Source of the DNA: Heteronotia binoei | Taxonomy: Eukaryota | Reading direction: 5' to 3' | Length of the DNA stretch: 64,000 nt | Assembly: GCF_032191835.1 (NCBI RefSeq) | Contig: NC_083230.1 | Span: forward strand, 80,910,001 to 80,974,000 | In this document: piece by piece, positions 1-64,000 of the stretch | Layout: every line of letters starts with the position of its first letter | How positions within the stretch are numbered: the first letter of the stretch is position 1 | The notes under the pieces: generated by a model | What the model saw: only the letters and a program-made list of their open reading frames with translations | The model's database searches: none | What the model was told of the DNA's origin: nothing | Position numbers and translations under genes: made by a program

Positions 1-1290
1 ATTATAACAAATCAATCCAATAATATGGTTTAGCATGTACACAGGTGTACAGTAGCCCCAAGACCCATCCTGTGCCCATGTGGCTGGGCCATAGTATTCA
101 ATAATCTGTTGTGGGGGACATTCATTTCCCCATTGCGTACCTCCGATGTCCAAGGAACGCTTTGATCTAACGTAATCATTGAATACTGGGGTTCCCAAGG
201 CAGAACCAACATTTAAAGGCAAAAGAAAGAAGCTGGGACATATTGTTCCAATAATGCAAGTCCCATGCCATCTCCTGGGCAGGAGTGTATAAGCTATTTT
301 ACCACAGATCCAATATAACCCTTCAGGAGCCAACCATTGATCAGAGGAATCTGAAGCAGCATTAGAATATTTATTTACGCTGCTAACATTTTCCCATGGC
401 TGAAAATTCTCTATAACAGTGCCATTTGCATCTACCCATTTCGGCTTCTCCTTAGTGGAGCCGACTAACACAGTGGCATAAAGAGTGCCCAGCATGCTTT
501 CCATTCACCCACAACACAACCCAGGAAATGCACAATTCTCCATTCACCACTGTCTGCAATTCTCAGATCTTCCTTTCTTCTGACTTTGACTCCGATCTAG
601 GTTTATTCCATCGGACCAAGTCTGAAGGCAAAACCTCCATGCCAACCCAAGGCCACCTTTCACTCATCAGCGGACCTCCACACACCTAACAGTTTGAAAT
701 ATCTAGGGAGGTGGCTATCAGTTCAGCCAGGGCTATAAAAAGATTACTCCCAGGTTCTGGAATAACAAATTTTTCATCCTGAGCATCATTAAACATAGCC
801 TTATACAGAATTTTCTTAGTCTCCTGGACAGGTGGCTTAAGCTTTGACTTTTTCACCTTGTGAGACTTTAAATTAACTGGCCAGCATACCCTCTGTAAAG
901 TCGGGCAGCGGAAACTCCCTCTATAGGGTGTTATTCTTCCTGAACTGGGATACTCAATTTTTGCCTGATAATAAGACTCCACGTTCTACACAAACTATTT
1001 TTGTATTACGTTCTATACAAACTCCATACACTTCCCTAGATTGGACACGCTGCATGCGTTGTGAACTTCCTCCTTCCCAACATTTAGTACATCTCACAGT
1101 TTGATTACAGCATATTGGCACACAGGCAACAATACAGCAGAAAAGCGTAAAAGCACTTGAAGCATGCATGCATGATTTTTAGTCTTACAGCAGAAGCTTA
1201 TAGCGAAATAGCACTTTTGCAATAATACGTTCAATACAGAAGAATAGTAGTGGAAAAATTCAATAAGTTCAGAAAACTAATACAAAGGAA
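1..1290 (-). pseudogene. env: ERV env (SU and start of TM), ERV3/HERV-E type
   Basis: NLFIALAELIATSLDISNC*VCGG (the CxxC motif is hit by TAG at 686-688); EGLYWICG; furin site RSKR at 157-168; YYGPATWAQDGSWGY. The 5' boundary is approximate. Confidence 0.88.
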
Positions 1291-1468
1291 TATCTAACTC
1301 TGTATGGCTCCAGAAGGCTTCCTCAAAGCTTCGGCCGTGGGTAGACAAGCCAGCCTCTGGGTGTGGCTGGAGCAGGGCTGCTGACGAAGTTCGGGTATGC
1401 TGGACCTGCTTTCAAGCAAGTCCCACCAGCTACAAGCTGCTGACTTTTAACAGTCTTTACTGGATGGC

Positions 1469-2699
1469 TTAAGGTCGGATAGGGTCTTTAGTAAATTTCA
1501 GAGTCAATGGCTTTCCTGGGACTGGCTGTGCTTTCCAGTGATCTGCTGCTTGCTTTAAATGAGACCAATGGATCCACGTTGCTACTCCTTGGACCTTGAC
1601 GGCTGTAGGAGAACTTAAAAGGACAGTAAAGGGGCCCTTCCACTTAGGCTGTTAGGCTGCCCTCCAGCTTTTAACACACACACTGTCTCCTGGCTGGTAA
1701 GCATGTACAGGAAAATAAATTTGATATGGCAGAGTCTCAAACACATACCTATTCACATCTTTTACAGCTTTGCCCAAGGCTTGCAATTCCTCACAAGTTA
1801 TGAGGCTCCCCAACTGTGAGAGGTTGCCTCAAACTCCTTGGACTATGGGGTCTTCCCATAACTGCTAGGCAATCATGTTCCAATTCAACACCAGGAGTTG
1901 GCAACAGGGAGACTGGGTTCAGAGTTGACACAGTCACTATTTTCACTCTGGGATTTTCACACATAAGTGCTTGATATCTGACCATGCAGGCATTAGTGAA
2001 CCAATAGTTCCCTTTGTGCTCAAGAAGTTTTGCATGTAGTGGAGTACTTTTACTTCAAGTTGACTCCCGAAGGTAAACTTCCTTACCTTCTGCTTCCTTT
2101 ACAAGTTTTGCTACAGCTGCTATTGGACACATACAGTGTGCTACAGTGTCCAGCTGCTTAGACAAATATGGCCGGGGCCAAGATCCCAGCAATTGAGTCA
2201 AAATGCCTGCAGCTACTCCTCCTTGCTCATGTACATACAGAGTAAAGAGCTTTTCGGTATTTGGTAATCCCAGGGCTGGAGCCTGCATGAGCTGGCGCTT
2301 CAAGGCTTCAAGGTTTCAAAAGCATCCTGACATTGCTCTGTCCATTCAAAGGATGCTTTTTCTCCCCCCTTTGTGGCTTCGTACAGGGGCTTCGCTGTTA
2401 TAGCAAAATTGGGGTCCCCAATTCTGCAGAACCTGGCAGCCCCTAAGAATTCTCTCAGCTGGCGCCCAGTAGTGGGCACAGGAATAGCACACAAAGTCTC
2501 TTTTCGCTCCCTGCCTACCTGCTATCTGCCCTGGGACACATGGAAAGATACAAATTTCACTGTCTCTTGGCACAGCTGAGCTTTTTTTCTGAGACACTTT
2601 ATACCCAGCCTCAGTTAGGAGCGTTAGCAAAGTAGCGGTGATTTCTTGGCAGGTCTGTAAGTCTTTGGCCCCTATCAACAGATTATCACAGTTCTTTGG
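1469..2699 (-). pseudogene. pol: ERV pol remnant: RT from the YxDD region through the connection domain, joined to the integrase C-terminus
   Basis: DNLLIGAKD..LLTEAGYKVSQKK; PTTGRQLREFLG; APALGLP..FTLYVHE; RYQALMCENP; then HAYQPGDSVCVK..PKWKGPFTVLLSSPTAVKVQGVATWIHWSHLK, with the stop at 1469-1471. Confidence 0.9.
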
Positions 2700-4377
2700 T
2701 TTTCGCCATGCAGTCCTTGCCCCCAAACAGCCCCTCTGCCTCTCATAGATGGCTGCCCACCAAAGCCGCTGCTTTTTCATCTTTCTTTCTGCCTCCCACT
2801 TCTGGTCTACATCCCGATTGGCATAAACTTTCTGGGCAATCTCTAGCAGTTGGAATAAATTCATGCTGGCAAAGATGTCTTGCTTCTGGAGCTTTTTGTG
2901 GATGTCAGCATAGGCTTGAGTGATAAAAGCTGTATTCACCATGCACAAGTTTTCTGCAGCCTCAGGACTGAATGGAGTATACATTCAAAATGCTTGCATC
3001 AAGCGCTCAGCAAAAGCTCCGGGGCTCTCATCTGCTTTCTGGAGAACTTCACTGACTTTGGACATAATAGGCTTCTTGCCTGCCTCTTTCATTCTCTCTA
3101 AGATTGCCTGCCTGTATTCTGGTAGATGCTCTTTGGACTCGCAGCCATTGGGGTCCCAATTTGGGTCTGTTGCAGGAAAACGGGGCTTTATCCACTCTTT
3201 TCTCTGCAGTTTCTGGGGGGACTTTTCCTTCTACATGTTTTTGGGCATAATGCAGGATGAGGCTTCTCTCCTCTGTTGTAAAGAGGACCAGTAAAAGCTG
3301 TTGACAGCCTGCATACGTAGGCTGATGTGTAGCCATAATACTGGTTAGTAGATTTGTCATTGGGGCAGGATTGTCAGAAAATGCAGCAGTATGGGTTTTC
3401 CAATTTACTAGATCACTTGAAGTGAAGGGCACATACATATATCAGGTCTCAATGCTGAGGCCAGGTTGTTGAGGGATGTGAACTTCCCGAAGGGGAGCTA
3501 GCAGTGAGCCCTCTGTGCCAGATATAAAACCCGGAAAAGTTGAGGAGGAGACCGTGGAGGAGCTGGAAGTTTGCTCAGTGCTGGGAGAGAGTTTAGTATT
3601 GGAGGAAGGCTCTAGGGGTGAATTAAAATGTGCAGCTAACCTCTGGCTATTAGACACTGGCATGGAGTAACGGGAGGCTGTTGCATGAAATGATCATTTA
3701 GAAAACAGTTGCTGGATTGGATTTAAAGTTCGCAGGGATCTTGTTTGCCCTTTCACAGCCCCAGCTCCCTCATTCGCCTCTGCTTTCTGGTTCTCCTCAT
3801 CAAAGGATTCTGGAGCGCCTTTAACTAGCTGCGCTTGGCTCTCACCATCAGCCTTGCCTTCCGCTGCCCCGGCACCTCCTCCAGCTGGCGGCATAGGAAG
3901 AGGTGGGTATGCTGGGACATATGGCGGGGGACTGGCGAAGGGGTCTTCAGGTCCAGCATTTAACACTGGGGGCTTTTCCTTCTTTGCAGGATAAATTGTT
4001 TTTATTAACACATCCTGGCACAAAGCCATAACTTGACTTGCAGCTTTATCAGCGGCCCTCTAAGCCCACCTCTTTTTCATCCTCTGCAACTTTTCTGGCC
4101 GCCAGTAAGACTTCTGCACCATTGCTGCTCAACTGTCAATGTAGGGAAACCGACTTTCGTGACTCAGGGACTGTACTTCACTTTTATAAACTTGATGAAC
4201 CAATCCTTGGTCAAAGCTACCCTCGGGCAGCCATTCTACATATAAGATCACCCAGTCTTCCTGACATAATGCTTTCAAAGTTTAGGGAGTCAGTTTGACT
4301 CTGTAATCATCACAGATATATTCCTTGAAGTTTTTACACATGCATTCTAATGGAGTTTTTAACTGATTTCCACCCAT
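2700..4377 (-). pseudogene. gag: ERV gag (MA, PPPY late domain, CA, start of NC)
   Basis: ATG at 4377 gives MGGNQLKTPLECMCKNFKEYICDDY..., like HERV-E matrix; PPPY at 3919-3930; capsid motifs YVPFTSSDLVNWK, QPTY.GCQQLLLVLFTTEER and YTPFSPEAAEN. Confidence 0.9.
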
Positions 4378-5003
4378 GGCACCAGACGTTTAGACAAGAC
4401 ACTTCTAGGGAGAACAGAAAACAGCAGCCACCATTAAGGGGTCTGGGCAGCCAGGGAGCCCTGGGGGTTTTCACTTCCTCTCTCTCATGACCCAGTGAGG
4501 TTGCCCTACTGCGAAATGCACAATAGAGAGTCCACTTTCACTTAGAGGCTGCGCCTCCTCTCATTCACACACACATCACAGAAATCCTCCCAGATCCTAG
4601 CCTCTGTGCTTCAGCACCAGAGTGGAGCCTACTGGACAGGGCTTAAGGGACAATCAGACCCTTCTCTCCTAAGGAGAGGTAATTTCAGATTCCCAGACAG
4701 TTCATACTCGCAATCCTGAAGATCTTCTGATTCCCTGCACATGTTGGTTGAACCAGGCGCAGGATCTTGGTTGGCGGACCGGACACCTTCCCCCACCAGG
4801 GCAGAGAGAGCTGGACTCAATCAAAAATGCCATATTGGCAAATAATGGTTTTCAAAATTTAAATCAAACAATGAATAAGGCAATTTCAACATACATTAGA
4901 CACTAAGCAAGGGTGGGACTTGTTATTGCTTAATACTGGGAAGGAAACAAGTTGAACTACTTGGTGTTGTAGCAAGTGGATTTTATGATGCAGAATTCTG
5001 ATT

Positions 5004-5214
5004 TTAATCAAGGCATTTCAAAACTGTATATAGATCAGAGATATTATAAAAGCTTAACAGGTTGTTGTTCACCAGAAGGGAGAAAATGGTTGAGTCTTCA
5101 CTAATATCCAGGTTAAATGTCAACCACATTTCACTCATCAATACATTTTCCATTTGTTCAAAAAATATATCTTTGCAACAATAGTCTTTCTTGAGGAGCA
5201 ATTTAGGAATGTGC
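5004..5214 (-). CDS. Candidate terminal coding exon of an unidentified gene
   Basis: Strong acceptor (ttttttttggtgttttctgtttctcag|g) followed by about 70 open codons in AT-rich DNA (HIPKLLLKKDYCC...LKCLD*); no homolog recognised. Confidence 0.3.
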
Positions 5215-5684
5215 CTGAGAAACAGAAAACACCAAAAAAAAATTGGTTATATCATAACATTACTACATTGAGAACAAAATTAATGGATCTTCATCATCTT
5301 GGAATATTTACAGCATGAGACCAATTTCCTGTAAAACAGCCTCCTGAGTCCCAGATACCCACAGATCAATTCTCCATTATATCCTATGGGGAACTGGTCT
5401 CTATTATGTATAATGGAATGTTCAGCAGGCATTCAACCCCCACTTTCTGATAATCCTAGAGTGGGGGGAGAGCCTCCAAACCAGGGAATCACCTGCCCCC
5501 AACTGGGGATTGGCAACCCTAAAAGACATCATATTTGGAACAATAATTAAGCATATACAACAACCACCAACATGTAACAATCCAGGCCTGTTGTATTTGA
5601 GCAGACCAGGGTCTCAGTCTTTCTGACTTGTGTCTATCCAGTCCTTTGAAGATGCACCAACTTGCAGCTGTGCCCTGCATTGAG

Positions 5685-5994
5685 TAGGGTTGCCAGTCCC
5701 CAGATCCAAGCAGGGGATCCCTTGGTTTCTGGGACTTCTCCCCACCATGGACTAGCTGGTCAGTGGGGAAAACCCTGCACCTAAACGGATGTCCCCAACA
5801 CAATTACGTCACCAAGAAGTACTCTGGTGTTTGGGCAAAACTTTATGGTTTGAGGGCAAATTTACCATACAGAATTTTGGCCCAAAACCAGAGCATCACC
5901 CCCATCATCACGGATGTGATGTGATGCCCTTGCCCGTTCCCAAAATGCCCCGCAAATCCCTCCACTGGAGCAACAAGTGGACCTGGCAACTTTA
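5685..5994. mobile_element. hAT-type MITE (TAGGGTTGCC terminal inverted repeats)
   Basis: TIRs tagggttgcc / ggcaacttta; 8-bp TSD gcattgag / gcattggg. Confidence 0.75.
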
Positions 5995-7501
5995 GCATTG
6001 GGATGTCCTCTGTTCTTTATTGGAGTTTCTAGTATCCCTAAAATATTAATATAGAATATTCACAGAAAGGAGTGCTTCTGAAGTGAGAGCTCTTCTGCCT
6101 GCAGCTTCAGGTCCTCCAATCCCTCACAGAAAAATTATACATATAACATTCATTCCAAATAGTCCCAATAGCAATCAAAATACAGCCTAACAGCCAATTA
6201 ATAAATTTTTATACCTAAAATATCAATATATAGTTTTTACACTCCTGGTTTTTTAAAAATATTAAATTAAATTAAAAATATACCAGCCATTTTGTAGGCT
6301 CCTGGTATATTAAAAAATGAATAAATGCCAACACAGAGTTACAAAAATTCAAATTTACAGTGTGGTTGCATGACCTAGTAATGAGATACAAGTTTAAAGT
6401 GATGAACATTTTTCAATCTTGTCAGCTTATCTCTGTGACTGTATGTGTATAACGTTTGGAGATAATGTCAAACATCTGAGGTCCTTCATGAATGTGAAGC
6501 CTGGAACAAATGACCCCCTCTGCCCCCCTCCAATAGGCCCTGATTTGACCCAAATAAATGCGTGGAGGAAGAGAGGGAGGCAGCTTTCAGGTTGAAGAGA
6601 GACCCCCACATGAAGCAAGGCAGAGCTGGAAACTAAACTGGCTACCTCTGGCAGTCACATAGCCACAGACAGATATGACAGAGAGATCCAGGAATGGAGA
6701 CCATGGGGGCATTGAATCGATGTAGCAGTCGAAATCATGGTTCCCTGGAGCCTTCTCAGACAGCAAGTAAAGGGGCTCAGAAGAAGTAGGGGTCTGGGCT
6801 ATTTTCCCACTATAATTTGAACACTGCCCCAAAATGAAGTGTGAGAAGGCCAGTATTAGAATGGCAGCATCTTAAGCTTAAATTTAATTTTGGGAAAAAC
6901 ATACCAGTTAATGGATCAAGCTGCCAAGATAAATCAGAAGACCTATATCAAACAGACCAAATAAGTATGTATCAACAATAACATATGTGAAGGGATTTCT
7001 GCTTTGTAGGTGCAGGTAGGGTAAGAGGGCTACAGGATTCCTTCCAACTTATGTTCTGATACTCTTGAGAGAGATTAATGTTTTATAAACTATTAGAGCA
7101 GAACTGGGCTGATGCAAAAAAAGAAAATAAAATGTGTCACACAATATTAAGTCTGGACATGTTTTGAGAGTGTGCTCAGATGAGTAAGAAACAAGACTAA
7201 ACAGCCCTAACCCATGTTACACCCTTCACAGAGTTTTTGTGCATGGGCAGTTTTTGTTGGTTGGTTCATTTGTATTGCTTCAGGTTTGTTTGTTTTTTAA
7301 TCTCTGCACATTTTGGTGTCTATACGATTCACTTTGTTTTTTCTGTTTTGTTGTTATAGCACAATACTGCATGTTGGTATAGCACAATACTGAGCCTGCT
7401 TGCGGGGAGAGTAGAATAGAAATTCAACAAACAAACAAACAAACTTTTTTTTTTCAATGAAAGGGGGTTGGTGCTGTGACATGACTGATGTTGACAACAC
7501 C

Positions 7502-7621
7502 TAGGGCTTTTTTTGGTCGAAAAAGCCCAGCAGGAGCTAATTTGCATATTAGATCACACCCCCTGACACCAAGTCAGCTGGAACTGTGTTCCTGTGTGTC
7601 CCTGCTCAAAAAAAAGCCCTG
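7502..7621. mobile_element. hAT-type MITE (CAGGGCTTTTTT TIR family, carries an octamer motif)
   Basis: TIRs tagggcttttttt / aaaaaaaagccctg; homologous copies at about 15.2, 15.5, 16.7 and 50.5 kb. Confidence 0.7.
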
Positions 7622-7789
7622 ACAGTGCCCTTGCTCTACAGTCCTAATTATTTCGGCATATTTAGAAGACAGACATTGACTTCACAACTGAAATAATGCA
7701 GAGAGGGCAGATATGTAGAACCACTATATCCAATCTGATACTTGGAGATTGACTGATGAAAAAAATTAGAATAAATTGAGTATGCAGAA

Positions 7790-8492
7790 AAGCCTACACA
7801 CCACTGGATAATGCACTTTCAATTAACTTTGCAACTGGATTTTACTGTGTGAATTGTCAAAAGAATCTGTCTGCAAACTATCACTAAAGTGCATTGAAAA
7901 CAGGGCTGCCAAGCCCCTGGCCCCGGCAGGGATTTCCCCACCTAGGAGGTTCCCAACCCACTGTCCCACTTTGGGCTGGCAGGGAGAATCTCCCCCGACG
8001 TTGCGATTATGTCACCCGGAAGTGATGCCATTGTGCTGTTGTTGCCGTCTATGATACAATAGGTGCCATAGAGGTTTTCCCTCCCAAATGGCTAGAGCAT
8101 CCAAGAAAACCATAGTGTTTTCCCAGAAACGCCTAGAGTGGCCAATAAGCGATGGCGACAGCACAATGACATCACTTCTGGGTGACATAATCACAATGTC
8201 GGGGGAGATTCCCCCTGCCGGCCCAAAGTGGGCCAGCAGGTTGGGAACCTCCCAGGCAGGGGAATCCCTGCCTGGACTGGGGGCTTGGCAGCCCTATTTT
8301 CAATGCACTTTAGTGATAGTTTGACCGGCTACACGCGATGTTGCTGGCGCAATGATGTCACTTCCAGGCGACATCTGGAGAGGTTCCCCCCACCGGCCCA
8401 ATGAAAGTCCCCTGCTGGAGAACGCAGGGGACTTGGCAACTCTAGTTGAAAGTGGATTGAAAGTGCATTATTCAGCATGTGTGAAAGCACCC
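7790..8492. mobile_element. Composite foldback DNA element (Harbinger-like MITE ends around hAT-like palindromic arms)
   Basis: Ends ggataatgcactttcaat / ttgaaagtgcattatt...gcaccc; internal imperfect palindrome at 7874-8323. Confidence 0.55.
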
Positions 8493-8859
8493 TTAGTCTA
8501 TTGAAGTGGGCTTAGATTTATGTTACTATGTTTAGGATTGCACTGTTATTCTCTTATTACCTGGATTCTAGAATTTGTGGTTTATTTGCCACATTTTAGA
8601 TTCAAGAGGGTAGGAGAAATATGCAATCACTTTCATAATCATAGTAGTAATAGTACCATCACCCTACCATCCCTTGTATACCAGTTTGATTTACCTAAAT
8701 TAAATACTTCCAGATATTTTAAGATTTTTTGCTAGCTTCCACTGGACAATTACGTTTTTACTTTTTGTTGTGTCTTTAGTTTTCACTCAACTGTGGCATC
8801 ATGAATTTGTCTACATAGAATGTCAGTGTACATGTTGATCATGAGTGTTTACACTATCT

Positions 8860-8989
8860 GTTCTCCGGTGGTCCGTGGTAGTGGGATGGTCCTGAACTGT
8901 TGGGAGTAGGCTCCTCCTCCGGAACAGGGTCATTGATCGCTTGATCCGGCCCGGGGGAGGGGCCGCTCCCTTAGGACCCCTTCAGTCCA
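8860..8989 (+). repeat. DIRS left inverted terminal repeat
   Basis: 8880-8989 is the reverse complement of 14351-14460 (110 bp, one mismatch at 8887). Confidence 0.97.
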
Positions 8990-9354
8990 AACGGCCCTGT
9001 TGAAAGAACAGGACGTGTTCGCTGTGCCTGCGAGGCACGTTGATCAGAAAGGAAGAAAATTTCTTTGAAGGCCCCTGCCTTTTGAATTCAGCAGCAATCG
9101 AGAGGCGGGCAGGGAAGTTTCGCCGTCAGCGTTAGGCTTTGCCTAACAAAGAACGGCTTGTGAGTCGGCTGCCGCGGAGAGAGGGAAACGAAGGTCGCCC
9201 CGTTCTATGCCTGCTCTGGGCGTCTGCGTGAGCGGCAGAGCCGACAGTCTGGTCCCACGCAGCGCCGGTGGCGTATTGCAGACGACCAGAGCCCGGTTTT
9301 TACCTGGCTGAAGACTTTGGCGAGTGCTACAGACAGCGGTTTACTCGTGTGGAG

Positions 9355-9666
9355 GTAAGCTGTCTGGGAGAGAGAGCGGGAAGCTCTTCGGGTTGCGCTC
9401 TGCCTCTATTCTTGGGACGGGCTCTGCTGTAAGGAGTACAGCCCACCCAGGAGCTTTGCAGCCGGGTTTTTTCCCGCCTTCCTGCAGGGAGTGGATAGAA
9501 CGTTAATTAACTCAGCCTCTCCTTTCCAGACACGCGGTGCGTGGCCAGGAAGGGAGGGGGGAGGTCGGGGTTGGCTTGTTGTCGCCCTGTAGGGGTCGCC
9601 ATGGCAGGCTGTTAACCTGGGAATGGCAGTTTCCTTTCCCCTTTTTTGTGTTCACTTTCGTTTCAG
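9355..9666 (+). other. Predicted intron in the DIRS 5' leader
   Basis: Donor GAG|GTAAGC, branch-like GTTAAC near 9611, long pyrimidine tract ending TTTCAG| 17 nt before the ORF1 ATG. Confidence 0.55.
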
Positions 9667-9683
9667 CCTCCTGTGGAGTGGAG

Positions 9684-11051
9684 ATGGCTGACGAACAGGG
9701 ACAGGGGACAGGCTCAAACAGCGACTTCTCCATGCCTAAGTACTCTGGCTCAGCTTCTGAAAAGGATCGTGAGGATTCTGAACCGGACTTATCTGGAGAG
9801 AATGCCAAGCTGAACTTACTTGCTTGGTTAAAAAGGGAACTTACCAAGGAATTTGCCCCGGCCCAAGGCACGGCTGTGCATACTCACTCTCAGAAGAGGA
9901 AGAGGCAAGCAGGTTTGGATTTTGCCACGGCCCCTACAGACCCTAAGAAGGCAAGATTGAGTAAGGGCTTGGAGTCTCCTAGTGATAGCTCGCAGGAGGA
10001 AGAGGAGGTTGCTTCCTCGGTGGACTCTTCTGCTAGAGAGGAGGGAGAACTCTCTGAGGAGGAGGATGATACTCCCTCTGTACAGTCTAGGGTGTTCCCA
10101 GTGGAGTATTATTCTAAGCTCCTTCCTAAGGTCCTGAGAGAACTGGACTTTACAACCACACCCAAAGAGAAGGCAGAGTTAGACCCGGACTTACCTTCAG
10201 GGTCGGGGAAAATGATGCCCAAGGTGGGGGTTTCCCAGACCGGGGTACCCTTGCCCGCTCCCTTTTTTAGCCTGATTAAAGCAGAATGGGAGCATCCGGC
10301 AAAGCCAAAATCTAATCCACATTTGTTTCCCAAACTGTATGGTTTGAGCCCAGAGGCTACTAAGCGTCTGAAATTGCCCCTAGTGGACGATCCTGTAAAT
10401 AGTTTGTTATCCACATCAGTGCTGCCTATGGATGCAGATGGACTCCCTAAGGATGCTTGTGACAGGCGGATGGAACAGGCTTTACGAAAAAACTTTGAAG
10501 CTTCGGCTTGGTCCATCCGGGCTTCTTCGGCGGGCTCCCTGTTTGCTCGTGCAGTTTATACCTGGGCTTCTAACTTGGCGTCAGCAGATAGTGATGCACC
10601 GAAAGAGTTCAAAGATGAGCTCAAGAAAATAGCCCTGGGCACAGCATTTATTGCAGATGCGACCTTGGACGCTATGCAGTTGTCTGCTAGGGCAGTGGCC
10701 TGCAGTGTTGCAGCACGCAGGAACGTCTGGCTTCGAACTTGGGATGCCGATGCAGCGGCTCAGGCCAGGTTGGCAGCTGTCCCGTTTAAGGGTGTTAGTC
10801 TCTTCGGGGACGAATTGGAGCGCTTCCTGATTGAGGGGAAGGACAAGAAGAAGGTTTTGCCTTCTAAGAGGAAGGACTTCAAGTCTAAGAAGCCTTTTCA
10901 GCCCTTTCGGGACTCTAAGAAGTTCTCTCGGCCCGCGTCGTTCAAGCCCTTTCGAGGGAAGTGGCAGTCTCGCAGTAGGGATACCAAACCCTTCTCTAGC
11001 CGTGGTGACAAAGGAAATAAGAGTGACTCCAAAAAGGGAGGGTCACAATGA
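9684..11051 (+). CDS. DIRS ORF1, Gag-like (455 aa; LAP2alpha-like C-terminal region)
   Basis: Intact ORF from the ATG in GAGATGG; acidic/Ser-rich N-terminus, then motifs typical of vertebrate DIRS Gag (LPLVDDPV..L, PKDACDRRME..LRK.FE, AARRNVWLRTW.AD). Confidence 0.88.
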   Translation: MADEQGQGTGSNSDFSMPKYSGSASEKDREDSEPDLSGENAKLNLLAWLKRELTKEFAPAQGTAVHTHSQKRKRQAGLDFATAPTDPKKARLSKGLESPSDSSQEEEEVASSVDSSAREEGELSEEEDDTPSVQSRVFPVEYYSKLLPKVLRELDFTTTPKEKAELDPDLPSGSGKMMPKVGVSQTGVPLPAPFFSLIKAEWEHPAKPKSNPHLFPKLYGLSPEATKRLKLPLVDDPVNSLLSTSVLPMDADGLPKDACDRRMEQALRKNFEASAWSIRASSAGSLFARAVYTWASNLASADSDAPKEFKDELKKIALGTAFIADATLDAMQLSARAVACSVAARRNVWLRTWDADAAAQARLAAVPFKGVSLFGDELERFLIEGKDKKKVLPSKRKDFKSKKPFQPFRDSKKFSRPASFKPFRGKWQSRSRDTKPFSSRGDKGNKSDSKKGGSQ

Positions 11052-12951
11052 CTATGCCACAGGGCCAGAACTGCTTCCTATTGGAGGGCGGCTTCAGTTT
11101 TTTGCAGCTCGATGGGAGGCTTCGGTTGCAGACCAGTGGGTGATCGACACGGTCTCCAAGGGCTACGCCTTGGAACTGGAATTCTTCCCACGTCGGAGGT
11201 TTCGTCCAGTCCTGAGGAAACAGGATCCGCTCAAGCACCTAGGGATGCTGGGTGCTATCCAGCATCTTTTGGACATCAGGGCCATAGAGCCGGTACCCCA
11301 AACTCAGAGGGGTCTCGGGGTGTACTCCATCTTGTTCCTGGTTCCGAAGCAGAATGGCGATACACGGGCCATTCTGGACCTGAAGTGGGTCAACCGTTTT
11401 GTCAAGACCAAAAAGTTCAGGATGGAGACTTTACGTTCCATTCTCTTGGCGGTGCAGGAGCGAGAGTATCTGACGTCAATCGATCTGTCCGAGGCTTATT
11501 TGCACGTGCCCATTCGTCCAAGTCACCGGCGGTTCCTCAGGTTCGCCTACGATGGGAAGCACTTCCAATACCGGGCCTTGCCTTTCGGGCTCAAGTCTTC
11601 CCCGCGAGTGTTCACGAAGATCATGGTGGCATTGGTGGCTCATCTACGGATGGGGGGCGTGGCTCTTCATCCGTACCTGGACGATCTGTTGGTCAGAGCC
11701 GCTTCGCATCAGCAGAGTCTGGAGGACACCGAACGGACAGTGCAGGTGTTGCAGGACCACGGGTTTGTGGTCAACAGAGAAAAAAGCAACCTTGTTCCCA
11801 CGCAAGCGATATTGCATCTGGGTGTCCTGATCGATACTCAGAGGCACAGAGTGTTTTTGTCGGAAGGACGACAGGTGAAGCTCAGGTCCTTGCTGGAGGA
11901 GGTCTTGGCGTTGACACAGGTTCCTGTGATGACTCTAGCGAAGTTGTTAGGGGTGCTGGTTTCTTGCCAGGATGTGCTGTCTTGGGCGCGTTTCCATCTA
12001 CGGCCCCTACAATGTTTTCTGATTCCCTTTCAGCACGTGATAGCTCGCAAGCGGCACAGGCTAGTGATTCTTCCGCCGGAGCTCCGGCGGCAGCTCCAGT
12101 GGTGGTTGGAACCATCCCGTTTTCAAAAGGGGGTCGCGATGAAGGAGCCACAGAGGATAGTGGTGACGACGGATTCCAGCCTTTCCGGATGGGGAGCGCA
12201 TTCTCAAGGGGCGATGTGTCAAGGTCAGTGGTCTCCACTGGAGGCCCGGCAGAGCATCAATCTTTTGGAGCTGCGGGAGATCCGGCTAGGGTTGTTACGC
12301 TTCCAGACTTCGCTACAGGGACGTCACGTGTTGGTAAAGACGGACAATGTGACAGCAAAAGCCTATGTCAATCGACAAGGCGGGGCCAGAATCAAGAAAC
12401 TGTGCAACGAGGCCAACAGTCTGCTAAATTGGGCAGAGAGGTATCTCTTGTCCATAAAGGCGGTGCACGTAGCCGGAAAGGACAACGGGCTGGCGGACTG
12501 GCTCAGCCGGCAGCGGCTGGATCAGACGGAATGGTCTCTGGACACGAGGGTTTTCCAGTCTCTTCAGCGCAGATACGGCAGAGTATCGGTGGACTTGTTT
12601 GCCACTCCGGACAATCGTCAGGTGCGGCGGTTTTTTGCCAAACAGTATCACGATCAGGCGGAGGGCGTGGACGCTCTCAACTGCGACTGGCCGGACGGCC
12701 TGTTGTACGCCTTCCCGCCACTACAACTGATTCCCCGGTTGGTGAACAAAGTTCGTCAACATTCTGCGGAGCTGGTGTTGATAGCCCCCTTCTGGCCGAG
12801 ACGGGGGTGGTTTCAGGATCTACTACGGCTGTCGACGGAAAAGCCTTGGCGTCTCCCAGTGTCCGAGACGTTACTGACGCAAGGGACAGTGCTCCATCCT
12901 CAACCAGACATGCTGCAGTTAACTGCGTGGAGGTTGAGCGGGCGCAGTTAG
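10831..12951 (+). CDS. DIRS ORF2: reverse transcriptase, RNase H and DAM-like methyltransferase domain
   Basis: GGRLQFF..W, RAILDLK, SIDLSEAYLHVP, YRALPFGL, YLDD at 11674-11685; RNase H TTDSS..GWG, INLLEL, TDN, LADWLSR; MT motifs DLFA (12592) and YAFPP (12706). The 10831 start is a TTG; the first ATG is at 11245. Confidence 0.96.
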   Translation: MRGRTRRRFCLLRGRTSSLRSLFSPFGTLRSSLGPRRSSPFEGSGSLAVGIPNPSLAVVTKEIRVTPKREGHNDYATGPELLPIGGRLQFFAARWEASVADQWVIDTVSKGYALELEFFPRRRFRPVLRKQDPLKHLGMLGAIQHLLDIRAIEPVPQTQRGLGVYSILFLVPKQNGDTRAILDLKWVNRFVKTKKFRMETLRSILLAVQEREYLTSIDLSEAYLHVPIRPSHRRFLRFAYDGKHFQYRALPFGLKSSPRVFTKIMVALVAHLRMGGVALHPYLDDLLVRAASHQQSLEDTERTVQVLQDHGFVVNREKSNLVPTQAILHLGVLIDTQRHRVFLSEGRQVKLRSLLEEVLALTQVPVMTLAKLLGVLVSCQDVLSWARFHLRPLQCFLIPFQHVIARKRHRLVILPPELRRQLQWWLEPSRFQKGVAMKEPQRIVVTTDSSLSGWGAHSQGAMCQGQWSPLEARQSINLLELREIRLGLLRFQTSLQGRHVLVKTDNVTAKAYVNRQGGARIKKLCNEANSLLNWAERYLLSIKAVHVAGKDNGLADWLSRQRLDQTEWSLDTRVFQSLQRRYGRVSVDLFATPDNRQVRRFFAKQYHDQAEGVDALNCDWPDGLLYAFPPLQLIPRLVNKVRQHSAELVLIAPFWPRRGWFQDLLRLSTEKPWRLPVSETLLTQGTVLHPQPDMLQLTAWRLSGRS

Positions 12952-13976
12952 TTAGGTTGGGGTTTGACTCCACAGTGATTGACACTATGCTGGCCTCTAG
13001 GAAGGGGTCTACCACTAGGGTGTATAATAACACTTGGCGGGTGTTCTCTCGTTGGTGTGACGAAAGGGGATGGGATCCCTTGAGGTTACCTGTCCGGAAG
13101 CTGTTACTGTTCCTACAGGAGGGCTTGGAAAAAGGGCTGGCCACTAATACTCTTCGTAGACAGGTGGCAGCTATTGCGGCGGTGCGTGGAACTAAAAAAG
13201 GGGGTTCTTTGACACGGCACCCGCATGTTAAGCGTTTTTTAAGGGGGGTGTCCTTGTTAAATCCCCCTACAGCGCATAGGTTTCCTACCTGGAGGTTAAA
13301 CGTGGTGCTGAAGGCGTTGTGCCATGCACCTTTCGAGCCCATGGCCACCTGTAGTCTGAAGGATCTTACTCTTAAAACGTTGTTTTTGGTGGGGATAACT
13401 TCGGCCCGCAGGGTATCTGAGTTACAGGCCCTATCAGTGGATAAAGACCTCTGTACCTTTCACAACGACAGGGTGGTGTTGAGACCTGATCCGACGTTTG
13501 TTCCCAAAGTGAATTCAGTTTTTCACCGTTCTCAGGAGGTGGTCTTACCCTCGTTTTGTCCTAATCCCAAGCACGAGAGGGAAGAGGAATGGCACTGACT
13601 GGACGTAAGACATGCCTTGAGTTTTTATATAAATAGAACCAAGGATTTTCGGAGGTCGGAGTCCTTGTTTGTTTCATTTTCCTCCCCCTCGCTGGGGAAA
13701 CCAGTTTCTCCCTCAACTCTGAGCAGGTGGTTGGGGCAGTGTATTTCTTCTGCTTATGCAGCTTCAGGGTTGGAGCCTCCAGGAGGCGTCATGGCTCACT
13801 CCTTACGGGGGGCGACTACTTCTGCAGTATACAAGTCCTTCTCATACCTAGAAAGCATCTGTAGGGCAGCTACCTGGAGTTCTGTCCATTCATTCACCAG
13901 GCATTATAGGGTGGATAGGTGGGCAGCGGCTGAGGCGGCCTTTGGTCGCAGGGTGTTACAGCAAGTCATACATTGA
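11112..13976 (+). CDS. DIRS ORF3: tyrosine recombinase with a long N-terminal extension overlapping ORF2; interrupted by one in-frame TGA at 13596-13598
   Basis: YR domain from about 12930: ASRKGSTTRVY..W..F, TSARRVSEL (about 13398), HSLR (13797), catalytic Tyr in RHY (13905). 13599-13976 continues in the same frame. Confidence 0.93.
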
Positions 13977-14015
13977 AGGTAGTGGCCCGCCCAGGGTACA
14001 TATTGCTTTTGTATG

Positions 14016-14122
14016 TCCCAACAGTTCAGGACCGTCCCACTACCACGGACCACCGGAGAACGGAAGATTGGAAGCTCTTACCGTGAAGCTTCCTTCTCGG
14101 TGGTCCTGGAGTGGGACGGTCC
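14016..14122 (+). repeat. DIRS internal complementary region (ICR)
   Basis: 14016-14060 is complementary to 8861-8905 (one mismatch); 14061-14122 is complementary to 14448-14509 (perfect). Confidence 0.97.
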
Positions 14123-14350
14123 ATCCCACCCGGTGTGGTACCTTCCTCTAGGCAGATAGCAATGTGAATTAGTCGCGGGAGGTACTGGGGCACTGGGGGC
14201 GAAGGTTTGTTATCTGACTGTTTACCGTTACTTTGGCTGGTTGCAGTTATTAAAATGGAGTTGCATCATGATGGTCTCCGCGTGGTTTGTTCCTATGATG
14301 CAGAGTTTTGTTTTGTAGATTTATGCCGGTGGGGGAGCATGGCTGTTCTA

Positions 14351-14511
14351 TGGACTGAAGGGGTCCTAAGGGAGCGGCCCCTCCCCCGGGCCGGATCAAG
14401 CGATCAATGACCCTGTTCCGGAGGAGGAGCCTACTCCCAACAGTTCAGGACCGTCCCACTCCAGGACCACCGAGAAGGAAGCTTCACGGTAAGAGCTTCC
14501 AATCTTCCGTT
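14351..14511 (+). repeat. DIRS right ITR plus right extension
   Basis: Inverted copy of the left end, followed by an extension that matches the ICR and ends in GTT. Confidence 0.97.
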
Positions 14512-15094
14512 TTCCCAAAGGGAAAAGAAATAAATGAATCCCTTATTATTTAAGCTTTTTTTTAAATAAACATATCTGACTTTGAAAGGAATTAACTTTT
14601 GCTACTTTGAAATAAAAATGGAATCCTAACCAGAGTTAAACCCTAAACAGATTTACACTTTTGTATGCCCATTTCAGTCAATGCGCATACAAAAGTGTAA
14701 ATCTGTTTAGGATTGCACTGTTTATTGTGCAGAAATCCAGCAGCTTGATTGTTCATGAGAAACCTACTCAGATACATAATGGCTGTTTCTTCATGCTGTT
14801 TGTTTCCTTAGTGACTGAGAAAATAAAATACTGTTGCTGTGAAGTGAGAAAATGTTCCTTTTGCTAAAATTTTTCTTTGTGGTAGGGAATAATCTGGATC
14901 CTTAGAGGGTTTGTGAGAGAATTTTTAATTTATGCTCTTCCTTCTGTTCCTTTGGAAGTCAGCAAAAGACACCATGAGTTAACTGTTTCTGTACCTTTCT
15001 ACTGTGCATTCTACCCTGTTCCTGTTTTTCTCCATTTTTGTTGCCTTTTCTTGGGCATGTTTCTTAACAGTCTCCCATTCCCAGCTCTGTAATA

Positions 15095-15223
15095 AAGGTA
15101 AAGGTAGTCCCCTGTGCAAGCATCAGTCATTTTTGACTCTGGGGTGATGGTGCTTTCACAATGTTTTCACGGGAGACTTTTTACGGGGTGGTTTGCCATT
15201 GCCTTCCCCAGTCATCTACACTT
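15095..15223 (-). mobile_element. 5'-truncated tRNA-derived SINE with BovB-like tail (Sauria-type)
   Basis: (ACCTTT)n tail reversed; 7-bp TSD tgtaata at 15088-15094 and 15224-15230. Confidence 0.85.
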
Positions 15224-15232
15224 TGTAATAGA

Positions 15233-15570
15233 CAAGGCTTTTTTGAGCTGGAATGCACAGGAACACACAGGAACACAGTTCTGGCTGTCTTGGCATCTGG
15301 GGGTGTGGACTAATATACAAATAAGTGCCTGCTGGACTTTTTCTACAAAAAAAGCCCTACTTAAAGATAATACATAGCATTAACAATCTCCAGGTGTTGC
15401 CTGGAAATATCATGGAATCACAACTGATGATCCCTTAGACTCAGACTCTTAGACTTTTTTTTTTGAGCAGGAATGCATAGGAACGCAGTTCCGGCTGGCT
15501 TGGCACCAGGGGGTGTGGCCTAATATGCAAATGAGCTTCTCCTGGCCTTTTTCCTACAAAAAAGGCCCTG
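15233..15570. mobile_element. Two CAGGGCTTTTT-family MITEs
   Basis: Homologous to the 7502 and 50476 copies; end in aaaaaagccct. Confidence 0.7.
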
Positions 15571-15769
15571 CTTAGACTACAGATATCAATTCCTCTGGAG
15601 AAAACAGCTGCTTTGGAGGGTGGACTCTGTGGCATTATACTCTGCTGAGGAACCTCTCCAAAGCCTGCCCTCCCCAGACTCCATCCTCCAATATCCATGG
15701 GGACTTGCCAATTTCTACTTTGTTGTGCCATGTTTTATCTTCTTCAGACTTTGCAATCAGTTTGGTTAA

Positions 15770-16772
15770 AAGCAGAGCTTTCCCCCCAAACCAGAGCCCA
15801 CAGGAGAAGAGCTCTGCCTGGCCTGGCCAGGGCTCTGGTTGGCCCAACCCTCCATGTGGCAGCCGCGTGCTCCCAGACCAGGTGAAGTGGCCTAATATGC
15901 AGGGGCGGCCTGACACCCCATGGCGCCCTAGGCAGACTCGCTGCCTGGCACCCCCCTAAGCACCCCCGCTCCTCCCCCCACCATGCCCCCTCCCCCCCAC
16001 ACCTCCTCCTCCCTCCCTTTGGACCCTTCCCCCCCAGTGTCATTTTAAACACCGGAACCAGCTCTAGCACCGTGTTCTGGATCTTTAAAGCCCCCCCTCC
16101 CCAGCCGAACACTCGAAACATGGCTGAAACCGCGCCATGGGGGTGGGGTGCGCTCACCAGCTCTCAGGAAGAGCATGCTGAAAGGATGATCCCTGCTGCT
16201 ACTGACTCCTCTCTTCCATTCAGGAAGTTGGGAAGGGAGGAGTCAGTAGTAACGGGGGTCGTTCTTTCAGCATGCTCTTCCTGAGAGCCGATGAGCACGC
16301 CCTGCCACTGCGGCACTGTTTAGCCATGTTTCAAGTGTTCGGCTGGGGGGGGGGGCCTTTAAAGAGCTGGAATGCAGCACTAGAGCCGGTTCCGGTATTG
16401 AAGATGACATGGGGGGGAGGGGTGGGAAAGGGTCCGAACTCTGAAGGGAGGAGGAGGCACAGCTTGGGGGGAAGGCAGGGGGGGTGCAGAGCCACGGTGG
16501 GGAGGGGGGAAGCATGGAGCCCCGGGGGTGGGGGCAAAGGGAATGGAGGGGTGGGCGGCGGCAGCAATGGTGTCAGGCGGTGGTAGCAGCGGGGGAGGCA
16601 GGCAGGCAAACTAGGTGCTTGCCTGGGGCACTGGGAGAGGGGGTGGGGGAGCCCAATTTGCTGCCCCCACCCTCCCAGCACCCTAGGCAACCGCCTAGTT
16701 TGCCTAGCAGGAGGGCCAGCCCTGCTAATATGCAAATGAGCTCCTGCTGGGCTTTTTCTACAAAAAAGCACT
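15770..16772. mobile_element. GC-rich composite foldback DNA element
   Basis: Inverted repeat 16021-16126 versus 16321-16435; ends with the octamer-MITE terminus. Confidence 0.5.
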
Positions 16773-16825
16773 GGTTAAAAGGTTACTTTTCCCCCTATAA
16801 TTAAGTTACAAAAAAAAAGTACTTG

Positions 16826-17304
16826 TAGAGTTGCCGATCCCCAGTTGGAGGTAGGGGAGCCCCTGGTTTGGAGCCCCTCTCCCATGCTTTAGGGTTATCA
16901 GAAAGCTGGATGGGGGGGAAGGAAATGTCTGCTGGGCACTCCATTATTCCTTATGGAAACCGATTCCCTAGGGTACAATGGATAATTGATCTGGGGCTCT
17001 TTGGGGGCCTGTTCTCTGAGGCAGGGACACCAAATTTGTGGCATAGCATCTGGTGCCTCTCCTCAAAACACCTCCCAAGTTTCAAGAAGATTGGATCAGG
17101 GGGGCCAATTCTATGAGCCCCAAAAGAAGGTGCCCCTATCCTTCATTATTTCCAAATGGAGGGGAGGCATTTAAAATGCATGTGGTCCCTTTATATGTGA
17201 TGTCCAGAACTCCCTTCACAGTTCCATTGTACTTGCCATGCCTTTGCTCCTGGCTCCACCCCCAAAGTCCCCAGATATTTCTTGAGTTGGACCTGGCAAC
17301 CCTA
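16826..17304. mobile_element. hAT-type non-autonomous element (TAGGGTTGCC family)
   Basis: TIR-like ends tagagttgcc / ggcaacccta; body homologous (inverted) to 21951-22458. Confidence 0.75.
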
Positions 17305-18484
17305 ACACAGTGGGATAGGCCAAGCTGGCTGTAGATTTAGACAGTTTGCTGATATTAGTCCCAAGGGACAGGAGATTTAGAGCAACATCTCAGTCTTTTA
17401 AAGGTTGTTTTTGTATTATACAATATTGTTGCAAAGACAGGGGGTTTCCAAAAGAGCAGGGGAGATCTCCCAATGGATTTGGAGTTTGACCCTACTCAGA
17501 GAGGTGCACAGTACAGGGCCCTCCTTCTCCAGCATTCCTCATCAGTACAGAAATTAATACATGATAATCTTTACTCTGAAGTACTATGACAGCTGGAATT
17601 TCTTTGCTGCACTAGTTCAACGCCTGAGTGAGAGGCTTACCTGTACCAGCCAAATTCCAGTTCATTAGTGTTGGTGGACTTTATCTGAACAGTTGGCTCA
17701 GCAAGCGAGATTTCATTTGAAGTAAACATTTAAGTTGATAAGGAATAAACACTACTCCTTGCTCTCCCAAGACTCTTGTGCTTGCTTCCTTTGGCCCCAC
17801 TTCTAGAATACTTGCCTTTCTTTTGCACACAGGGATTTGTGTTGTGTATCCTTATGAACCTTGTTTCTTCTGGCTTCCTGAATTTGTGTTTCTTGAGTTC
17901 ACAGCAGTGTCCTGGGCCATGTGGTACTTCCACACCTACTCACCTCAATGCACTGCTCCCTAGAGTTGCAACCTCACCTTCCCCACATCTGGGGAACCTC
18001 ACCTTCCCCACATCTGACCCTTAGAATGCAGGAAGAGTACCACACATATGCAGGGATCCCTGCGGCCTCCTTCTCCTTCCTGTAGGAGACCACTTTATTG
18101 GTATTAAATTTCTCATTTTAGTTGTTCAGCAAGATTCTTTTTCTCCCAGCTTTATACTGCATTGCTTACTGAATTTATTATAGTATTTGTAGTTCAACGT
18201 TCACTAATTATGAAAACCAGTTTATTGGCTCTTGGATCTCAAATTGTGAAATCTAATTTATGTGATGCACTGTATTGTTTCTATGTCATTGGTCTTTAAT
18301 TGTATAATCCAGTTTTATTGCATTATATACATTTTATATATTGTATTGTGTTAATTGTATTGTCTTTATCACTTGGTAGTCTGCCTTGCTTCTCTGTAAG
18401 AAAGGAGGGTGATAGTTGAAGTAAATAATAAAGTACATCCCTGCTCTCCAAGCTAGAAGTTCTCTTAACTTGCTGTATAACAAA

Positions 18485-18640
18485 GTGGCACCTTTCAGAT
18501 CAAAAGAGTTTTATTCCAGGTTATAAACTTTCATGTGCATGCATACTTTTTCATATTTTAAGAAGTACACAAAAGCTTATATATTGAATAAAACTTTGTT
18601 GGTCTTAAAGGTGCTGCTGGACTCAAACTTTGTTCTGCTG
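18485..18640. mobile_element. Penelope-derived inverted terminal-repeat remnant
   Basis: gcacctt..gttttattc and gaataaaactttgttggtcttaaaggtgctgctggactc arranged as inverted arms. Confidence 0.55.
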
Positions 18641-19575
18641 CTTCAGAGGTTGTCAGCCTCCTGGTGGGGCCTGGAGATCTCCCACTTTTACAACTGATCT
18701 CCAGCTGGCAAAGATCGGCTCCCTTGGAGAAAATGGCTGCTTTGAAGGGTGGACTGTATGGCATTGTACCATGCTGAGGCCCCTCCCCTCACCAAGCCCC
18801 CGTTCTCTCCCAGATCCACCCCCAAAGTCTCCAGGTATTTTCCAACCCCGACCTGGCGCCCCTAGACCAACATGGCTACCCACCTGAATCTAAGTTTTCT
18901 GTATTACAGTTTACTAACACCTACAATTCTGCTTCCAAATTTTCTCCCAAAGTTTTGTGTAGACTCCAACACAAACCTTGATACAGCAAACAGACTTTTT
19001 TCCCACTTAAAAAACCAACAACACAATATTTATTTATTTTTATTTATTTATTTTTCATATTTATATCCCGCCCTGACCGCCGAAGCAGGCTCAGGGCGGC
19101 TAACAACATCATATCATCAACAATAAAATAACTTACAATAGACTTGTAAGTTGGTTACAATTAGCCAGTGACAGAATGTGAATGTCGTTTGTTTTCTTCT
19201 GGAAACATTTCAACTGGAATATGTGACACTGGCTCCATCTAGAGGCAGGAAAAAAGTGATTTTGAAATCTGGGGTGTTTGCTTCTGTTATTTAAAAACAG
19301 TTTAATTTTTATTTCAGTTTAATTTTTCCATTATTTAGGACTTCAAATAAGCTTAAAACATTACTTTATACAACATAAAACAATAACAGTGTAACAAGCT
19401 AAATGATAAAACATATCCAATCAGTCTCTATGAAGGAATATATATAATGTCAACTATACATTTATAAAGTTTCTGTTCATATATTCCCGTTCTTCATATT
19501 TAAGATACAGGTCTGAAATACAAAGGCATAGCATTTAGAATCTGCCAAACCTTGGTTATCTGCTGTAATAGATGG

Positions 19576-19735
19576 AAAGTGCCGTCAAGTCACAGCTTGA
19601 TGTTCAGAGGTGGTTTGTCGTCACATCACAACGCTGGTAATCCTTGAAGGTCTCCCATCCAATTACTAGCCAAGGCTGACCCTGCTTAGCTTCTGAGATC
19701 TGATGAGGTCAGGTTAGCCTGGACTATCTAAGTTA
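19576..19735 (-). mobile_element. 5S rRNA-derived SINE
   Basis: Reverse-complemented 5S internal promoter sequence (ggtctcccatcc, ccctgcttagcttctgagatc). Confidence 0.75.
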
Positions 19736-19952
19736 GTGCATAATAGGCCTGGTGTCTCTAAAAAATGGGGGGATGTCATGTCCATTCATCCTGCCAACCA
19801 CTTGCTACCACATCTTAGACTTGGTTTCACCCACTCAAAGTTTATCCAGTTTCCTCACCCAAGCATTGCCTTTAGCCCATCCAACCTGTTCCTCATTTAG
19901 TATCAATTTCCAGGAAGAAGTCTCACCAGTGGTCTTCTCCCATATACTTAGT

Positions 19953-20167
19953 TAAGGTTGCCAGCTCTGCTTTTGGAAATACCTGCAGATTTGGGGGAGG
20001 GAGCCTGGGGAGGGAGGGGTTTGGAGGGGGAGGGACCTCTGTGGGGTACATACAGTCCACTCTCCCTCCAAAGCAGCCATTTTCTCCAGGAGACCAGATC
20101 TCTGTACTCTTGAGATCAACTGTAACACTGTGAGATTTCCAGTCTCAACCTGGAGTTGGCAACCCTA
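19953..20167. mobile_element. hAT-type MITE (TAGGGTTGCC family)
   Basis: TIR-like ends; internal motif shared with the 18640, 22970, 26277 and 27958 copies. Confidence 0.7.
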
Positions 20168-20799
20168 CACCTGCCACATTCCTCAAACTTCTGATATCTC
20201 TACATTGCAGAATAGGAGCTCAAAACTTAAACTGGGCAACTGCTTTCCAACCATCTATTTGTGCCTCCGTTTATTTCATTTATGGTCGGTTTTTCTCACA
20301 GAATGGATTACAGATTTATAAAACAAGGTCAGAATTAAACCAGTATAATAATACAATAATAACCAATAGCTGAATCACACAACTAGATAACAAAATAAAA
20401 TAGAATTCAAAAGTAGGTGTACTTTCTAAACCTGTTGCCTATGGACTTAGAAGGGTGTAACTGTCTTCCAGCAAATAACTGTTTAACAACAATGGCAAGT
20501 AGCCAGACCATTCATAGCAGTATCTGTTGTTGCGGTAGGCTGCTTGACTCATTATAGTTCATTTTCAGTGGCCTTTATTATTCAGACAGACATTCTTCAT
20601 TTGTTTTGTATAGAATCTATTGTAAATATAAACACTTATTTCACAATTATGAAGATGAGCAATTTGCTTTTTAAAATACACTTAAAATACAGCTACATTG
20701 CCAATTTGTTCTAGTTTAGTCTTAAACGCTTTTTTTAAAAGCCAAAAATTCTTACTACAGCAAGTAATACTAACAAAACTATGGGAGAACATTTTAATT

Positions 20800-21190
20800 T
20801 TCCAGGTCATTCCTTTGCTGAGCTAAGAGTGGCAGTCCCCACACAAAAAAATTTCAAAAGAAAATTACAGCATGAGATTGCTGAACTCCAGTTAATTCAC
20901 AGGTTCAGAACAATAGACCCTAGCAGAGCTGAATAGGGACATAGAATTTTTATCTCACTATAGATGTTAATTTTCTCCTCTCTGCTCTAATCAATCTAAC
21001 CTGTTGTACCTTTGCATCCTTTACAAGCATTCTTCTACTTTCTGACTAGGACAAAAGGACTCAGATCTATATTTCTACTCTACTGTGTCTGATGAAGGAT
21101 AAAAGGACTCAGATCTGTATAATGCTACTGTTTCTGATGAAGGGAGCTTTGATACTTGAAAGCTTGTACCAGGAATCCTCAGCCTTTTTC
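20800..21190 (+). mobile_element. Penelope-like element 3' fragment (end of GIY-YIG domain and terminal repeat)
   Basis: PGHSFAELRVAV..FKRKLQHEIAELQLIH; ctgatgaagggagctttga..gaaagctt terminal motif. Confidence 0.7.
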
Positions 21191-21950
21191 AGCCTGCAGG
21201 CAATCTGGAATTCTGACATGGTGTTACCAAACTGGGTTCTTTTGACTGGACCAGCCAGTTCTGAATTATGCACACCACAACGAGAAGCTAGAGACTAGCA
21301 AAGGAATAACTTTTAATTCCAGAATAGAAGGGAACATACTTTAGTGAAGCAAAAGCCAGGCTGTTCAAAGCATTTTGAGTGGGACAAACTTTTATACCTC
21401 ATCTCATGTCAATCATACCGACAGGTGGGTAGCTGTATTGGTCTGAAGCAGTAGAACAAAGTAGGAGACAAGTAGCATCTTTAAGGCCAACAAAGTTTTA
21501 TTCAGAATGTAAGCTTTTGAATTCATGCATACTTCTTAAGATGAGGGAATGGGGTACAATGAGCAGAACTTACATATAGCTAGTGGGTAATGGTTAAGAA
21601 TGTAAAGTGATACCAAGTTAGGATCTAACAGCAAAATAGTATAATAAACAAACCGGAAGACCATATGGTCTGGAGAGCATTTGTGTGGGAAACCAATAAA
21701 AGGTAATAAAAATTGCCTGTTAATTGCTCTTACTACAAGTCTAGGTAAAACAAAAGCACATGTATTTCCTAGTGAAGTTCTTTTACATCTGATTTACTTT
21801 TTGACATGTAACATATATTATAAACATAATCCTATACATTTTAAACATAATTCCAGTTTGCTATTAGAAAAACACAACTCTTTGTCTAACTTTTTTATAC
21901 ACAGTTCTATGGTCACATATTGCTGACCCTGCTATTTCTCTAGTCTAAAG

Positions 21951-22458
21951 TAGGGTTGCCTAGTCCAATTCAAGAAATATCTGGGGACTTTGGGGGTGGA
22001 GCCAGGAGACATTAGGGGTGGAGCCAAGATCAAGGCTGTGACAAGCATAATTGAACTCCAAAGGGAGTTCGGCCCATCATATTTAAAGGGACGGCACACT
22101 TTTTCAATGCCTTCCTTCCATAGGAAATAATGAAGGATTGGGGCACCTTCTTTGGGGGCTCATAGAATTGGACCCCCTGGTCCAATCTTTTTGAAACTTG
22201 GGGGGTATTTTGGGGAGAGGCACTAAATACTACAATGAAAATTTGGTGCCTCTATCCCAAAAAACAGGCTCCCCAGAGCCCCAGATACTCGTGGATCAAT
22301 TCTCCATGATTTTCTATGGGAATAAATCTCCATAGGGAATAATAGAGTTCCCAGCAGACATTTCCCTCCCCTCCCCCTGCTTTCTGACGACCCTGAAGCG
22401 GGGGGACGGCCTCCAAACCGGGGGATCCCCTGCCCCCACCTGGGGATTGGCAACCCTA
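21951..22458. mobile_element. hAT non-autonomous element
   Basis: Perfect TIRs TAGGGTTGCC / GGCAACCCTA and perfect 8-bp TSD gtctaaag (21943-21950, 22459-22466). Confidence 0.92.
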
Positions 22459-22969
22459 GTCTAAAGCTACATTTTCTCTGTGGATAAGACACATTCCAGT
22501 ACCCATAAGGAAGGCCATCTCATGCTGTGTTATCAGTTTAGGCCCTCTAACTAGCTACAACCGTAAAGCACTATGGAGGCACTGGGCCCCAAGAAAAACA
22601 GAACACAAGCCAGGAACATACCAACAAGAAAGTCACACAATGCATCTGCTCTTTTGTGGTCTTGCCAAAATGGCATGGTGGGTGCAGCTATGAAATGGCT
22701 GAGCAGAAGGCGCAGCCAATCACAAAATGATTGCCACAGCTTAATTTCAGTCACACAGTGCAGATCTTTGGTGCTGTGGTGGTAGCTGCTACCAAAGCAA
22801 CATTTAGAAAAAAACTGCACATCCAATCAATCTCCAATAGTCAATCAGAAACCTTACTGGGCAAAAGCCTTACCTGGCCCCACCATTTTGTGAGTGTCAG
22901 AAAAGGTATCAGCAGGCTCCATGGTGCCCATTGGTTCAATGTTGGGCATGCCTGGTTATACCTTGAAAT

Positions 22970-23214
22970 TAGGGATGCCATCCTTCAGGCAGAACCTGAG
23001 GATCCCCTGGAATTACAGCTCGTCTCCAGACTACAGAGATCAGTTGTCCTGGAGAAAATGGCTGCTTTGGAGGGGGGACTCTATGGCATTGTACTCCACC
23101 GAGGTCCCTGTCCTCTCCAGGCTTCATCCCCAAATCTCCAAGTTTCCCAACCTGAATCTAGCAACTCTACCCCCCCATCCCCCGCTGATTGCAAGGGAGG
23201 ACCTGGCAACCTTA
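22970..23214. mobile_element. hAT-type MITE
   Basis: Same family as 27958-28202; TIR-like ends. Confidence 0.7.
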
Positions 23215-23634
23215 TCTAAGTTGCTACCAGACTCAAATCTAACTGTTCTACTGCAGACCAACATGGCTGCCCTCTGAAACTGTTTTGTTTTGGACATTCT
23301 GCAAAATGATAGAAGCACAAGGTCTTCCTGATAGCTACAAGTCATTCCATAATGTGGGTCTCATCACAGAGAATGCATGTGAACAGGTGGTGGCTGATTT
23401 TACCTGTTTGCAGGCTGGCAGCTTCAGAAGATTTTGCTCAGGTAAAGCATAGCTGTCATGGTGGAAAATAGCAGGAGAGGCATGTTTTTTTAGCAATGCT
23501 TCACAGAAAAAGAAATTATAGTGATGAACAATTGCCACTTATCCAACCGCAAACTATGCAAAAATTTATGCCAGTGCACAAAAATAATTGAACAGGGTGC
23601 TGTTGTGAATATTTAGTGTGTACTGTGAGACTAC

Positions 23635-23734
23635 AGGTGCATTCAAACTACACTAAAAATGAATTTTGCAACTGTGTAAGAACAGTAAAAATCCACTTGC
23701 AAAATGCATTATTTAGTGTAGTGTGAATGCACCC
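23635..23734. mobile_element. Short palindromic MITE (Harbinger-like)
   Basis: ggtgcattcaaactacactaaa / tttagtgtagtgtgaatgcacc inverted ends. Confidence 0.6.
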
Positions 23735-24464
23735 TACATGTGTGATAGCTCCTAATAATGGTCTCACAATAGCCAGGGTTAGGCATATTGAAACCTTATG
23801 GATTATTAATCAACATACCAATGATCAGTGATGTTAAATTGTATGTTTTCAGTTGGGCAGAATTGCCTTTCTTATGACTCTTCTTTTTGATCTCTCTCTC
23901 TAAATTTTGGCATAGCTTGGCTCTTTAAGTGTACAGAGTTGCAAATCTCATTTAACATTACAGCTACTACTTCAATAACTTATCTGCTGTTTTGTTGTTG
24001 CTGTTAACAAAGGCTGTTAGTCAGTCCAATAAAAGGTAATAGAGCTCTAAGCTGAGGCAGTCCAATAAAAGGTCTTGTTTGAGGTTTTGTGTGGACCAAT
24101 ATGGCTGCATAACTTTTTCTAATTCAGTGATATCTAATTTCAGCTAGAAAATAGTGAATTGTCAACAGAATTAGGTAAAAAGACTGTATGCTCAAACTAA
24201 GCAAGGTAATACCACCTAATTGGGCTTTAATTGATGATATTACCTTGTTCAACATCTTAAATTAAACATTTTACATATAGAGACTATAAGTACTCCCAAT
24301 GATTCTCTATCTACAAGAGAACTGTGATTCTTGATCGGCATCTGAGATGATTTTTAGATGGAGTTTGGCGTTCCTGTATTTCAGTGAGAGAACAAATAAT
24401 TAAAGGCATTAACTAAATGTAGTCTCCCAGAGACCATGTGTTACAGCAGTGGGGGGGGGGGAAT

Positions 24465-25474
24465 AAACTTTGCTGAGGACTATTAGAAAAGGGACTGGAA
24501 ATAAAATGGCCAGTATTATAATGTCTTCATTTAGATCCCCATATAATGTCCCCATGGTGCAGCCTCATTTGGAATACTGTGTGCAATTCTGGTCTCCACA
24601 TCTCAAAAAGGACATTTTGGAGCTGGAAAAAGTACAGAAGAGGACAACTAAGATGATTAGGTGATTGGAACACCTTCCCTGTGAGGAAAGGCTGAAGACT
24701 CTGGGACTTTTCAGTTTAGAAAGAGACAACTAAGAGATAACATGATAGAGGTTTATAACATTATGCATGGGATGGAGAGTGGAAAGATAGAACTCTACTG
24801 AAATACTGGAGCTTGAGGGCATCCAGTGGAGCTGATGGGCAGTAGATTCATAACAGACTAAAGGGAATACTTCTTTACACAGAGAATGATTAAAATATGA
24901 AATTAACTGCCAGAGGATGTATGATGGCCACAGACACAGACAGCTTCCAAAGGGGATTAGACAGATAGGTCTATTGGTGGCTAGCTACTAGCTGCGGTGA
25001 TTAAAGGGAAGCTCTAAGCTGAGGCAGCAAATTTCTGAATACGAGTGCCAGGAGGCAACAGCAGGAAAGGCTTTGACCTCTATGTCCAAACTGGAGAGCC
25101 AGTTTGGTGTAGTGGTTAAATGTGTGGACTCTTATCTGGGAGAACTGGGTTTGATTCCCCACTCCTCCACTTGTACCTGCTGGAATGGCCTTGGGTCAGC
25201 CATAGCTCTGGCAGAAGTTGTCCTTGAAAGGGCAGCTGCTGTGAGAGCCCTCTCCAGCCCCACCCACCTCACAGGGTGTCTGTTGTTGGGGAGGAAGGTA
25301 AAGGAGATTGTGAGCCGCTCTGAGACTCTTTGGAGTGGAGGGTGGGATATAAATCCAATATCTTCATCTTCTATTGTTGGTCCTCTGGAATATCTGGTTG
25401 GCCACTGTATAATAGAGGATGCTGGACTGGATGGACTACTGGTTTGATCATCAGGGCTCTTCTGATGTTCTTAT
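24465..25474 (+). mobile_element. CR1 LINE 3' fragment, interrupted by a SINE
   Basis: [29 protein letters not shown]; the CR1 3' UTR resumes after the SINE and ends ctgatgttcttatg. Confidence 0.88.
25093..25371 (+). mobile_element. MIR/Ther1-derived tRNA SINE (Squam3-like)
   Basis: tRNA head with A and B boxes (tggtgtagtgg, gggtttgattcc); nearly identical to 63428-63708. Confidence 0.88.
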
Positions 25475-25980
25475 GCTGTAACTATACACCTCAGCAACAG
25501 ATTGAAGAAGCTATTTGTCTATTTTGGATGTTGTTGTTCCAGTCTGTGGCCCCGTTATTGGATTCTGAACTGGTGGGGTTCAAATACCTTGTCCACTGGC
25601 TTGAAGAGAAGCGTGATTCTTCCCATTTGAAATATTATGAATTGCACGGTGGACTCAGTCTTGTTTACAGCATGGACACTAGTTCTCGCTTTTAAGCGTT
25701 TTTCATTATGAGCCGGTTTGTACAGAAAGTGCAATGGTGCACGCTTTGAATGTATAAGATTTATATTGAATGCATTTGGTATTTATTGCTTTAAAAAGTG
25801 TTCTTTCTATATACATAGGAGTACACCAGTAATTGTAGCCGTGTTACCGTTGTTCTGTAACTATACACCTCAGCAACAGATTGAGGAAGCTATTTGCCTA
25901 TTTTGAATTTTGTTGTTGTACAGTACAACCACAAGAGGGCATAGGGTGTCAGAAAAATAAATTCCCTGCTATTACGGCAC

Positions 25981-26183
25981 CCTGACCTGGATAGCCCAGG
26001 CTAACCATATCTCATGTCTCAGAAGCTAAGCAAGGTCAGCTTGGTTAATTCTTGGATGGAAGTACCAAGGAAGTCCAGGGTTGCTATGAAGAGATAGGCA
26101 ATATTAAACCACTACTGAACATTTCTTGCCTTGAAAACTTTATGGGGTCTCCATAAGTCAGTTGTGACCTGGTGGTACTTTCC
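25981..26183 (+). mobile_element. 5S rRNA-derived SINE
   Basis: 5S A/C-box remnants plus family tail. Confidence 0.7.
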
Positions 26184-26571
26184 ACTGCTGCCATGTATTG
26201 CTGCAGGAATCCTTTTGGGAGGAATTATAAAATTTTGTCTTAAGATAACATACTAGAATAATTTAATGCCAACTAGTAGGGTTGCCAGCTTCAGAGGGGG
26301 CCTGGTGTTCTCCAGGAATTTCAATTGATTTCCAGACTACAGAGATAAATTCCCCTGGACAAAATGACAATTTTAGTGAGTACACTCTATGGCATCGTAA
26401 CCCTACTAAGTTCCTGCTCTTCCCCAAACTCCCCCTTCCACAGACTCTGCCCCCGAATCTCCAGCTGGCAATCCTAGTGACTAATTACATTTAATGTCTC
26501 TATTCTATTTGCAATGAGATTACAGTGGAGGAGGGGGAGATCTTTTCAGGGCATGTTTATGGATCACAACT

Positions 26572-27174
26572 GCCCCATTGCACAGAGTGTTAAAGCTGCA
26601 GTACTGCAGTCCTAAGCTCTGCTCACAACCTGAGTTCGATCCCAGTGGAAGCTGGTTCAGGTAGCCAGCTCAGTTTGACTCAGCCTTCCATCCTTCCGAG
26701 GTCGGTAAAATTAGCACCCAGCTTGCTGGGGGGAAAGTGTAAATGACTGGCGAAAGCAATGGCAAACCACCCTGTAAAAAGTCTGCCGTGAAAACATTGT
26801 GAAAGCAACGTCACCCCAGAGTCGAAAACGACTGGTGCTTGCACAGGGGACCTTTCCTTCCTTATGGATCACAAGAGTCCCGTGGCGCCTAGTGTTAAAG
26901 CTGCAGTACTGCAGTTCTAAGCTCTACTCACGACCTGAGTTCAATTCCCGGTGGAAGCTGGGTTTTCAGGTAGCCGGCTTGAGTTTGACTCAGCCTTCCA
27001 TCCTTCCGAGGTCGGTAAAATGAGTACCCAGCTTGCTGGGGGGGAAATATAGATGACTGGGGAAGGCAATGGCAAACCACCCCGTAAAAAGTCTGCTGTG
27101 AAAACATTGTGAAAGCAAATTCACACCAGAGTTAGAAATGACTGGTGCTTGCACAGGGGACCTTTCCTTTTTCC
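26572..27174 (+). mobile_element. Tandem pair of tRNA/BovB-tail SINEs
   Basis: Two units of about 290 bp, bounded by three copies of ttatggatcaca (26557, 26862, 27175). Confidence 0.88.
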
Positions 27175-27957
27175 TTATGGATCACAGATGGATCCTGTAC
27201 TTTAGTAACATTTGTTTACTTCATTTATCCCCCGCCTTTCTCCTCACTGGGGACCCAGAACAGCTTACAACACCATCCTCATGTCATCAATTTTATCCCC
27301 ACAACACCACCTGTGAGGCAGATTAGTCTGAGAGAGCATGACTGGCACACGGTCACCCTGCAAGCGTCCATGGCAGAGTGAAGATCTGAACCTGGATCTC
27401 CCAGATCCTTGTTTGACAGTCAAGCCAATACACCCCACTGAGCACACTGACTGAGAGCAGCATCAAAGGGTGATAATAATTTCGATGAGAGGAACATGTG
27501 TGTCATTTTTCTTTGTATAGAAATGTAAGTCAAGAAAACCAATAAAAAAGTCAGTGTCAAAAGAAGATTGGTATGTTTTGAAACTAAAAAGCAAAAGTAA
27601 GCAAAACTAGTCAAGGAAAGTAGGAAAAGAAAATGCCCATGGCTATTATGGTGCTACTGTATTTTCTCCAGCACTATCAATCAATGCTACTTAGTAGTGT
27701 TGCTGACTGCCGGGGTGTGTGTGTGTGGGGGAACTCCTGGCTGTTTAACAGAGGAACAAAGATGTTATTTACCTCCATGCCATTAAAACTTTCAGCTGCT
27801 CATTTCCAGACACAAAGTCTTTATTAAGGAATGGGATATTTTTATCTAGGCCTGTTGAGAACTTCAGTACTTGGGGGGGGGGGGCAGAAGACAGCTTACC
27901 AGGCCTAATTAAGGTGCATATACAATGAAGACAAGCAGGCATGAGTTGGAGGAGAAA

Positions 27958-28202
27958 TAGGGATGGCAGCCTCCAAGTTGGACTTGGGGATCCCCCAGAA
28001 TTATAGCTCACCTCCAGGTTACAGAGATGAATTCCCCTGGAGAAAATGGATGCTTTGGAGTGTGGAGTCTATGGCATTGACCCCACTGAGGTCCCTGTCC
28101 TCCCCAGGCTCCACCCCCAGATCTCCAGGAGTTTCCCAACCTGGATCTGGCAACCCTACTTCCCCATCCCTCAGCTGTGGGAAGGGGGACCTGCCAACCC
28201 TA
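27958..28202. mobile_element. hAT-type MITE
   Basis: TIR-like ends; family homology to 22970-23214. Confidence 0.7.
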
Positions 28203-28889
28203 ATGGAGAAATGATGCTACAGGCACTCATGGTCTTCACTTTGCATGTGACTGAGCTCTGGCCTGAAAAGTACCCTGCAAAACAGCAGTAAATGATGATA
28301 GCACAGCCTCCCTAATTTTGCTAAGCTAATTTATCATATGTAGTTAGGGTTGCCAACTAGCTGGAGAAAAAAAATCCTATCCCCTTAATGTTCACTCAAT
28401 GTTTAGAAATGGGCAGCTGAAACTTTTAATAGCACGGAGCTAAAGAACACCGTCCAATTAAATCTCTATTAAAGAAAGAAGACTTTTTTGTATCCAGACC
28501 TTTATAACACCATCGGTAGATGATTTTCACCAGCTTTAATTTGTTAATAACATTGAAAGAATGCACAAAGTGATATTGGAATAATTAATATACTTATGAG
28601 CCTGGAGAAAAAAAATGTTTTTTTTTTTACTATCCACGTTATTTACCTGGTAGTGAAAAGATTTAACATATTACTAGATATTAAACTTATATTACAGGGT
28701 GAGGATATGTATTTTTTTTCTCCAAGCAGTTCTAACTGGAATTTTTGGTAAGGTTTGCAACCTTATTTTAAAATACGCAAGGGAAACCAGAAAGAGCTCT
28801 TTAGTAGTCCATAAAACGGCATGAAATGTTGGGACAGAAACTTTTTGTGAGCCCTTCCTAAGCAAGTACAATAAAAAAAAGGATACTTC

Positions 28890-30200
28890 CAGAATCTACG
28901 TCGTCGGCTCATGCAAATAGCGGTAAAAAAGAAAGTATCCTTGTATGAGCGAGTTAATGCATTTCATTGATACAGCGCCTGGAATGTAAGAAATGAGATT
29001 GCTGAAAAGTCGACTTTGTGTGATGCATTTGTGTAATTCTTTGCACTTACGACAGGAAGAAAGTAAAACTCCATACTGGGCGATACCCTGTTTCTTAGAC
29101 GTGAGTGCTATTTAAATCACCGAGACGTTCATTGGAAGACTATGCAGGTTTACCTGCCTATAGGGCTAACGCCCAAGAAAGTAATGAATTTAGAAAAAGA
29201 GTACGAAGGCTCTGTCCACCATGGGAGCCGATGGTAGGTACGTGTCTGCAGGAAAGTTACATTCCATGGCGCACTATCGCTTTAAAGCCGCCTCCCCCGC
29301 TTCTCCTCCTTCCTCCCCAACACCATGCTCAGCCTTCCAACCTCACCTTCAGCCGATGACATAATTTCTATCTTCTAATTGGCTGCCTCCCGTCTCAGTC
29401 ACCTTCATTGCTCCGCCCACCTCTCCCTCTCGCGCCGTTCATAACCAGAGTTACACGGCAGCCATTGACGGGTGCGTGAGGCGCGCAGTCATCTCGTCTC
29501 ACTCTGATTGGCTAACGCGTTCCGCCTGTCTCCGAACCTTAGGACCTGGTGGGCGGGAGCTTCCGTGGCTGTGAGGAGCTGAGCCGGTGGTGAGGCCAGA
29601 TCTCAGCTTGCTCCGGGGAAGTTTCCAACAGGGGGCTTGTGGGGCTCCGGAAGGGGAGGACGGCGGGCCACCGCCGCAACTGGCATGGAAGCGTGATCAG
29701 GTGAGGGGAAGGCAAGTTCTCCGGCTTTAGCCTGGGAGGAGTGAAACGTGCCAGCGCTTCATCTCTTCCGCTCAGGGGCCCCTTCGTGGATGGGGCAGGG
29801 AACCGCCCCTGTCGGAGACACGAACCAGGACTGTTTTCACCGCTTGCCTGCTCTGGGCTCGAGCGGGGCACGTCAGGGCCCTCTCTTTGCCCGCGGTGTT
29901 GGGGCGCTGGGATAAAACCTGCTCCCAACCGCGCCCTTCATCTTCAGCCAACCTCCCAACTGAGCTGCTGCCGGCCGCCCCACCCCCATTTTCTTTTGCA
30001 GTGGTTGGGACTCGAGCCTTGCGAGTGCTGCTGCGACCCCTCCCACAGTGGGTCTGTGTGACTTCATGGGTGCCCCTTATGCATTCTCTGGCCTCATAGT
30101 TTCCCCTGTTTTCCTGTAGATTTGCTGTGAGCTGCAGCTGAATCCCCCCCCCCCCTTTCTCGTTAGCCTGGCTTCTGCTTTGCTATGGAACGCCGCCCCA
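28890..30200 (+). promoter_or_regulatory. CpG island promoter of an unidentified plus-strand gene
   Basis: High CpG density; octamer ATGCAAAT at 28911; TATA-like TATTTAAA at 29109; inverted CCAAT boxes at 29378 and 29507; GC boxes at 29413 and 29551. Confidence 0.85.
29540..29700 (+). other. Probable first (5' UTR) exon
   Basis: Lies downstream of the CCAAT/GC boxes and ends at donor CAG|GTGAGG; contains the 3-codon uORF ATG GAA GCG TGA (29685). The start is approximate. Confidence 0.6.
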
Positions 30201-31873
30201 CATCTGTCTTTCCTTTGCTAGAACTTAAGGTGTTGCATTTTCTTTCCTTTCTTCCTTCCTGTGATTCTCTTAGCGTGACGATACCGACTATGGTTTTCTC
30301 TGTGAGTCTGCTTTCCCAGAAAGCTCAGTTTCAGTTACATAGGTGATGTATATTGCTGGGTTGCCTATATAAAATTTTAGGATGGAGTTTAGCCCCTGAT
30401 TCTGTTCCAGATTTCGGAACTGTGAACTTGGGTCTGTTTGTCAGGACCATTGTAGGTGTGTGGTGAGGGTTTTTGTGTGTGTGTGCATTCATGAGCACTA
30501 CAGGATTTGGTTTTAGACACACATTGGGAAAATACTTTTTTTTAATTGATGCTCCTTTGTGATGCTCCTGGCTTTCCCATTTAGGAAGCATCTCAAGATA
30601 GAGCACATATTCATTCCTGTTTGTTTTCAGATACAAGTGACTTACCAGAGTTCTTTATAAACAGTTTTGTGACTATGGCCCCATTTATTTTCGCGGTAAG
30701 AGTTTTATATGCTTATTGACATGCTATATGTAAGTCTTCTGTTTGCTTTTAAGATTGATATCCAAGGCACAGTTCACCAGCTCTGAGTATAGTGTGTGGG
30801 GAAAATGGTACACTTGGGATTTGGAGCATCCAGATTAGATGTAAAGTGTGCAGGGTGTATAGGTATAGGTGGGAAGAGAAAGTATAAAGATTCAATGTCT
30901 GTGGGCACTTGAAGGCTGTGTTCTGTGGGGATTTCCATTCCACACCCATCTCAACTGTTTGCTTTTCTGCCTGTGTATTCTTGCCTGTGTACCTCAACCC
31001 TCTGAGAAATCAGCGTAGATGCACCAGCTCTTCCTAAGTGTCTGTGGATGAAGAGTTTCTAGATATGAATGATGCCCTGAAGCAATTCCTGGATGTGATC
31101 TAAGAATTGCAAGTCACACTTTTAATCAGCTTCTGATTATGAAGCAAAGGCCTTTTCTGCAATGTTGAGCTTGGATTCCAGATCTTACCTAGCTGGCTAG
31201 TATCTCACAAATAAGAATTGTATGTAGCAAAAATCGTCTGTTCGCTAATTACAGTGGGGCATAGGAAGAACTTTTATATGTAAGTTGAGGAATGACATGC
31301 CACAGCACTTTAGTAGTGTCACTGATACTGCTGCTGCCATAATGAAAGGTTTCTCTGCTACCTGCAATTCCTGTGAAAGAAATAGGCAGTACATTTTTTA
31401 AATCATTAAATACATCTTGATCATTTCTGTTTGGCAGTGAATTTTGGTACTAAATGTTTTAAAAGATCTATGAGACATCATGTCAGCAGTTAATTGAAGC
31501 ATACCCATCTGCAATGTGAGCAAGTTAAGCATACTGCATACGTCTTGAAATATACATTGTGTATAGTTAGCTGTGCAGCATATAATGTACATGATAAACT
31601 ACAAGAGAGCAATCCTAATCAGATGTACCCATGTTATTTTGTGAGGCTTAATGCCAGGACAGTGGACTTAAGATCATAGCCATTGAATGGAGTGGACACT
31701 TACTGCCGCAACACCGGGTCCTTTGTCTGGTTCCATAAACATTTAATAATGTGCTCATTTTCAAGACTGATAGCTTTATTTAATGTGCATGCTTTCATGA
31801 TCTTTGTGTTTACCTAGGCAATAACCTTGTGAGTCATTTACTCCCATATAAGGATGATAAACTAATGCAAGAA

Positions 31874-32083
31874 AACATCATATGAAGCTGCCTTATACTG
31901 AATCAGACCCTTGGTCCATCAAAGTCAGTATTGTCTTCTCAGACTGGCAGCGGCTCTCCAGGGTCTCAGGCTGAGGTTTTTCACACCTATTTGCCTGGAC
32001 TCTTTTTTGGAGATGCCAGAGATTGAACCTGGGACCTTCTGCTTCCCAAGCAGATGCTCTACCACTGAGCCACCGTCCCTCCC
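31874..32083 (-). mobile_element. tRNA-derived SINE with CR1-like tail (Squam2-like)
   Basis: Minus-strand tRNA head gggagggacggtggctcagtggtagagc..ggttcaat; tail ctgattcagtataaggcagcttc. Confidence 0.8.
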
Positions 32084-35000
32084 ATCCATTTTGAGATAAC
32101 AGTGAATCTGTAGCGAAAGGACTTAACCAAATCTATCCTTTTGCCTTTCATGTGGATTGCTGTATATGCATGGTGTCATGCCAATAGTTTCACCACCAAG
32201 CCTCCTAATTTTTTTTAGATATAATATACCTATGATGATTTGCAGAGGGTTAGCTGTGTTTGTTTTGTGGCTTCTTGAAGACTAACAAACTTATTGTTGC
32301 ATAAGTTTTTGTGAGCCAGAGCCTCTTCATTTTTTAGTCGTTAAAATGCTGCAAGATGTTGTGATGAAAGATAACCACCTGTCTGGACCATGAAAAATGT
32401 TATAGTTGTCTGACTGTGGTACTGCTGCTCAATGAATACAGGTGTTTTCACAGTATGGCTGTTAACTTTGTATTCATATATTTTAGTGATTCTTGTATGT
32501 ATAGTATAGCTTTTGGTGATATGGAATTGTTGTCCTAAGAATGTGGTATAACAGGTCCTGAATATGATGTGCTAATGTTGGTTATTTCCGTAGTGGGGGC
32601 ATCTTTGCTCCTTTGCTTCTTTTCCTCACTTGTGGATTGACTCCTTAAACCCTGGAGCCTTTTATATTCTGGCTTCTTTAGTTTAGGACACAGGGTGTGA
32701 CTGAAGAGCTGAAAGTAATTCTAAATGTCACTCTAATGCCCTGTTGATAAGCTTTTAGTAGCAATAAAGGGAACTTTGACTTTTTAGTACATTCTGAATT
32801 ATATTTTTGTTGGTAAAATAACTCCATCAAGATTGAGTTTAAAAGCTGAAGAAGAAACATGTGGTAGTGATGGTGACATTGCAGGTTCATGGCTGGCAGT
32901 GTTATTAATAATAATTGTCTAAGACCAGTTTAGTTAGTATATTCTCTGACAGTGATTATCCAGACACCAACTAGATTAGAGGCATTGAACTCATTTGTTA
33001 TGAGTGCTGGATTTGACATAAAAGAGACCTTGTTGGGTTGGGCCGAGCCATGTTTGTACCTAAGAACCCAGACAAACATATACATATATTTTGAAAAAAC
33101 TTAACACATGCTTAAAATGTTAGCACTCATTGGTCTTAAAGGTACTTTCTTTGTATTTCTCCCATTCTCGGTAGCTCTGCTGTGTGATTGAGAGAGCCTG
33201 GCAAAGCAAGCTATTCCTACCCAAGGGAAGAGCCTCAGCTGATGGAGAAAATAGAGGTTTTGTTCTTTAGCTCCTGTGCAGTTGAGCAAGCCTTGCAAAG
33301 CAAGCTGTGATGCAGAAGGAAGCAAGACAGAGGGAGAAGGAAGCAGATGACAACCAGTTGCTCGGGGGCCTGAAAAGAACCCTCCAGGGGCCTAATTCGG
33401 CCCCCAAACTGCATGTTTGACACCCCTGAACTTGATGCTCTGTAGGACCAGACATAGATAGACTGTCACCTTTCTGATTTTGTCTTTTTTTTAAAGCTGC
33501 CTTTTCTAGTGGTGGTCATAACTTGTGACAAAGAATTCCACAGATGTGTTCTGTGAAGAGCTATTTCTGTGTCTTGAATCTTCTGTCAATCAATTCCTTT
33601 AGTTGACCCAGTATTCCAGCTTTTGGAGAGAATCTCTACTCATTAATCATAAGCCTCTATCATGCTGTTCCATGGTCATTGGCAGATGCTTTGTTTTGGC
33701 TGAAAACTTCGATTTCTTATGAATAAAGTATAAGGATTTTGCTATCCTTTTAAGTTGTTCCTTCCTCTTTGCTTGCTTTTTAGTTGAAGTGAAGCTTTTA
33801 TTCCTTATATTAATGAGGTCTTCCAGGCACTTCATGGCCGTTGGAAGATGTCTCTGAATGCATCATCCTCTTAAAATCAGATTGCTTGAATTACAGTAAG
33901 ACAGCCTGTAAATCTGTGAGTAAGCCTTTGAATAAAGCACTTTGTCTTTGGATGTGTGTAAATAGAAAAGGAATAAGTAGAACTAAAGAGCTTGTGAAAT
34001 AAAATGAGAATAGATCTCAGAGCTGAATGTCCAAATTTCCATCCCCCAACAGTATAGGGTAGTATAGGGTGCTTTGCGTGCCTTCATAAATACAGATAAA
34101 TAGTATGGGGTACTTGGTCCCCACCTACATAGCTCTGCAGGCACCCTACCCATTCTTTGTTTGTTGAAGTCATTTTGTGTCCTCTGCTTTTAATCTCAAG
34201 TTTATTCTTTCTCCTTCTATTTACTCTTTAGCATGGGACTACAGGAATTAATGATGGATTCAGTCTCAGTTTGGCAGTACATTTTCAGCTAAAACTCTTA
34301 AAAATGCAGCTGGTTACATGTATTCTGACAGTCAAGTTGTTTTTCTCTAAAATATAAAGGAGTATTTGACAATATTTTAAACCATTTCCTCAAATGGTTC
34401 TCAGACATTGATACAAAATGTAAATCTTTGTGGAATTGCTTTAAAACATTTCATTTTGTCAAATCATAGGGCTGGGCAACATTTGGGAGTACTGAATGAC
34501 CTCATTTTTGTTCCGAAGTTCAGTTGCTTGTTTCAGTTATCTGCCTCTTGATGGGATGAAGAAAAGGCAAACACTTCTTAAAATTAATATGACCAATCTG
34601 AATGTTTAGGGTAAATTTTTATAAACACCTTGGCCTTTTGGCTAAGATAAAGTTTAGTGTGTAAGCATTTTATCATACAGTTTAATGAACACTTTATCTG
34701 TCTTCAGTTGCAAATAGAAGAAAAACTGTATTTGAAATTTCTGTAAATTAGCGACTGTGTTTTTGTCATGTGTAGCGTTTAGCTATTTCAAGGCTAAATA
34801 ATTGTCATATTTTAAATTTAGAAGGGATGATAGTTTCACAGCCTGAAGTGTTTGATTGCTAGGCTTCCATGTTCTAGCCCTGCTTCCAAATACTGTTGTT
34901 AACATGAAAAACCACCTATTAAATCAAATATGAAGTCAGGTGTTTTCCATTATAACTTTTTGTTCTTCCCTCAAGTAACAGAGGATAGCCAATATGGTTC

Positions 35001-35617
35001 CCTCCACCTTGGTTGTTTTTATCTTCCCACCCACCCTGTGAGACTATGACTCGCCCAGGGCTAATCAATGAGGAGCATGACTGAACAGGGACTTGAATTC
35101 AGATCTTATGAGCCCTACTGCAGCAGTCTAATTGCTACATCTTGTTGGCTTGCTTGTGTTTCTGAATCCAAGCAGAACTGTAACATCCCTGTAATGGGAG
35201 AGACTTGAAAAAGGAATTCTTAAATCTGAAGCTCCAGTTGAGGTTTGTGCTCTTTCCTAAATGAGATTTTTAAAATCTTGGGCTTGTTCTTTCACTAGTC
35301 AACAGCAACTAAGCGGCTGATCCCACTTCCATTCAGCATTTACAGCTATTCTGATCTTCGTTTTCCAGTAGCCTTCCTCCTGAGCCTGCTTTGGCATGGA
35401 TGGTGGGATATAAATCAAATAAACCTAGCCCCCCCACCCCTATTATCTAATCCTTCACTTCTGAGGTTTGAAGCCATGCGAGCTCCACCTTTCATTAGCT
35501 TTAATAAGCACTCAGCAGAACAAATTAGTTACTTTGGGTACAAAAGCTGGTTGGCTTCTTCACTGTGCTCTTCTTACTGACCCTGTCACAATTGTGCTAG
35601 TGAAAAAAAAACTAGTG

Positions 35618-36424
35618 CAGGGGGTATCAAACTCATTTGTTACAAGGGATGGATCTGATGTAAATGGGATTTTGTGGGGCCAGGCCATGCATATCATAAA
35701 ATGTTATGGCAGGTAGTGGAGATATAAATTTTATAAGGATACAAACACAATTAAAGATATTCTTTTTAAACTTAAAATACAAACATACTTAAAACTCTTG
35801 CAATATTTTGTTTAAAATGAAAAGGTGGTGGAATAGTGGGATTTGGCAGTGCAGTTTTAAAATAAAACCTTTGGGAAAAAGCACAAGGATCACAGCAGTA
35901 AATATAAAATGCTCTATCTAGGAAAAAATGAAATATCTGGGCATTGCAAGCTTCTACCCCACCTTGTCCACTTAGATTGTCAATGGCTCTCCAGTGTAAT
36001 ATGCCCCTTTGGCTGTGGGTTCCCAGGGTAGAGTACTCAGCAACAGTCCTTTTGTCCATTCAGCAGAGACAAGCTGTCTCAAGGCATCTACCCTTTATTT
36101 GCAAGGATACAACTCCAGTAAGCAACTGGCCATAGGAATGCTGGGAGGTGAAACACACTGCAGTACAGACAAAGTTGCAAGGAAAATGCAGAGTGGATTT
36201 TCCATTAAGGAAAATTTTCCATGAAAAATCCACTCTGCAGTTTCTTTGCAACTTTGCTTTCTGCTGCAGTAGGCAAAGACAAGGCAGAAAGAGCAGGGAA
36301 CTTTGGCAACCTTGGAGCTTCAAAGGGTGAGGACAGGAGGGGGGAAGAAAAGAGCCCCGCAGCTTGATTAAAGCCCTGGGTGGGCTGGTTCTCACCTGCA
36401 GGCTGGACATTTGGCATTATAGTG
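35618..36424. mobile_element. hAT-Charlie-like non-autonomous element
   Basis: Left TIR cagggggtatcaaact; homologous pieces at about 33.0-33.4, 44.5-44.8, 45.9-46.2 and 54.5-55.6 kb; the right TIR is degenerate. Confidence 0.6.
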
Positions 36425-36432
36425 GACTAGTG

Positions 36433-36570
36433 CAGGGGTGGCCAATGGTAGTTCTCCAGATTTTTTTTTTGCCTACAACTCCCATCAGCCCCAGCCATTG
36501 GCCATGCTGGCTGGGGCTGATGGGAGTTGTAGGCAAAAAGCATCTGGAGAGCTACCGTTGGCAACCCCTG
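36433..36570. mobile_element. 138-bp palindromic hAT MITE
   Basis: Near-perfect hairpin; perfect 8-bp TSD gactagtg (36425-36432, 36571-36578). Confidence 0.92.
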
Positions 36571-37440
36571 GACTAGTGCATTATATTTGGTCATGAATGT
36601 TAAACTGCCTTCTCTGGAGTGAATTTTCATAGTGATTATTAATCATGCTGTATGAATGGAAAACTGAATGTTGCTTACCCATGTGTGAGGAGGGTATGTA
36701 TAGGAAATGGAATCATTGCAGAAATTATCAGATAAATGGTGAGCTTCTTCTGAGGGTTTAAATGTGGAGCCTGTGGGGTTGCTGTATTAACAACATAGCA
36801 AGCTGCAGTTTGAAAGCAACTGAGGTTTAAATAATATTGGGGCTAGAATAAAGAGATACATGAGATTTTCATGGGGACTTTTAGAGCATTATTCTTTTAA
36901 TTTATGATCCACCTTTTTCACTTGGACTCAAGGTAGATTAACAGTATGATGCAAGCTTTTCAGTCAGTAAGTTGATTACAAAACAGGTTAACACCAGTCA
37001 GTGGGTTATAAGATATGGTAGCAATAAGTAAATATTTGGTGAGAGAAATGCAAGAATAGTCATGGGAACAAGAGTGTGAGCCAGAGGTCTTAGTAATGCA
37101 GAAAAAAATGAAATTATTTTGTTATTTTTATACATTTAGTAGTAGACGTGCTTTGAATCTTAAATGAGTTTTAAGAGGCTTTAAAAATATCTTAAAGGAC
37201 GTCCTACTTGACTGAGTATATCATCTCCTTTAGGACCCTGTACAGTATGGAGCCCATATAGTTGAAGAACCCCCCCATATGAAACTGGGTGCACCTTAAG
37301 ATTGTCACATCAAGGCTTGTTCTTTCTGTTCCCTCTGTAAAAAAGGTGAGATCTGTTACCCAAAGAGCAATAATAGTATGGGCTGCTGGTTGAAAGAAGG
37401 GATGCTTACCCTTTAAGTAACTTCGGATGGCTCTGTATTT

Positions 37441-37642
37441 TTTGTTGTTCAGTTGCACAGCCGAGTCCAACTCTTCACGACCCCATGGACCACATCATGC
37501 CAGGCCTTTCTATCTTCCACCGTCCTCCTAAATTTGCTCAAATTCATGTTCATTGCATTGATAGCACTGTCTAACCTTCTCATCCTTTGCCCTTCCCTTC
37601 TTCTTTCAATCTTAGCATCAAGGTCTTCTCCAGTGAGTGCTC
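37441..37642 (-). mobile_element. RTE-BovB LINE 3' end
   Basis: ttgttgttcagt..gtccaactcttcacgaccccatggacca..tcaaattcatgtt, matching the reverse of the BovB 3' end. Confidence 0.75.
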
Positions 37643-39351
37643 AGATACTCTTTATATCTGTATTGTTTAGGTGGACTTTGCCCTGACTTGATTCTAATTG
37701 TATTTTGGTTATCCTTTTTAATATGTCGGGTTCAGATTGGTTTTTTCAACTCTTAGATTTTAATCACTTTGAGCAACAGGGAAGAGTGGTATATAGAAAA
37801 AAAAGGAATGAGTATTAATGTAATGAAACAAATGGACCAATTGCAAAACTTGTGGGGGGAATCCAATCCCCCCCCCCCCATACCATTGGGCAAGACTCCC
37901 TCAGAGGCCGGCCACAGTGGCAGTGGTGTCTGAGAGCAGCTTTGAGCCTGCTCCAAGCCTGGGGAGGCTCCAGGCATTCTGCTGCAGCAGCCAGGCTGAC
38001 AGCAGCTCCTAGGCTCCACTGCAGCCTTGCTGCCGTAATTTCCTGAGTTTGCTGCGGCCATGGCCAGGCTTGCCAGCATCTTTGAAGCCCTGTCACTTCT
38101 CCAGCTGCTGAAGCAACAACTGCTGAGCCACTATAGTTGCTCGATGGTTTATCTGGGAAAAGGGAATTTAAACTGCCCAATGTATTTTTAAAACTTTTCC
38201 AGATTTTTCTGCAAACCTAAGGGTTCACGAAGTTGGCAGAAAACCCTATTTAGGGTAAGTGTGCCCCCTATCTGTGGATTTTTGTATGAACAGATAGGGA
38301 GCACACTTGGCACATAGTATATAGATAGATAGTATATATTATAGCTTTATTGCTCAGTCTTGAGTGTTCTGGAGATGTTATAAGTATCTGGTTTTTAATC
38401 TCATCCGTAAAAATTGTCTCAATTTGTGTCTAAAATCAAATCCTGCCTGTGCTCGTGAATGCACACAAAAAACTCACCCCAAACACCCAGACAGCTATAT
38501 TGTGGAGTTAATTTGGGTTGTAAGAGAAATAGTTTTAAATTCTGGCTTTTCTCTATCTCCTTTCAGACATGGTTTTAGTTAGCTCAGCTTTTTGCTATAC
38601 TGGCATATAAATGTCTTATTTGCTTTTTCCACACTATACTTTGGTCAAGCCAGTTTAGGATTAGTATTTTTTGTTTCTTCCATAGAGCAAGCAGTTGAAC
38701 TAAAACTAATGCATGGAAAATGATCTTTTCACTTTAAGTTGGATGTTGGCAAATTTTCTTTGGATTTGGAAGGCAGCCTCAAAATTTAGGGGTGAGGCTC
38801 ATATTTCAGGGTTATATATGGCCATATTTTCTAATTATTGGTACCTCAAAAAACAATAGGTGCCACAGATTTCTAGATGCTGTAGCAACCTGGTGCCTGG
38901 GATTTGCCAAGCGCGGCTTTGATTAAAATTGGATAGGTTGCTAAGGATTAAATAACATTATTTTGTGAGCTTTCAGTGGTCCTTTGTTTCTTTGACCACT
39001 TCCTTTAGAAGAGCAGAATGGAACATAATTTGCTGAAGCTGCTTCCTTATCTCTCTCCCCAGTTTTGAGGTGTGACTACTTTGAATGCTTTTTATTGCTT
39101 TTTTTTGCCTCTCTCGTCCTTGATTTTGGAGCTTTAATTTAACATGTTAGCTGGGTCAAGTGTTGGTGTCTGAAGAAAGGCAATAGACCTTACGCAGCAG
39201 CTTTCCATTCAGGTCACTTCTGAGTTTTCAGAAGAACAGTGGAAGCAAAAGAAGGCCTGGCCTATTTAGCTTGTTCTTTTTTATGGGTAGAGGTTTCATT
39301 CCCAGAATTCAAACTGAACTGTGGGTTGCTAGGGAAGAAGTTATATGCAGC

Positions 39352-39575
39352 ATGGGGTTGTGGTTGGGAGCAGCAGAGTCTAATCTGGAGAACTGGGTTT
39401 TGTTCCCCACTCCTGCACATGAAACCTACTGGGTGACCTTGGGCCAGTCACAGTTCTGTGAGAACTCGCTCAGCCTCACCTGCCTCACAAGGTGTTTGTT
39501 GTGGGGAGAGGAAGGAAAGGCCACTTTGAGACTCCTTAGAGCAGAGAGAACTAGTGTATAAAAATCAGCTCTTCC
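39352..39575 (+). mobile_element. MIR-derived SINE (Squam3-like), degenerate
   Basis: Homology to 25093-25371. Confidence 0.7.
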
Positions 39576-40310
39576 TTTTTTGATTAAGCTGTGTAGAAAC
39601 AAAGTAGGGATTTGATCTGATGGCTTTTGATTGGCCTTTTGCTTTGCCTTCCATCTTCATTAACTTGTCTGTCAGAAGGCTTCCCATTTTCATATGCCTA
39701 AAAAAAACAGAATCAGTGCTTTGGCAATTTCTCCCTGTGAGGCTGCTGATGTTCCCAGCTCCTTCTGCCTTGTCTTTGCTGGCTTCAGCTGGAAGCTCTT
39801 CTGAGCTTTCAAAGTTGCAAGGAAAACCTGGAATGGATTTTTCATGAAGGTCTCTGCACCTTCATGGTCTGTCTGCCCAGAGACTTTAATGGAAATCCAT
39901 TCTGTCTGTCCCCTTGCAGCTTTGTCTTCGCTACAGTGTATTTCAATGAAATATAGCTAAAGCAGTTTCACTTTTGCAGTGTTAATGGCCAGTTGAAGCT
40001 CCTTGCAAATAAAGGGTTGATGCTTTGAGCTGTCTCTGCTGAGTAGACCTGAGAACTGGTGCCGAATGAGTTCTTTAACCTGGGAACCCACAGCCGAAGG
40101 GGGATATTACACTGGAAAACCATTGCCAATCTGAGTAGATAGGGGTGGGGTGGGAAGAGAAGCTTTCAATGCCTAGCTATTTCATGTTTTCCTCAATTCA
40201 GATCATTTTATATTTTTAGTCTCTGCTGTGATCCTTGGGCCTTTTCTTCATGTTTTATTTTAAAAACTGCATTGCCAAATCCCAGTATTCCCCCATCTTT
40301 CACTTTTAAA

Positions 40311-40552
40311 CAGTACTGCAGTCTGAACTTTCTGCTCACGACCTGAGTTCGATCCTGGTGAAAGCTGGGTTCAGGTAGCTGGCTCAAGGTTGACTCAGCC
40401 TTCTTCCAAGGTTGGTAAAATGAGTACCCAGATTGCTGAGGGGAAAGTGTAGATGACTGGCAAACCACCCTGTAAAAAAGTCTGCCGTAAAACGTGATGT
40501 GACATCACCCCGATGTCAGAAACAACTGGTGCTTGCACACCTTTACCTTTTT
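40311..40552 (+). mobile_element. tRNA/BovB-tail SINE
   Basis: Family core ttgactcagcc..gtaaaatgagtaccca; ctttaccttt tail. Confidence 0.85.
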
Positions 40553-43108
40553 ACAAGACTTTTAAGCATGTTGGTATTATAAATTAGAAATAATATAATA
40601 TATTTAATTTCTGTATCTCCACCACCTGGAATTACTTTTTATGACATGCATGGCTCAGCCCCACAAAGTCCCATTTGTGTCACATCCTGCCATCGTAAAA
40701 AAAGAGTTTGACACCCTGATCTTTTGGGTTCTTTTCTTCCCTTTCTTCCCTTTGTGCCCTAATATTTTTCAAAGGGAAAAAAGGATGGAAAAGGCCCTCA
40801 ATATCAATACAAAACCAAAGAAAAAAATCAAAGAGGAGTATATGTACTGCAAAGGATACATAGAACAAAACACTATGTGACACTAAACATTGTATACAAA
40901 AATATTAGTGTGTGATGACACTCTTGATAAAGTACTAATTTCTTGCCATCCTCATATGTGTACAAAGAACTTTTCAGTACACAAATATTCCACATGAAGT
41001 CAAGACTGTAGGAGGCAGTTGAATCCTCATTCAAATATGAAATGGTTTTAATGTTTTAAGTCACAGTAATTGTCAACAGGTTCCCTTTAATGCTTAAATT
41101 GGTAAGCTGCCATCTAATTAACAGAATAATATATATCCCGTTGTTGTTCTTTAAGATCCATACTCTAATGAGAGTACCAGACTTGCAGCTAATTCAAATT
41201 CTGCTGCTAAGATCAAAACACAGAAGTAATCTCTTCTAGGAGCAACCTTTGAACAGGATGTGAATATATCGCTATAACATGATTCAGCCACCTTCCAAAG
41301 TGGGCCTGAAAGTCCTACCAGAGATCTTTTTCCTGGAGGTACCAGTGCTTGAGCTTGGGGAATATTCTGCATGCTTTTTAGCAGTACCACTAAGCTTGTG
41401 TGCCCCCCCCCCAAAAAAAATCTCAAAAAGCACTTGCCTGACTGCATGCCTTGAATTTCTGTTACTAAAAATGTGTCAGTCTTCACTTGTGTATTATTTT
41501 GAACAATAATTTAACTATTCTTTTTAAAGAATTTGAAAAGGCAAACCAGTGTGTTACAAAATTATAACTTAAAAGTAAAACCCATTTCATGCATATAAAT
41601 GTGAAGACAGCAAGTTCAATCCTTTTAAGTTTAAAGAATTGCTTTCCTCTTAATACAGCAAAAGGTCTGATTAGTCAAAGGGTGAGATCACACTGGGAAT
41701 TTGGTGCGGCAGTATCCTGGCTTTGAAAAAGCCAGTGCTCTTTGATGCATGGTGTGGCAATCACCCCCTTCCCCGCTGCCGGGAGAGGCACAGGCCACAT
41801 GCATGCATGCAAGAGGAGCATTCAGACTGCTCCTGCATATGCAGGGCAGGTGCATTTTGCACACCATGGCCATTCAGATAGCTGGGAAACACACCCTGCA
41901 TGCACTTTAGAGATTTCCGGTGCCTATTTAATCCAATCCCACCCTGTCCTAAAACAAGGTAAGAAGGGGGGGGACTCGGGGCAGGTGTGTGTGTGTGATT
42001 GCACACATTAAATCTGGAGGGGAGGCATAACTAGATAGGGCCAAATCTCTTGTGTGATCTCACCCAAAGATTTATCATACTATTACAAGTAATGCTGTGG
42101 TGGAGTTTGCAGCTGACTAGTAGAAAATAAGTTGCTTACCAAGCTCAGCCACGATTCATAGATGCCTGTACCCTTGTAGCTTTGTACCCTTTTAAGGCCC
42201 TAGTGGATGGATAAATCAGAGCAATATAAAACAACTACTCTCCATTGGTTGTCTGAAGCTATTGCATTGAGGAGAAATGTCTGCTTTATACTCAGAATGC
42301 CTCTGAGTGTAGATCATTCCTGATGGCCCCTGTTAAGCTTCACTGGTTTAGGTGAAGGAGGCTCATTCCCTGATATTTATTTATTATTTATTTATGATTT
42401 ATATCCCGCCCTTCCCACAAAGATGGCTCAGGGCGGCTCACAACAGATAATAAAACAAGAATTAAATTAACATTTAAATATATAAGCAGTTAAAACAGTC
42501 AAAACATTTAAAACCTTAAAACATCAAACCTTAATAGTATAAATAGCAAGAATCTGGTAAGCTACATTAGTTTCCCATATCAGTTAGGGATATGATGCAT
42601 GCTGTACAGGAACATGTGATTCCTATTTTTTAGAGTACGTAGAAGATTCCAGCCTTTTAACTGATGTTCCAAGAACGTTTACTTGTTTAGAATATGTAAT
42701 AAGGGAGGCATGTTGCAGAGATTTGGGATGATGGGAAAGAGGATAAAACCTCAGTTGTCACATTCAGGCTAGAGACTTTTTCTTAATGCCAGCTGGATAT
42801 TTTCCATGTTGTTCCACTACTCCTAAGCTCTGAGTCACCACTAGTGAAGGCAGATAACCCACTGTAATTGTTGGAACAGCAATAGTTTGGCCTGGACTTG
42901 TAAACAATGGTGTATAAACATTTCCACTGAATTAAGAAATTTATTAGCAAGACAAGACCTCAGCATCTCTTAGAGATGATGTTATGTAAATGGGGGAGGG
43001 AAACTACCCCAGGCTTTACTTGTAGTACAGTCATATAAAAATTGAAAGGAAATGAAGATGGGGAAAAAAACTATTATGCTGCTGTTCCAAGTGATGGGTA
43101 AGCCAACT

Positions 43109-43350
43109 GGATATGAGGGTGATCTGACTGCAACATATGTCATGCCATTGATCACCAGGGTTGATTTGGCTGATCTAGCATCTTAGATGGGTGTCCCCTA
43201 CACCACTCCATGTGCATCCCTCCCAAAGCTGCACTCTCAGTGGAAGATAGAAAGATATAAACAGTGCTTCAGTGAAGGGTATGTGATAGCTGCACTGCCT
43301 TGCTAGAACCTTCAAACGAGCTCAAGGTCCATTTGTAGGAGAGTGTAGGA
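43109..43350 (+). pseudogene. RN7SK: 7SK snRNA retrocopy, 3'-truncated, with CpG decay
   Basis: Collinear with 7SK from nt 1: ggatatgagggtgatctgactgcaacat..ccattgatcaccagggttgatttggctgatct..gtgtcccc..aagggtat..tgctagaacc..aggtccatttgtaggaga; candidate TSD taagccaact / taaaccaact. Confidence 0.9.
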
Positions 43351-43914
43351 TAAACCAACTAATGAATATGTTTGGTTAACTTTTTTTCTAGTGTCCTGTT
43401 GATCTGCTCAACAGCTAATGCTGTGTTTACTCAAAATGAAGATGGCCCTCTAAAAAAAGTTGTATGGAGCATTTTTAATTATTGCACATACTTTTAATTT
43501 ATGGGGAAATTAAATATGATTTTTTCTTGACAGCATTCTGGGGTGGGGGGGAAGGCTTCAGGTAAGTAAGTAAGCAAGGTAATATTAGTTCTGTTTCTTT
43601 GATATGGCAGTATGGCAGCAGAGGCTTTGAGTCAGCATGGGATTGCACAAAGTGAGTTCCACTGATCACAGGCAATCAGGCTAGTGACTACTTGCAAGAC
43701 TGCATTAAGTGGGAAAAGCTTCCATGGAAGCTGAATAATTCAGAAGGACAACTTTTTGAATCTGGTAGGATTGATATTTCTTAGTGGATGGTTTACTTTA
43801 AATATACAAGTCTGTGACATTGTGTTTTCTTTGAAATCTGACATGGTATTAAAACTCCATAACTGCAATGACTGTAACTTTTCCCAGAATTTGTAAATTA
43901 TATGGATGGCATAC

Positions 43915-44120
43915 TCAGCTAGAGTCCCTGCTGGAATGGCCTTGGGTCAGCTATAGCTCTCGCAGAGCTGTCCTTGAAATGGCAGCTTCTGGAGGAGCTC
44001 TCTCATCCCCACCTATCTCACAGGGTGTCTGTTGTGGGGGAGGAAGGTAAAGGGGAGTGTAGACCACTCTGAGATTCAGAGTGAAGGGCAGGATATAAAT
44101 CCAATATCATCATCATCTTC
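43915..44120 (+). mobile_element. 5'-truncated MIR-derived SINE
   Basis: Homology to the 3' part of 25093-25371. Confidence 0.75.
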
Positions 44121-47100
44121 TATATGTGTTGCTTACCAGCAACAATCAGGTTGGCTTGACCACATCACAATACACAGGTGGGTGGAGTTAAATGAAGACT
44201 TGCAGAGACTTCTAGTTGTATGGGCTGCATACAGTGCTACTAAAGGTTGTACACAAGAGTAATAAGTAGCAAAGGAACAAGCATGGGATGACTATCTCAT
44301 TCCAAGAATATGAATAAGCAGCCAACTAGTATTTTGTGAGATTTATCTCTTAATAATGATACATCTCCAGTAATGCAGATGACAGGCCTTCACAAATCCT
44401 TTCTTGTCAAAAGTCTTGTCCATGGTATATCGATACATAACACAGGTTTCCTCCCCCCAGTGCCTCTGCAAATTGCATAGAACTTGTAGAATAGGGGTGT
44501 CAAACTCATTTGTTTAGAAGGCTGGATTTGACATAAATGAGACCTTGTCGGACCAGGTCATGTGTGTCATAAAATGTAATGCCAGGTAGTGGAGACAAAA
44601 ACTTTATAGAAGACACAGACAAATGCAAGTAAAGATGTTTCAAAACAAGCTTAAAACATTAGCACATTGTAATATTTTGTTTAGTTTAGTCTCTGATACC
44701 TCTTGCTCTGAATTATTGCATCAAAATCTGGAAACCATGTCTGTGCTGTAGCAGTCTTGAGTATGCTGTTCAGGTATGTCTATAAGTTGCAAACTTTTGA
44801 TTTATTGACATTCATTACAGAAATCTCTCGGTCAATACTTTGAGCCTAAGGCCCAGAGGGAAACATGAAATGGCTGGGCATTGAGAGCTTTTGTACGTAA
44901 GTTGCTTCTTGTGCTGGTCAAGAACATTTGAAGGCACCATGACACAGACTGAGGGCTATATGTTTTGTCTACAAAGCTGTAGTCTTCCCCAGAAAAATAA
45001 CCGCAACTCCTATGAGAGTGCAAGAATATAGAGACAGCAATGTGTAGAGCCAGTATCAGCTAATAGAAGCTGTCTTTTTTTGGTAAGTGACATGAATATT
45101 GTGCTTCTTTGAAGAAGCATTGGAAGGAAATGATGTCATATGTTGATGTACCTGTCAAAGACAGTATCAAGTCCATGTTTATTGTTACTGAGTTTGGAAT
45201 ACTACAGTTTGTACCAACAGAAGACAATTCATAAAAAATTTGAAAGAATGTTATTGGAAAATAACAAGGACTGGCACAAACACTTTAAATTTGCTCTAAG
45301 GAGTAGGTGAGAAGATGACAGCACTTTAATATTTTCCAGCAGTGATACGAAATTGTGAATTTTTCTGTATGGATTATATGAATTTTTGAATGATTTCTGT
45401 GTGCAGTGGAAGTTCTGGATTTTACTAGTATAATAAATCTTTGAAATTTGTATGTATTGCAATTCATTATTATTTCTTCCTTTTTTTACATTTGATTTCT
45501 TATATGGGAAGCATAGGTTAAAATCTCCAGTCTGCAAAGGAAATGTGCTGGGTGAACTTGGTCTGGACACACATACTCAGCCTAATCCACCTCACTGGTT
45601 TGTTATTCCTCATCTAAATTGCTTTCGTACTGAGAAAGACTGGATCATGAAGGCATGAATACAGAGAAAAGGGGGAGGCAAACCCCGTTTGCACCCAGGA
45701 TAGCCCTGGCATAAAAAACCAACAAAACACAGAGACATATTCATTCTCTCTCTCCCTTCCTCTCCCCCCCCCCCCATAGAAAAGCAAAAAGCTCATACCT
45801 TGAGTAAAAATTGAGTAAAAAATTAGGGAACTGAGCAAAGTAAGTTCCAGCTCTTTCTCTCCTTCCCCAGGAGATGAGAGGGAGGAACATCAACCAATAG
45901 AAGGAAAAGAGGCTTGGCTCACTAGCTCTGCTGTGAGACTGAGAGAGCCTGGTAGAGCAAGCTCCCTCCCCACTTTCCTCCCAAGGGAGGAGCCTCAGCT
46001 AATGGAGAAGTTAGAATCTTTGCTCTGTAACTCCTGTGTGATTAAGAAAGCCTGGCAAAGCAAAGTGAGACACAGAAGGAAGCAAGAGATGGATAAGGAA
46101 GCAGATGACAGTGAGTTGCTCACAGACCTGATAGAAGCCCTCCGGGGGCCTGATTTGGCCTGCGGGTTGCATGTTTGACACACCAGTATGTATAGGTCAA
46201 ATTACTGAGGAGCAGGCAGAAGTTCTTTTTTATTTTTTTGAAAGCTTACCAGGATCTAAGGTCTTTTAACATCTTATTCACAGAGTAAGGAGGGGTAGAC
46301 TTTTTATACCATGCTGCTTTTGGGGCAAGGCAGAAACATCTTCACTGTTTCTGCCTGTTCTGGAGTGCTGTGTGTAATATAAGGCAACAGTTCCCAAGAC
46401 CTCAAATGCTCTTGGAGAACTTGGGAGGAGGGTTTGAAGACAAATTACTACTATTGAGCACAGAGAAAGGTTGGAGTCTCCTGCAGATGAAGAGGTTTTT
46501 GTTTCCACCTTGTTATTCTCCTATACTCTGTTTTTTGTTCAGATCACATAAATCTTTTGCCTTTTACAGCTTGTTATGTTCCTCATTGTAAACTGTTCTC
46601 TCAAATCTGACATTACGCCTTTTTTGGGGTAAATATTCCTTTATTTATGTGGCTAGAAGCTTTACAAACTTTTAAAAAATTACAAAAAAAGAGATCATTA
46701 ATCACATTAGTTACAAAGAGAAAATCCTGAAATCTATACAATACAAGTATACACAATACAAAATAACCAATTCTCTATTAGAACATTCCATAAAAACAAG
46801 AAAAAAGGGTTCTTCTGTTCATAGTAAGAAGAAGAGCAAGGACATGGTAGGCACCTTGCAGGGACAGGAAAGTTAAATTGCAACAGGTGATGAAGAGAGG
46901 GCAGAACTGCTCAGTTGCATTTTTTCCTCAGTCTTCTCTTGTGAAGGAAGCAGTGTTCAGCATGGCAAAAACAGACTAACATCATGAGGGAAGGGAGTTG
47001 CAGCGTAGGATTGGCATAAAGGTAGTATATAAACATCTAGTTTCTTTAAATGAAACAATTGCTGAGCCTCTGGCCATTGTTTTTGAGAATTCTTGGAGAA

Positions 47101-47902
47101 CAGGTGAGGTGCTAGAAGCTTGGAGGTGGGCAAATGTTGTCCCCATTTTCAAGAAGGGGAAAAAGGAGCTTCTGGGTAACCACCAACCTGTCAGCTTGAT
47201 AGCTATACCTGGAAAATTTTTAGAACAAATCATCAAACAGTCCTTGAGCATTTAGAAAGAATGGCTGTTATCACTAAGAGCCAGCACGGATTTCTCAAGA
47301 ACAAGTCATGTCAAACTAACTTGATCTCTTCTGAGAAAGTTACTACTTTGGTGGATCAGGAGAATGCTGTAAACGTAGTTTATCTTGATTTCTGTAAGGG
47401 TTTTGATAAGGTTTCATATACTGTTCTTGTTGACAAGTTGGTAAAATATGTTTTTGATCTTGTTACTGTTAGGTGGATCTATAACTAGTTAATGGTTCCT
47501 CATCCTCTTGGAGAGGAAGGACAAGTGGAGTGCCTGAAGGATCTGTCTTGGGTCCTGTTTTGTTCAGCTTGATTATAAATTATTTGGATGAAGGAATAGA
47601 GGGAATTCTTTTTAAATTTGCAGATGATACTAAATTGGGAAGGATAACAAAATTAATTTTAATGATAAATGTAAAGTTCTTCATTTGGTAGAAAAATCCA
47701 GTGCATAATTATAGGATGAGGGAGACCTGTCTTGACAGTAGTATGTTAGAAAAGTATCTAGGAGTCTTAGTGGACCATACACTGAACATAAGTCAGCAGT
47801 GTGATGTGGTGGCTACAAAGGCAAATTCAGTTTTGGGCTGTATCAACAGAAGTATAGTGTTCAGATCACGTGAAGTGATGGTATTGTTTTACTGTGTTCT
47901 CA

Positions 47903-48825
47903 TTAGAATCATAGAATCTTCATAGAGTTGGAAGGTACCTCCGGGGTCATCTAATCCAACCCCTTGCACAATGCAGGAATTTCACAAATACCTCCCCCCC
48001 CCCACATATATCACCGGTGATCCCTGCTTTGTGCCCCAAAGACAGCAAAAACCTCCAGGTTCCCTTGTCAATCTGGCCTGGAGAAAAATTGCTGACTGAC
48101 TCCAAAATTTAATAAGCATCCTCTCTGGTTCTTCATGCAAATCATTTATAAAGATGTTGAACCAATCAGGTCCCAGGCAGTGTTCTCTCTAAGCTGAATT
48201 AGTGTGAGCTAGGTCACAGATTTTTAGGCTCCATCTAACAGATTTTTGACTTAGCTCAGGAAGGATGACCCCAGAGCACAATAATTTATGCAGTAGCTGA
48301 CAACTTTAGTGCCAGTAGCTCACGAAGTAGAATTTTTGCTCACAAGACCGCAGCTTAGAGGGAACATTGATCCCAGGACAGATCCTTGAGGTGCTCCACT
48401 TGTCCTTCCTCTCCAAGAGGATGAGGAACCATTCACAAGCACTCTTTGGGTGTGATCTGTCAGCCAGTTACAGATCCACCTAACTAAACCACATTTTACC
48501 AACTTGTCAGCAAGAATATTATGTGGAACCTTATCAAAAGCCTTACTGAAATCTACATTCCCCTCATCCATCAAGGTAGTAACTTCCTCAAAAAAGAAGA
48601 TAACATTAGTCTGACATGACTTGTTCTTGAGAAACCCATGCTGGCTCTTAGTAATCACAGCCATCTTTTCTAAATGTTCCAGGATTGATTGACTGATGAT
48701 TTGTTCTAAAATTTTTCCAGGTATAGGCGTCAAGCTGACGGGTTGGTAGTCACCTGGATCCTCCTTTCCCCGCTTCTTGAAAACGGGCACAACATTTGCC
48801 TGCCTCCAATCTTCTGACACTTCAC
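47903..48825 (-). mobile_element. Nested minus-strand CR1, 5'-truncated and internally deleted
   Basis: [27 protein letters not shown], then a jump to the 3' UTR and the (ATTCTATG)n tail. Confidence 0.85.
48178..48369. mobile_element. hAT MITE nested in the minus-strand CR1
   Basis: TIRs cagtgttctctctaagctg / cagcttagagggaacattg; 8-bp TSD gtcccagg / atcccagg. Confidence 0.88.
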
Positions 48826-49582
48826 CTAGAGTATTGTGTTCAGTTTTGGGCACCACAATTTAAGAAGAATATAGACAAGCTGGAACGTGTCCAGAGGAGA
48901 GCAATGGAAATTTTTAGGGGTCTGGAGAACAAATCCTATGAAGAAAGGTTGAATGACCTGGGTATGTTTAGCCTGGAGAGGAGATGACTGAGAGGTGATA
49001 TGATCACCATCTTTGAGTACTTGAAAGGCTGTCATATAGAAGATGGTGTAGAGTTGTTTTCTGTTGTCCCAGAAGGTTGAACCAGAATTTAAATCAAATG
49101 AGTTTTTGACTAAATATTAGGGAGAACGTCCTGACAGAGCAGTTCCTTAGTGGAGCAGGCTTTTTCAGGAGGTGCTGGGCTTGCCTTCCTTGGAGGTTTT
49201 AAGCAGAGGCTAGATGGCCATCTGACAGGAATGCTGATTCTGTGAACTTAGGCAGAACGTGAGAGAGAGCAGGAAGGGTTGTATCAGTGCTTAGTTCTCA
49301 TGGCCCTTTATTAAATGCCCAATGAAATCCTGATCACCACTTTGGCATCAGGAAGCAATTTTTTCCATGCCATTTTGGCCAAATATCCTGGAGGGGTTTT
49401 TTGTTTTTTATTTTTTGCTATCTTCTGGGCAGGGAGTAGGGGTTACTGCAGGAGAGTATTTGTGTATTTCCTGCGTTGTGCAGGAAGTTGGACTTGATGA
49501 ACCTTGGAGGTCCCGTCCAACTCTATTATTCTAAGTCAGACTTTCCTAGCTGAGCAGTTGCATATATTTAGCTTCTTCTATC

Positions 49583-49800
49583 AGTGAAAGCTGGTTCAGG
49601 TAGCCAGCTCGAGGTTGACTCAGCCTTCCATCCTTCCGAGATCGGTAAAATGAGTACCCAGCTTGCTGGGGAGGGAAAGTGTAGATGACTGGGGAAAGGC
49701 AATGGCAAACCACCCCTTAAAAAGTCTGCCATGAAAACGTTGTGAAAGCAACGTTACCCCAGAGTCAGAAACGACTGGTGCTTGCAACTACCTTTACCTT
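49583..49800 (+). mobile_element. 5'-truncated tRNA/BovB-tail SINE
   Basis: Family core and cctttacctt tail. Confidence 0.85.
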
Positions 49801-49809
49801 TTTATCAAC

Positions 49810-51320
49810 TACAGTAGAACAAGTAGATATATCTTGATCTAGCTTCTTAGACTCTTTTTTGCCTATTTCTGTACCACTATCTAATAAAGTCAAAAATTCA
49901 ATGAATAGTTCCTGGGGGCCCCTTTTTCCTGTGCAGCTTCTCTTACACACTGTTACCTTATTTATAAAAGCTACATACCATACCTTGCACATCCGCTCAA
50001 CTATAGTGGTAGTTTTGGCTGTTTCCAGAACCTTGGCAGTTCCCTTGCTGCAACCAACAAGTTTTAACTAGATTTTTTCCCTTTTCTGAAAGATTATCCA
50101 GTAAAATATTTAGCAAGACTTTAGGGTCATGTGGCAGTTCGCAATTTAGGATATCAATTTCCCTCAGTATGTTGTTCCATAATTTTTGAGTCAGTGGACA
50201 TTGCCACCATATATAGAAAAGGGTCCCACTCCCAACCTTCCTATTGCATCACCTGCATACTTACCTCCTGATATCATAGTAAACCCATCAGGAAGGAGAT
50301 AACTACCTATACATTGTAATGATATCTTCTCTGATTCCTGTATTAACTGATATCCTAATTCCATCTTTATGCAGTTCTTGCCAGAGTCTTTCAGGAGTAT
50401 TAGTTTGTAAATGTTTTCCCTGTGTGTTCTTATAAATTGTATTCTTAATTTCTGAGTCTGCGAGTATCCCATAGACAGGGCTTTCTTTGTAGCAGGATTA
50501 GGCCACACACCCCTGATGTAGCCAATCTACAAGAGTTTACAGGGTCCTTAATAAAGGGCCTACTGTAAGCTCCAGGAGGACTGGCTACATCAGGAGTGTG
50601 TGGCCTAATATGCAAAGGAATTCCTACTACAAAAAAGCCCGCCCATAGATAGTTGCTACCCAATTGTCTATGTGGTTCAGCTTGGCCTAAAATACATTTA
50701 AATTTAAAGGCCAATAAATGTTATAATGTCCTAGTCTGGATTGCATAGAACTTCTTAGTGAGAAAAAGTTTTATTAAAAGAGATTGCACATAACAAAGAA
50801 GAAAGACATGAAACAAAAATACACTATGAACACAAATATCATCATACAAACCATACAACATACAAACATACAAACTACCTACTATACACTCCAACACACT
50901 GGGTATTAATTTTATGCATAGAACTTCTTATGAAGATATTGACAGAAAGGTAATGAGACCATCAGCCTCTTGTTGTTCACAAGATTTAATGGTTTGATTT
51001 TTATGAAGTCAGAAATTTTAGTCATTTTCAAGCTTTCCTATATTCTGAAGTCCTCTGTTTGAAGTGCTTCTGCAAATACTTAGGCTGGAATATTGGCATG
51101 CAAGGGAACAATCCAAACCTAATATAATTCTGTACCAATCCCATATCTTCGCTAATGCCCTATGAATATGCATAGCGCCTTGGTCTGCCCTGTATTTATT
51201 ATGTTTCCAAATCCAATTATTCAGTGCATAGGCAAGACCAACATATCTGACATTACATCTTGGTGACATTTCTTTTGTGCTGATTTCTTTCTGGGGCATT
51301 TTTGCAACCTGATTTCTCCA
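49810..51320 (-). mobile_element. L1-clade LINE ORF2 3' region, degenerate
   Basis: Decayed C-terminal motifs (QKLWNNILREI, RFWKQPKLP..VE.MCKVWYVA); interrupted by a MITE. Confidence 0.6.
50476..50641. mobile_element. CAGGGCTTT-family hAT MITE
   Basis: Perfect 8-bp TSD cccataga (50468-50475, 50642-50649). Confidence 0.85.
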
Positions 51321-51704
51321 GTAAAGCCTGATAATAATTCAGGGAATATAGCTGGTGTTGAAAGAACACCTCTTTACTACATGTATCAGCACAGTCACTT
51401 CAGACTTTTTGAGGGTGGTGGTGTAGCAAGTATGTTTCAGTAATATTTGCTGCAACTTGAAAAGTTGCTTCTCTCATTTTGAATGTTCAGTGGGTGATCA
51501 AGATCATAACTTGTTTTACATGTATTCTGTTGGGCTGTTAAGATTCTGCAAAGATCTGTGTCTTAGAAGACTTAGTTATGTAAACTTGGCCAGCTGTCAT
51601 TCATAAGACACAAATAGTGAAAGCTAAACTGCTTTCTAAACTGCTTTTTTTGTAGTAACTGCTAAACTGAGTGAAACCATTTTTTAAAAATAGTTTCAGA
51701 GGAT

Positions 51705-53080
51705 AGCCAGGTTGGTCTGCAGTAGTTAGATTGGAGTCCAGCAGCACCTTAAGAGACTGACAAGAGTTTCAAGGTGAAAGGCTTTCAAGAGTCATAGAAT
51801 CGTAGAGTTGGAAGGGATCCACAAGGTCATCTAGTCCAACCCCTTGCACAATGCAGGAAATTCACAGATACCTCACTCTAAATTCAGATGATCAGCATTG
51901 CTGTCAGATGGCCATCTAGCCTCTGTTTTAAAACCTCCAAGTAAGGAGAGGTTTGTAAAAAACTCTTCATCACACAGTGGACTAGAAGTGGAGATCTGAG
52001 TCCTTTTATCCTAGTCAGAAGGTGGGAGGGGTGTTGTAAAGAACTCTTGTAAAGGATGAAAGGTGTTCTATGAATTGTTTTGTGCAGGGACTGACCTATT
52101 TGTCTGATGTAAAGAGGTAAAGGGAATTGTTGATATTTAATGGCGTATATAATATTGGAAAATGAACAAGTGAATGAATTTGAGGTGCTATGAGAGGTGT
52201 TGTTAGGTCCAGTTATTGTGTTGTCAGAGTGGATATGGAGGCAGAGCTGGCATCTTGGTTTGTTGCAGGCGCTAGTTCCTGTGTCTGTGGTTGGGAAAGG
52301 GTATTGCTCTGTGTGAGAAGTTGTTTAAGGCTAGGAGGCTGTCTGTGGGCAAGAAAAGGTTTACTTCCCAATGCCCTGTGTCATTGTTTAGCATAGGTTG
52401 CAGGTCATTAATTATGCTTTGAACCAATTTGAACTGAGAGCTGTCTGTGACCATCCAGTGGTGTTCTGTTGCTGTTTCATTTGGGCCTGTCTTGTAGAAG
52501 GTTATCCCTCGGAATCATTCTGGCTTTGTTGATATGTTTCCTTATTAGGTGGATACTGTCATTACAAGAATGTGGGTATTGAAAGAATATCTGTTGTAGA
52601 TGCTGTTTGCAGTTAAAGGAGCAAGAATTGAGGATATAAATTAAAAACTGTTAACAAAAATGGTGAAGAACATTTTTTTGAGTGCTCCAGGTCATTCCAT
52701 CGCTGACCTAAAAGTGGTAGTCCTCAAAACAAAGACATTTCAAAGGGAAATTACAGTGTGAGACTGCTGAACTCTAGTTAATTCACAAGTTCAGAACAAT
52801 GGAGCCACCCACCCCCAGGGCTGAATAGGGACAAATAATTTTTATCTTACACAGATGCTAGTTTTCTGCCCCTGAGCATTTCCCGTCTGCTCTAATCAAG
52901 CTGATTACAATATGCATTGTATCTTGCATCTTTTACAAGCATTCTTTACAAGTCTCCTCCCACTTTCTGATTTTCAGATCTTCGCTTCTATTCTACTGTA
53001 TCTGAAAAGTGAACTTTGATTCTCAAAAGCTTACACCCTGAAACTCTTGTTGCTCTCTAAGGTACTACTGAATTAAAAAC
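51705..53080. mobile_element. Penelope-like element: minus arm about 51705-52620 and plus arm about 52680-53080, with a CR1 3' end inserted at about 51790-51950
   Basis: GIY-YIG region GTSACNKPRCQLC..IIYAI..YIRQIGQSL (minus) and PGHSIADLKVVVL..FKGKLQ.ETAEL (plus); terminal repeats face outward. Confidence 0.75.
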
Positions 53081-53666
53081 TAATTTTCTTATAATTTTCC
53101 ATTTTTAAAAAAACCCCACTTCAGTCTGAAGCTTGTTCTCTGAGCAGAACCATATTCCCTGTGACTTCATCCTGTTCAAAGCAAGTATTGTGTGTTTGTG
53201 GGGGGGTGAGCCTTGAGAACATAATTCATGGTTCATGTATTGGCATTTTAAAATGGTTGCTTCTACATAGGAGCACTTACTTCCTATTTGAAGCTGCACA
53301 ACCACTGAGATGAACTGAGTGCCTTCTTGACTGTACCTTCCATGTGCCAAGTTCATACAAGGACATGGAGATTAATATTTTCAGTGAATACTGTGCAGTT
53401 GTGGAACCCAAGTTCACTCATTTGGCAGGCCTTCTTGCAGACATCTTGTTCACTACAAATAGATCTAACCCCAAGTACTTCACTGTAAAGAATATTGCAG
53501 TGGGAACGTAGCTCAGTCAGGTTACTTATTTTGCACGTCTTCTTTGGGAGAGGAAAACAACAATATATTCCATATTCCTTAAAAAATAGAACATCAGTAT
53601 TGAAAGCAGTCTTGTATAGCCCCTCAAACACCTGTTTTGGTCCCATTAGAAGCCGCTGTGGATCAG

Positions 53667-53890
53667 CCTTGACCTGGATAGTCCAGGCAAGCCTGATCTC
53701 ATCAGATCTCGGAAGCTGAGCCAGGGTCAACTCTGGCATATACTTGGATAGGAGATCTCCTTGAAATACCAGAGACCAGAAGCAGGAGCAAGTTTCATCC
53801 AGCCATCTCTCTGAATATCCTCCATGTCCCCAGCAGGGCTCAGTCACCAGAGGTCACCATGACTTCCAGGTGAACACTCAAACACACATG
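53667..53890 (+). mobile_element. 5S rRNA-derived SINE
   Basis: gcctgatctcatcagatctcggaagctgagccagggtc..tacttggataggagatc. Confidence 0.8.
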
Positions 53891-55186
53891 AAAATACCAA
53901 ATAAAAAAAGAAGCTGCTACGGATGCTGCATTACATGTTTATAATTTATGGGTCTGCTGTTTATGTTTAAAGGAACAAGAATTGAGGAAGTATGGCTCTT
54001 ACAGGTTAGTCTTGACTGGTGTCAAGCAAAATCATCCCCTCCATGCTTTATCTCCGGTTTTATCATAGGTAACACATAACACCAAGCCAAAGCTTGATGG
54101 TGTTGTCAGAACATTTGGAACAGTCTTCTAAAAAACTAGGAAAATAGTGGTTATTGGTTCCACTAAACCAGAGTAGAGAGGTAAAGGCTGGTGGGGGGAA
54201 GGTCAGAAAAAATGGGTTACATTTTGATTCCCCCATTTTTTTTCCTCCAGCAGAGGAACTGGACATCTTAGGGAGTACTGAAAGCAATCTTATGAAACAC
54301 TTGCACTTCTAGAGTAAACTAAATGCAATAGCACAAATGTTTATTTAAAGTTGGGTGACATTAAGATTTTTATGGAATGCATTTGCAGTATCTCCCCCAC
54401 TTTTTCCTGTGGCTTCAAAATTTCTTGAAATTTTACATCTCACATACTGTAACTTTTGAATAAAGCAGAGGTGTCAAACTCATTTGTTACAAGGGTCACA
54501 TTTGACATAAATGTCACTTTGTTGGGCTGGACCGTGTGTGCCATGAAATGTAACATGAGGTACCAGAAATATAAACTTTATAAAGGTGATTTCAGATGCT
54601 GAATGGCAATAGCAGACTTGATTGGATTAGGTGGTAGGCGTGGAGATACCAGCATTGGTAATGAGACAGGAAATCTAATTCTCAGTTCCACCCAGGAGGA
54701 TTCAGTCTGGGAGGATGCAAAGAATAAATGGACAGAAGTCTGACATTAGAAATCACCACATCCAGTTGTTGACCTAAAAGTAACAGTTCTCTTACAAAGG
54801 AATTCCAAAGCAAGACGAGACTTCAGAATTGCAATTGATGATGAAGCTCAAGACAATGCATCCTCCTGGACTGAACTGAGAGCTAGTTTTCCTGTCTCAT
54901 TACCAATGTGTGCTATTATAATTTGGCTTCTGAAATCACTCCACTCCAAGATATGACCATTCCAAGTGTTCTGATTCCTAATAGTCTTTTTGAAAGAAAA
55001 TAAATACAGATAGGAACAGAGAAATCCAATGTTTTTTTTTTCAAAACAACTTTTCAGAATAGGCCAGAATAACTTCCTCAGTGTACATAGTGTTTGTCAG
55101 AAGAATCCACCCACCCACCCTCCCTCCTTCCAAAGAAGGGCGCTTGCACACAAAAGCTTATAGCTGGAATAACCTCCAACTTTGTT

Positions 55187-55385
55187 TTCTCTCTCTCTCT
55201 CTCTCTCTCTTTCCTCCCTTCCTTCCCAAAAGAGGAGCAGCAGCCCTGGAGAAGGAAGCAGAAGTGCGTTCTCTCTCTCTGTGTGAGTGAGACAGAGAGG
55301 CTTCGTATCTCTCCCACATGAAGCAGGAAGCACCCACAGAGCTCTCTCTTTGTGTGTTTGTGTGTGTGAGAAAGAGAGAGAGAGA
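55187..55385. repeat. (CT)n/(GA)n/(GT)n microsatellite-rich tract
   Basis: Direct inspection. Confidence 0.8.
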
Positions 55386-56011
55386 AAGCAAGAAAGGCGG
55401 AGACAGGCAAGAGGCAGGAAGCAAAAAGCCACCAAGGGAACTGGGAAGAAAACAAGCAAAGGTGTGGCTGCACCAGTCCTTGAAAGGAAGCAGGAGAGGA
55501 AGTTGCTTGGGGGATGGATTAGAGCCCTATGCAGGCTGAATGTGTCCCACCGGTCATTTGTTTGACACACTTGGAATAAAGCATTTGTTGGCTTTTGAGT
55601 TTTACACTTCAGTACCAAGTTGGAAAATGTGTCAGCCATTGTTAGATTATAGAAATAGAAGTATGGGTCATTTTCCAATCAGTAATGTAACTTAAAATTG
55701 CCCTTCCTTCTAGATAAATAGGAGATTGGAATGGTAATATAGTTTTGATGTGATGTTTAGGAGCAATGTAGTACAGTCTTGGAATGTAGAAGGCAAACTG
55801 CTGTATTTATAGATATCTGAAGTCTTAAAATTTGTAATTTTTATTACTAATAAGCTCTGTGCTTACATTATTCTTTCAGTACTGTTTCCATTGGATTGGT
55901 TAGTGCATACTTTAACTGTGACAACCAGCTGGAACAAAATGTAACACAAAACCATGGAGATCATGTTTTGTGGAAGAAACTTAAATTTATGACTTCTGTT
56001 TTCTTTTTCAG

Positions 56012-56065
56012 TGGTTGGAACTCCCGGCATGGAACTGAACTGGGCTGAGTTGAGGAAACTGTAAG
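56012..56065 (+). other. Small internal exon (second exon candidate)
   Basis: Acceptor ttctgttttctttttcag|; donors ACT|GTAAGG (56061) or AAG|GTATGC (56066); ATG in good context at 56029. Confidence 0.6.
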
Positions 56066-56920
56066 GTATGCTGAGAATTTCCTTCTATTTCTGTAACAAA
56101 ATTGTTGACGCTTTTTGTAGTTTGTATCTTACTTATGATATGTTCCTTATGCTAGTTATTTTGCTTACATGTGATTGCTAGAGCTGTTTAGCTGTCATTT
56201 GAGGCATGGAGTGAAGCATTTTACTGTGAAACACAGAATAGAATAACTGTTCAGAACCCAGTGATTTTTCAGTAAGTTGCTGCTGTTCATATTTGTCAGA
56301 AAATGTGCTCGCTGAATCTGACTAAAGCTCTGATGGCCGGGTCATCAGAAGACTTATATGCATTTCAAAAGTACCATCATCTTAGAATTTTCTCCCTGAT
56401 CATCTTATTGAGAACTCTGAATCAACTCATCCCTGATTTTTAAAAAACTCTGCTTTAAATCCCTGATTTAAAACTTCCAGAAACATTGAAACTGTAGGAA
56501 AGAGTCAATCTTCTGTTGGAGACAATGACAGCAGTAACACACACAATATTTTCTTATCCAACCAAAACAAATGTTATGTTTTCACAGCATAAAATGCATT
56601 GTTTATAAATCAGCACATATATCTTCACTGTTTAGCACATTTATTAAATGTAAAAGTATGAATATCTTAGTTTTTCACAAGCAAAATTGTAAAATGCACC
56701 TACTACTTGACAGAACTGCAAACTGCTGCATCCTCTGCATTTGAATTTGATTGCTTGCCAGTTGGAAAATAGCAAAAGTGTTGAAAGTAGAAAACAACTT
56801 TTGAAGCAAAAAAAATGCTTCTCCCCCCACCTCATACACACATACAATCAACAGTACTGCCAGTATATTTAGGTGTGGAGTTAAACTTCTAATGTTGAAA
56901 GTACTAAACTCATCAATAGT

Positions 56921-57697
56921 CTCTCTCGCTCTCGGGTTGACTTCGCGAACGAAGATTTAAGAAGGGTGCAGTAGTCCACGTCTGCTGCAGGCTCGCTGGT
57001 GGCTGACAAGACCAATGCGGGACAGGCAGATCCGGCCACAGTGGCTGCAGGGAAAAGTCTGATTTGGGTTTGGTGCTGTAGCAGTGCGATTCTTCCTCAA
57101 TCTCCTTTTGTCCTCAAGACCAGCTATGCGTGCGTTCTCAAAGGAAGAGACAGCCTGGTGGATGGTGTGCCTCCATGCTTTGCGATCTGAGGCTAGGTCA
57201 GACCACTGGTGATGGTTGATGCGACAGGTGCCAAGGGATTTCTTCAAGGAGTCCTTGTACCTCTTCTTTGGTGCCCCTCTATTTCGATGGCCGATGGAAA
57301 GTTCGCCATACAGAGCAATCTTGGGAAGGCGGTGGTTTTCCATCCTAGAAATATGCCCTGCCCAGCGCAGCTGCGTCTTCAACAGCAGTGCTTCGATGCT
57401 TGTAACCTCCGCCCTCTTGAGGACTTCAGTGTTGGTCACAAAGTCACTCCAGTGGATGTTGAGGATGGTGCGAAGGCAGCGCTGATGAAAGCGCTCGAGG
57501 AGTCGCAGGTGATGACGGTATAAAACCCACGATTCGGAGCCGTAGATGAGGGTTGTCATCACAACCGCTTTGTAAACATTGATCTTTGTGCCTTTTTTCA
57601 GGTGCTTGTTGCTCCACACTCTTTTGTGCAGTCGGCCAAATGCACGGTTTGCCTTTGCCAGCCTGTTGTCGATCTCCTTGTCAAAGGAGACAAGGAG
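56921..57697 (-). mobile_element. Young 5'-truncated RTE-clade LINE (not BovB; resembles AviRTE-type elements)
   Basis: Uninterrupted ORF2 C-terminus (DKEIDNRLAKAN..YGSESW..QLRWAGHISRM..C-x2-C-x12-H-x3-C zinc finger); 3' hairpin cttcgttcgcgaag; GA-rich tail; 9-bp TSD atcaatagt (56912-56920, 57698-57706). Confidence 0.92.
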
Positions 57698-58056
57698 ATC
57701 AATAGTGTATTATGCACATTACAACATATGGGTTGCGGGCAAAATTAGTGATTTTTAAATAGACATATCCTTGAAAAATATCTGGTATACAGAATAATGT
57801 CCTCTAATACTGTCTTACTGAAAAACATTTATACTACATAGTTTGAGAGAATATTTTCATTCCACAAAACGCGATCTCCATGGCATTCAACTCATTAAAA
57901 AGGTACCTTTTCAGTGTTCTTCAGATTTTTGAATTTCCATTATAAACTTTTGAGCCAGATCCCACTTTGTACAGCAGTTGCTTGTTGCCTGTATACCAGG
58001 GATCACAAGCCTCTTAATGAGAGCTATGTCTTAGTACTGAAAAGTATCCCAAGTAG

Positions 58057-58262
58057 CCCTGACCTGGTTAATCCAGGCAAGCCTGATCTCATCAGATCTT
58101 GGAAGCTAAGCAGGGCTGACTCTGGCAAGTAGTTGGATGGGAGACCTCCTTGGAATATCAGGAGTTGGGAAGATAGGGGCAGGCTTTATTCATCCACCTC
58201 TCTGAACAGCCTCCAGGCTCCCAGTAGAATTTGACATGACTTCCAGGTGTATGCGCACACAC
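58057..58262 (+). mobile_element. 5S rRNA-derived SINE
   Basis: A box gaagctaagcaggg and C box tggatgggagacc are intact. Confidence 0.82.
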
Positions 58263-59328
58263 AAAAAAAACTCAGAGTAGATCTTTTTGCAGTCTTTTCC
58301 TGAGTCAGGGAGACTGTAGCAGTTCACCTGTATTTCTAGTTGCTATATTTTGCTCGTTTGTGTTGTGATCTGCTCATCTTCTCATAAGCGAAGACAAAAA
58401 ATAGTTCCTTGGTAACTGTGGTTAATGGGAGTAATTAGGGTTTATGCTTGTTTTCTTAATGAATTAAATATTTGTAAAGAAAAAAATTCACTTGTTCAAG
58501 CTGTGTGGTATGAAAATATTTAGGGAAGATAATTGAACTTTTGTCTTGTTACACAAATAATGGAAAGAAAGAGGCTGTAGAAGGTTATTATTAATATAGT
58601 TCCACCCAAATTGGGGTTAACATGATTCTGTATAGAAGTGGAGACGTCTCATCATGCATCCTACATAATTTCTTTTCCTAAACATTGGTCTCACCTATGG
58701 AGATGCCAAAGAATGAATTGTGAAATATTTTAGCAGGCTAAGGGTTCCATTGTGCATTTCTGAGCTAATTACTTTGTTCAGATTTTAAAAATTTGATACT
58801 AATCTTTGTATTTAAAGAGTGCAAAAGTGGAAGGTTGAAAAAATGGCTTGACTGTCAGAAATGTAGTCCAGTATATGCTGAGGATTTTCTGTTGGGAGGC
58901 AGATCTTTCTTTAAATCTTTTATTCAGTTGCTCATCTTGTCTCAGTTAAGGTTCAGTTTTACTTGAAGCGATATGAGGATTTTACTCTGGTCCTAAAATT
59001 ATTATAGGGCAGAAGGATGTAGGTGCATGTACAAAATTTGCTTCTGCCTTTTTTATTTTTTGCTTTTGTTTGCTTGTTGCTCCTTGCTGTGCATAGGCAT
59101 ATTGCAAGGGAGTGAAATATGGCTGTTTCCTACAAGTCTCTGAATACTGCTGTCAGCACTTGTCTCATTGTATGTGGCAATGTGTTATAAGAAACAAGTA
59201 TAGTTCATTCCTCTGTGTGTCTACTTGCATGGCAGAGTGTGTGTTATAGAAAGGCTTTTAAAAGGACACCCCAAATCTCAGCAACTTAAATCTAAGTATT
59301 CATAAAATTAGGGTTAAGGAAAGGGATA

Positions 59329-59620
59329 AGAGCCCCATGACGCAGAGTGGTAAAGCTGCAGTACTGCAGTCTGAACTCTGCTCATGACCTGAGTTCTGTC
59401 CCAACGGAAGCTGGGTTCAGGTAGCCGGCTCGGGTTGACTCAGCCTTCCATTCTTCTGAGGTCGGTCAAATGAGTATCCAGCTTGCTGGGGGAAAAGTGT
59501 AGATGACTGGGAAGGCAATGGCAAACCATCCGTAAAAAGTCTGCTGTGAAGTCGTTGTGAAAGCAACGCCACCCCAGAGTTGGAAACGACTTGTGCTTGC
59601 ACAGGGGACTACCTTTACCT
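59329..59620 (+). mobile_element. Full-length tRNA/BovB-tail SINE
   Basis: tRNA head, family core, acctttacct tail. Confidence 0.88.
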
Positions 59621-60802
59621 TTTTAGGGGAAGGGAATATTCTTCTTTCTCTGACATGACTTACATGGTTTTTATTGTCTCATTGCTCAGGGCAGTAACAA
59701 AAATGTTTAAGGTGGTCACTGTAGATTTTTATCTCTTCCTTTTGAAGATGGTTAAAAGGCAAGGTCCAGTATTGCAGGCATCACCTGTCAAATTCTTATC
59801 ACACTTCTGTCACTGTATTGTGAAACCTGTTTTGGCTTTCCTCTAGCAGTGGCCTGTGGTAGAGTGACACAAGAAATGGATATTAATATTCGACACATGG
59901 CTTCTTACAATGAATAGAAGAAATTGTTAGCCCATTTGCTCTTTTTAATTTATGTTTAGAACTTGAAAAACATTCTTGACATTGCAGTATGATATAGTTA
60001 GTGCTTTGGTAGTGAGCATGATGGAATTTCGTTTGGGAGACTTGGGTTCAGATCCCCAGAGCACTCACTGGGTGACCTGATTTATTACATTTGTGTTCTA
60101 ACTTTCTTCAAGGGATTTCAAGCCAGTGTACACAGGGTCCCCAGATGAGCTCTCATGCAGGAACAGACTTGCTTAGGTTCAACAAAGTTTATCATGTGCT
60201 TTCAGGCATTTATCAGATCCTTGGATAGTTGCTTTCTTGCAGCCTTACCTACTTAAGGTTATTTTTAGTGTAAAATGAGTGTCCACTTAAACTACTCTGA
60301 GCTTTTTAGAGGAAGGACAGAATAATAAATAATAAATTTCTGTTCTCTGTTCAGAACATGTATATACAGTCTTTACACCAGATAAGGCATTCTGAGGGGA
60401 TCAACACCTCTGCCATCTCTTTATTATTTTATCTTGCTAGGAATGCTCATCAAGCATGGGGCAAGTCCCTGTGTTTCCCACTTCAGCTTCTATCTCTAGG
60501 CTGTGTGTATAGAACAACCAACAGTTATATTCTATGCCCTCTTTGAGGTGCACATCAGCAGGATTGGATCATAGGACTTAAAGAAGTTTGGCTATGTTGT
60601 CCCTTATAGCTGGATGTGAGGGGAGGTAGGCAAATACAGATACTTTCTTGAAAGACAAGCGCAAAGGGGAAGGGAGCAAAAGACCATGTTTTCCCATTGT
60701 GTTTGTACACAGTGCCTGGCATACAAAAATTGAAAAAAATAGAAACCAGTTTCCTCTCTGCTGCCTTTAGATAAACAATGGAGGAAATTTTAGTTAAAAA
60801 GA

Positions 60803-61092
60803 TAAAAGGTAATCTCCTGTGTAAGCACCAGTTGTTTCTGACTCTGGAGTGACGTTGCTTTCGCAGTGTTTTCATGGCAGACTTTTTACAGGGTGCTTTG
60901 CCATTGCCTTCCCCAGTCATTTACACTTCCCCCCCAGCAAGCTGGGTACTCATTTTACCAACCTCGGAAGGATGGAAGGCTGAGTCAACCATGAGCTGGC
61001 TACCTGAACCCAGCTTCCGCTGCAATTGAACTCAGTTTGTGAGCAGAGCTTGGACTGCAGTACTTCAGCTTACCACTCTGCGCTATGGGGTT
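60803..61092 (-). mobile_element. Full-length tRNA/BovB-tail SINE
   Basis: Reverse complement of the family consensus seen at 59329. Confidence 0.88.
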
Positions 61093-61814
61093 CTTATAAA
61101 TTTTAGGTATCCTGCTGTAAAATGGTAACATAGGCAGTCTTGTAATACATCCAAATAGTGTTCAGCATATATTGCATGAAAAGTTTTTTGAACATTAAGT
61201 AGAAAACCAGGCCTGAATATAATGGTTTTTGGATTATAATGTCTTGGATTAGTAATGTACTGAGATCAATTTCTATGAATTTGCCTTACCAGATAAGAGC
61301 AGTGGTTCCTGTGGCATTCTTTAAAGGCTTTGAGCAGGGTTTCCCAATCTTGTTGAGCTTGTAGGCTCTCTCAAAATTCCAGAAGATAGCAAACACCACT
61401 AGAAAAAGACGGCTGTTAAGGGCACCTCAATATGTTTGTTTCTCTAGGAATGTCTGGGGACGCTTACTTAAATATATTTTACCTTACATTTGGTGGAGGG
61501 TGTTTGGTGTTCATTTTACTTGAATTTAGTGTGTATGGGAGTGGCGGTAGAAGATTTTGGTTTTTGCAAGGGGTCACTTCAGATAATAGTGTAGTGGCCC
61601 AGGCTTACTAATATTTATCCAACTGAAATTGTGGAGGCTTTAGTTACCATTTACTAGTCTTTGCAGGGTAAGGAATTTTGATAGTTGAAAGCATTACTGA
61701 AAAGTTTATAAACGCCTGTGTACAGTAGTTTGGGCTGTGTGTAAAGATAATCTAGTTTTTTATTTTTGTGAGTATTTGTGCGTGTGTGCATGCATGTGTG
61801 CACATGCCTGGAAA

Positions 61815-61997
61815 TCATGGTTGACTTCTGGCACCCCTAGTGGGGGTTGGACATTTCAGGAAGGTGCCTTGCTATTGCCTGCCTCTGTGTCCTGGCTGTG
61901 GTATTCCTTGGAGATCTCCCACTTTGCCATGATTGGCCCTGCATAGCTTCTGAGATCTAACAAGATTGGGCTTGCCTGGGCTATCCAGGTCAGGGCT
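61815..61997 (-). mobile_element. 5S rRNA-derived SINE
   Basis: Reverse-complemented 5S-like head. Confidence 0.7.
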
Positions 61998-63427
61998 AAG
62001 ATGGCTTAGTTTTGGCATTTATATCTCATCCTCCAAGGAGCTCAGTTTAGCTAACTTCATTTTCTTCTTTATTTTATCCTTACAGTAGCCATATGAAGTG
62101 AGTTAGGCTGAGAAAGAATGACTAGCTGAAGTTTACCCAGTTGGCTGAGTCAGGGTTTGCACTTGGGTCTCACAATCCAAGCTTGGCAATCACTGTGCTA
62201 CATTGGCTTTCCTGACTGAGACTGGGAAGTGCAGTTTCTCCATTCCCCTGCCCACATTCCCTTCTCTCTTCCAAGTCTTCCCATAGTTTACATCTCATGG
62301 TGAAGGTCCCTCCTCCCTTTCAGCTGCAAGCAGCATTGGTGAAGAAAGGACAGGCCATTGCTTTGTCTCCCAACCCATAGAAGGTGACAGTAAAAGCAGT
62401 CATGAAAGGTAAACGAGTTTATACACTTTATTTTTTCACTTTAAGAGCTAACTAAAGGTTCAGGCAACAGGTGAACAGTCATTTTTTCTTGAACAATTAG
62501 AGCATGTATCAAACTTAGCAGTCTTGCCACTAAAAGTTATAAAGAATACCTTACCTTGTCTTAATCTAATGTGTAAAAATTCTTAATAAACTTTGCCAAT
62601 GGCTCTTCTCTGCACTTTTGTTTGTAATAATTGCTCGAGGTCTGAAGGTTGTGTATTGTAATATGTTAGTGTTTCTGTTTAATACTTCTGCCTGACTCTC
62701 GAGTACAGTGTGTATTTCTTAAAGGATATACAAGATTAGTAGTCTTTTAGCAACACTCTTGTAGTTTTCTGCTTTTTTTCTAATTGCGATCATAAGGAGA
62801 GAGTGCTGTATCCAGCTATAACGCAACATCTACTTAACATCACTGTATCCCAAAGATTACAATTTCTTTTGGCGTCCTAACTACATTTGCCAGAGTCATT
62901 AACTTGTGGCTGTTTTTAAATGAAAGAAAAGTAGTCACTGCTTCCCAAAATAGCTTTCCCCTGCATGCCACCTGCTGCTGCTAGTTGATGCAGGTTGCTT
63001 AGCAATTCTTAAATGAGGAGGAAATTGCCATTACCTTGGTAACTCTTTTCCTAAATAGAGAATGATTTAAAAGAGCAGAGAATAGGGAAGAGGCATTTGT
63101 AACAAGGTCTTCACTTTTTTAGGAAATCACTTTCTCAATTTTCTGCCTTAAAATTATTGGTTAGCAGTGTAACCTTTGACAGGTGTGTATAGGAATGTAT
63201 GATATAACTGCAGTATACTTAGCTTGAAAGTGTATTCAGTTATGTTGGGGCTTCAAGCTTTAATCAGTTGGCTAGTCTTAAACAGAGGAGCTGTGTGTTA
63301 AAGGCACCCACTTCACTGTGTTTCTATCTCTTTAAGTGATGTAAGGCAGAAAATAGCCATTCATTTTAATGAGTGATATCTTTTTGTTAAACTGCAAAGT
63401 TATTTTATACTGCTTTATTTCTCCATT

Positions 63428-63708
63428 AGAAGAAGAAGATGATATTGGATTTATATCCCGCCCTCCACTCCGAAGAGTCTCAGAGCAGCTCACAATCTCC
63501 TTTACCTTCCTCCCCCACAACAGACACCCTGTGAGGTGGGTGGAGCTGGAGAGGGCTCTCACAGCAGCTGCCCTTTCAAGGACAACCTCTGCCAGAGCTA
63601 TGGCTGACCCAAGGCCATTCTAGCAGGTGCAAGTGGAGGAGTGGGGAATCAAACCCGGTTCTCCCAGATAAGAGTCCGCACACTTAACCACTACACCAAA
63701 CTGGCTCT
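63428..63708 (-). mobile_element. MIR-derived SINE (Squam3-like)
   Basis: Near-identical inverse of 25093-25371; (TTC)n-like tail. Confidence 0.9.
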
Positions 63709-64000
63709 GTACTTTATAAATATTCAACCAGTGGCTCAAATTTAAAATGTTATATTAAGCTGCACATGTAGTGTCCATAGAACACAAGAAATGTGTCTTT
63801 AGATTTTGTTTTATAGAAAACCATGCCTACAGATCAGTAACCCATGAGCAGCTCATTGATGGTGAGGAATACTGTCTGGCTTCCCAGCTTGTTTGTAGCC
63901 CACTATTGGCAAGTTTAGCTGTTGCATGTTGGGATACAAAGAGGTGAACATACAGGATAAGGGATAGAGTGAGAAAGGGTATGCACAGTGTATGTTGAGT

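Follow-up and report, generated by a model that had tools for sequence, protein, structure and literature searches.

In a DIRS1-like retrotransposon of Heteronotia binoei, gag and ORF3, the frame leading into the tyrosine recombinase, share one reading frame and are parted only by the TGA at 11049-11051, a feature overlooked in the earlier note on this DNA. On balance, we favour a reading in which occasional readthrough of this TGA-CTA would yield a Gag-linker-recombinase fusion, a +1 slip near the gag end would yield Gag-Pol, and splicing would have no role beyond trimming the 5′ leader. What the DNA itself shows is the arrangement of the frames, the single stop with its context, the lack of an RT-frame ATG before the conserved N-terminal block, and the recurrence of the layout in relatives.

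DIRS1-like elements occur widely among eukaryotes, with expansions in lizards, frogs and fish. The published descriptions of their overlapping ORFs that we consulted leave the production of RT and recombinase unstated; the available part of PMC3266345 describes the overlap without an expression mechanism. Our literature search returned no paper on DIRS1 splicing, readthrough or frameshifting, and Goodwin and Poulter 2001 or Poulter and Butler 2015 may already mention the in-frame stop. A conserved leaky stop would make the expression question accessible to a cheap reporter assay. The favoured reading, if true, adds a wide set of host-genome recoding sites, predicts a Gag fusion as the form in which the integrating enzyme moves, and accounts for a second frame of about 600 codons kept open over RT.

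Structure and coding capacity of the element

The window, by which we mean the whole 64,000-nucleotide stretch that was analysed, holds a full-length DIRS1-like tyrosine-recombinase retrotransposon, both ends of which read GTT. Its main parts are the following.

8860..14511, + strand: full-length DIRS1-like element with GTT termini; in RNA runs X1 and X5, loose ends of other copies fall at 14511
8860..8989, + strand: left terminus with an inverted terminal repeat, whose 110-nt arm at 8880-8989 shows 99% complementarity to 14351-14460
9207..9311, + strand: upstream ORF of 34 codons, 5′ of the leader donor
9684..11051, + strand: ORF1, gag-like, 455 aa, with a LAP2alpha domain (PF11560, E 3e-19)
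10831..12951, + strand: RT/RNase H/methyltransferase frame, +1 relative to gag
11052..13598, + strand: ORF3 frame, in frame with gag, open over the entire RT overlap; stop at 13596-13598
13599..13976, + strand: remainder of the tyrosine-recombinase domain, past the premature stop; tblastn matches at the same place in relatives
14016..14122, + strand: internal complementary region (ICR), circular junction AAC at 14059-14061
14351..14511, + strand: right inverted repeat, which pairs with the left arm, and right extension

The inverted terminal repeats (8880-8989 and 14351-14460, 99%) are those of a DIRS1 element, as is an ICR complementary to both ends with a 3-nt circular junction and NTT termini, a pattern that agrees with Table 3 in the available part of PMC3266345. 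The left end is complementary to ICR positions 14016-14064. Dictyostelium DIRS-1, Anolis AcDIRS2, Xenopus XtDIRS2/3 and TnDIRS1a share with the window's element the inverted repeats, the ICR, the NTT ends with complementary junction, gag, RT/RH/MT, the long ORF overlap and a recombinase at the non-overlapping 3′ end, and no structural difference appeared from the available part of that source (PMC3266345).

At the gag start, 9684, the methionine is aligned in 3 of 6 homologues, namely all three that extend that far. The first ATG of the RT frame, at 11245, lies downstream of a conserved GGRL..W..GY block that begins at 11083. Domain searches with the window's pol protein placed RVT_1 above the cut-off and Dam slightly under it (E 7e-6); RNase H, absent from this protein's domain list, is present in full-length homologues (PF17917). 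Along the RT overlap ORF3 contains no stop, where about 21 were expected. This part, 636 codons rich in Gly, Ser and Ala, might tether the recombinase and so carry it into the particle, a suggestion that we hold weakly.

The recombinase domain matches DIRS recombinase regions at 40-56% and scored under the cut-off for Phage_int_SAM_1 (E 0.009). Because the premature stop at 13596-13598 falls within this domain, the window copy is broken; the family to which it belongs is a known one, and the element is an ordinary representative of it. The longer recombinase homologues comprised seven long NCBI proteins, mostly gene-model chimeras. Two unverified gene models, P0125 and P0126, left out of all counts, apparently run on past the end of gag in the frame of ORF3, and Trp stands at the joint. 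No relatives of RT or gag were found among viral contigs.

Recurrence of the single-stop layout in relatives

The junction of gag and ORF3 carries one feature of interest.

11049..11054, + strand: gag stop TGA then CTA; sole stop between gag and ORF3, candidate readthrough site

Among 96 loci with an RT anchor, 80 had a long ORF3 frame, and 56 of these 80 consisted of a long gag and ORF3 split by one stop, which sits 46-199 nt before the conserved Trp. Dereplication of the 56 gave 53 families, the window included; the set was selected for that layout, and its members are kin, so p-values drawn from it are too small. The relatives mostly share 30-45% identity in RT; no reptile element is among them, and just 5 are fish-like. 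The layout was not seen in the other 24 long-ORF3 loci, of which 6 are cut by a contig end and others have gag broken or in another frame (the RT frame in L031, L066 and L079; the third frame in L047, L058, L065 and L073). In 21 of the 53 families the first ORF3 ATG is absent or lies at least 200 nt past the Trp codon; the frame is open nonetheless, and only 0-27 of 1000 synonymous recodings stay open in those families. At locus L077, gag, ORF3 and recombinase form a single ORF of 1364 codons.

ORF3 might also be started afresh on RNA that is unspliced or spliced only in the leader, by reinitiation downstream of the gag stop or an internal start, at an ATG or at a CTG, GTG or TTG overlapping the Trp codon, and the leaky stop context would then serve only a +1 shift. 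This is quite unlikely. An NTG codon is forced here in every family, ATG is mildly enriched, and a slip-prone codon stands just before the stop in 23 of 53 families, counted with a codon set chosen after the data were seen. A fresh start, however, does not require the frame that gag and ORF3 share in 56 of 80 loci; no reinitiation element or promoter was identified, and L077 is already fused. A recombinase-only message was considered separately and rejected, since only 12 of 40 families have an in-frame ATG between −90 and +45 nt relative to the start of the domain.

Identity and context of the gag stop

Across the 53 families the gag stop is TGA in 35, TAG in 17 and TAA in 1. The base after it is C in 30, G in 17, A in 3 and T in 3, and thus C or G in 47; TGA-C accounts for 23 of the 35 TGA families, and TGA-CT occurs in 17 of the 53. 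As controls, among 34 end stops of ORF3 itself, 13 are TAA (p 9e-6) and 5 have C as the next base (p 1e-4); stops in the unused frame are TAA in 252 of 639, and from the codon use of the RT frame one would expect TGA to be followed by C in 27%. An indirect sign comes from the proteins, in which an x-Asp pair, the RT-frame trace expected of TGA-Y, stands 5-20 residues before GGRL in 32 of the 35 closest, compared with 10 of 26 in a control window. From this context and its recurrence, we judge it probable that ribosomes read through the gag stop.

The available parts of PMC3542737 and PMC13517186 give UGA-CUA or UGA-CGG as type II readthrough contexts and UAG-G as the type III context. The window has UGA-CUA with an in-frame downstream ORF, as type II sites do: it reads UGA-CUA-UGC, next to UGA-CUA in Sindbis and UGA-CUA-UGU in PSIV, and its relatives use UGA-C or UAG-G/C. 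It likewise resembles MoMLV gag (type III, UAG-G) in that one in-frame stop separates an enzyme ORF from a structural or upstream ORF. Unlike the type II and III systems described in those parts, the downstream in-frame product of this candidate site would be a recombinase rather than Pol, and no clear 3′ stem-loop or pseudoknot was found. Most type II sites are proposed, in the same available parts, to carry a 3′ stem-loop that starts about 8 nt past the stop. A hairpin 3′ of the window's stop is possible but no better than shuffles (z −0.03 to −1.05), folding in 70-nt windows across the 53 families did not peak on the 3′ side of the stop in particular, and an Rfam search gave no match near gathering scores.

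The stop could also be lost from the RNA, if a splice from within gag removed it, or all of RT, and so joined gag to ORF3 in frame. The window does contain donor/acceptor pairs that would keep the frame (e.g. 10224 with 12572), and 10 of 53 families have a donor of at least 4 bits within gag's last 300 nt; the corresponding figure for mid-gag is 4 of 51. The 53 families have, however, no common donor offset to the stop and no conserved acceptor column, and such splicing accounts neither for ORF3 openness along the whole RT overlap nor for the stop context. We regard it as very improbable.

Candidate +1 frameshift sites near the end of gag

Two motifs in the gag frame are candidates for entry into the RT frame.

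10902..10910, + strand: CCC-TTT-CGG in gag frame, inferred candidate +1 frameshift site 1
10947..10955, + strand: CCC-TTT-CGA in gag frame, inferred candidate +1 frameshift site 2

In both, UUU-CGN is in frame (at 10905 and 10950) and the +1 frame is open. The RT frame is open from the gag stop to GGRL in 52 of the 53 families, against 28 expected. Phe-Arg pairs in gag tails are written TTT-CGN in 21 of 31 cases, against 9.4 expected, and Phe-Arg is kept in 5 of 6 gag homologues; TTT-CGN is present in only 18 of the 53 families and missing from 35. The influenza A virus UCC_UUU_CGU +1 frameshift (PMC5009743, available part) likewise combines an in-frame UUU-CGN with a +1 frame that is open downstream, whereas the window's motif is preceded by CCC, occurs twice and belongs to that minority of families. 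In influenza, CCC in place of UCC cut the shift by 40-70% (PMC5009743, same part). We see about an even chance that +1 frameshifting, at CCC-UUU-CGN (10902, 10947) or at the slow stop itself, would supply Gag-Pol. The leaky stop context could serve a +1 shift alone, without readthrough. The length of the gag/RT overlap was discarded as a pointer to the shift site, being 251 nt against 245 nt from codon shuffling.

Splice motifs in the leader

Splice-site strength was scored with a frequency matrix whose values do not come from an established tool. The leader holds the following candidates.

9352..9360, + strand: splice-donor motif GAG/GTAAGC (9354/9355), candidate with the top score among the element's 363 GT sites
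9468..9487, + strand: the element's strongest acceptor motif, AG 9486-9487 (rank 1 of 440), overlooked in the earlier note
9510..9529, + strand: additional acceptor motif, AG 9528-9529 (rank 3 of 440), likewise overlooked
9601..9625, + strand: two upstream ATGs, 9601 and 9623, within the proposed leader intron
9630..9666, + strand: pyrimidine tract and acceptor motif, 17 nt 5′ of the gag ATG at 9684

The three motifs on which an alternative-splicing model had been built stand where they were placed (GAG/GTAAGC at 9354/9355, CAG at 9664-9666 and CAG at 11105-11107). All had been called strong. That description suits the donor, which ranks 1 of 363 GT sites on the element's + strand and is equalled by 20 sites in 128 kb (the window, both strands); it suits the acceptor at 9666 in part (rank 8 of 440 AG sites in the element) and overstates the one at 11107 (rank 12 of 440). 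Use of the acceptor at 9666 would take out the upstream ATGs 9601 and 9623, the latter of which opens an ORF that overlaps the gag start out of frame.

All three motifs may be by-products of base composition and RT coding, with none of them used, a view compatible with readthrough that we find possible but rather doubtful. The donor score was reached in 246 of 2000 leader shuffles and the 9666 score anywhere in the leader in 788 of 2000; an acceptor as good within 45 nt of the ATG arose in 64 of 2000. Contigs of run X2 contain sequence of the proposed leader intron, and among other leaders the pair reached p≤0.05 in only 2 of 12 (combined p=0.03, weak support in relatives). Against a by-product, the best leader donor and acceptor pair outscored 300 of 300 shuffles, and the top-scoring donor and acceptor in the whole 5.6 kb are both leader sites that follow one another in the right order. 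It is plausible that the leader contains an intron upstream of gag. Somewhat beyond an even chance, we would place it from 9355 to 9487, 9529 or 9666; the spliced RNA would serve as a better gag/pol/recombinase message, and unspliced RNA would be copied as the genome.

Mammalian TMPO/LAP2alpha and ZNF451 exons derive from DIRS1 gag, and the authors who describe them infer that the colonising DIRS1 sequence carried a splice acceptor ahead of the gag-derived exon (PMC4495291), which fits the leader acceptors here. That case is one of host exonisation and an inference on an ancient element, not evidence of splicing in the element's own cycle.

Four of six listed RNA runs (X1, X2, X4 and X5) were compared with the element. 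About 6% of run X4 yielded 48 reads and a like share of X5 yielded 153; most were less than 95% alike, and none covered 9188-9575. From X1 came 458 contigs and from X2 411. The 4 joints in all runs included 0 at the claimed sites and 0 of GT..AG type, in cover too thin to weigh much. In bin 9382-9575 depth drops to 0.07 in X1 and is 29.3 in X2, from which we draw no inference. The comparison gave 1023 letter differences, and invariance of the splice sites is not readable from the best 40, which were examined.

The proposed splice to ORF3

Retroviral env-type subgenomic splicing uses one strong leader donor and an AG shortly before the downstream ATG. The earlier note had proposed such a scheme here, in which the leader exon is joined to 9667 for Gag or to 11108 for ORF3 translated from ATG 11112. 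The site concerned is this.

11092..11114, + strand: acceptor-like motif (AG 11106-11107) and ATG 11112, 4 nt after CAG 11105-11107

The window has the leader donor, single and dominant, and an AG, of modest acceptor strength, 4 nt before the only ATG in ORF3's first 700 nt. Acceptor and ATG arose jointly in 1.5% of 20000 synonymous recodings of the RT-frame peptide, the acceptor score by itself in 7%, and an ATG occupies this position in 22 of the 53 families, slightly more than the 15 expected (z 2.3). The motif lies in conserved RT codons: its T run encodes Phe-Phe, the AG falls across two Ala codons, and the ATG shares bases with the codon for the conserved Trp. Equally good acceptors occur 2.35 times per kb per strand, and ATG 11112 has T at −3.

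Conservation among distant families tells against the scheme. AG is found at the homologous column in 6 of 53 families, unlinked to ATG, and no acceptor column is conserved anywhere along RT, the best being shared by 7 of 53. Possession of the ATG does not go with a better upstream acceptor: the best one has a median of −1.5 bits in the 22 families that carry the ATG and −0.1 bits in the 31 that lack it. The ATG is gained and lost between sister families in a quick tree, is absent in 5 of 5 fish-like loci, and, among the 42 closest proteins, is excluded by the residue preceding Trp in 10, three of which belong to the closest 5. Moreover, an env-like splice offers no explanation for Pol, since the conserved GGRL block is lost with it, and it does not account for the 21 of 53 families whose ORF3 is open far upstream of its first ATG or has none. 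The leader intron stands as plausible; the splice to ORF3 for a recombinase mRNA is not borne out by conservation among distant families. The full env-like scheme, perhaps a gain of this reptile lineage only, is unlikely.

Relation to other elements

The favoured combination of a single leaky stop and a +1 motif is our own reading of the DIRS1 layout. We extend it only tentatively, as somewhat short of an even chance, to long-overlap DIRS1 elements across animals, where ribosomes at the gag end would face a three-way choice (stopping for Gag, UGA-C or UAG-G readthrough for Gag-recombinase, +1 for Gag-Pol) and a leader intron would part message from genome. For the YR ORF of Ngaro a frameshift was proposed by Poulter and Butler 2015, as quoted in the available part of PMC13003380, so that recoding has likewise been put forward for a downstream recombinase. 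Ngaro belongs to another superfamily and has a short −1 overlap at the RT end (PMC13003380, same part), whereas here ORF3 is in frame with gag.

Structure of the element and comparison loci

The window holds a complete DIRS1-like retrotransposon with GTT termini and an AAC junction:

8860-14511: complete element
8880-8989 and 14351-14460: inverted repeats
9684-11051: ORF1 (gag-like), with a LAP2alpha domain
14016-14122: internal complementary region (ICR), matching both element ends
3' end of ORF3: recombinase, interrupted by a stop at 13596-13598

The interrupting stop is absent from aligned contigs of both RNA contig sets (X1 and X2). Domain search found RVT_1 in the RT frame, with a methyltransferase match there below threshold; the best named RT relatives were snake and lizard proteins (46-53%), which makes a squamate host probable. 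Set against the accessible parts of PMC3266345 and PMC9210276, it is an unremarkable DIRS1-like element. An inverted repeat pair just upstream (7874-8323; 166 nt, 89%) is probably a small non-autonomous transposon. On the minus strand, 2346-4029 contains decayed remnants similar to retroviral gag p30 (PF02093), broken across several frames, together with a weak RT-like piece; at 56957-57559, a 200-codon ORF without Pfam match resembles a LINE ORF2 C-terminus.

For comparison, 101 DIRS-type loci, most likely host DNA, were taken from metagenome and MAG contigs. With the window included, 96 of 102 loci contained the conserved RT Trp that follows the GGRL block, and the 6 lacking this anchor were left out. 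A long ORF3 frame was present in 80 of the 96 and missing from 16. Bacterial MAG records L081-L101 contain DIRS1-type elements, most likely as host contamination, L085 and L091 being fish-like. DIRS1 sequence from RT, gag or recombinase also turns up in reptile and frog gene models under host-gene names (P0009, P0014, P0016, P0121), a hint that exonisation or mis-annotation is frequent.

A single stop between gag and ORF3

In the window, gag and ORF3 share one frame, and TGA-CTA at 11049 is all that separates them. A long gag frame and ORF3 were split by one stop in 56 of the 80 long-ORF3 loci, or 53 families once 3 near-duplicates were removed; this set was chosen for its single-stop layout, its families are related, and the relatives include no reptile DNA. 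Among the remaining 24 loci, 6 were cut by contig ends and the others were broken or differently arranged, with gag in the RT frame (L031, L066, L079) or in the third frame (L047, L058, L065, L073). The former three have TAA-C or TGA-C between gag and RT; single-base indels could account for this, or the layout could be a genuine alternative. L077 (788-4876), also among the 24, runs through gag, ORF3 and recombinase as a single ORF of 1364 codons. As L044, likewise fused, has sister copies (L042 and L053) that are shifted, natural fusion and mutated copy look alike.

The separating stop was TGA in 35 families, TAG in 17 and TAA in 1, and was followed by C in 30, G in 17, A in 3 and T in 3. As controls, TAA made up 13/34 of ORF3 end stops (next base C in 5/34) and 252/639 of unused-frame stops. 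Type II and type III readthrough use these contexts, as far as the accessible parts of PMC3542737 and PMC13517186 describe them. The first ORF3 ATG was absent or at least 200 nt beyond the Trp codon in 21 of the 53 families; the frame ahead lacks the 3-20 stops to be expected there, which requires entry from upstream or a non-ATG start. In 32/35 nearest proteins, versus 10/26 in the control, an x-Asp pair stands shortly before GGRL, which is what TGA-Y would leave as a trace in the RT frame. On this sequence evidence, ribosomes probably read through the gag stop, which would yield a Gag-recombinase protein. Against this stand the relatedness of the families and the selection of the set, the lack of reptile DNA among the relatives, and folding around the stop in the window and the 53 families, which revealed no specific 3' structure.

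Entry into the RT frame

The RT frame lies +1 to gag, and its first ATG in the window is at 11245. Between the gag stop and GGRL, 52 of 53 families keep this frame open, where 28 would be expected, so entry takes place no later than the stop. Two CCC-TTT-CGN sites occur in the window, and gag-tail Phe-Arg pairs were coded TTT-CGN in 21 of 31 cases, spread over 18 families, against 9.4 expected. A slip-prone codon, from a set picked after the data were seen, preceded the stop in 23 families (19/35 without TTT-CGN versus 4/18 with it, p 0.04). A +1 shift at or before the gag stop may give access to Pol, an arm less well supported than readthrough.

The acceptor ahead of ORF3

The earlier note had proposed that the leader donor (9354/9355) is joined to 11108, in the manner of retroviral env, so that recombinase is made from the ATG at 11112. 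The acceptor at 11107 is where the note placed it and ranks 12th of 440 AG sites of the element by a frequency-matrix score. It falls within the RT codons G-G-R-L-Q-F-F-A-A-R-W, its T run being Phe-Phe and the ATG overlapping the Trp codon, and an acceptor as good arises in 7% of synonymous recodings. The conservation among relatives by which the note would have judged its proposal was not seen in these distant families. An ATG stands at the ORF3 start position in 22 of 53 families, somewhat above the 15 that codon usage predicts (z 2.3). AG is present at the homologous column in 6, and families with the ATG have no better an acceptor upstream (median of the best -1.5 bits, n=22) than families without it (-0.1 bits, n=31). 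A search along RT for a conserved acceptor column in the 53 families found a good acceptor in at most 7 at any column. Of the 155 closest proteins, 130 contained the anchor, 42 of them at 44% identity or more; in 10 of these 42, including 3 of the top 5, the residue before Trp rules out an ATG. The ATG was missing from all five fish-like loci, which match named fish RTs at 54-69%. We therefore consider this splice unlikely as the source of recombinase message; since it would drop the conserved GGRL block, it cannot supply Pol.

Candidate splice signals in the leader

The donor, which ranks first of 363 GT sites by the same matrix, and the acceptor at 9666, 8th of 440 AG sites, also lie where the earlier note put them. 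The leader holds two better acceptors, 9487 (the element's best) and 9529 (third), so that alternative leader splicing is possible. The pair 9355 and 9487, the best in the leader, exceeded 300 of 300 dinucleotide shuffles; of 12 leaders from further elements whose left end could be mapped, 2 reached p<=0.05 (combined p 0.03). Splicing to 9666 would remove the upstream ATGs at 9601 and 9623. Because of the shuffle test, the relatives' combined p and this ATG removal, a leader intron is plausible, and we lean slightly towards it; in all, the note's observation holds and its interpretation is partly supported. Four of six listed RNA runs were aligned. Raw reads from two of them numbered 48 and 153 and left the donor uncovered, and four joints came from the two contig sets, all of them away from the proposed splice sites, a coverage too thin to weigh for or against splicing.

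A model combining readthrough, a +1 shift and a leader intron is the one we modestly favour. No expression mechanism for DIRS1 ORFs was found by literature searches or in the accessible parts of PMC3266345, PMC9210276, PMC7192593, PMC5633606, PMC6681497, PMC2685390, PMC5009743, PMC13003380, PMC12440569, PMC9341512, PMC8547959 and PMC4495291. The element is ordinary, yet it suggests how DIRS1 elements may produce their enzymes, in a form open to direct test.

Further donor motifs were noted. At 14486-14494, in the right extension, ACG|GTAAGA ranks second among the element's donor motifs, and its complement in the ICR (14077-14085) forms an antisense donor motif about 270 nt inside the right repeat. 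Of 30 elements, 10 carry CTYACC in the 250 nt that follow ORF3. GAG|GTGAG donor motifs are present in relatives' leaders (L091:254, L072:156, L024:2043), those of L091 and L072 sitting within the left repeat or at its end.
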